Shown here: positions 1 through 8,280 of the stretch, in pieces
Layout of the letters: the number at the start of each line of letters is the position of its first letter
Numbering within the stretch: position 1 is the stretch's first letter
Virus record (IMG/VR): IMGVR_UViG_2703718778_000005
Source of the DNA: a virus
Lineage: Duplodnaviria > Heunggongvirae > Uroviricota > Caudoviricetes
DNA: 8,280 nucleotides
Strand: one strand, 5' to 3'
The notes under the pieces: model-generated
What the model was told of the DNA's origin: nothing
Seen by the model: only the letters and a program-made list of their open reading frames with translations
The model's database searches: none
Program-made: the position numbers and the translations under genes

Positions 1-190
<190 letters not shown>

Positions 191-191
191 C

Positions 192-2078
192 TTACTCTTC
201 CATCGCCTGGCGGATCTGATCCAACGACGCTGGATCATCAATGGTCGTCAGATCTCCAGGATCGCGTCCTTCGCAAATCGCCTGGATCGTGCGGCGCAGC
301 ATTTTTCCGGATCGCGTTTTTGGCAATTGCGAGACAAACCAGACGTGCGCCGGGCGGCCAAAGTTGCCAATCTGGCTGTCCACCAGCGCCATAATCGCCT
401 TCTCTTGCGAATGCGCCACATCACGATCTTCCAGACTGTCGCTCTCTTTCGGAATGACAAACGCTACCGCCACCTGCCCTTTCAGCGCATCTTTCACCCC
501 AACCACCGCCACTTCGGCAACGCCCGGATGACTGGAAATACTCTCTTCAATCTCGCGCGTGCCCAGCCGATGCCCGGCAACGTTAATCACATCGTCAGTG
601 CGCCCGAGAATAAAGTGATAACCGTCAGCATCGCGGATGCCCCAGTCAAAGGTGGCGTACACCGGACGGGAAAACAGCGACCAGTACGTCTTCACAAAGC
701 GGTCGTCATCGCCCCAGATGGTCTGAATACACCCCGGCGGCAGCGGCCCTTCCACCACCAGCATCCCTTTCTCGTTGACGCCACACGGTTCGCCGGTGAC
801 TTCATTAAGCAACTGCACGTTATAGCCATACATCGGCACGCCGGGGCTTCCCAGACGCGTCGGCCTGTCGTCCAGACCGCGAGCAATCGCCATAATCGGC
901 CAGCCGGATTCGGTCTGCCAGTAGTTGTCGATGACCGGCACATCCAGCGTATTGCTCACCCAACTGGCGGTCGGCTCGTCCAGCGGTTCTCCAGCCAGAT
1001 AGAGCACTTCCAGCGACGAGAGATCGTGTTTGCGAATTTCAGCGGTAGGGAATTTTTTCAGCACGCGAATGGCGGTCGGCGCTGAGAACATCCGGCTAAC
1101 CTGATATTTCTCGACGATTTTCCACCACACGCCGCAGTCCGGCCAGGTCGGTAATCCTTCGTAAACGATAGTCGCCATCCCCGCCAGCAGCGGCGCGTAG
1201 ACGATATACGAATGCCCCACCACCCAGCCGATATCCGAAGCACAAAAGAACACACCGCCCGCTTTGCCGCCAAAAATGGTGTCCATCGAGGTCGCCAGCG
1301 CCACCGCATATCCGCCGACGTCACGCTGCACGCCTTTAGGTTTGCCGGTCGTGCCGGAGGTGTAGAGAATGCAGGAGGTTTCGTTGGATTCCAGCCACGC
1401 CACCGGTACCCGCGCGCCGATGTGTTGATGGCGCAACGACGCGAAATCGACATCCCGCCCGCTGACGCGCGCCATTTTCGCCAGCCCGCGATCCACCAGC
1501 AAAACATGGCGCGGCTGGTGCTGCGCCTGACTTATCGCATCGTCGAGCAATTTTTTATAGGGAATGATTTTGCCACCGCGCGCTCCGGCATCAGCCGAGA
1601 CAATCAGCACCGGTTTAGCATCATCAATTCGCGCCGCCACGCTGTGCGAGGCAAATCCACCAAACACCACCGAGTGAATAGCGCCAATGCGCGCGCAGGC
1701 CAGCAGGGTAATATGCGCTTCGGCAATCATCGGCATATACACCAGCACCCGATCGCCACGCTGCACGCCCAGCGAGCGCAGCATTGACGCCACCGCGTTT
1801 ACTTCGTCATGAAGCTGGCGAAAGGTAAAGGTGCGCTCTTCTTCTGTTTCCGAAGAGACGGCAATCAGCGCCAGCGCCTCTGGCTGTTTCTCCAGCCAGC
1901 GATCGATAGCGTTGTGACACAAGTTGGTTCGGCCTTCACAAAACCAACGGGCAAACGGCGGATTGCTGTGATCGAGCGTTTGCGTAAAGGGCGTCTGCCA
2001 GTCAATACGCCGGGCCTGCTCGGCCCAGAACTGCTCCGGTTCGTTAATCGAACGCTGATAAAATTCGCTAAAAGACAT
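192..2078 (-). CDS. prpE: Propionate--CoA ligase (propionyl-CoA synthetase), acyl-CoA synthetase family
   Basis: 628-aa ORF whose length and sequence match E. coli PrpE as I recall it; contains the AMP-binding motif YTSGTTGKPKG. ATG at 2076-2078 preceded on the minus strand by AGGAGAG with a 4-nt spacer; TAA stop at 192-194. Last gene of the operon. Confidence 0.96.
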   Translation of the reverse strand: MSFSEFYQRSINEPEQFWAEQARRIDWQTPFTQTLDHSNPPFARWFCEGRTNLCHNAIDRWLEKQPEALALIAVSSETEEERTFTFRQLHDEVNAVASMLRSLGVQRGDRVLVYMPMIAEAHITLLACARIGAIHSVVFGGFASHSVAARIDDAKPVLIVSADAGARGGKIIPYKKLLDDAISQAQHQPRHVLLVDRGLAKMARVSGRDVDFASLRHQHIGARVPVAWLESNETSCILYTSGTTGKPKGVQRDVGGYAVALATSMDTIFGGKAGGVFFCASDIGWVVGHSYIVYAPLLAGMATIVYEGLPTWPDCGVWWKIVEKYQVSRMFSAPTAIRVLKKFPTAEIRKHDLSSLEVLYLAGEPLDEPTASWVSNTLDVPVIDNYWQTESGWPIMAIARGLDDRPTRLGSPGVPMYGYNVQLLNEVTGEPCGVNEKGMLVVEGPLPPGCIQTIWGDDDRFVKTYWSLFSRPVYATFDWGIRDADGYHFILGRTDDVINVAGHRLGTREIEESISSHPGVAEVAVVGVKDALKGQVAVAFVIPKESDSLEDRDVAHSQEKAIMALVDSQIGNFGRPAHVWFVSQLPKTRSGKMLRRTIQAICEGRDPGDLTTIDDPASLDQIRQAMEE

Positions 2079-2117
2079 AATGCTCTCCTGTTGAACTTAC
2101 GCCTTACCGCCGTTTAC

Positions 2118-3569
2118 TTAAATGACGTACAGGTCGAGATACTCATTGACCGGCATCTGTTCCAGGCGAGCTCTGTCGAGAGAAACCTCCAGAATGCGCT
2201 GCTGCTGGCGAGTCGGGAACTGGCGCGCGAGATTGATTTTGAATTTATCCACCAGCTTCGGAATGCCATCCTGACGGCGGCGAGCATGACCAATGGGGTA
2301 CTCCACCACCACTTCTTCAAAGCGCGTGCCGTCGGTGAACTCAAGAGTAATGGCATTGGCGATGGCGCGTTTTTCCGGGTCGTGGTAGTCAGCGGTAAAC
2401 GTCGGATCTTCAAAGCAATTGATCTTCTCGCGCAGGGCGTCAATGCGTTTATCTTGCGCAACGTTGTCCTCGTAATCTGCCGCCGTTAAGCGCCCGAACA
2501 ACAGCGGGATCGCCACCATGTATTGAATGCAGTGGTCGCGGTCAGCCGGGTTATTGAGCGGCCCTTTTTTGTCGATGATGCGAATACAGGCTTCGTGGGT
2601 GCGAATGGTCACTTTTTCGATATCCGCCGCCGTTTTGCCTGCTGCTTGCATCTGTTCATAGAGCGTCATCGCCGCTTCAACTGCCGTCTGGGAGTGGAAC
2701 TCCGCCGGGAAGGAGATTTTGAACAGCACATTTTCCATGACGTAAGAACCGTACGGGCGCTGGAAGCGGAACGATTCACCTTTGAAGGAGACGTCGTAGA
2801 AGCCCCACACCGGCGCAGTCAGGGCTGACGGGTAACCCATTTCGCCCGTTTTCGCCATCAGTGCCAGACGTACCGCGCGGGAAGTGGCATCGCCCGCCGC
2901 CCAGGATTTACGCGTGCCGGTGTTCGGCGCATGGCGATAGGTGCGCAGCGACTGACCGTCCACCCACGCCAGCGAAACGGCGTTGAGAATTTCCTCGCGG
3001 GTCAGGCCAAGCATTTCGGCGACCACGGCGGTGGAAGCCACTTTCACTAACAGAACGTGGTCGAGGCCAACGCGGTTAAAGGAGTTTTCCAGCGCGATGC
3101 AGCCCTGAATTTCATGGGCTTTGATCATTCCGGTCAGCACCTGTTTCATGGTCAACGGCGCTTTGCCGCTGGCGACCGCGTTGCGCGAAAGCCAGTCTGC
3201 CGTTGCCAGAATGCCGCCGAGGTTGTCGGAAGGATGCCCCCACTCCGCCGCCAGCCAGGTATCGTTGAAATCGAGCCAACGGATCATCGCGCCGATGTTA
3301 AATGCCGCCTGGACGGGGTCGAGCTGGAACTGAGTTCCGGGGACGCGCACGCCGTTAGGTACGACGGTGCCGGGGACAATTGGCCCCAGCAGTTTTTTAC
3401 AGGCTGGGTATTCGAGAGCTTCAAGACCGCAGCCGAGCGTGTCGAGCAGGCAGTAATGTGCGGTGTCGTAGGCTACTTTGGAGCTGATTTCGTAGTTCAT
3501 GACGTAATCGACGATATCAACGATTTCACGATCAAATTCCGGGCGGATGTTGTTGATTTGAGCTGACAT
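2118..3569 (-). CDS. prpD: 2-methylcitrate dehydratase (MmgE/PrpD family)
   Basis: 483-aa ORF matching E. coli PrpD in length and sequence ([23 protein letters not shown]...EYLDLYVI). ATG at 3567-3569 with AAGGAA upstream; 39-bp gap to prpE. Confidence 0.96.
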
Positions 3570-3602
3570 TGGGTACGTTTCCTTATTGTTATTCGTAGAG
3601 GT

Positions 3603-4715
3603 TTACTGGCGCTTATCCAGCGCGACAAACTGGCGGTCTTCCGGTCCAACATAATTGGCGGAAGGACGGATAATTTTGTTGTCCTGACGTTGTTCGATAA
3701 TGTGCGCCGCCCAGCCGGTGACGCGGGCGATAACAAACAGTGGTGTGAACATCTCGGTGGGAACGCCCATCATGTTGTAGGAAACAGCAGAGAACCAGTC
3801 GAGATTGGGGAACATCTTTTTGCTCTCCCACATCACCGTTTCCAGGCGATCGGCGATGTTGTACATCTTCAGCGAGCCGCCTTCCTGCGAGAGCTGCTTC
3901 GCCACACGTTTAATCACCTGGTGGCGCGGGTCAGCGATGGTGTAAACCGGATGACCAAAACCAATGACCACTTCTTTGTTTTCCACGCGCTTGCGGATAT
4001 CTGCTTCGGCTTCGTCCGGCGTTTCGTAGCGTTGCTGGATCTCCAGCGACACTTCATTCGCCCCGCCGTGTTTTGGCCCGCGCAGTGCGCCAATCGCGCC
4101 AATAATCGCGGAATACATATCAGAGCCGGTGCCCGCAATCACCCGACTGGTAAAGGTGGAGGCGTTAAACTCGTGTTCGGCGTACAGCACCAGCGAGATA
4201 TGCATCGCCTTTTCCCAGCTTTGCGATGGCTTTTCGCCGTGCAGCAGATGCAGGAAGTGACCGCCGATGGAGTCGTCATCGGTTTCCGGTTGGATGCGTT
4301 CGCCGTTGTGGCTGTAGTGATACCAATAAAGGAGAATCGAGCTAAGCGACGCCAGCAGTTTGTCGGCAATATCCCGCGCGCCAGAGACGGTATGCCCCTC
4401 TTTTTCTGGCAGCGTGCAGCCGAGCGCGGAAACACCGGTGCGCATAACATCCATCGGGTGTGACGCCGCCGGTAAGGCTTCCAGCACGGTACGCACGTTA
4501 GCCGGTAAACCACGCAGGGCTTTCAGTTTCGTTTTGTAAGCGGCGAGTTCGTCACGGGTCGGCAGTTTGCCGTGGATCAGCAGATGAGCCACTTCTTCAA
4601 ATTCGCAATGTTCCGCCAGATCAAGAATATCGTAGCCACGGTAATGCAGGTCATTGCCACTTTTACCCACGGTGCAGAGCGCCGTATTGCCCGCCGGAAC
4701 GCCGGAAAGTGCCAC
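3603..4715 (-). CDS. prpC: 2-methylcitrate synthase, 5'-disrupted (N-terminus replaced at the prophage junction plus a frame break; probable pseudogene or N-truncated product)
   Basis: The 370-aa ORF from GTG at 4713-4715 matches E. coli PrpC from about residue 20 ([33 protein letters not shown]...) to the C-terminus (...FVALDKRQ). Codons matching residues ~10-17 (STHVIKPK) lie at 4746-4723 in a different frame, and no in-frame ATG or native N-terminus exists upstream. Confidence 0.85.
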
Positions 4716-4748
4716 CGATTTTTCGGTTTAATGACATGGGTACTGTAA

Positions 4749-4769
4749 CACCCCGCATAACGCGGGGTG
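4749..4769 (-). other. GC-rich hairpin (8-bp stem, 5-nt loop) downstream of int; weak or non-canonical terminator, or att-arm structure
   Basis: caccccgc-ataac-gcggggtg is a perfect 8-bp inverted repeat. On the minus strand it is followed by TTACAGTACCC, so there is no U-tract and it is not a canonical intrinsic terminator. Confidence 0.35.
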
Positions 4770-4775
4770 CTGAAC

Positions 4776-4788
4776 TATCAACAACTTA
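4776..4788. promoter_or_regulatory. Candidate IHF-binding site in the att arm
   Basis: TATCAACAACTTA fits the IHF consensus WATCAANNNNTTR exactly. A related motif ATCAACGAC recurs at 4806-4814. Confidence 0.25.
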
Positions 4789-4877
4789 GAGAAAACACCT
4801 TAAAAATCAACGACACCCAAAAGCGATATAAGCCGCTATTAAGTGCCATTAATTCAGTTCGCGTAGGCAATGCGTAG

Positions 4878-5858
4878 TCAAACACCCAGTCCTCCACCAA
4901 GCGGATTTAGCGTAATCGCGTGCTGAAGAAAGTCCGGCGAAAGATGCGCATAAATCATCGTTTGCTTGATGCTGGCGTGCCCCATGATTTGCTGAAGCGC
5001 GATAATGTTTCCTCCGTTCATCATGAACCAGCTGGCGAACGTGTGGCGAAGTACGTGCGTTGACTGGCCCCGTGGTAAGTCAGGTTTTACACGCCGCAAC
5101 TGCTCGCGGAACTGAGCATAGTTCACATCAAAGAACGGCCCCGTTTCGCAGGTTTTGATCTCCCGCTCCAGCGCTTCCGAGATCGGCACCGTCCTTTTTT
5201 TGCCGTTCTTCGTTTTCAGAAAGGTCACACGCCCATGATTGACCTGCTCTGCCCGTAGCGTGCTTCCCTCATTCCACCGCGCCCCGGTACTGAGACACAG
5301 CAACGCCACCCGACGATTATCACCCTCCAGAAATTCCAGCAATCGGGCGATCTCCTGCTTTGTAAGGTAAGTCATCGGCGGCTGCGCCTCCCGTAGCGGC
5401 AGCAAACCGCGACAGGGATTTTCAACCCGAAATTCACCGAGTTTAATCAACGCGGTAAACATACCGGACAAACGATAGATATCGCGGTTAATGGTTGATG
5501 CGCTAATGCCATCTGTAAGCCGTTCGCCGCGATGCCTGGCAATTTCACGCTTATCAAGCCGGTTAACAGCCGGATTACCCAGCGCCCTGATTGTTTTTTC
5601 CAGTTGTTGCCTTTCGATTGCGCCGTTCTCCAGTGTCTGACCATGCAACAGCCACCAGATATCCAGCAATTCCCCAAGTGTGCGGCGATCAGTACTTGCG
5701 CCGAGCCATTCTTTTTTCTCGACGTTTGCCATCACATACCGCTCAAACAGGATAGCTTCCTGTTTTTTCTTGAAACGTCTGCGTATGCGTTTGCCTTCAC
5801 GACCACGCGGGTAAATATCCACCTGATATTGCCCCCCTTCGAGCTTCTTAATCGTCAT
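4878..5858 (-). CDS. int: Tyrosine site-specific integrase, P2/186/HP1 family
   Basis: 326-aa ORF. N-terminus MTIKKLEGGQYQVDIYPRGREGKRIRRRFKKKQEA is typical of P2-family integrases. C-terminal catalytic signature is present: TGARWNE (Arg), HVLRHTFAS (His-x-x-Arg), MIYAHL (Tyr nucleophile). Minus-strand RBS GGAGGG 7 nt upstream of ATG 5856-5858. Confidence 0.93.
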   Translation of the reverse strand: MTIKKLEGGQYQVDIYPRGREGKRIRRRFKKKQEAILFERYVMANVEKKEWLGASTDRRTLGELLDIWWLLHGQTLENGAIERQQLEKTIRALGNPAVNRLDKREIARHRGERLTDGISASTINRDIYRLSGMFTALIKLGEFRVENPCRGLLPLREAQPPMTYLTKQEIARLLEFLEGDNRRVALLCLSTGARWNEGSTLRAEQVNHGRVTFLKTKNGKKRTVPISEALEREIKTCETGPFFDVNYAQFREQLRRVKPDLPRGQSTHVLRHTFASWFMMNGGNIIALQQIMGHASIKQTMIYAHLSPDFLQHAITLNPLGGGLGV

Positions 5859-5924
5859 AGCGAAGCCCTCCGGTTGACACCAGTGAAACCGTCTCTAACC
5901 AGTCAATAAAATCAAAATGTAACG

Positions 5925-6248
5925 TTAACCAGTTTTGCGGACGGAGCGGCGCGACGTTGCCACATCTTCGCGCCCATCAGGGGAGAGAGTCGGGGCAATC
6001 TGCCCTGATTCCGGCGCAGTAGTATCAGTCATCAGCCACAGGGCGTACTTCTGAAACCGTGGGTGTGTTGTGATTTTGAGCAAAATTTCACTACCGACAC
6101 CATCCCTTCTCCCTGTCTCGTACTGTTTTTGAGTACTGGCAGGGACACCTGTAAGATCAAAGAATTGGCTTCTGGATAACCCTTCTGCATCTCTTATCAA
6201 ACGAATTTTTTCTCCTATCGAGCTTGACAGGGGTTCATATGACACCAT
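5925..6248 (-). CDS. Immunity repressor, P2 C-family
   Basis: 107-aa ORF with helix-turn-helix-like segment LSRSQFFDLTGVPASTQKQYETG and a C-terminal block WLMTDTTAPESGQIAPTLSP...KTG that closely parallels P2 C (...APESGQIAP...GQKTG) as I recall it. Located just upstream of and co-oriented with int, as in P2. RBS GAGGG 6 nt before the ATG. Confidence 0.85.
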   Translation of the reverse strand: MVSYEPLSSSIGEKIRLIRDAEGLSRSQFFDLTGVPASTQKQYETGRRDGVGSEILLKITTHPRFQKYALWLMTDTTAPESGQIAPTLSPDGREDVATSRRSVRKTG

Positions 6249-6345
6249 ATATTGCCCTCATTGGTTTCAATTGACACCATTCAATTAATACCGCTATAAG
6301 CGGATATAAACCGCCAATAGCACCAGAAAAAGGGGATTATTACAC
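6249..6345. promoter_or_regulatory. Lysis-lysogeny switch region between divergent C and cox (early and repressor promoters with operators)
   Basis: 97-bp AT-rich gap between divergent start codons. Contains TTGACA (6271-6276), the palindrome CCGCTATAAGCGG (6291-6303) and tandem 9-mers TATAAGCGG / TATAAACCG (6295-6303, 6305-6313) spaced 10 bp apart. Confidence 0.5.
6271..6300 (+). promoter_or_regulatory. Candidate sigma70 early promoter (Pe-like) driving cox and downstream genes
   Basis: TTGACA at 6271-6276, 18-bp spacer, TATAAG at 6295-6300. The -10 sits inside the tandem TATAA(G/A)C(G/C)G repeats, as expected if the repressor occludes the -10. Confidence 0.3.
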
Positions 6346-6627
6346 ATGAGAGACAGAGAGCTGGAGCGATATATCAACATCGGCTACCCAATTGATGCCG
6401 TCCCCGGCCCCAAATTCGCCGAGATGATCGGTAAACCGGCATCCGCTGTGAGTGACATGATTTCAGACGGAAAACTACCAGTTATTAAATGGCAGAACCC
6501 TAACGCTCTACGTTCACGCGCTGAAAACTGGATCTACATACCAGAATTCAACAAAGCGATGCGCGAAGCATTCTTTGCTCGCCCGAAAGAGCAACGGGAC
6601 GCATGGTTGTTGTGGATTGGATTGTGA
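6346..6627 (+). CDS. cox: Cox-family excisionase / switch repressor (P2 Cox-like)
   Basis: 93-aa ORF. FAEMIGKPASAVSDMISDGKLPVI...WIYIPEFN...RPKEQRDAWLLWIGL parallels P2 Cox (FAKLIGKSTGAVRRMIDKGKLPVI...WVYLPAWN...RPKEIRDGWLMWLGL) as I recall it. Divergent from C. Confidence 0.85.
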   Translation: MRDRELERYINIGYPIDAVPGPKFAEMIGKPASAVSDMISDGKLPVIKWQNPNALRSRAENWIYIPEFNKAMREAFFARPKEQRDAWLLWIGL

Positions 6628-6703
6628 TTACGAACGGGAAGTGACAGCAAAGTAAACAACAATATTAACAAAAGCCAGGGGGACAAAATTAGATTTTGGG
6701 GGA

Positions 6704-6952
6704 ATGAAGGAGAGAGAAGTGAGCAGTAATACACCAGGTTTACGGGATATGCAAATCATAGATAACCGCCCCACAGAAAAAGAGTTATACAGCCTTTTTC
6801 GGTTCATCATCGTACGCCAACAATCAGGCAGACTGGATCCAACACGAGCAAGCGAAGAATGGAGACAGGTATTTGCCGATTATGAAGCGGATGTAATTGG
6901 GTGTGTCATGGCTGAAGTGGTTTTTAGGCTAACAAGAGACGAATCACTGTAA
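6704..6952 (+). CDS. Hypothetical early protein in the orf78-equivalent position after cox; start uncertain
   Basis: 82-aa ORF from ATG 6704, or 77 aa from in-frame GTG 6719, which has a much better RBS (AAGGAG at 6707-6712, 6-nt spacer). No family recognised. Confidence 0.5.
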   Translation: MKEREVSSNTPGLRDMQIIDNRPTEKELYSLFRFIIVRQQSGRLDPTRASEEWRQVFADYEADVIGCVMAEVVFRLTRDESL

Positions 6953-6977
6953 TCATCACATGAGGATCGGCTGAAGA

Positions 6978-7328
6978 ATGAAACAACAACGAAACGCGCA
7001 CCCCCATAACAACACTGAACGCCACAAATTGCGCAGTGGCGCAGAACGCAACGTTGCGAGTCACTCCCACCGTAAAACTGGTACGACCGCAACTACCGAA
7101 ATCCACGCAACACCAGACGGCCATCCGGTAAAACAAACCGGCAAGCACACCTGGGCGATTGGCGACACTGGCATCGTTATTCACAAAAGTTTTCGTAGCC
7201 CTGTTACTGGCAGATTTAATTTTACCCTGACTCGCGGAGATGATTACTTCGGACAGGACTTCACATTTTTTGAAGCGTTAAGAACGGTCGATCGGTTAAT
7301 GACTGGTCGTAATTTTCACGCTAAATGA
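6978..7328 (+). CDS. Hypothetical early protein with basic, His/Thr/Asn-rich low-complexity N-terminal half
   Basis: 116-aa ORF co-oriented with the early operon, GAGGA 10 nt upstream. N-terminal ~55 aa are low complexity (NAHPHNNTERHKLRSGAERNVASHSHRKTGTTATTEIHATPDGHPVKQTGKH); C-terminal half looks globular. A perfect 12-bp palindrome CGCAACGTTGCG lies inside at 7047-7058. Confidence 0.45.
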   Translation: MKQQRNAHPHNNTERHKLRSGAERNVASHSHRKTGTTATTEIHATPDGHPVKQTGKHTWAIGDTGIVIHKSFRSPVTGRFNFTLTRGDDYFGQDFTFFEALRTVDRLMTGRNFHAK

Positions 7329-7341
7329 TACAGATGAAAAC

Positions 7342-7557
7342 ATGGAAACATACAAAATTAAAAATATTGAACACCATGACGGTTTTTTCAGCACTGAACA
7401 TGTTGCTTGTGTTGTCAGGATTTTCAATGAAGTAGATGTGATTTTGAAGCAAAACATAAAGCTTGAAATCATCGCAAAAAGCGAAGCCGACGCCATTGAA
7501 ATAAAAAAAGCTATTGAACGCCAGATAATGCCGTTGACAAGTATCATTGCATTTTAA
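7342..7557 (+). CDS. Hypothetical small protein (71 aa), first gene of the AT-rich cassette
   Basis: ORF in a region of roughly 30-35% GC by eye. No strong SD; starts 14 nt after the preceding stop. No family recognised. Confidence 0.42.
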   Translation: METYKIKNIEHHDGFFSTEHVACVVRIFNEVDVILKQNIKLEIIAKSEADAIEIKKAIERQIMPLTSIIAF

Positions 7558-7575
7558 GCAACAGGAAAAATAACC

Positions 7576-7815
7576 ATGACCAGAAATTACAAAGAAATCG
7601 TCAATCAGATCATTAAGGCTTACAGCCACCGCATCGCAAAATCACCCGAGTTCATACGCATAATGGAGACGCGCTCATTAATGCAAGGACTGAACGGGTT
7701 GGCACTGGCCGCATTGGCAGCTAACGATATTGATGCCACTATCGAAATAAACAACCTGTTATTAGACATTGAAAAAGGCGGAAACATAGAACCCTACAAT
7801 CTGGAGGCCGCATGA
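7576..7815 (+). CDS. Hypothetical small protein (79 aa), probably helical
   Basis: ATG 7576 with AGGA 9 nt upstream. The stop overlaps the next start as ATGA at 7812-7815. No family recognised. Confidence 0.5.
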   Translation: MTRNYKEIVNQIIKAYSHRIAKSPEFIRIMETRSLMQGLNGLALAALAANDIDATIEINNLLLDIEKGGNIEPYNLEAA

Positions 7816-7937
7816 GCGTATTTCTTTCGTGGGTAATTCTGATTATCTCCGTGCTTATGACAATCGGCATTATGCGAATTATCCACACACTGAAGGATAT
7901 CGAATTATTCTTTACCGGCGATAAACGCCGTAAATAA
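7812..7937 (+). CDS. Small membrane peptide (41 aa, one predicted TM helix); not in the supplied ORF track
   Basis: MSVFLSWVILIISVLMTIGIMRIIHTLKDIELFFTGDKRRK has a hydrophobic ~20-aa core and a charged C-terminus. GGAGG at 7803-7807; start overlaps the upstream stop (ATGA), suggesting translational coupling. Confidence 0.35.
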   Translation: MSVFLSWVILIISVLMTIGIMRIIHTLKDIELFFTGDKRRK

Positions 7938-7949
7938 AGCGAAAACCTT

Positions 7950-8051
7950 ATGAAGAATGTAAAAGCAATACTCACCATCGCCACTGTATGGGTGATATTT
8001 CAGGTGAGTGCGCTTATCTGGTTAGCCCTGAAGAATCTGGGGATAATCTGA
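7950..8051 (+). CDS. Small membrane peptide (33 aa, one predicted TM helix); not in the supplied ORF track
   Basis: MKNVKAILTIATVWVIFQVSALIWLALKNLGII. Weak RBS; 12 nt after the previous stop. Support is weaker than for the 41-aa peptide. Confidence 0.25.
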   Translation: MKNVKAILTIATVWVIFQVSALIWLALKNLGII

Positions 8052-8101
8052 AGCCGAAAGCAGGCGCGGAATAACACCAGAAAACACACGAACAATTAAT
8101 T

Positions 8102-8117
8102 AAGGCATTCATGCCTT
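8102..8117 (+). other. Short inverted repeat AAGGCAT-tc-ATGCCTT between the micro-ORFs and the next gene
   Basis: Near-perfect palindrome; a T-run (tctttttt, 8131-8138) lies 13 nt downstream, so it is not a canonical terminator. Possible operator or attenuator. Confidence 0.2.
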
Positions 8118-8151
8118 CGGATTCCCTTTGTCTTTTTTCAGGAGCCAACAA

Positions 8152-8280
8152 ATGAGAACAGTCGAATCACCCGCAACCGCCAGACCAGTTAACCATCATG
8201 CACATATCAGCATGGCCGCAAGAAAAGCCGAGCGTGCGCATATCTGCGAATTGCTGCGCGAGCTGACTGAGACAGCGAAA
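8152..8280 (+). CDS. Hypothetical early protein, N-terminal 43 codons only (continues beyond window)
   Basis: ATG 8152 with AGGAG at 8140-8144 and a 7-nt spacer. Open frame MRTVESPATARPVNHHAHISMAARKAERAHICELLRELTETAK runs to the window end. GC content returns to ~55%. Confidence 0.45.
   Translation, partial: MRTVESPATARPVNHHAHISMAARKAERAHICELLRELTETAK

Follow-up and report, generated by a model that had tools for sequence, protein, structure and literature searches.

The DNA analyzed here, an 8,280-nucleotide stretch that we call the window, spans the attL junction, on the int side, of a P2-family prophage integrated site-specifically in prpC, the gene for 2-methylcitrate synthase. The junction carries a 10-bp att core and, between int and that core, two conserved hairpins, HP1 and HP2; integration displaces the terminator on the far attP arm from int. 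Read-through of the C-int transcript into prpD and prpE is possible and, judged from these features, probably weak. The explanation that we favor, and that taken as a whole we judge reasonably likely, is that the C-int mRNA of this attL would mostly end or be processed at HP1, leaving prpD and prpE with a faint leak.

Genes were called from six-frame open reading frames (ORFs) combined with a Pfam search of the window. The features, with their positions in the window, their strand, and the evidence for each, are as follows.

192-2078, minus strand: prpE, propionate-CoA ligase, 628 aa, intact (ORF; Pfam ACAS_N, AMP-binding, and AMP-binding_C).
2118-3569, minus strand: prpD, 2-methylcitrate dehydratase, 483 aa, intact (ORF; Pfam MmgE_PrpD_N and MmgE_PrpD_C).
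3603-4746, minus strand: prpC', truncated 2-methylcitrate synthase gene (allele alignment; Pfam Citrate_synt).
4719-4723, minus strand: A5 run in prpC', a -1 frameshift (alignments).
4737-4746, minus strand: att core ACAGTACCCA, 10 bp (alignment of both KY171 junctions, an intact prpB-prpC, and the window).
4749-4769, minus strand: HP2, hairpin with arms CACCCCGCG and UGCGGGGUG (folding and covariation).
4776-4788, plus strand: IHF-like site TATCAACAACTTA (read from the sequence against the consensus).
4804-4855, minus strand: HP1, 22-bp imperfect hairpin, with a U-rich tail at 4795-4803 (folding of both strands).
4861-4881, minus strand: two direct repeats TTGNCTACNC, read as Int arm-type sites of the P' arm (motif count).
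4878-5858, minus strand: int, P2-type tyrosine integrase, 326 aa (Pfam Int_N and Phage_integrase).
5925-6248, minus strand: C, HTH immunity repressor, 107 aa, first gene of the lysogenic operon (weak Pfam HTH_31 match; position).
6224-6280, plus strand: Pe-like early promoter, TTGACA-18-TATATT, 11/12 (promoter scan).
6240-6248 and 6272-6280, plus strand: operator-like direct repeats TGACACCAT, two exact copies (they flank the Pe-like -10).
6346-6627, plus strand, divergent: cox, Cox-family excisionase and Pc repressor (Pfam Phage_Cox, 8e-24).

A preliminary description of this DNA had placed C, int, prpC', prpD, and prpE in that order on the minus strand, with prpD and prpE intact. Both statements are borne out by the ORFs and by a Pfam match for each gene: the prpD (483 aa) and prpE (628 aa) frames run uninterrupted, and the two genes retain their native intergenic spacing. 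Int contains Int_N (1.9e-30) and Phage_integrase (1.6e-20) domains. C matches HTH_31 at 24.5 bits, under the curated cutoff of 27; because this match is weak, the gene is named mainly from its position, from the 107-aa HTH protein annotated at the same place in four lysogens, and from P2 gene order.

The bacterial side of the junction was delimited by a megablast search of 5,426 complete E. coli genomes, in which ordinary prpC homology (99.9%) is limited to 3603-4746. The homology does not stop at 4715, where the longest ORF starts; the alignment extends to 4746, and comparison with the intact operon shows that phage DNA replaces the first 26 nt of prpC, giving the chimeric junction sequence GCGGGGTGNNACAGTACCCATGTCATTAAACC. 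The att core ACAGTACCCA (window 4746-4737) corresponds to prpC codons 9-12, sits 132 nt beyond the int stop codon, and is common to both prophage junctions and attB. In the lysogen KY171, prpC' is separated from prpB-prpR by a P2-like prophage of ~33 kb with a copy of the core, directly repeated, at each end. Its genes include those for the P2-family capsid, scaffold, portal, terminase, Ogr, and replication endonuclease (a gpA homologue), and the element is 98% identical to that in the window. The window itself reaches only 3.5 kb into the phage, and a full prophage is assigned to it by analogy with KY171. The contiguity of prpBCDE is broken: the operon is split after 26 nt of prpC, and in KY171 prpB and prpR are ~33 kb off.

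A similar prophage occupies the same site in the same orientation in 5 of the 5,426 genomes, with 90-98% identity over int, C, and cox. The prophages of these five lysogens differ by 2-10% over the region and their flanking single-nucleotide polymorphisms differ too, suggesting that the prpC core is a genuine attB that has been used repeatedly. Because the polarity of the att core fixes the orientation of integration, prpC'DE and C-int are co-oriented. This arrangement is one of two possible outcomes, set by core polarity; it therefore carries no statistical weight, is silent on selection, and is not an adaptation. The phage part of the window has no megablast match in 50,697 phage records, its relatives being found at the protein level only, and the attP junction that we reconstructed from both KY171 junctions has no match among the viral contigs searched. 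This is an ordinary P2-family prophage junction with an attB, prpC, that is undescribed in the searchable literature, where we found no account of a prophage in prpC.

Prophages are known to interrupt genes elsewhere, as phi10403S does in Listeria comK and SPbeta and skin do in Bacillus. As in those cases, integration in prpC is site-specific, falls in a coding sequence, and inactivates the gene, which precise excision would restore. The insertion could then be a reversible switch (active lysogeny) in which regulated excision returns prpC to use when propionate has to be catabolized. Because the core matches attB exactly, precise excision would rebuild prpC, and the window shows no apparent damage to int, cox, or the att sites. 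However, there is no evidence here for regulated or programmed excision, which sets this prophage apart from phi10403S and SPbeta/skin; the insertion is rare, at 5/5,426 genomes; and the A5 frameshift in the window would keep prpC broken after excision. A switch of this kind is extremely improbable. Unlike those examples, too, the insertion falls at the very start of an operon's second gene and acts mainly through polarity, by cutting prpC'DE off from its promoter.

The phage side of the junction is organized like the lysogeny module of P2. The order attP, int, C, and divergent cox is the same, an Int arm-type site overlaps the 3' end of int (P' arm), and a Pe-like promoter overlaps the start of C together with two operator-like direct repeats, a layout that resembles Pe with O1 and O2 in P2. 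In the window these are the two exact TGACACCAT repeats that flank the -10. Further, the KY171 prophage has homologues of the P2 capsid, portal, terminase, Ogr, and gpA proteins. The differences lie in Int, which is ~62% identical to that of P2-group phages and 79% identical to those of phiT5282H and SEN4/5; in attB, which is inside prpC rather than intergenic; and in the IHF-like site, which lies between int and the core.

In P2, C and int form a lysogenic operon transcribed from Pc (PMC3936717). A consensus scan did not find Pc in the window, and the same scan misses the experimentally annotated Pc of P2; the result indicates a weak promoter and nothing more. The consensus scan also found no promoter-like site on the minus strand within 3400-6500, and a terminator scan found no canonical intrinsic terminator on that strand between C and prpD. 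The native control of prpBCDE depends on sigma-54, PrpR, and 2-methylcitrate (PMC4987338), and with PrpC absent the normal route to this inducer is closed.

The TTGNCTACNC repeats overlap the int stop codon, occur twice against 0.14 matches expected, and are conserved in relatives. The site TATCAACAACTTA at 4776-4788 is a perfect match to WATCAANNNNTTR, which we take to be the IHF consensus, and its position is likewise conserved in relatives. With its arm-type repeats and IHF-like site, the int-to-core interval reads as a typical P' arm.

The preliminary description had noted a hairpin without a U-tract at 4749-4769 and had taken it for the only structure between int and prpC'. The hairpin itself, HP2, which is GC-rich, stands: it has a predicted stability of -19.2 kcal/mol (z = -3.4), which none of 200 shuffled sequences equaled, and its stem consists of eight G-C/A-U pairs and two outer pairs. 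Its tail in the int sense, UUACAGUACCC, has no U-tract, and the two U that it contains are predicted to be paired; the terminator scan of the window did not report HP2. Its conservation was followed in a 16-sequence alignment of the window, the five lysogens, phages phiT5282H and SEN5, and eight Enterobacterales genomes (Int 73-80% identical), in which 96% of cells are paired and compensatory GC/AU/UA changes occur. In all 10 of the relatives at sites other than prpC, HP2 is preceded by A7-9 and its int-sense tail is poor; in those relatives it is a predicted canonical terminator for transcription entering from outside toward int. In the prpC clade, a U-tract is present on neither strand.

HP2 is not, however, the only structure in the interval. 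A longer hairpin, HP1, lies at 4855-4804, directly 3' of int, with U-rich sequence after it. Its 22 pairs include six G.U, and it folds at -25.0 kcal/mol in the sense strand (z = -6.2) versus -6.4 kcal/mol in the antisense strand (z = -1.5). Conservation of HP1 was judged by folding each sequence separately. A hairpin is found at this position in 15/15 relatives. Its stem is built from no fewer than five sequences unrelated to one another, and an invariant TGATTT is always directly adjacent; in 15 of the 16 sequences, folding is more stable in the sense than in the antisense strand. RNAalifold applied to a MAFFT alignment recovered HP2 but not HP1. When forced into one register, HP1 is 62% paired, a low value that arises because the clades are out of register. 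An Rfam search gave no match at the junction.

HP1 runs into UUGAUUUUU. Its 3' side and tail, GUUGAUUUUUAAGG, contain seven U in 10 positions, in an interrupted run that lies partly within the A/U-rich lower stem. Termination at HP1 could be poor, given the interrupted tail UUGAUUUUU and a lower stem rich in A/U and G.U pairs. The HP1-homologous element in Trabulsiella was flagged by the terminator scan, and the HP1 of the window was not flagged by the same scan. From its folding and position, HP1 may be a leaky terminator or, alternatively, a 3' stabilizer or processing site of the C-int mRNA. It may also relate to the posttranscriptional control of P2 int that Yu et al. reportedly described in 1994.

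Both hairpins could instead be by-products of attP architecture at the DNA level, such as inverted Cox boxes or Int core-type sites, in which case transcription would be unaffected by them and only Rho would limit read-through. P2 offers the closest parallel. It too has a long hairpin after int, and this equivalent of HP1, situated within the annotated Cox-binding region, is as stable on one strand as on the other; the P2 cox-boxes at attP point both ways (PMC3936717). In the window, HP2 abuts the crossover core, which is again in keeping with a role in DNA. Against this, the HP1 of the window, with its six G.U pairs, folds in sense RNA only (the two energies given above), unlike the symmetric hairpin of P2, and the same strand is favored in nearly all of the aligned sequences. 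In addition, the stems vary while pairing is kept, which fits selection on structure better than it fits a fixed protein-binding motif. On this evidence a purely DNA-level origin is distinctly unlikely, and we retain HP1 as the candidate end or processing point of the C-int mRNA.

The P2 record has no annotated terminator between int and the core; its nearest one, that of the ogr/F operon, is on the far arm. Similarly, the far arm of KY171 carries a GC-rich hairpin of 12 bp that lies ~100 nt beyond the core and runs into GUUUUUCUUU in the int sense (-25 kcal/mol; L003 34228-34199), and phiT5282H has a sense-facing terminator-like site beyond attP (L009 2711-2745). The only predicted canonical sense-facing terminator of this phage type is thus the one on the far attP arm. 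The retention of a strong terminator beyond attP suggests that the C-int transcript normally passes both HP1 and HP2. Integration shifts this terminator ~33 kb from int, which supports the premise of read-through put forward in the preliminary description. In the prophage, the far-arm terminator faces prpB and would halt PrpR-dependent transcripts.

Two precedents from lambda are relevant here. In that phage, sib retroregulates int through RNase III, and escape synthesis of gal and bio needs N antitermination during induction. As with sib, a 3' element of the int transcript sits on the other side of attP, and integration parts it from int; here, in contrast, what is displaced is simply an intrinsic terminator. 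As with escape synthesis, prophage transcription can cross the junction into co-oriented host genes; the read-through proposed here differs in that it would start at the lysogenic promoter and is not known to involve antitermination. Taken to its limit, loss of the far-arm terminator would let the lysogenic promoter drive prpD and prpE constitutively, with HP1 as a conserved RNA element setting the level of escape. We consider this version very unlikely.

The broader proposal, that constitutive read-through from C-int gives PrpR- and propionate-independent PrpD and PrpE at a relevant level, so that the prophage has captured the operon, draws on several of the observations above. The genes are co-oriented, no canonical minus-strand terminator lies between C and prpD, HP2 has no U-tract, the canonical sense-facing terminator on the far attP arm is lost by integration, and prpD and prpE, both undamaged, are spaced as in the native operon. 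It has to contend, however, with HP1, which the first reading of the sequence overlooked; with a Pc that is unrecognizable by consensus, although the scan misses the known Pc of P2 also; and with ~1.3 kb of untranslated RNA ahead of prpD, which in the window is frameshifted as well. PrpD and PrpE would, moreover, have no role in the pathway when PrpC is absent, and in the lysogen KY171 prpE is a pseudogene. Capture of the operon at a relevant level is, on balance, doubtful.

The untranslated stretch follows from the state of prpC'. The remnant is without the first 26 nt of the gene, its promoter, and its start codon, and the longest ORF runs from GTG 4715 (370 aa). Alignments show A5 at 4719-4723 in the window versus A6 in intact prpC and in the five other lysogens, and the resulting frameshift puts a TAA just upstream of GTG 4715. 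In the A6 lysogens, PGAP calls a coding sequence of 376 aa from an ATT codon that has no Shine-Dalgarno sequence. An in-frame start supplied by the phage was rejected: by hand translation, the A6 lysogens have no ATG, GTG, or TTG in the interval from the upstream TAG to the ATT, and the nearby ATG 4737 is in another frame whether the run is A5 or A6. As a side observation, RefSeq lists the truncated prpC as an intact gene starting from the ATT codon.

With no usable prpC' start, and with the A5 frameshift, the ~1.3 kb of RNA from the int stop to the prpD ribosome-binding site would carry few or no ribosomes. Long untranslated RNA is the classic condition for Rho polarity. The prpC' RNA contains rut-like C>G stretches, for example at 4358-4211, and a RhoTermPredict-like heuristic counted 31 of them versus 30.5 in shuffled sequence. 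Since the two counts are about equal, termination by Rho is assumed, and the heuristic is informative only in that it does not exclude Rho.

The integrity of the downstream genes bears on the same question. prpD is intact in the window and in all lysogens. The same is true of prpE with one exception among the five lysogens, KY171, where an internal stop makes it a pseudogene. Because prpE pseudogenes occur in nonlysogens too, intactness of prpD and prpE is uninformative; it is compatible with continued use or merely with a recent insertion.

In the explanation that we favor, integration has split prpBCDE: the sigma-54/PrpR promoter stays with prpB, ~33 kb away, and prpC'DE has none. In the lysogen, a weak Pc would make the C-int mRNA, most of which probably ends or is processed at HP1. 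Polymerases that continue beyond HP1 would cross HP2 and the core into prpC', and the ribosome-free prpC' RNA would likely be cut short by Rho ahead of prpD. The predicted net result is a lysogen that is unable to use the methylcitrate cycle and in which prpD and prpE receive at most a faint constitutive leak. Read-through at a low level is plausible, and the chance that a transcript crossing the junction would be detectable by RT-PCR appears slightly better than even. Expression of PrpD and PrpE to a physiologically meaningful extent, judged on the same features, is unlikely. Because PrpC is missing, any read-through would probably have little physiological effect. Our literature searches found nothing relevant on read-through from P2 prophages.

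The finding gives a P2-family integrase an attachment site, prpC, of which the searchable literature yielded no description. If read-through were substantial, it would mean that a prophage maintenance promoter had taken over part of a host metabolic operon, and that integration redefines the 3' end of a P2-type lysogenic transcript. The rare prpC lysogens, for their part, should be unable to run the methylcitrate cycle.

Two hairpins lie between int and the truncated prpC gene (prpC') of the window, and the longer of these, HP1, follows int.

Window 4804-4855, minus strand: HP1, a long hairpin with six G.U pairs that folds in int-sense RNA only.

Across 16 P2-family elements, the position of HP1 is conserved and its sequence is not; an invariant TGATTT always adjoins it. 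Candidate roles for HP1 are a terminator, a 3' stabiliser, an RNase III site, or a target of Int autoregulation. On the other side of int, the spacer separating it from C, the putative immunity repressor gene, carries a third copy of the operator-like repeat (TGACACCAG; 5875-5883, plus strand; 8/9 match), which could be a chance occurrence or a putative C-binding site acting on int.

Within prpC', positions 4719 to 4723 form an A5 homopolymer that is A6 in intact prpC and in five other lysogens, giving a -1 frameshift. Over 1,144 nt nothing else differs from the closest prpC alleles. Either a genuine mutation or a sequencing error could account for the A5. In each of the five lysogens compared (L001 5001-6131; L004 to L007 1501-2631), RefSeq/PGAP calls the truncated prpC an intact 376-aa gene with an ATT start, and gives it no pseudogene label.

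Two REP/BIME-type palindromic repeats are found 3' of prpE, at 17-93 and 111-186 (Rfam naRNA4, 70.9 and 39.5 bits). An IS621 (IS110-family) transposase gene lies just 3' of prpE in lysogens KY171 (L001 242-1222) and KY176 (L029 1-473), and KY171 prpE contains an internal stop. In KY171, two Hok/Gef toxin genes (L003 33496-34138) are located on the far prophage arm, with an identical hairpin after each gene, followed by a terminator (L003 34199-34228) that is oriented towards prpB in the prophage. Because this terminator is flanked by both poly-A and poly-T, it may act bidirectionally.

Integrases 73 to 80% identical to that of the window (L011 to L016, L024, and L027) share a different att core, ...GAAGACAGGGATGGTG..., located about 150-190 nt beyond the int stop. 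Their hosts are Erwinia, Kosakonia, Trabulsiella, Salmonella, Citrobacter, Rosenbergiella, and Tatumella. The second hairpin, HP2, has equivalents in relatives with other integration sites, as follows.

Window 4749-4769: HP2.
L009 (phage phiT5282H) 2600-2618: HP2 equivalent.
L013 (relative with the different core) 3600-3618: HP2 equivalent.
L015 (relative with the different core) 3591-3609: HP2 equivalent.

The T-tract of HP2 has been lost in the prpC-integrating clade. In the relatives integrating elsewhere, HP2 is a canonical inward-facing terminator whose T8 tail lies on the antisense strand, and there it probably protects int against incoming host transcription.

Follow-up and report, generated by a model that had tools for sequence, protein, structure and literature searches.

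A P2-family prophage junction inside prpC of Escherichia coli and the integrase sub-lineage found at this site

The first codons of a 2-methylcitrate synthase gene, prpC, are missing from a short draft contig, and the 3′ end of a phage integrase gene lies close to the point at which the gene breaks off. This locus raises the question of whether prpC serves as the attachment site of a prophage and, if so, what the insertion would leave of the gene and of the operon to which it belongs. The DNA analysed, referred to as the window, is the entire 8,280-bp draft contig LODG01000057.1 (assembly GCA_001609835.1), which ends inside the prophage. The following host features were assigned.

192-2078, minus strand: prpE (propionate-CoA ligase), intact, 628 aa; from the ORF list and the prpE annotation of the homologous region
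2118-3569, minus strand: prpD (2-methylcitrate dehydratase), intact, 483 aa
3603-4746, minus strand: prpC′, the 5′-truncated 2-methylcitrate synthase gene; from alignment to the empty site, translations and the ORF list
4719-4723, no strand assigned: A5/T5 run, which is A6 in the empty-site reference and in the 8 other occupied sites examined

The host segment (1-4746) is approximately 100% identical to several STEC E. coli chromosomes with an intact prp operon, the sole difference being one 1-base gap. The length of the A-run is six in the nine other sequences tabulated and five in the window only.

The empty site of E. coli AMSHJX01 (locus L002) was used as the reference for alignment. On the minus strand, identity between the window and this reference runs through ACAGTACCCATGTCATTAAACCG, and the boundary is found at window position 4746. 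This final host base lies within prpC codon 9 (AAC). Beyond the boundary the reference reads ATGAGCGACACAACGATCCTGCAAA (...CTGCAAA, the part of prpC up to the first base of codon 9), and the window reads ...GGGGTGTT, its minus-strand upstream side being ...CACCCCGCGTTATGCGGGGTGTT. By this alignment, prpC′ has lost its first eight codons and the initial base of the ninth. Between 4746 and the int stop codon (4878-4880) lie 131 bp of non-host DNA (4747-4877). A preliminary description of the locus had put the end of the PrpC match at about 4746-4747, near codon 9, and the 3′ end of a P2-type integrase some 130 bp further on; the alignment places the former at 4746 in codon 9, and the int stop codon follows after 131 bp. 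The same description had named a reference prpB-prpC sequence identical to 4747-4877 as what would speak against an interruption of prpC. Checked by alignment, the reference sequence does not resemble this stretch.

Window positions 4500-5100 were searched against 5,426 complete E. coli genomes, 5,215 of which gave a match. In 5,210 of these the match covers query 1-247 only, corresponding to window 4500-4746. The prpC site is occupied in 5 of the 5,426 genomes, and the same junction was found in three further draft or metagenome contigs.

On the other side of the junction, the following phage features were assigned.

4878-5858 (including the stop codon), minus strand: P2-type tyrosine integrase, 326 aa, apparently intact; motifs TGARW, HVLRH, GH and MIYAHL readable
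5925-6248, minus strand: C-type immunity repressor (HTH), co-directional with int; phrog_147 transcriptional regulator, 6.5e-33
6224-6253, plus strand: Pe-like early promoter TTGACA-18-TATATT (sigma-70, 11/12), facing cox
6346-6627, plus strand: cox (excisionase/repressor of Pc); Pfam Phage_Cox 8.2e-24, phrog_272 6.5e-37
6704-7815, plus strand: small ORFs of the early operon (82 aa; DUF4761, 116 aa; 71 aa; DUF4754, 79 aa)

The integrase belongs to PHROG 1 and carries the Pfam domains Int_N (1.9e-30) and Phage_integrase (1.6e-20). It is approximately 62% identical over its full length to the Int proteins of P2, L-413C and other members of Peduovirus, and 79% identical to those of SEN4, SEN5 and phiT5282H. 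The repressor scores 24.5 bits against Pfam HTH_31, under the gathering cut-off of 27, and is placed between int and cox, as in P2. The promoter-like sequence at 6224-6253 lies approximately 90 bp upstream of cox, overlaps the start of the repressor gene and is a candidate for the Pe of a P2-type switch. Adjoining int, the C repressor and cox are divergent, the arrangement of a P2-type lysis-lysogeny switch. The gene order of the small early ORFs is the same in the finished lysogens described below.

The 131-bp spacer was compared among nine occupied sites, namely those of the window, five finished genomes and contigs L029, L031 and L034, and attP was reconstructed from attL and attR. The elements recognised on the integrase-proximal arm are as follows.

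4737-4746, no strand assigned (minus-strand reading): core/crossover region ACAGTACCCA, common to attB, attL and attR
4747-4771, minus strand: stem-loop with a 10-bp stem and a GUUAU loop, directly abutting the core and without a U-tract on either strand
4776-4788, plus strand: IHF-consensus match TATCAACAACTTA (consensus WATCAANNNNTTR), between the core and the arm repeats
4863-4881, minus strand: pair of direct arm-type repeats with a spacing of 11 bp, which overlaps the stop codon of int

Folding of the stem-loop gave -19.2 kcal/mol (z = -3.4), and none of 200 shuffled sequences was as stable. It is located at -23 from the core in all nine occupied sites, with a compensatory change from C-G to T-A in L034. 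An intrinsic terminator was considered for this structure and rejected, as no T-run is present on either strand in the prpC lineage and the terminator scan did not call it. The IHF consensus is matched once in the 8,280-bp window. Since chance matches are common (0.27 expected; one or more in 46 of 200 shuffles), the argument for an IHF site is its position rather than its count: a match occurs at -42/-41 from the core in 9/9 sites, one of them with a single mismatch. In the int sense the arm repeats read TTGACTAC and TTGCCTAC, corresponding on the plus strand to GTAGGCAA (4863-4870) and GTAGTCAA (4874-4881). The pattern GTAGKCAA has just two matches in the window, both of them the arm repeats (0.26 expected; two or more in 4 of 200 shuffles), and the repeats are found at -135/-124 from the core in every one of the nine sites. 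A second pair, TTGCCTAC-ATA-TTGCCT, is present on the int-distal arm at +62/+73 in all five finished prophages. When reverse-complemented, the P2-type arm consensus tgTGGaCa (Nilsson et al., PMC3448106) is similar to the window repeats. The spacer thus has the anatomy typical of a P2-type attP arm, with predicted sites for Int and IHF.

The integrase adjoins prpC in five finished lysogens (JNEC-KY171, JNEC-KY176, E423, EcPF40 and SWHEFF_58), the chromosomes originating from Japan, China, the USA and Hong Kong. Each of the five carries a complete P2-family prophage of 33-38 kb between prpC′ and prpB, encoding a gpA-type replication endonuclease, portal, terminase, GPO scaffold, P2-family capsid, gpM, tail genes and Ogr. 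The window covers the first 3.5 kb of its own element; the P2-type replication and morphogenetic genes are those seen in the five finished prophages. At the far end of the latter, prpC codons 1-12 and prpB are found, with prpR just past prpB. The far junction reads prpB...ATGAGCGACACAACGATCCTGCAAA-ACAGTACCCA, followed by phage DNA of the type aGTtAaaAAAtat..., gGTtAaaAAA... or TGctAgtAAA.... The duplicated core ACAGTACCCA measures 10 bp; variants that retain the preceding A have 11 bp, and E423 and EcPF40 have 12 bp (ACAGTACCCATG). The empty site has a single copy of this 10-12 bp core, and each of the five finished lysogens has one at either prophage end. Past the 10-bp core, the arms and attB are identical at 15 of 20 positions. 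The stranded 5′ fragment of prpC encodes merely a fusion (junk) peptide of 25-50 aa.

These lysogens also bear on three points of the preliminary description. It had assigned the element to the P2 family, which agrees with the int-C-cox order in the window and with the complete P2-family prophages at the same position in the five finished lysogens. It had held that the prpC start, prpB and the promoter are parted from prpC′DE; in these chromosomes the first prpC codons, prpB and prpR indeed lie 33-38 kb away. Finally, the other prophage end and the duplicated core, for which it had proposed a search, were located in all five, the core being ACAGTACCCA.

At least three types of int-distal arm and two variants of the host prpB-prpC leader were distinguished. 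Cargo differs among the finished prophages (ParM/partition genes, toxin-antitoxin genes, methylases, hok/gef), and the tail modules are of two kinds, with DUF2586/DUF2590 and baseplate J in JNEC-KY171 and the canonical P2 sheath, tube and gpE in the other four. Because distal arms, cargo, tail modules and host leader variants differ, the insertions represent independent integrations. The junction in prpC recurs across different phages and hosts. The prophage closest to that of the window is JNEC-KY171 (L001/L003; NZ_AP045167.1 4012205-4045350), with 98% identity through cox.

From these data we consider it highly likely that a P2-family (Peduoviridae) prophage inserted disruptively in prpC codons 9-13 and that window 4716-4877 represents its att junction on the integrase side. 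In a reaction mediated by Int and IHF, the phage attP would have recombined with the 10-12 bp core ACAGTACCCA(TG), located at these codons of the E. coli gene. Codons 1-12 of the gene, prpB, its upstream promoter and prpR would thereby have been moved to the far prophage end, approximately 33-38 kb off, and prpC′DE would have been left directly behind the phage C-int operon, in the same direction. With no in-frame ATG, GTG or TTG from the phage arm and with the 1-bp deletion, no full-length 2-methylcitrate synthase would be made. In the genome of the window, the complete prophage and its far junction are presumably like those of the relatives; this junction would read prpR-prpB-ATGAGCGACACAACGATCCTGCAAAACAGTACCCA, then phage DNA, with TTGCCTAC-ATA-TTGCCT approximately 60 bp on.

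What such an insertion does to prpC was followed through the reading frames. Normally, prpBCDE is one operon transcribed from a PrpR-dependent promoter. In the window, prpC′DE is directly downstream of the phage C-int operon and co-directional with it. Nine codons before codon 9, two stop codons (TAG/TGA) close the prpC frame, as they do at seven other sites, and no in-frame ATG, GTG or TTG precedes V20 at these eight of the nine occupied sites, so that the phage DNA does not restore the prpC end in frame there. The V20 codon itself is GTA in two lysogens. The A5 run at 4719-4723 amounts to an additional -1 frameshift in prpC′ at about codon 17-18, absent from the preliminary description; as it shifts the frame at this point, the longest remaining prpC′ ORF in the window starts with GTG at 4715 (V20). 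The short run may be genuine decay that followed the disruption or, since the window is a short draft contig, a homopolymer (assembly) error. Rescue of the frame by the A5 deletion, starting from the phage TTG-TTG, was also considered. The downstream frame is joined in this way, but a TAA at CAT-TAA-ACC intervenes and the candidate was rejected.

With no in-frame start codon from the phage and with the A5 frameshift in addition, prpC in the window is very probably inactive. The most likely consequence, judged from the sequence, would be the loss of 2-methylcitrate synthase, an inactive 2-methylcitrate pathway and a lysogen unable to use propionate. The minus strand of window 4500-6500 showed no promoter-like site, and the terminator scan gave no intrinsic terminator between int and prpC′. 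Read-through from the C-int operon into prpC′DE is plausible, since the two are co-directional and the stem-loop is without a U-tract, and some residual prpC expression is possible. The host prpE of JNEC-KY171 contains an internal stop codon, which fits decay of a disabled operon or relaxed selection.

Variant L029/L030 is built differently. Its int-proximal arm is 1 nt shorter, bringing a phage TTG in frame and giving a chimeric PrpC ORF of 393 aa (at 4075-5256 of L029, logan SRR33953910_47), the first 12 codons of which are phage-encoded. The integrase of this variant falls in cluster P0002, the largest of four, with 90 member sequences. No Shine-Dalgarno sequence is visible ahead of the L029 TTG, nor is a ribosome-binding site visible before the ATT start (I14) that PGAP/RefSeq uses in the finished lysogens, where a 'bifunctional 2-methylcitrate synthase/citrate synthase' of 376 aa is annotated (WP_050586174.1, WP_074477501.1). 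The annotated gene is the following.

L001 19104-20234, and equivalents in L006-L009: PGAP-annotated truncated prpC, prophage disruption unflagged

The 376-aa PrpC is regarded as an annotation convenience rather than as evidence of expression, and is probably misleading.

To place the integrase among its relatives, several collections were searched. In a collection of 5.8 billion proteins, its clade comprises four clusters at 90% identity (92-95% identity, approximately 170 member sequences), after which nothing above 80% identity follows. Members adjoining prpC occur in three of the four clusters, and the crossover is at the same prpC nucleotides in 9/9 occupied sites. The fourth cluster, P0004, is 93% identical to the window integrase as far as residue 319, after which the C-terminal tail differs. 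An element carrying this type was examined.

L035 1617-11967 (ENA ERZ28667040 scaffold_129): satellite-like element with a P4-type integrase, AlpA, a P2-type capsid homologue, an 887-aa Toprim primase and Ogr/Delta

The P0004-type P2 integrase is an internal gene of L035, directly after the primase and without arm repeats downstream. L033/L035 was therefore rejected as a counter-example at a locus other than prpC, its 93%-identical integrase being internal to a satellite-like element with its own P4-type integrase. Outside prpC, no element was found to have a member of the clade as its terminal integrase.

By megablast, the phage portion matched none of 50,697 deposited phages, and the best hits of a sensitive blastn search against deposited phages reached approximately 69% nucleotide identity over int-C-cox (phiT5282H, SEN4/5). 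The free attP pattern CGGGGTGNNACAGTACCCA had no match in IMG/VR (2.9 million contigs). A search of IMG/VR with the integrase gave only relatives of at most 80% identity, mostly from a clade at 77-80%, and among the GTDB species-representative genomes no integrase exceeded 80% identity and none adjoined prpC. The prpC clade is rare. The 77-80% clade, by contrast, is common, with 72 related IMG/VR loci nearly all in this range and clusters of hundreds of contigs. Relatives at 79-80% include SEN4/5, phiT5282H, many IMG/VR contigs and prophages in Salmonella, Kosakonia, Trabulsiella, Erwinia and Citrobacter, none of them adjoining prpC. The integrase WP_012906219 of EcPF40 may come from Citrobacter rodentium. 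The C. rodentium prophage paper lists no prp site (PMC6456863). Because phages and host backgrounds differ, prpC is taken to be the regular site of a small, discrete integrase sub-lineage.

Other explanations were weighed against disruptive insertion at a regular site. It is distinctly unlikely that integration is non-disruptive, the phage arm supplying a prpC start and driving expression so that the lysogen stays Prp+, comparable to integration at tRNA genes, icd or, for PhiSM, pdxB. The chimeric 393-aa ORF opened by the in-frame TTG of L029/L030 would suit such an arrangement, as would a C-int operon that points into prpC′DE with no canonical terminator between and the case of PhiSM, which sits at the 5′ end of pdxB with a possible in-frame phage TTG and whose integration was termed nondeleterious (PMC6456863). 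It is contradicted by the window and seven further sites, which are closed by TAG/TGA nine codons upstream with no start before V20, by V20 being GTA in two lysogens, and by the lack of a Shine-Dalgarno sequence at both the L029 TTG and the PGAP ATT; the A5 frameshift in the window and the internal stop in KY171 prpE point the same way. That the sequence is an assembly chimera, or that a separate island merely abuts an intact prp locus, has next to no probability. The window is a short draft contig, as a chimera might be, but the identical junction is present in five finished chromosomes and three further assemblies, and a separate island is at odds with a reference prpB-prpC sequence that does not match 4747-4877.

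We also judge it very improbable that prpC is an accidental secondary site of a phage with its preferred attB elsewhere. P2 is known to use secondary sites with imperfect cores (locI/locH), occupancy of prpC is very rare (5/5,426 complete genomes) and the exact identity of attP and attB is short (10-12 bp), all of which would fit such a site. Against this, all nine independent occurrences of the clade with visible flanks are at the identical prpC nucleotide, the phages of the five finished lysogens differ in cargo and tail modules, the only copy elsewhere is internal to the satellite-like element with a P4-type integrase, and the arms keep 15/20 identity with attB past the 10-bp core. Even less credible is a reversible switch ('active lysogeny'), in which precise excision restores prpC and propionate catabolism and is followed by re-integration. 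With int and cox apparently intact and the core duplicated, precise excision would regenerate wild-type prpC, save for the A5 lesion in the window. However, no excision products are in evidence and no free attP was found in the sequence collections searched, P2-type phages are classically non-inducible, and the A5 frameshift together with the KY171 prpE stop suggests decay of the operon rather than upkeep for reuse. Taken more broadly, it is unlikely that the prophage rewires the distal prp genes to phage control, expresses a chimeric PrpC of the L029 type or excises as an operon-restoring switch. Phage control might arise because the C-int operon, constitutive in lysogens, reads into prpC′DE without a canonical terminator; if true, part of propionate/2-methylcitrate metabolism would be uncoupled from PrpR and propionate.

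The disruptive insertion in prpC can be set beside known systems. With P2 the element shares the gene order int-C-(Pc/Pe)-cox, an int 3′ end abutting the att site, an Int of 62% identity, paired direct arm repeats on both arms, an IHF-consensus site between repeats and core, and a short, partly imperfect core. The attP of P2 lies between ogr and int. The core/attB of the window phage is a different one, within prpC and not at the P2 loc sites. In addition, the arm repeat of the window lineage is TTG(A/C)CTAC instead of tgTGGaCa, a conserved stem-loop abuts the core, and the immunity region is only distantly related.

The closest deposited integrases are those of SEN4/SEN5 (Senquatrovirus, Salmonella) and phiT5282H (Novemvirus, Enterobacter), at 79% amino-acid identity. 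Elements of the SEN5/phiT5282H type have the same arm layout, with repeats, an IHF-like site and a core-adjoining stem-loop, but their core reads ...GAAGACAGGGATGGTG..., after which TCTATGGCAAGGAAAACAGGG comes next in prophages, and the adjoining host DNA is not prpC; ACAG alone is common to the two cores. In the SEN5-type hairpin (L004, L005, L010-L015) the stem sequences differ while the structure is kept by several compensatory changes, and it is followed by a T-run on the opposite strand, unlike that of the prpC lineage.

A parallel is offered by PhiSM (C. rodentium CRP38, described as similar to the P2-like phage P88), which integrates 6 bp inside the 5′ end of pdxB and for which a possible phage-encoded in-frame TTG for pdxB has been predicted bioinformatically (PMC6456863). 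As in prpC, the first codons of a metabolic gene are hit and the ORF is parted from its start codon and regulatory region, the L029 TTG being analogous to the PhiSM one. Gene, core and integrase are all different, however, and as the window and most prpC lysogens are without a substitute start codon, the prpC insertion looks truly disruptive. Prophages disrupting protein-coding genes of E. coli and Salmonella, in ompW and 15 further genes, are described in the main text of Bobay et al. 2013 (PMC3603311). Like these, prpC is an intragenic, disruptive, low-frequency site at which related integrases share one locus; prp is unmentioned in that main text. According to the texts of the surveys, P2-like phages use many E. 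coli sites, with 13 loci in one survey and 30 spots for P2-like and P4-like elements in another (PMC3603311, PMC13586616, PMC3448106). The open-access full text searched gave no paper that names prpC as an attachment site of a phage; the spot may already be listed, uncommented, in supplementary tables of the large surveys.

The preliminary description had not recognised a P2-like integration site in prpC, and this is borne out by its occupancy in 5/5,426 genomes, by an integrase lineage and attP absent from deposited phages and IMG/VR, and by the lack of a paper naming prpC among those found. The prpC site and the integrase specificity appear to be new, the site being rare and apparently undescribed. 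Mechanistically there is nothing new: events of this kind are ordinary, and the recombination is of the standard site-specific Int/IHF type. The result adds a precisely mapped attB, ACAGTACCCA(TG) in prpC codons 9-13, to the repertoire of P2-family integrases, with both attP arms defined. The prpC clade and its 79-80% relatives with a different core form a natural case for studying core-specificity shifts in P2-type integrases. In lysogens the 2-methylcitrate cycle is predicted to be blocked, which could matter in a propionate-rich gut.

Some further observations were made. The stretch downstream of prpE (window 1-190) contains repeated GC-rich palindromic units, GCCTGATAAGACGCG...CGCATCAGGCATCGGCGC, resembling REP/BIME elements; the end of the contig falls within these units, the probable reason for the assembly break. 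In JNEC-KY171, P2-type head genes are combined with a different tail module, so the same int-C-cox-att module occurs on two virion backbones. The repressor gene of this prophage is intact and 99.7% identical to that of the window, and has no PGAP annotation. Genes for Hok/Gef-family toxins are located just inside the int-distal end in four of the five finished prophages, with two copies in KY171, at the following positions.

L003 12496-13107: Hok/Gef genes
L006 41090-41230: Hok/Gef gene
L007 37565-37705: Hok/Gef gene
L008 8740-8880: Hok/Gef gene

Similar hok/gef segments are present in many other E. coli genomes.

Follow-up and report, generated by a model that had tools for sequence, protein, structure and literature searches.

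A probable single-nucleotide deletion beside a P2-like prophage junction in Escherichia coli prpC

The window analyzed here, the whole 8,280-nucleotide stretch of IMG/VR virus record IMGVR_UViG_2703718778_000005, joins bacterial genes of propionate catabolism to the integrase end of a prophage, and the reading frame of prpC breaks at a short run of adenines close to the point where the two meet. Is this break a genuine deletion, an error in reading a homopolymer, or a phage-derived variant of the attachment core, the three origins proposed in a preliminary description of the locus, and what does it cost a gene that already ends at a prophage? The comparisons below lead us to regard it as an ordinary homopolymer deletion (less likely an error) in a prophage-split gene. 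The features on which the argument turns are as follows; the prophage side of the window also carries genes with DUF4761 and DUF4754 domains.

192-2078, minus strand: prpE, 628 aa, intact (open reading frame [ORF] and domain)
2118-3569, minus strand: prpD, 483 aa, intact (ORF and domain)
3603-4715, minus strand: longest remaining prpC ORF, 370 aa, starting at a GTG that is native codon 20 and holding the whole citrate-synthase domain
4716-4777, minus strand: start-less junction stretch, from the phage-side TAG (4777-4775) to the GTG at 4715, its frame broken by the A5 run
4719-4723, minus strand: A5 run (T5 on the plus strand), one nucleotide shorter than the A6 of prpC codons 17-18
4735-4746, minus strand: attachment-site core ACAGTACCCATG, prpC codons 9-12, common to both prophage junctions in relatives
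4749-4769, minus strand: G+C-rich, phage-derived hairpin CACCCCGC-GTTAT-GCGGGGTG, recognized from its fold, adjoining the core and without a T-tract
4878-5858, minus strand: P2-family tyrosine integrase (int) of the prophage in prpC, 326 aa (ORF, homology and domain)
5925-6248, minus strand: C-repressor-like helix-turn-helix gene of the lysogeny switch (5925-6627), from its domain and the annotation of relatives
6346-6627, plus strand: cox, facing the C-like gene in the lysogeny switch, from its domain and the annotation of relatives

The frame break: deletion or sequencing error

The identity of the broken gene is clear: it is 100% identical to E. coli prpC apart from a single gap, it stands in prpC-prpD-prpE synteny, and the domains Citrate_synt, MmgE_PrpD and AMP-binding follow one another in line with that order. 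On the minus strand the run reads CCG-AAAAA-TCG, the counterpart of the plus-strand T5 at 4719-4723, within the sequence ...ACAGTACCCATGTCATTAAACCGAAAAATCGGTGGCAC..., and the junction as a whole is laid out as GCGGGGTGTT-ACAGTACCCATG-TCATTAAACCG-AAAAA-TCGGTGGCACTTTCC. Upstream of the run one frame encodes STHVIKPK; the body of PrpC, down to its terminal KRQ*, is carried by a different frame, in which a TAA lies directly upstream of the run. Read from the minus strand, both the coordinates of the run and the two frames are as the preliminary description gave them, and the PrpC N-terminus that it gave was correct: STHVIKPK matches residues 10-17 of the uninterrupted PrpC of E. coli HS. In relatives with six adenines the run makes up codons 17 and 18 (AAA AAA, Lys17-Lys18). 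Calling the fragment a 5' remnant of prpC was mistaken, as the junction holds codons 10-389, some 97% of prpC; what does remain of the 5' end, codons 1-12, is found beyond the window at the opposite prophage end, where we read it in relatives.

Every comparator in these alignments has six adenines. The nearest relatives of the host part of the window (1-4746) are several Shiga-toxin-producing strains in which prpC is uninterrupted. The alignment with them agrees at 4746 of 4747 positions; it contains 0 mismatches and a single gap, the missing A, so that the comparison with close relatives suggested earlier returns this single difference in 4746 nt. When the uninterrupted HS gene and five complete-genome lysogens are aligned with the window, all six have A6 and the window alone has A5. 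Four further lysogen contigs, taken as representatives from an integrase homology search, also carry A6, which makes nine of nine for the other lysogens of this prophage family. The contrast with relatives is deterministic and involves no statistical pattern.

The same length prevails far beyond these strains. Short A5 queries in three local allele contexts matched 1201, 2362 and 443 records among RefSeq complete genomes (4006 in total), all at 98.0% (48/49), which corresponds to A6, and no exact A5 match occurs among these 4006 records with the three alleles tested; megablast returned A6 genomes with a gap, and the search is hence usable as a census of tract length. A metagenome scan with a pattern allowing A4 to A7 found at least 120 contigs; all 120 matches listed are A6, and A5 is absent among them. 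We did find A5 at the same tract in two unrelated non-RefSeq assemblies with an uninterrupted prpB-prpC (L009 and L010, 1477-1500 in each), where it reflects either recurrent slippage or recurrent sequencing error. The second of them has a further frameshift, a +T in prpD at about 3161, and about 22 additional contigs share the tract context of the pair. A5 is therefore present on three unrelated backgrounds: that of the window and its sibling contig (below), that of L009 and that of L010.

Does the strain itself carry five adenines, or has its consensus lost one from a true A6? The second reading, which we judge a good deal less probable, deserves a serious hearing. The site is a 6-base homopolymer, and A5 is found in none of the 4006 complete-genome records, the 120 listed metagenome contigs and the nine other lysogens, a state so rare that it is of a kind errors also produce. 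The sporadic A5 tracts come from unrelated non-RefSeq assemblies, of which L010, also frameshifted in prpD, resembles error-prone assemblies. Against this, both the integrase and the A5 recur in a sibling contig of 8275 nt, LOIO01000077.1 of GCA_001607355.1, which differs from the window by one single-nucleotide polymorphism (SNP), at 6227, over 6403 nt; since the sibling differs by a SNP yet shares A5, two separate assemblies agree. The protein accessions of these two assemblies (KYU..., KYW...) hint at one project, and if project and platform were shared, a context-specific error could have been repeated in both. The remainder of the window, however, does not look like an assembly with widespread homopolymer errors: the host part keeps its four other 6-base runs at full length, no other indel occurs in 4746 nt, and all ORFs, prpD, prpE and int included, are intact across the 14 runs of at least 6 bases in the window.

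We infer that the break arose by mutation, through slippage, and not in sequencing; the likely state is a genuine, inherited deletion of a single A (A6 to A5) in codons 17-18 of prpC, in host-derived DNA. Among the origins first proposed, a real 1-bp deletion is thus favored, by the intact state of the other runs and the A5 of the sibling assembly, with the homopolymer error less likely and the attachment-site variant refuted, as the next section describes.

The SNP between window and sibling has a setting of its own. Position 6227 falls in the first hexamer (6224-6229) of the best promoter-like site of the switch region, TTGACA-18-TATATT (11/12), on the plus strand and facing cox; the sibling reads TTGGCA. 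On the opposite strand the same base belongs to codon 8 of the C-like repressor gene. At the left end of the window, positions 1-190 are a REP-like palindromic sequence, and in the nearest complete relative (L084, 1-600) a REP-like stretch is followed by a copy of IS621; the 8.3-kb contig probably ends where it does because of such an adjoining IS621 copy.

The attachment core and the origin of the A-run

A P2-like prophage sits in codons 9-12 of prpC and splits the prpBCDE operon. Homology to uninterrupted prpC begins at 4746, and the core, ACAGTACCCA(TG), occupies window positions 4746-4735; its length is 12 bp in EcPF40, while in KY171, a lysogen that matches the window at 98.7% identity over the int region, the core is 10 bp (ACAGTACCCA). 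In EcPF40 the element is a P2-like prophage of ~37.5 kb with a full P2-like structural module, inserted between prpB and the rest of prpC (L007, 4100-41570). Its junction on the prpB side reads ATGAGCGACACAACGATCCTGCAAAACAGTACCCATG-CTAGTAAATATCC..., and that on the int side reads ...GCGGGGTGCG-ACAGTACCCATG-TCATTAAACCGAAAAAATCGG; uninterrupted prpC across the site is CAAAACAGTACCCATGTCATTAAACCGAAAAAATCGG, and the prpB-side junction of KY171 is ...CAAAACAGTACCCA-AGTTAAAAAATATCC.... In relatives, prpB and prpC codons 1-9 thus lie at the other end of the prophage, 33-37 kb away.

These junctions settle the side to which the run belongs. In both EcPF40 and KY171 the phage arm diverges from prpC right after the core, continuing as CTAGTAAATATCC or AGTTAAAAAATATCC, respectively, versus TCATTAAACCGAAAAAA in prpC, and everything from TCATTAAACC onward on the int side is bacterial. 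Identity between the junctions stops at ACAGTACCCA(TG) in these two relatives, and the run (4723-4719) lies 11 nt outside the stretch that they have in common; the A-run is therefore host DNA, and the proposal that it is a phage-derived variant of the attachment core is refuted. One could still imagine that A5 arrived with the phage copy of the core, or by exchange beyond it. A mere 11 nt do separate the deletion from the core, the P' arm of the phage is loosely similar to prpC right after the core, and the KY171-type arm has an A6 run of its own, at a different offset. We nevertheless give this origin almost no credence: both relatives in which two junctions could be read have CTAGTAAATATCC or AGTTAAAAAATATCC, and not TCATTAAACCGAAAAA, in the phage arm, and the int-side junction of all nine other lysogens is A6. 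Strand exchange by tyrosine recombinases is, moreover, confined to a short overlap within the core. Nor does the proximity call for a link to integration. The reference host part, 4.7 kb long, contains five runs of 6 identical bases, and the one that is shortened is the run nearest the junction, an outcome with a chance of about 1 in 5 if such runs are the likely targets.

The hairpin at 4749-4769 would be both the end of the int transcription unit and the P arm of attP; it was not flagged as a canonical terminator. A SEN4/SEN5-like integrase group, ~80% identical, has the same order of int, hairpin and core, with GAAGACAGGGATGGTG as its core versus ACAGTACCCATG here, which supports the placement of the core directly after the hairpin. 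In that group the hairpin follows int by about 100-150 nt (L015-L075). Such a conserved layout suggests, as far as sequence can tell, that the hairpin may be part of the attP architecture or may serve as the int terminator.

A search of complete E. coli genomes found the prpC junction in 5 of 5426. Integrases of the close cluster also occur on hundreds of draft contigs, and one member is shared with Citrobacter rodentium. Other collections returned only more distant elements. The phage collection holds integrases of at most 73% DNA identity, with other cores, and no free-phage attP for this core; IMG/VR holds only the ~80%-identical group with core GAAGACAGGGATGGTG, and no exact match to the window junction or to the hairpin plus core; and among species-representative genomes the integrase relatives reach at most 80% identity, none of them in prpC. 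Literature searches on P2-like phages in prpC found no description of an attachment site in its coding sequence, and a search on prpC frameshifts gave nothing relevant. A 93%-identical integrase of 333 aa belongs to a different element (L227, 1-3402; ENA ERZ28667040 scaffold_129), where it directly follows a large Toprim-domain primase gene, precedes an Ogr/Delta gene and has no adjoining prpC; this element may be a P4-like satellite with a borrowed integrase type.

In its general plan the junction conforms to P2-family (Peduovirinae) integration: int adjoins the junction and is followed by a C-like repressor and cox, and a short core stands at both junctions. It departs from that plan in the place of the core, which is neither an intergenic site nor a tRNA gene but the coding sequence of prpC. 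Integration within a metabolic gene is known from phage 21 and e14 in icd; those elements, however, carry a replacement for the gene end, whereas the prpC prophage shares 10-12 bp with the gene and in most of its variants supplies no canonical replacement start, so that prpC is split rather than restored. The use of the prpC coding sequence as an attachment site is a more notable context than the deletion.

What remains of prpC at the junction

Neither the native ATG nor the upstream prpB and promoter of an intact prpC is present at the window junction; codons 1-9 and prpB are missing from it, and the frame is broken a second time over at A5. The preliminary description was right to count one base too few for an in-frame gene, but it missed the larger lesion, the splitting of the gene by the prophage. 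In A6 relatives the junction stretch is an open, start-codon-free extension of prpC: in lysogens with the window-type arm there is no in-frame ATG, GTG or TTG from the phage-side TAG (4777-4775) to codon 20. A promoter scan of the minus strand flagged no sigma-70-like site in the interval from int to prpC, and on direct reading of the sequence neither the ATT nor the GTG considered below is preceded by a Shine-Dalgarno-like motif. Even with A6, then, prpC at the junction is without a canonical start, a ribosome-binding site or the prp promoter, because the prophage separates them from the body of the gene, and lysogens presumably do not express prpC.

The first canonical in-frame start left is the GTG of codon 20 (4715). 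It lies downstream of the A-run, so the 370-aa ORF that it opens is the same with A5 or A6. This ORF spans positions 2-357 of the 357 in Pfam Citrate_synt, and solved methylcitrate synthases of 375 aa align from E. coli residues 17-20 onward, close to the start of the ORF; its product, if ever translated, would probably fold. RefSeq annotates prpC of A6 lysogens as a 376-aa coding sequence starting at an ATT, native codon 14 (L001, 5169-6299; likewise L003-L006). Given that no canonical start exists upstream of the GTG at codon 20, this call probably serves the convenience of annotation and does not denote a functional gene.

Two variants are worth recording beside these annotations. The prpE of KY171 (L001, 7824-9710) carries an internal stop and a pseudogene annotation, which would fit a decay of the prp operon following prophage insertion. 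In L224 (2275-2330; Logan SRR33953910 contig 47) the phage arm that flanks the core is shorter by a single base, GATAGTTTTCACCCC versus GATAGTTCAGCACCCC, and the same arm occurs in L225. Unlike most variants of the prpC prophage, L224 with its short arm puts a phage TTG in frame and yields a 393-aa PrpC call with a phage-encoded N-terminus, an ORF that may have arisen by chance or may partly restore the gene.

Might the change of frame itself be functional, as an adaptive mutation that restores a start, a phase-variable tract or a recoding site? The presence of A5 on at least three prpC backgrounds (window, L009 and L010) and of an ATG in the core, 14 nt upstream of the run, invites the question, but we consider such a role very improbable. 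The 11 nt together with the length of the run must be a multiple of 3 for the core ATG (4737-4735) to be in frame with PrpC, a relation that needs A4 or A7; with A5 the ATG opens an ORF of 24 codons only, and we rejected it as a restored PrpC start. The TAA directly upstream of the run in the PrpC frame stands against the idea as well. Phase variation was likewise rejected: A5 brings no start codon into frame, and a tract that is invariant in thousands of genomes, with no A5 in the 4006 complete-genome records or the 120 listed metagenome contigs, shows a variant far too rare for a switching locus. Recoding fares no better. Past the TAG at 4777-4775 the upstream frame contains no ATG, GTG or TTG and hence no start codon, which leaves nothing to recode, and all relatives are plainly in frame with A6; both observations argue against programmed ribosomal frameshifting and transcriptional slippage alike. 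Six adenines are, in addition, short for transcriptional slippage, and a run of this kind is too short to sustain that explanation.

A proposed sequence of events and its meaning

The course of events that best accommodates these observations would run as follows. A P2-like prophage integrated into prpC at a core of 10-12 bp, and this insertion carried the prp promoter and ribosome-binding site, along with the ATG and codons 1-9, to the far prophage end. The A6 tract, 11 nt downstream of the core, would have lost one A, most simply by replication slippage. Integration and deletion may have occurred in either order, and the deletion would be a secondary lesion in a split gene. With the gene severed by the prophage and the GTG start downstream of the run, the deletion itself is probably silent, without a consequence of its own.

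The closest precedent for the deletion is the class of homopolymer slippage indels in bacterial pseudogenes, with which it shares the loss of a single base from an A6 run in a disrupted gene, rare and sporadic elsewhere. Nothing material sets it apart from them; its closeness to a prophage junction, 11 nt, is what chance could produce with five N6 runs available. A more ambitious interpretation would make the A6 tract a natural hotspot where recurrent slippage, as A5 on three unrelated backgrounds might suggest, has time and again disabled propionate catabolism in E. coli lineages; another would have the integrase be locally mutagenic near its core. Both seem to us highly improbable.

For annotation, prpC here is best regarded as a pseudogene through prophage insertion and not mainly through the frameshift. 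The prediction for lysogens of this type is a methylcitrate cycle that cannot operate, unless read-through from int provides for expression of prpC. A P2-like family that targets the coding sequence of prpC is, finally, of modest interest for catalogues of prophage sites.

What the first reader, a model, noticed from the sequence alone, without database searches (positions are those of the whole stretch)
6704..6952. Start-codon ambiguity in the first gene after cox
The longest ORF starts at ATG 6704 with a poorly spaced G-run, but an in-frame GTG at 6719 sits 6 nt after a perfect AAGGAG. The real protein is probably 77 aa from the GTG, a size that fits the orf78 position of P2-type early operons.
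Basis: seen in the sequence. Interest (0 to 1): 0.22.

Follow-up and report, generated by a model that had tools for sequence, protein, structure and literature searches.

The report
Ambiguous start of small prophage gene

Summary
ATG 6704 lies 1 nt after a G-run. AAGGAG (6707-6712) lies 6 nt before an in-frame GTG at 6719. The ORF follows a real cox gene in a P2-like prophage inserted in E. coli prpC.

Thirty-one related loci give 11 distinct sequences, and this is the only start kept in all four lineages that share the leader:
- One lineage changed GTG to GAG.
- One has a +1 T insertion between GTG and ATG 6749, so both upstream starts are out of frame.
- One has an in-frame TAG two codons before the ATG.

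Homologous proteins are 64-67 aa. Indels occur only upstream of 6749. The conserved product is therefore the 67-aa protein, and 6704-6748 is an unconstrained leader that happens to be open and in frame here.

GTG 6719 still has by far the best ribosome-binding signal, so a 77-aa form with a dispensable 10-residue tail is probably made in this strain. NCBI records for this exact sequence are split between 77 aa and 65 aa.

The "orf78 size" argument fails: P2 Orf78 is 56 aa and unrelated. The function is unknown, and the protein family is an orphan confined to E. coli prophages. Interest is low.

The parts
6224..6253 (+). Pe-like early promoter (TTGACA-18-TATATT) overlapping the 5' end of the divergent C-type repressor gene. 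Context only.
   Evidence: Consensus scan, 11 of 12 matches. The arrangement matches the annotated Pe of P2. Not tested functionally.
6346..6627 (+). cox gene (93 aa), the gene upstream of the finding.
   Evidence: Pfam Phage_Cox, E = 8e-24. PGAP names the homologue in L001 'Cox family DNA-binding protein'. pN/pS is 0.01 against L001.
6628..6748 (+). Leader of about 120 nt between cox and the conserved start. It is non-coding in sister lineages. It is open and in frame with the gene from 6656 onward in this lineage only.
   Evidence: Alignment of 11 distinct sequences. Among the leader-sharing lineages, 5 alignment columns between the cox stop and 6748 contain indels, and none lie in 6749-6949. 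The leader folds no better than shuffled sequence (z = +1.16). No Rfam match.
6654..6681 (+). 28-nt block inside the leader that is identical in the 83%-identical relative L001, although its upstream flank has diverged. Function unknown.
   Evidence: Pairwise alignment. It is the longest exact run in the intergenic region; the flank 6625-6654 is 13 of 30 identical.
6704..6706 (+). ATG, start candidate 1 (82 aa). Very unlikely to be used.
   Evidence: The G-run SD has a 1-nt spacer. The ATG is absent in L001 and out of frame in L020-L023. No public annotation uses it.
6707..6712 (+). AAGGAG, a Shine-Dalgarno-like hexamer.
   Evidence: Sequence. Duplex energy -8.8 kcal/mol. It is kept in L005 and L020-L023 and weakened to AAGGCG in L001.
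6719..6721 (+). GTG, start candidate 2 (77 aa). It has the strongest initiation signal but is not conserved as the start of this gene.
   Evidence: signal strength. (GAG in L005/L024; out of frame in L020-L023; shifted and stop-interrupted in L001). (NCBI 77-aa annotation, P0008).
6749..6952 (+). Conserved ORF from ATG 6749 to the TAA stop. It encodes a 67-aa orphan protein with three predicted helices.
   Evidence: It is the only start present and in frame in all four leader-sharing lineages. Homologues are 64-67 aa. It is the only frame open in 11 of 11 distinct sequences, and it has no indels. The AF2 model has helices at 10-25, 36-42 and 47-63, with mean pLDDT 63.6.
6978..7328 (+). DUF4761 gene, the invariable downstream neighbour of the small ORF.
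   Evidence: Pfam DUF4761, E = 3e-31. The synteny holds in every related locus, whatever immunity module lies upstream.

Best explanation
The finding is the 5' end of a small, fast-evolving orphan gene. It is the first gene after cox in the early operon of a P2-like prophage inserted in the 5' end of E. coli prpC. The conserved, functionally relevant product is the 67-aa protein starting at ATG 6749; the family is 64-67 aa, with the helical core starting about residue 26 of the 82-aa ORF.

The 45 nt at 6704-6748 belong to a leader of about 120 nt that is not under coding constraint. In this lineage the leader happens to be open and in frame. Its AAGGAG-N6-GTG is the strongest local ribosome-binding signal. 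Ribosomes therefore probably also, or mainly, start at GTG 6719 and add a dispensable, unconserved 10-residue tail, giving 77 aa. ATG 6704 is not used.

Shown: the conservation pattern, the frame disruptions in relatives, and the signal strengths. Inferred: which start is actually used in this strain.
For: 1. Homologues are 64-67 aa and begin at or just after the Met16 equivalent. RefSeq annotates 64 aa in every complete E. coli genome examined where the gene is annotated.
2. In the alignment of 11 distinct sequences from 31 loci, ATG 6749 is kept in all four leader-sharing lineages.
3. GTG is GAG in L005/L024.
4. A +1 T insertion in L020-L023 puts ATG 6704 and GTG 6719 out of frame. From the ATG they read a 20-aa ORF that ends inside the gene. 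NCBI annotates 67 aa there.
5. L001 and L028-L031 have TAG two codons before the ATG.
6. Indel columns occur only upstream of 6749, and none lie in 6749-6949.
7. The + frame is the only one open in 11 of 11 sequences.
8. In the AF2 model, residues 1-9 of the 67-aa form are unstructured, so an extension adds to an already floppy tail.
9. For use of GTG in this strain: SD energy is -8.8 kcal/mol at near-optimal spacing, against -4.1 (-3.2 for the site picked) with poor spacing for ATG 6749. Gene callers choose GTG when it is present (L012-L019).
Against: ATG 6749 has only a weak, badly spaced SD, with a relative rate of about 0.45 against 10.7 for GTG in my rough model. In this strain the 67-aa form may therefore be a minor product. 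Sampling is narrow: four leader lineages, all from E. coli. Weak SDs are the rule for the conserved start across the family, so expression level is uncertain everywhere. pN/pS is high (0.65) and there is no excess of third-position changes, so the coding evidence rests mainly on frame maintenance. There are no expression or protein data.
Confidence: 0.72

Rival explanations
1. One reading: GTG 6719 is the true, selected start and the functional protein is 77 aa.
For: A perfect AAGGAG sits 6 nt upstream, and this is the strongest predicted initiation site in the neighbourhood. The 77-aa form (P0008) is annotated for this exact sequence in at least 7 NCBI assemblies and one Logan contig. AAGGAG plus GTG is also present in L020-L023.
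Against: GTG is lost in L005/L024. It is out of frame in L020-L023 and disrupted by a stop in the L001 type, while the downstream ORF stays intact. No homologue conserves residues 6-15. NCBI's other records for the same DNA give 65 aa. The orf78 size analogy is invalid.
Confidence: 0.15
2. The SD-GTG in the leader is a conserved ribosome-loading site. It starts a short upstream ORF whose translation delivers ribosomes to the main ORF, which lacks its own SD (translational coupling). In the window lineage this upstream ORF has become fused in frame to the gene.
For: An SD plus GTG lies about 30 nt upstream in three of four lineages, in three different frames. In L020 the upstream frame ends at a TAA whose last base is 17 nt from the A of the main ATG (1501-1517). 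In L001 the GTG frame ends in a TGA that overlaps the second ATG as ATGA (sequence read). The main start has a weak SD in every lineage. Group-2 loci show a parallel: a GTG overlaps the upstream stop codon, in frame in L006 and frameshifted in L003 and L007-L009.
Against: L005/L024 lack the GTG altogether. Any out-of-frame reading of AT-rich sequence meets a stop quickly, so the short ORFs may be accidental. The leader has no structure that would need unfolding (z = +1.16). The GTG in L001 is not at the homologous position. The sample is very small.
Confidence: 0.1
3. ATG 6704 is the start and the protein is 82 aa, the longest ORF.
For: ATG is the preferred start codon. It is in frame here and in L005.
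Against: The only SD-like element (GGGGG) is 1 nt away, and the spacing penalty makes initiation negligible. The ATG is absent in L001 and out of frame in L020-L023. It was not chosen by any caller, even in L005, where GTG is missing.
Confidence: 0.02
4. The ORF is not a real gene. It is an accidentally open frame in a conserved non-coding spacer.
For: There is no hit in Pfam, PHROGs, NCBIfam, PADLOC or PDB. pN/pS is 0.65, and variable sites are spread equally over codon positions. PGAP calls no CDS there in strain KY176. The AF2 model has low confidence.
Against: This is the only one of six frames open in all 11 distinct sequences. There are no indels over 171-201 nt despite about 37% variable sites, while the adjacent leader has many indels. 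The stop position is the same everywhere. Some lineage pairs give pN/pS of 0.13-0.29.
Confidence: 0.04

Closest known systems
Uncharacterised 64-67-aa hypothetical protein family of E. coli P2-like prophages (e.g. WP_016237836.1, WP_001537130.1; clusters P0001-P0005 here)
   Same: 67-97% amino-acid identity over the core. Always immediately upstream of the DUF4761 gene in the early operon.
   Different: The window lineage carries an in-frame open leader with its own SD and GTG, so it can be read as 77 or 82 aa. Most relatives can only give 64-67 aa.
Bacteriophage P2 Orf78 (NP_046789.1)
   Same: Same slot: first gene after cox in a P2-type early operon. Small protein of unknown function.
   Different: 56 aa, not 78. 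No detectable sequence similarity (tblastn of the phage collection found nothing). It starts 10 nt after cox, whereas here a 76-121-nt leader intervenes.
Citrobacter phage Shae_phiSM gene Shae_045 (Xuanwuvirus, Peduoviridae)
   Same: First gene after a related cox in the nearest sequenced phage. Similar size, 68 aa.
   Different: A hydrophobic, membrane-like sequence with no similarity. The post-cox slot holds unrelated small genes in different P2-like phages.
Upstream-ORF or leader-peptide translational coupling in bacterial and phage operons
   Same: In relatives L020-L023 and L001, an SD plus GTG opens a short frame of about 14-15 codons that ends within or next to the start of the main ORF, which has a weak SD.
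   Different: In the window itself there is no separate upstream ORF, because the frame is fused to the gene. No leader structure is predicted. Coupling is untested.

Membership tests
P2-type lysogeny switch and early operon (int - C - Pc/Pe - cox - early genes) | Cox-family protein encoded as the first gene of the rightward operon | tested here: met
   Pfam Phage_Cox, E = 8e-24, for 6346-6627.
P2-type lysogeny switch and early operon (int - C - Pc/Pe - cox - early genes) | Divergently transcribed small HTH repressor and a tyrosine integrase next to it, with a sigma-70 promoter facing cox | tested here: met
   An HTH_31/HTH_3 107-aa ORF at 5925-6248(-) and an integrase at 4878-5858(-). TTGACA-18-TATATT at 6224-6253(+). 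The order matches the P2 annotation. Promoter activity was not tested.
P2 Orf78 family | Sequence similarity to P2 Orf78 | tested here: not met
   BLASTP gave no alignment at E <= 100. tblastn against 50,697 phage records gave no match at E <= 1.
   P2 Orf78 is 56 aa (26291-26461). The number 78 corresponds to map position (26291/33593 = 78%), not length.
64-67-aa hypothetical protein family upstream of DUF4761 in E. coli prophages | Significant sequence similarity over the core (about residues 26-82 of the 82-aa ORF) | tested here: met
   phmmer E = 7e-21 to 9e-34, 67-97% identity. Thirty-five alignment columns are invariant.
64-67-aa hypothetical protein family upstream of DUF4761 in E. coli prophages | Protein begins at the Met16-Ile19 equivalent (length 64-67 aa) | tested here: inconclusive
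   ATG 6749 is present and conserved. The window also offers an in-frame GTG 6719 with a much better SD. Which one is used cannot be settled from sequence.
64-67-aa hypothetical protein family upstream of DUF4761 in E. coli prophages | Synteny: immediately 5' of a DUF4761 gene in the early operon | tested here: met
   DUF4761 lies at 6978-7328. The order is the same in all related loci.
Upstream-ORF translational coupling | A separate short ORF with its own SD that ends at or near the main start codon | tested here: not met
   In the window the upstream frame has no stop and runs into the gene. The feature is met by sequence only in relatives L020-L023 and L001.
Upstream-ORF translational coupling | Main-ORF translation depends on upstream-ORF translation | not testable with these tools
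   This needs reporter fusions or ribosome profiling.

The most novel reading that the evidence does not exclude
The SD-GTG element in the leader is a conserved ribosome-loading upstream ORF. It drives translation of a post-cox gene that lacks its own SD, regardless of reading frame: in frame here, +1 in L020-L023, and another frame in the L001 type. The gene's N-terminus would then drift between 'upstream ORF' and 'extension' states during prophage evolution. The invariant 28-nt block 6654-6681 would be a further unrecognised regulatory site of the early operon.
Probability: 0.1. Interest if true: 0.3.

Novelty: already known. Interest (0 to 1): 0.1.

Why it matters
It matters mainly for annotation hygiene. 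The same DNA is deposited in NCBI as a 77-aa protein (GTG start) and as a 65-aa protein (from an ATC codon), and it is not annotated at all in one complete genome. Comparative data point to a 67-aa conserved product. The case shows that the best Shine-Dalgarno match and the evolutionarily conserved start can disagree. It also shows that the slot after cox in P2-like phages holds unrelated, fast-evolving small genes of unknown function. It opens no long-standing question.

Tried and rejected
- Function searches for the protein all came back empty: Pfam, PHROGs, NCBIfam, PADLOC and PDB sequence profiles.
- A profile HMM search of 1.84 billion cluster representatives found only the family itself, plus two repeat proteins (P0006, P0007). 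Their multi-stretch hits are repeat artefacts.
- Scans of genome contigs, viral contigs and metagenome contigs, using peptide patterns and the 26-nt leader block, found no further relatives.
- tblastn against the phage collection found nothing.
- The AlphaFold model had low confidence (pLDDT 63.6). Foldseek against PDB gave no hit with E < 3.7, so no fold assignment is claimed.
- Homology to P2 Orf78 and to Shae_045 was tested and rejected.
- Leader RNA structure as a riboswitch, attenuator or start-sequestering element was rejected. The leader folds no better than shuffles (z = +1.16) and has no Rfam match.
- The promoter and terminator scan found nothing inside the leader.
- The ATC 6755 start used by some NCBI records looks like an artefact of homology-guided start placement. 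ATC is an extremely rare initiator in E. coli (established knowledge).

Full report
**Context**

- The window carries prpE, prpD and a 5'-truncated prpC on the minus strand (192-4715).
- The left end of a P2-like prophage follows: a tyrosine integrase (4878-5858, -), a small HTH C-type repressor (5925-6248, -), a Pe-like promoter (TTGACA-18-TATATT, 6224-6253, +), and cox (6346-6627, +; Pfam Phage_Cox, E = 8e-24).
- After cox come the ORF in question (6704-6952), a DUF4761 gene (6978-7328), a 71-aa ORF and a DUF4754 gene.
- The host is E. coli. The same prophage sits at the same prpC site in strain JNEC-KY176 (83% identity). Eleven other E. coli contigs share an identical 330-nt stretch with the window.

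**Checking the observation**

- Duplex energies with the 16S 3' end are -8.8 kcal/mol for AAGGAG at good spacing and -8.4 for the G-run, which has essentially no spacer.
- I built a simplified thermodynamic initiation model from SD hybridisation, a spacing penalty, a start-codon term and local unfolding. Its relative rates are 10.7 for GTG 6719, 1.2 for ATG 6704, 0.45 for ATG 6749, 3.9 for cox and 2.1 for the DUF4761 gene. The model is rough, so only the ranking should be trusted.
- SD-plus-start motifs occur 5 times in the window against 2.66 expected. One inside a given 45-nt stretch is unlikely by chance, at about 0.7%. Four of the five AAGGAG hexamers in the window lie antisense to prp genes.

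**Comparative evidence**

- A search of 5.8 billion proteins found only five 90%-identity clusters, all from E. coli and all 64-67 aa. The exceptions are two Logan-called 82-aa versions (P0003, P0017) of a different lineage.
- I recovered 31 loci containing 11 distinct sequences and aligned the 330 nt that end at the stop codon.
- Four lineages share the window's leader:
  - (a) The window type (12 identical copies plus L004) has all three starts in frame.
  - (b) L005/L024 have GTG changed to GAG. ATG 6704 is still in frame, yet the callers chose 67 or 65 aa.
  - (c) L020-L023 carry a different Cox and integrase. AAGGAG and GTG are kept, but a +1 T (GGTTTTACGGG) puts both upstream starts out of frame. 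Read from the ATG, they give a 20-aa ORF ending inside the gene. NCBI annotates 67 aa, MQIIDKR....
  - (d) L001 and L028-L031 have AAGGCG, indels and an in-frame TAG two codons before the ATG.
- ATG 6749 is the only start conserved in all four lineages.
- A second group (L003, L006-L009, and all other complete E. coli genomes with a match) shares DNA only from about 6778 onward. It starts at an ATG aligned with window codon 19 and is preceded by AGGTG 5 nt upstream, giving 64 aa. RefSeq annotates it this way throughout.
- Among the leader-sharing lineages, five alignment columns between the cox stop and 6748 contain indels. One lies in 6704-6718 and one in 6719-6748. None lie in 6749-6949.
- The + frame is the only one of six that is open in all 11 sequences.

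**Is it a gene, and what does it do?**

- Frame maintenance and the fixed stop position argue that it is a gene.
- Constraint is weak. pN/pS is 0.65 against L001, compared with 0.01 for cox, 0.05 for int and 0.25 for DUF4761. Variable sites are spread evenly over codon positions.
- No family, defence-system, structure or Rfam match exists.
- An HMM search of 1.84 billion representatives finds only the family itself.
- AlphaFold gives a low-confidence three-helix model (pLDDT 63.6) with an unstructured N-terminus, and it has no fold match.
- The function therefore remains unknown. The safest description is a fast-evolving accessory early protein. It travels with the DUF4761 module rather than with the immunity module.

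**The orf78 comparison**

- P2 Orf78 occupies the same slot but is 56 aa. It has no similarity to this protein, and its function is unknown.
- The numbers in the P2 orf names follow map position: 26291/33593 = 78%, 27022 = 80%, 27246 = 81%. This is my inference from the coordinates. The coincidence of 77 aa with '78' therefore means nothing.
- The nearest sequenced phage, Shae_phiSM, has yet another unrelated 68-aa gene in this slot.

**Public annotation**

- The exact window sequence is deposited both as 77 aa from GTG (P0008) and as 65 aa from the ATC codon at 6755 (P0009).
- The 82-aa and 67-aa forms of this exact sequence are absent from the collection.
- PGAP calls no CDS at all in strain KY176. 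The ambiguity is real and already visible in the databases.

**Conclusion**

- The conserved product is the 67-aa protein from ATG 6749.
- 6704-6748 is leader sequence that is open and in frame only in this lineage.
- In this strain GTG 6719 is probably used as well, giving a 77-aa form with a dispensable tail.
- ATG 6704 is not used.
- A speculative alternative has about 10% probability. In it, SD-GTG is a frame-independent ribosome-loading upstream ORF for a gene that lacks a good SD of its own.
- The finding is an ordinary annotation issue, so interest is low.

Noticed in passing
window 4700-4780 (minus strand): The prophage is inserted in the 5' end of prpC. Homology to K-12 prpC begins at about 4746, which is codon 9-10, so the native start and the prpB-side promoter are separated from prpC. 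The window also has A5 (4719-4723) where K-12 and L001 have A6. That shifts the frame, so only GTG 4715 is in frame (370 aa against 389 aa in K-12). A hairpin CACCCCGC-GTTAT-GCGGGGTG (4749-4769) sits at the prophage edge.
   Followed up: partly
window 6654-6681: A 28-nt block (AAACAACAATATTAACAAAAGCCAGGGG) in the leader between cox and the ORF is identical in the 83%-identical relative L001, although the upstream flank 6625-6654 is only 13 of 30 identical. The sequence is also unchanged in the other leader-sharing lineages except for one G-to-A at its last base in L020/L022. There is no promoter, terminator or Rfam match, and no exact copy in the genome or metagenome collections.
   Followed up: partly
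window 5925-6248 (-) versus L001 2634-2957: The C-type repressor is much more diverged between the window and KY176 (79% nt identity, pN 0.154) than the flanking integrase (94.6%) and cox (90.7%, pN 0.005). This suggests a different immunity specificity with the same Cox.
   Followed up: no
window about 6778: A mosaic junction lies inside the small gene. Prophages with unrelated immunity modules (175-aa Cox-like regulators and other HTH repressors) share DNA with the window only from about codon 25 onward and through the DUF4761 and DUF4754 genes.
   Followed up: partly
L006 3001-3055; L003 2426-2481: Group-2 relatives show the same kind of flip. A GTG overlapping the upstream gene's stop (GTGA), preceded by GGAGG, opens an 18-codon extension. 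It is in frame in L006 (82 aa) but frameshifted by an extra T in L003, L008 and L009; L007 has a different upstream sequence.
   Followed up: partly
window 6755-6757; L004 3001; L024 1501: NCBI records annotate a 65-aa product that starts at an ATC codon in this and the L005-type sequences. This is apparently homology-guided start placement. One complete genome (KY176) has no CDS here at all.
   Followed up: yes
window 6749-6949: The gene has unusually weak purifying selection. pN/pS is 0.65 against L001 and up to about 1 between groups. The window and L005 differ by 7 nonsynonymous and 0 synonymous changes in the core. Variable sites are even across codon positions.
   Followed up: partly

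Follow-up and report, generated by a model that had tools for sequence, protein, structure and literature searches.

Sequence comparison points to a conserved gene pair and two optional inserts in the early operon of a P88-like Escherichia coli prophage

In phages 186 and P2, small genes (fil/dhr and orf78/B, respectively) are found in the early operon after cox/apl (plus cII) and before a sequence made of TTAATTAA, a hairpin and a T-run, which precedes an AGGAG-led gene. The 186 genes provide early host-directed functions, fil blocking division and dhr blocking host replication. In phage P88 (Xuanwuvirus, Peduoviridae), the corresponding order is int, C, cox, DUF4761, a slot gene, DUF4754 and an overlapped membrane micropeptide. 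A search of the literature on DUF4754, DUF4761, their Pfam entries, P88 and Xuanwuvirus returned no functional report.

The DNA analyzed here (the window, 8,280 nucleotides, IMG/VR record IMGVR_UViG_2703718778_000005) displays the same gene order as P88 and is assigned on sequence grounds to a P88-like, Xuanwuvirus-type prophage lineage of the P2 family. An earlier note had described its segment 7342-8051 as a single accessory cassette of four genes. Rather than a self-contained cassette, the segment is probably that part of the early lytic operon which lies nearest the promoter in a P88-like E. coli prophage. As read from the comparison of related loci, it consists of a conserved pair, ORF2 and ORF3, and of two separate optional inserts, ORF1 and ORF4. 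The relevant features are as follows.

6224..6253, plus strand: Pe-like early promoter (TTGACA, 18 nt, TATATT; 11 of 12 consensus positions)
6346..6627, plus strand: cox, first gene of the early operon (Pfam Phage_Cox, 8.2e-24; phrog_272, 6.5e-37)
6978..7328, plus strand: DUF4761 protein, 116 aa (PF15958, 3.4e-31; phrog_2492, 2.9e-35)
7342-7557, plus strand: ORF1, 71 aa
7576-7815, plus strand: ORF2, 79 aa
7812-7937, plus strand: ORF3, 41 aa
7936..8068, no strand assigned: insertion/deletion segment of about 133 bp with ORF4, defined by alignment, with AATAA microhomology at its bounds
7950-8051, plus strand: ORF4, 33 aa
8070..8152, plus strand: conserved intergenic element, putative first terminator of the early operon, defined by position

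The physical description given in the earlier note was largely accurate. The coordinates of the four plus-strand ORFs are exact, the backbone order upstream of ORF1 is int, C, cox, an 82-aa ORF and the 116-aa ORF as claimed, and the packing is tight, with intergenic gaps of 13, 18, -4 and 12 nt. The announced ATGA stop-start overlap between ORF2 and ORF3 is present at 7812-7815.

In order to compare the locus across prophages, as the earlier note had suggested, a set of 88 related P88-like loci, 80 of them from IMG/VR, was gathered through DUF4761 alignment. The IMG/VR loci were selected by DUF4761 similarity, and many of them are near-identical prophages of E. coli; the counts given below therefore overstate independent sampling. 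When the block, ORF1 and ORF2 were searched by megablast and tblastn in 50,697 phage records, no match was obtained; the relatives present in these records are too divergent for such searches and were reached only via DUF4761 and P88 gp06. Downstream of DUF4761, a DUF4754 or DUF4754-like gene is present in 88/88 loci; the DUF4761 gene is itself a conserved backbone element that marks the left border of a variable slot. Among sequenced phages, both families are confined to P88-like records (12 in the case of DUF4761). The selection estimates obtained from these alignments are below one (dN/dS < 1) in all four frames and indicate purifying selection.

ORF2 had been left unrecognized in the earlier note; it belongs instead to Pfam DUF4754 (PF15946; 32.8 bits versus a cut-off of 27, residues 1-76 on the 80-position model) and to phrog_2549 (E 2.7e-24). 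P88 gp06 is a member of the same Pfam and PHROG families, yet shares only 29% identity with it. The solubility announced for the 71-aa and 79-aa proteins is borne out by Kyte-Doolittle analysis for ORF1 and ORF2, the latter displaying a dN/dS of 0.25-0.47. Structure prediction, which had been proposed as a check, was partly productive: a usable AF2 model was obtained for ORF2 (pLDDT 82; helices 5-22, 25-48 and 52-66), which is thus modeled as a cytoplasmic three-helix bundle, whereas that of ORF1 was unusable (pLDDT 46) and too poor for a fold search. A Foldseek comparison of the ORF2 model with PDB and BFVD retrieved only generic helical-bundle matches (E > 0.7), none of them specific. PDB sequence searches matched DUF4754 to designed helical repeats, a resemblance judged to stem from idealized-helix composition and not from homology.

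The overlap that opens ORF3 is preceded by a GGAGG Shine-Dalgarno site 6 nt upstream. One strongly hydrophobic 19-residue segment is present in ORF3 and in ORF4 (Kyte-Doolittle 2.6 and 2.15, respectively), in agreement with the two single-helix micropeptides described before. In ORF3 this hydrophobic core spans residues 3-21 and is accompanied by a basic C-terminal tail; the product is predicted to be a micropeptide that crosses the membrane once, with its translation coupled to that of ORF2. The basic tail suggests an N-out/C-in topology, which would place it in the cytoplasm, beside ORF2. ORF3 aligns lengthwise with P88 gp07, a 37-aa membrane protein (MSIFISWLVLIISVACAIGIMRIIHSVKKIERFFTGE), its basic tail being 4 residues longer. 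Its dN/dS is 0.10-0.38 among informative pairs, with third-position variation. A 4-nt overlap with the DUF4754 stop is shown by ORF3 or a close homologue in 83-84 of the 88 loci (31 distinct sequences), and the other four carry an unrelated single-pass membrane ORF at this position. As the equivalents of gp06 and gp07, ORF2 and ORF3 belong to the backbone of the lineage. DUF4754 alleles that are 27% identical to ORF2 occur with ORF3 peptides at least 90% identical, and a tight allele-specific complex between the two products is therefore not favored. The low GC of ORF3 goes along with many Ile, Leu and Phe codons. On the minus strand, ORFs of 102 and 81 aa were also considered and rejected, being interrupted by stops in relatives.

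ORF1 occupies the slot between DUF4761 and DUF4754, where P88 carries the unrelated 92-aa gp05 (homology between the two was rejected at an hhalign probability of 0.2%). Within the 88 loci, this slot contains gp05-like genes in 54 cases, ORF1-like genes in 6 and no ORF of at least 30 aa in 21; a DUF4754-like paralogue is another occupant in some loci. ORF1 represents a rare family, limited to prophages of E. coli. Its named homologues are from E. coli only, word-indexed and exhaustive profile searches retrieved close E. coli relatives only, and just 3 real clusters emerged when 1.84 billion representatives were searched with a profile. No match was found for ORF1 in Pfam, PHROG, NCBIfam, PADLOC or PDB, nor for any individual member of the family in Pfam and PHROG scans. 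Its dN/dS is 0.36-0.49, reaching 0.74 against the saturated homologue of locus L006 (26% identity), and its Shine-Dalgarno site, GGTG in the homologues, is weakened to GATG in this window. The likeliest view of ORF1, taken with low confidence, is that of an interchangeable early accessory protein directed at a host factor, possibly with an anti-defence role. An alternative 36-aa ORF at 7325-7435, with an ATGA overlap with the DUF4761 stop, was rejected as its ATG is CTG in loci L002 and L004.

The -35 box of the Pe-like site lies within the 5' end of the C gene and its -10 box is located 93 nt ahead of the cox ATG, a spacing identical to that annotated for P2 Pe; the site is presumed to be the promoter for all downstream genes. 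The block begins 1.1 kb downstream of this C-repressed early promoter and ahead of the terminator-like element. A simple sigma-70 consensus scan detected no plus-strand promoter-like site within 6254-8280, a method that could overlook a weak promoter inside the block with activity in the lysogen. The counts of promoter- and terminator-like sites do not exceed those of shuffled sequence, and the sole plus-strand terminator-like match falls inside the DUF4761 gene. The element at 8070..8152 comprises TTAATTAA (stops in three frames), the palindrome AAGGCAT-TC-ATGCCTT at 8102-8117, a T-run and AGGAG, directly after which the next gene starts at 8153. It is nearly invariant among loci with differing flanks, and its layout and position are those of the annotated P2 terminator after B and of 186 tR1. 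Its role as a terminator is assigned from position only, because the RNA fold of 8052-8155 is not more stable than that of shuffled sequence (z -0.17). The element is thus regarded as the putative right boundary of the promoter-proximal segment. The gene at 8153 gave no Pfam match, so that its equivalence to P2 Orf80/DUF2732 is not supported.

Two explanations that concern the nature of the block itself have to be weighed against the reading as a conserved pair with two inserts. According to one of them, ORF4 and possibly ORF1 are not genes, the segment of about 133 bp being a spacer that encodes no protein, or a leader with a regulatory role in the terminator region, in which the frame is incidental; this is an appreciable, though unlikely, possibility. 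The segment is present in 12 of the 88 loci and cleanly missing from L002, L004 and L006. ORF4 starts 13 nt past the ORF3 stop and lacks a Shine-Dalgarno site (those of ORF1 to ORF3 are present), it is left without PGAP annotation and a single named variant exists in public records, its C-terminus is shifted by a 1-nt deletion in several loci, and its dN/dS of 0.21-0.28 is derived from just 15 substitutions. However, these substitutions, counted against L012, are 8 synonymous and 7 non-synonymous, far off the ratio of about 1:3 expected without selection. In addition, the indel of L016 is an in-frame insertion of 3 nt, and the frameshift alters only the last 5 residues and leaves the entire hydrophobic helix intact. 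As for ORF1, the dN/dS values given above, the conserved Shine-Dalgarno site and the existence of the distant L006 homologue argue for a gene. ORF4 is consequently retained as an optional single-helix micro-ORF that is probably coding. The other explanation, close to that of the earlier note, takes the four ORFs as a single moron-like cassette, acquired horizontally, that codes for a defence, exclusion or toxin-antitoxin system not described before. The tight packing and the base composition of the block speak for it, its GC being 0.401, below the 0.492 of the upstream part of the prophage and the 0.529 of a related prophage. The sharp AT-rich break reported earlier exists on average; it is nevertheless uneven (ORF1 0.343, ORF3 0.389, ORF2 0.446, ORF4 0.431), ORF2 and ORF4 having nearly the same GC as the upstream 82-aa ORF (0.442). 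The same dip extends across the homologous region gp05-gp07 of P88, and is thus a feature of the lineage and not a sign of recent acquisition of the block. A 100% identical block also occurs in prophages with another integrase, repressor and insertion site, which indicates that the block moves by recombination, and both ORF1 and ORF4 are patchy in relatives. ORF2 and ORF3, in contrast, are found in essentially every relative, so that the accessory label holds for ORF1 and ORF4 only, and the outcome named beforehand as refuting the cassette, homology to early proteins conserved in all relatives, applies to two of the four ORFs. Nor do the inserts travel together: ORF1 occurs without ORF4 in L002, L004 and L006, ORF4 without ORF1 in 10 loci, and all four ORFs are combined in just 2 of the 88 loci and in 11 of 5426 E. 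coli genomes. Presence or absence of the block as a unit between conserved flanks was not observed among the 88 loci; recombination breakpoints in E. coli genomes are located near 7300, 7807 and 7938, at single gene junctions. A promoter and a terminator belonging to the block were likewise not found by the simple consensus scan, which weak signals could escape, and PADLOC gave no match. A moron-like cassette is considered extremely improbable.

Two further explanations concern the function of the pair and of its neighbors. ORF2 and ORF3 could form a toxin-antitoxin or abortive-infection pair comparable to GhoS-GhoT, ORF3 being a membrane toxin neutralized by ORF2 and ORF4 perhaps a second toxin. 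The succession of a soluble gene and a small hydrophobic peptide gene with an ATGA overlap is in keeping with this, and DUF4754 is in every case followed by a membrane ORF, even when that ORF has been exchanged for an unrelated one, which suggests a functional pairing. However, the pair is part of a repressed lytic operon and is devoid of its own promoter, it belongs to the universal backbone of these phages whereas toxin-antitoxin modules are sporadic, and DUF4754 alleles are freely exchanged against a near-constant ORF3. No toxin-antitoxin family was found among the ORFs in Pfam, NCBIfam or PADLOC. The sole antisense promoter-like site, located within ORF3 (7863 to 7836), was rejected as it is absent from relatives, and Rfam gave no match at E <= 1, both of which argue against a type I system. 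Such a pair is judged quite unlikely. Exclusion factors often take the form of small inner-membrane proteins, and ORF3 and ORF4 are predicted proteins of this type in a temperate phage; either or both might therefore be superinfection-exclusion or conversion proteins, made in the lysogen and blocking phage DNA entry in the manner of T4 Imm or HK97 gp15. Against this very unlikely alternative stands the location of the block in the C-repressed early operon, where the genes are co-oriented and tightly packed and no internal promoter was found, whereas the P2 conversion genes old and tin sit outside the early operon and have their own transcript starts. As for the defence or exclusion role that the earlier note raised as speculation, the same location argues against such a function being expressed in the lysogen, and PADLOC-DB 2.0 contains no family matching the four ORFs or the two upstream ORFs at E <= 1.

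The reading preferred here is that of an early lytic function. Since the block lies within the C-repressed Pe operon and before the terminator-like element, it is probably expressed early in the lytic cycle and not as a defence of the lysogen. All four ORFs would be transcribed from Pe and shut off by the C repressor in the lysogen, and their products would appear, along with Cox, only during the opening minutes of infection or induction, the genes being placed before the first terminator. ORF3, alone or with ORF2, may then bind and modulate a host inner-membrane protein in the course of early host takeover; this is the likeliest mode of action, proposed by analogy and with low confidence. The more cautious statements of the earlier note, that the genes are uncharacterized and that host takeover is a possibility, stand. 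A broader proposal, improbable as it may be, is that the DUF4754 protein and its micropeptide form a two-part early inner-membrane module, for example causing division arrest or disabling a membrane protease or transporter, that it depends on a membrane partner so strongly that unrelated membrane ORFs have taken the place of this partner at least twice, and that the slot is an exchange site for anti-host or anti-defence genes, of which ORF1 would be an example. The permanent association of the DUF4754 gene with a downstream membrane micro-ORF of three unrelated sequence forms provides a testable hypothesis for two DUFs and for a phage micropeptide class that annotation pipelines tend to overlook. 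The resolution of an apparent cassette into a pair and two inserts shows what should be studied jointly (ORF2 and ORF3) or singly (ORF1 and ORF4). The significance is otherwise modest: the prophage lineage is common in E. coli, and these small genes of its early region are already on deposit under hypothetical or DUF names.

Several described systems can be set beside the pair. GhoS/GhoT, a type V toxin-antitoxin system of E. coli, likewise combines in one operon an upstream soluble gene and a gene for a small hydrophobic membrane peptide. It is not homologous to ORF2/ORF3: GhoT has two helices, GhoS has an RNase fold and not a three-helix bundle, and GhoST is chromosomal with its own promoter, whereas ORF2/ORF3 are phage backbone genes inside a repressed lytic operon. 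AcrZ, MgtR, MgtS and SPO1 Gp56 are single-helix inner-membrane proteins of 30-80 aa that bind a larger membrane protein, Gp56 being an early phage protein that blocks division; none is related in sequence to ORF3 or ORF4. Against 186 Fil, Dhr and CII and P2 Orf78, B and Orf80-83, profiles of ORF1, DUF4754, ORF3 and DUF4761 reached only some 0-4 bits, and Pfam Phage_186_Fil (PF10893) matches Fil but none of the ORFs of the window, so that the analogy with host takeover in these phages is positional only; Fil and Dhr, unlike ORF3, do not belong to the single-pass membrane micropeptides. P88, identical in gene order up to the micropeptide, is without ORF4 and differs in its downstream genes. With 186 fil/dhr and P2 orf78/B, the window shares small overlapping genes placed at the same position of the early operon.

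The left 4.7 kb of the window is common to more than 5,000 E. coli genomes, with 90-99% identity, and a P2-family prophage starts directly past prpC. The features are arranged as follows.

Features of the window
Left 4.7 kb, minus strand: prpE, prpD and prpC
4878-5858, minus strand: integrase
5925-6248, minus strand: C-type repressor
6346-6627, plus strand: cox
6704-6952: 82-aa ORF, between cox and the DUF4761 gene
6978-7328: DUF4761 protein, directly before ORF1-ORF4
7342-7557, plus strand: ORF1, 71 aa
7576-7815, plus strand: ORF2, 79 aa
7812-7937, plus strand: ORF3, 41 aa
7950-8051, plus strand: ORF4, 33 aa

The coordinates proposed for the four ORFs in the earlier note were all confirmed, as was the ATGA overlap between ORF2 and ORF3, with GGAGG located 6 nt upstream. 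The Shine-Dalgarno sequence of ORF2 is AGGAAA, that of ORF1 reads GGTG in homologues and is weakened to GATG in the window, and none was present when searched for in front of ORF4. Nei-Gojobori estimates of dN/dS against homologous loci amount to 0.36-0.49 for ORF1, 0.25-0.47 for ORF2, 0.10-0.38 for ORF3 and 0.21-0.28 for ORF4 (the latter with 15 substitutions only), showing that purifying selection acts on all four; the rival reading of ORF4 as non-coding is given little weight. Two minus-strand ORFs longer than the plus-strand genes, at 7321-7629 (102 aa) and 7739-7984 (81 aa), were discarded: stop codons interrupt the former frame in two related prophage loci (L002 and L004), and related loci have none on the minus strand that is open to such lengths. 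An alternative 36-aa frame was rejected as well, as it is not conserved. Coordinates, Shine-Dalgarno data, dN/dS and the lack of conservation of competing frames together argue that the four ORFs are real.

ORF1 and ORF2 are soluble, as claimed, and ORF3 and ORF4 each display one strongly hydrophobic helix with a net charge of +3. The GC content is indeed lower in 7342-8051 (0.401, versus 0.492 in the upstream prophage part and 0.529 in a related whole prophage). The description of a sharp composition break was nevertheless overstated, since the dip originates mainly from ORF1 (0.343) and ORF3 (0.389) and is also seen in the homologous genes of Escherichia phage P88.

None of the four products had been recognised, which holds for ORF1 but not for ORF2, a member of Pfam DUF4754 (32.8 bits; cut-off 27) and of phrog_2549. 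The AlphaFold2 model of ORF2 is a three-helix bundle (pLDDT 82) whose fold and sequence retrieved generic helical matches only from solved and viral structures. ORF1 has no family match in Pfam, PHROGs, NCBIfam, PADLOC or PDB. Among 1.84 billion representatives, searched exhaustively with a profile, only three real clusters were found; all named relatives of ORF1 are from E. coli, and its model is unusable (pLDDT 46). ORF3 has numerous E. coli homologues annotated as 'hypothetical protein', while ORF4 is not annotated by PGAP and has one named variant only in public data.

In P88, the gene order is int, C, cox, gp04 (DUF4761), gp05 (92 aa), gp06 (DUF4754) and gp07, which encodes a 37-aa membrane protein and overlaps gp06. 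TBLASTN queries with DUF4761 and gp06 matched only P88-like phages of Escherichia and Citrobacter; 80 further loci were fetched via the DUF4761 alignment and 88 were analysed in all. A DUF4754 or DUF4754-like gene lies 3' of the DUF4761 gene in every one of them, and 83-84 have an ORF3-type peptide (31 distinct sequences) that starts 4 nt inside the DUF4754 stop. ORF2 and ORF3 thus form a conserved, overlapped pair. In the remaining four loci, the position straight after DUF4754 is taken by a single-pass membrane ORF of unrelated sequence, and the membrane partner looks to have been swapped non-homologously there.

Membrane ORFs replacing ORF3 in four related loci
L006, 6050-6154: 34 aa, overlapped by ATGA
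L017, 4139-4351: phrog_19198 match
L065, 4132-4317: phrog_19198 match
L085, 4102-4317: phrog_19198 match
(The last three measure 61-70 aa.)

The space between the DUF4761 and DUF4754 genes is variable. It holds gp05-like genes in 54 of the 88 loci, ORF1-like genes in six, remnants in five and an 84-aa protein in L035, L019, L034 (3144-3398) and L052, of which L050 retains a 47-aa remnant. The C-terminal half of the 84-aa protein is DUF4754-like (hhalign 78%, E 1.8e-5), and the protein may be a diverged tandem duplicate. Most remaining loci lack a slot gene and show a gap of 18-19 nt only. A common origin of the ORF1 and gp05 families was considered and rejected, the two being unrelated. ORF4 is carried on an indel of about 133 bp (7936-8068) with AATAA microhomology at each end, present in 12/88 loci; it has an in-frame 3-nt insertion in L016 and, in several loci, a 1-nt deletion altering the last five residues only. 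ORF1 occurs without ORF4 in L002, L004 and L006, and ORF4 without ORF1 in ten loci. Both are therefore optional and mutually independent, and the cassette envisaged as a four-gene unit breaks down into these two genes and the conserved ORF2/ORF3.

A block of 801 bp from the window recurs at 100% identity in three E. coli genomes, next to nadA, in prophages with another integrase, repressor and insertion site; other genomes match only 7300-7938 or 7807-8100. These partial matches and the swapped genes past cox point to exchange gene by gene. The 82-aa ORF has no match in Pfam, PHROG, NCBIfam or PADLOC, and prophages with the identical downstream block share no more than its 3' part, from about 6778 onwards, indicating a recombination junction inside or adjoining it. 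At the prpC-adjacent site (4716-4877; L004/L005), the int-C-cox module of strain JNEC-KY171 is 98.5% identical and joined to a different early region, so that modules were exchanged just past cox.

By analogy with P2 biology, transcription from the early promoter Pe, repressed by C in the lysogen, would confine expression to early lytic development. ORF3 is predicted to insert N-out/C-in, so that its basic, amphipathic tail would reach into the cytoplasm, close to ORF2. Speculatively, the pair might exert a takeover function on a host inner-membrane protein, and ORF1 might act against the host or its defences as an exchangeable early protein. Nearly the same ORF3 accompanies DUF4754 alleles that share only 27% identity, which speaks against a tight ORF2-ORF3 complex. 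Low weight is given to readings of these genes as a toxin-antitoxin system or as an exclusion function. The idea of an undescribed system was not borne out: these are small, uncharacterised early genes from a prophage of the P2 family, already deposited as hypothetical or DUF proteins, and moderate interest is confined to the fact that DUF4754 is invariably paired with a membrane micro-ORF. The literature searched does not mention DUF4754, DUF4761, the Pfam accessions or the peptides, and that on P88 or Xuanwuvirus does not address these genes.

In related prophages, the same operon encodes, beyond the window end and after a few more genes, a 75-aa 'ParE family toxin-like protein' (21674-21901 in locus L001). 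Its neighbours are a 3'-5' exonuclease and a Dam methylase, and its surroundings contain no annotated gene that would be an obvious antitoxin.

A strong promoter-like site at 6224-6253 (TTGACA, 18 nt, TATATT), whose -35 falls within the start of C and whose -10 lies 93 nt upstream of the cox ATG, has the geometry of the annotated P2 Pe. Promoter- and terminator-like sites in 5800-8280 are not more frequent than in shuffled sequence, no plus-strand promoter-like site was found downstream of Pe in this region, and an antisense one inside ORF3 was rejected as not conserved. Rfam returned no family match. The 83-bp intergenic segment 8070-8152 is nearly invariant among loci with differing flanks. 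It consists of TTAATTAA, with stops in all three frames, followed by the palindrome AAGGCAT-TC-ATGCCTT (8102-8117; perfect 7-bp, 2-nt spacer), a T-run, AGGAG and the ATG at 8153. The stability of its RNA fold is not unusual. The annotated terminator after P2 gene B and tR1 of phage 186, after fil and dhr, share its layout and position, and 8070-8152 probably serves as the first terminator in the early operon. With Pe upstream and this element just downstream as in P2 and 186, the four ORFs occupy the part of the early operon nearest to its promoter. Against all early proteins of P2 and 186, family profiles from the window gave scores of about 0-4 bits, and the equivalence is, on this analysis, positional only; the corresponding segment of 186 carries apl, cII, the division inhibitor fil and the host replication inhibitor dhr.

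Follow-up and report, generated by a model that had tools for sequence, protein, structure and literature searches.

A conserved P88 gp07-type gene for a predicted membrane micropeptide and a rare candidate companion ORF in the early operon of a P88-like prophage of Escherichia coli

The closest described relatives of the first of the two small genes considered here are found in phage P88 and other members of Xuanwuvirus in the P2 family. The counterpart in P88 is gp07, which public annotation labels 'membrane protein' (YP_009113050.1). The paper on P88 has tail fibres as its subject, and our literature search found no paper that mentions either the family of gp07 or DUF4754, the family of the gene that precedes it. 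In P2 itself, the early operon is ordered cox-orf78-B-terminator-orf80…A and is read from the annotated promoter Pe; the terminator after gene B is annotated as putative and consists of a hairpin, a gap and a T-run. Small hydrophobic proteins are familiar from several other settings. Bacteria use small single-TM proteins as regulators, with MgrB-PhoQ, AcrZ-AcrB, MgtS-MgtA and CydX as examples, superinfection-exclusion proteins of this size are known, and the early operons of other phages are known to include host-killing genes.

Here, we analyze an 8,280-nucleotide stretch of DNA (the window) that contains two back-to-back ORFs, ORF41 and ORF33, each encoding one hydrophobic helix. The original prediction drew attention to this pair, to a GGAGG Shine-Dalgarno (SD) sequence and an ATGA overlap at the start of the first ORF, and proposed that the two peptides could be the toxic effector end of a cassette that includes the 71- and 79-aa genes upstream. 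The anatomy was read correctly: the coordinates of both ORFs are exact, and both the SD and the overlap can be read in the sequence (Table 1). We find that ORF41 is a conserved and already annotated phage gene, and that ORF33 is a rare, lineage-specific and mostly unannotated add-on with no relatives outside its lineage. Our main reading, to which we assign a probability of roughly 0.55, is that both are genuine small coding genes, located where the promoter-proximal block of a Pe operon ends.

The element that carries both ORFs is a P88-like (Xuanwuvirus, P2-family) prophage of E. coli; among sequenced phages, P88 and other members of Xuanwuvirus stand closest to it. On its minus strand the window contains prpE, prpD and a prpC that is truncated at its 5' end; beyond these lies the left end of the prophage, which is seated in the 5' end of prpC. 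Host homology stops near 4746 (junction ~4746, region 4640-4880), and this junction is common to only 5 of 5426 complete E. coli genomes. The prpC frame in the window opens only from a GTG (370 aa), and a run of five A at ~4721-4725 is a possible site of a 1-nt deletion relative to intact prpC, for which we take the K-12 sequence as the presumed reference. Past the junction, the window carries an integrase, a C-type repressor and, divergently, a plus-strand operon that begins with Cox. In the near-identical prophage of E. coli LZSFT34 (L001), the genes downstream encode a 3'-5' exonuclease, a ParE-like protein, Dam and a 'derepression protein', and then the gpA replication endonuclease, portal, terminase, GPO scaffold and P2-family capsid proteins. 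The int/C/Cox switch in the window, combined with this series of genes in L001, identifies the operon as the Pe early operon of a P2-family phage. The idea of a cassette with an effector end is not borne out: the locus is no toxin or defence module but a Pe-driven early operon. Because the Pe-like promoter is the only sigma-70-type site found upstream on the plus strand, with none between it and the ORFs, it is the likely promoter of both, although the search was a simple consensus scan that could miss an internal promoter. In this complete relative (L001 15717-24060), the ParE-like gene is of toxin type, the Dam gene encodes a methylase, the 'derepression protein' is P4-epsilon-like, and a TumE/HVO_A0114 toxin-antitoxin pair likewise precedes the portal gene; for defence or addiction, these accessory loads may outweigh both micropeptides.

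Table 1. Positions of the two small ORFs and of surrounding features in the window
Feature	Position	Strand	Details
Integrase	4878-5858	-	ORF and family scans (Pfam, PHROGs)
C-type HTH repressor	5925-6248	-	Family scans (Pfam, PHROGs)
Pe-like early promoter, TTGACA-18-TATATT	6224-6253	+	Strong promoter-like site in a consensus scan; layout as for the annotated Pe of P2
Cox	6346-6627	+	Family scans; first gene of the divergent plus-strand operon
82-aa ORF	between Cox and DUF4761 gene	+	
DUF4761	6978-7328	+	Family scans
71-aa ORF	7342-7557	+	Between DUF4761 and DUF4754 genes
DUF4754 gene, 79 aa	7576-7815	+	Pfam PF15946, E 8.5e-8; phrog_2549, E 2.7e-24
GGAGG Shine-Dalgarno of ORF41	7803-7807	+	4 nt before the ATG; inside the last DUF4754 codons
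ORF41, 41 aa, MSVFLSWVILIISVLMTIGIMRIIHTLKDIELFFTGDKRRK	7812-7937	+	ATG start; P88 gp07 family
Lineage-specific 133-nt segment carrying ORF33	7938-8070	+	Bounded by a short AATAA repeat
ORF33, 33 aa, MKNVKAILTIATVWVIFQVSALIWLALKNLGII	7950-8051	+	ATG start; 31, 33 or 34 aa in relatives
Palindrome/hairpin AAGGCATTCATGCCTT (8102-8117) and T-run (8133-8138)	8102-8138	+	Ends the module with both ORFs
Next gene	SD 8140-8144, ATG 8152	+	

ORF41 very probably encodes a real, translated membrane micropeptide. Its ATG (7812-7814) overlaps the TGA of the DUF4754 gene (7813-7815) to form the ATGA at 7812-7815, and the hexamer GCATGA is found at this junction in 108 of 108 loci, drawn from genomes, viral contigs and phages and including the window. 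Relatives of ORF41 carry GGGG, GGAG or GAGG at a comparable SD distance. The best 19-residue Kyte-Doolittle window of the peptide scores 2.61 (residues 3-21), the predicted TM helix covers approximately residues 3-24 and is followed by a charged C-terminal tail, and an AlphaFold2 model is a single helix from residue 2 to residue 40 (mean pLDDT 85). Nucleotide variation in the gene has the pattern expected of a coding sequence: among 34 unique nucleotide versions, variable columns are distributed 23/8/32 over the three codon positions, and pooled pN/pS is 0.29 (median dN/dS 0.17) as compared with 1.05 and 3.04 in the shifted frames. Over the first 37 codons, the ORF41 frame alone is open in 33 of 33 unique sequences, with any other frame open in at most 14 of the 33. 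The peptide is 63-90% identical across groups, as against only 27-34% for its DUF4754 partner; from the window to P88, where synonymous sites are near saturation, the ORF41 peptide is still 63-66% identical. Conservation is concentrated on a near-invariant helix face comprising F4, S6, W7, L10, I11, I12, S13, V14, G19, I23 and I24, and the family also shares a juxtamembrane motif, I-E-x-x-F-T-G.

Judged by sequence homology, by its position at the ATGA overlap and by the signature of purifying selection, ORF41 belongs to the P88 gp07 family. Over its whole length it fits the motif of this family of 37-41-aa peptides, M-S-[VI]-F-x-S-W-x-x-L-I-[IL]-[SA]-[VI]…G-I-M-R-I-I, and a tblastn search against phages recovers P88 and other Xuanwuvirus members at 59-66% identity (95-100% of the query, E 1e-7 to 4e-10); one further match is weaker and partial. 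In E. coli, PGAP calls the gene a 'hypothetical protein' in 6 of the 6 loci that we opened (WP_062851068.1 and others). A blastn query composed of the DUF4754 gene, ORF41 and the spacer finds at least a partial match in 1392 of 5426 complete E. coli genomes (~26%); for 1359 genomes, identity of the best match reaches only 60-80%, and among the matches listed, distant hits align only over the ORF41-plus-spacer part of the query. Even so, the family is small and narrow. A profile search of 1.84 billion representative proteins returns 13 matches, about five of them genuine clusters, a profile scan of GTDB genome contigs returns only 2 species representatives, and all family members lie in Escherichia or Citrobacter phage contexts. 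Scans of ORF41 and ORF33 against Pfam, PHROGs, PADLOC and NCBIfam yield nothing meaningful, the P88 gp07-like family being without a Pfam or PHROG model, and PDB sequence searches with both peptides give no match. Two of the loci retrieved are unusual in other respects. In one genome (L012 1-2626), a DUF4761-84aa-DUF4754-ORF41 block adjoins a Mu-type transposase gene, with no P2-type int/C/cox switch at that place, and may represent a hybrid or a neighbouring insertion. A record labelled Vagococcus sp. WN89Y (L024, NZ_JBQPOM010000071.1) has an ORF41 locus of the P88 type, as is typical for phages of Escherichia, and its label likely reflects contamination or mislabelling.

Of the two upstream genes that the original prediction linked to the pair, the 79-aa DUF4754 gene is indeed tightly linked to ORF41. 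The 71-aa gene, which has no family match in Pfam or PHROGs, occupies a variable slot: it is missing in two loci (L005, L006), and elsewhere unrelated ORFs of 84 or 92 aa take its place. The AlphaFold2 model of the DUF4754 protein is a three-helix bundle (helices 3-20, 25-48 and 52-66; mean pLDDT 93.5) that is predicted to be soluble, and a Foldseek search of the PDB with this model returns generic helical matches only, all at E > 1. The conserved C-terminal motif of the protein, G-x-x-I-E-P-Y-x-L, overlaps the ribosome-binding site of ORF41. In a profile protein search the DUF4754 family is almost confined to Escherichia, and a narrower DUF4754 alignment search for related loci recovers only 80 copies, identical to P88 gp06. 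We also considered whether related elements encode a single longer protein in place of these small genes. The 103-128-aa DUF4754 'fusions' are rare frameshifted proteins in clusters of 1-17 sequences, so such a protein is not borne out.

ORF33 is a different case. It lies on a 133-nt segment that is present in 21 of 5426 E. coli genomes and has the same context in every locus retrieved; two prophages that belong to that lineage (L003, L004) lack the segment, as do all loci of the P0010 and P88 types, and where it is missing 79-93 nt separate ORF41 from the next gene. The tandem pair described in the original prediction is thus present in the window but is not obligate, since most relatives have ORF41 without ORF33. 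PGAP calls ORF33 in 0 of the 21 genomes, and three sporadic GenBank entries give it as a 'hypothetical protein'. The ORF has no SD, its ATG being preceded by AGCGAAAACCTT, and it starts 12 nt past the ORF41 stop in the same frame; in 8 of 8 variants the gap between the two ORFs consists of the TAA and four sense codons, AGC GAA AAC CTT. Read-through of the ORF41 stop would yield a 79-aa two-helix protein, and a fused ORF41-ORF33 frame is seen in no relative. The best 19-residue Kyte-Doolittle window of ORF33 scores 2.15 (residues 7-25), a tblastn search with the peptide against phages and plasmids finds no match, and the ORF41 profile does not recover it. We considered two possible origins: ORF33 lacks the similarity to ORF41 expected of a tandem duplicate, as the two share no motif when placed side by side and the profile search does not join them, and the 133-nt segment is not a mobile repeat, as its 25 places in 21 genomes have the same context in all loci retrieved.

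We consider ORF33 probably translated and functional, since its frame is kept in all eight nucleotide variants and in-frame pN/pS is low, albeit in limited data. The alternative that only ORF41 is a gene, with ORF33 a chance frame in a spacer insertion or duplication that specifies no functional peptide, is a serious one, though we judge it to be on the doubtful side. Its appeal lies in the missing SD, in the absence of ORF33 from most relatives, L003 and L004 included, and from PGAP annotation, and in a 1-nt indel near the end of the ORF that switches the tail between KNLGII and KIWE or KIWG. The +2 frame is likewise open in all variants. Moreover, the start of ORF33, TATGAAGAATGTAAAAGCAAT (window 7947-7970), matches a P88-type non-coding spacer, TAAGAA-AATGTAAAAACAAT (L007 3070-3095), over its first 21 nt, with a score that 0 of 500 shuffles reached. 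This homology hints that ORF33 may have grown out of spacer sequence, and either that derivation or the survival of an ORF33 remnant in P88 would produce it. A chance frame nevertheless sits poorly with how the segment has changed. Within the 28-codon core, variable columns fall 5/6/12 over the codon positions, and pN/pS is 0.25 in frame as against 0.64-3.78 in the other five frames (1.54 in the +2 frame). Synonymous changes are in excess, with a mutation simulation giving P = 0.013 for as many of them and ~14 synonymous against 11-12 non-synonymous events giving a binomial P of 0.0003-0.04 depending on the neutral expectation used, statistics that rest on ~25 substitution events among closely related, non-independent sequences. 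All eight variants are open (31-34 aa), one of them by way of a 3-nt insertion that leaves the frame intact, and the replacements are conservative (T/S, V/A, V/L, I/V, S/C), with hydrophobicity kept in every variant. The rate of change in the segment can be read both ways: the TM core of ORF33 evolves faster than the adjacent downstream spacer (27% against 9% variable columns), which speaks for a chance frame, but in the non-coding remainder of the insert 50% of columns vary, about double the share in the core. A second alternative to a functional ORF33 peptide is that the element that matters in 7938-8150 is an RNA, such as an attenuator, a processing site or a small RNA, and that the ORF33 frame is incidental. 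The spacer at 8070-8151, with its hairpin and T-run, is indeed the most conserved stretch of the compared interval from ORF41 to the next gene. Every lineage has a hairpin here; instead of the perfect palindrome of the window, others carry TCCGC-ATTC-GCGGA or TCCGT-ATTA-ACGGA, the two related by one compensatory C-G to U-A change. The putative terminator of P2 is in a comparable place, and the whole 7930-8160 region folds with z = -1.97. Yet this conserved hairpin lies outside ORF33, and substitutions in L018 and L019 disrupt the stem that does lie inside it (~7970-8010). Taken by themselves, the hairpins have little thermodynamic stability (z -0.25 to -1.76), and an Rfam search gives no match at E <= 1. 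As an RNA element would also leave the third-position substitution bias in ORF33 unexplained, we regard this explanation as very unlikely.

Two further explanations accept one or both peptides as real and differ from our reading in what the peptides would do. The original prediction raised toxicity; in the fuller form of that view weighed here, one or both peptides would damage the membrane in the manner of Kil, a holin or a type I toxin, with the upstream proteins as modulators or antidotes. Many small membrane toxins and holins are built in this way, from an N-terminal TM helix and a short charged tail; the close ATGA link between ORF41 and DUF4754 could mirror an effector/neutraliser pair; and host-killing genes in the early operons of other phages offer a precedent. 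The searches, however, give this idea no positive support: Pfam at E <= 1 returns no Hok, Ldr, TisB, Ibs, ShoB or holin family, and PHROGs, PADLOC and NCBIfam are empty of toxin, holin or defence matches as well. Neither ORF is covered by an antisense promoter/terminator pair or by an Rfam RNA that could serve as an antisense or sRNA partner; the minus strand offers only a weak (9/12) promoter-like site, which lies inside ORF41, faces away from ORF33 and has no matching terminator, and a fold of z = -0.67. Both ORFs belong to a long operon, with no unit of their own, and lie between cox and the replication genes, not beside the endolysin in a late lysis cassette. Furthermore, the sequence of the ORF41 helix is constrained to an unusual degree and varies less than the soluble gene beside it, which suggests that a specific contact fits better than non-specific membrane damage, and ORF33 is dispensable in most relatives. 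On this balance, a non-specific toxic role is unlikely. We give still less weight to the proposal that these are exclusion or conversion proteins, made in the lysogen from an internal promoter to block entry of the DNA of other phages. It would suit small, predicted single-pass inner-membrane proteins of a temperate phage, for which exclusion proteins of such size provide a parallel, and ORF33 resembles an accessory gene inserted in a spacer. Against it, our crude consensus scan finds no promoter-like site on the plus strand from Pe to the ORFs, which lie inside an early operon repressed by C; the conversion genes of P2, tin and old, lie elsewhere and are separately transcribed; and PADLOC gives no match.

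We therefore return to the reading of ORF41 and ORF33 as two genuine small genes of the Pe operon, and on this basis propose how they might act. Both peptides would be made when Pe is derepressed, upon infection or induction, and would not be made in the resting lysogen. ORF41 would be a 37-41-aa single-pass inner-membrane protein, which by the positive-inside rule would place its two-residue N-terminus outside and its basic C-terminal tail (KRRK) in the cytoplasm, and its translation may be coupled to that of DUF4754 through the invariant ATGA overlap. The conserved helix face and juxtamembrane motif could then contact a partner, either another membrane protein or ORF41 itself, and ORF41 may possibly tether the DUF4754 three-helix bundle to the membrane. 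We favor a specific contact because the ORF41 helix is more constrained than simple anchoring requires, though we advance action through such helix contacts only tentatively, and the conservation of the TM helix would also fit self-oligomerisation into a pore. ORF33 would be a young accessory micropeptide, encoded on an insertion that separates ORF41 from the spacer hairpin; ribosomes would probably re-initiate on it 12 nt beyond the ORF41 stop, and, to judge from its charge distribution, it would insert in the direction opposite to ORF41. Taken to its furthest point, this model would have ORF33 recently born by duplication or expansion of the spacer upstream of the hairpin into a TM micropeptide, would join it with ORF41 in an antiparallel two-helix unit, as the opposite orientations predicted by the positive-inside rule suggest, and would make ORF41 the defining member of a new class of phage micropeptides, made early and directed at a conserved inner-membrane protein of the host; we offer this extended version as speculation and think it quite improbable.

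The practical value of these observations is better annotation, and they overturn nothing. ORF41-type genes occur in P88-like prophages in approximately a quarter of complete E. coli genomes and are more conserved than their neighbours; a defined role for ORF41, for instance through a membrane target in the host or an influence on induction or superinfection, would close a gap in the early biology of P2-family phages. ORF33, for its part, is a clean, small case of a micropeptide gene that has a coding signature but is left out of annotation, and it may also exemplify the birth of a gene from spacer sequence.

Set beside known systems, ORF41 differs in nothing essential from the P88 gp07 family. 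It is 63-100% identical to P88 gp07, its Xuanwuvirus homologues and the PGAP 'hypothetical protein' entries WP_062851068.1 / WP_000021704.1, and is like them in length class (37-41 aa), in its N-terminal TM motif, in its position after DUF4754 and in the 4-nt overlap; the differences are a threonine at position 17, where most family members have alanine, and a tail of the 41-aa form (…GDKRRK) where P88 gp07 has the 37-aa form. The surrounding operon has the same switch and layout as the early operon of P2, and ORF41 and ORF33 end at a place comparable to that of the putative terminator after gene B in P2. P2, however, has no ORF41-like hydrophobic ORF in this operon, and the DUF4761-DUF4754-ORF41 block replaces orf78-B. 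Like type I toxins (Hok/Gef, Ldr, TisB, Ibs, ShoB, ZorO) and holins, the two peptides are short and hydrophobic, carry charge at one end and could have toxic effects when overexpressed; unlike them, they have no family match, antisense RNA, promoter of their own, stand-alone locus or place in a lysis cassette. In its size, its single predicted TM helix and the conservation along one helix that includes small and polar residues (S, G, W), ORF41 resembles the small single-TM regulators of membrane proteins, as in MgrB-PhoQ, AcrZ-AcrB, MgtS-MgtA and CydX (PMC12648545), and these features would suit a peptide that acts by binding to a larger membrane protein. It shares no sequence similarity with that class and is encoded by a phage in an early lytic operon; the comparison is only one of how ORF41 might work. 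In kind, both ORF41 and ORF33 are ordinary small single-TM phage proteins, and their likeness to bacterial membrane regulators is one of form only.
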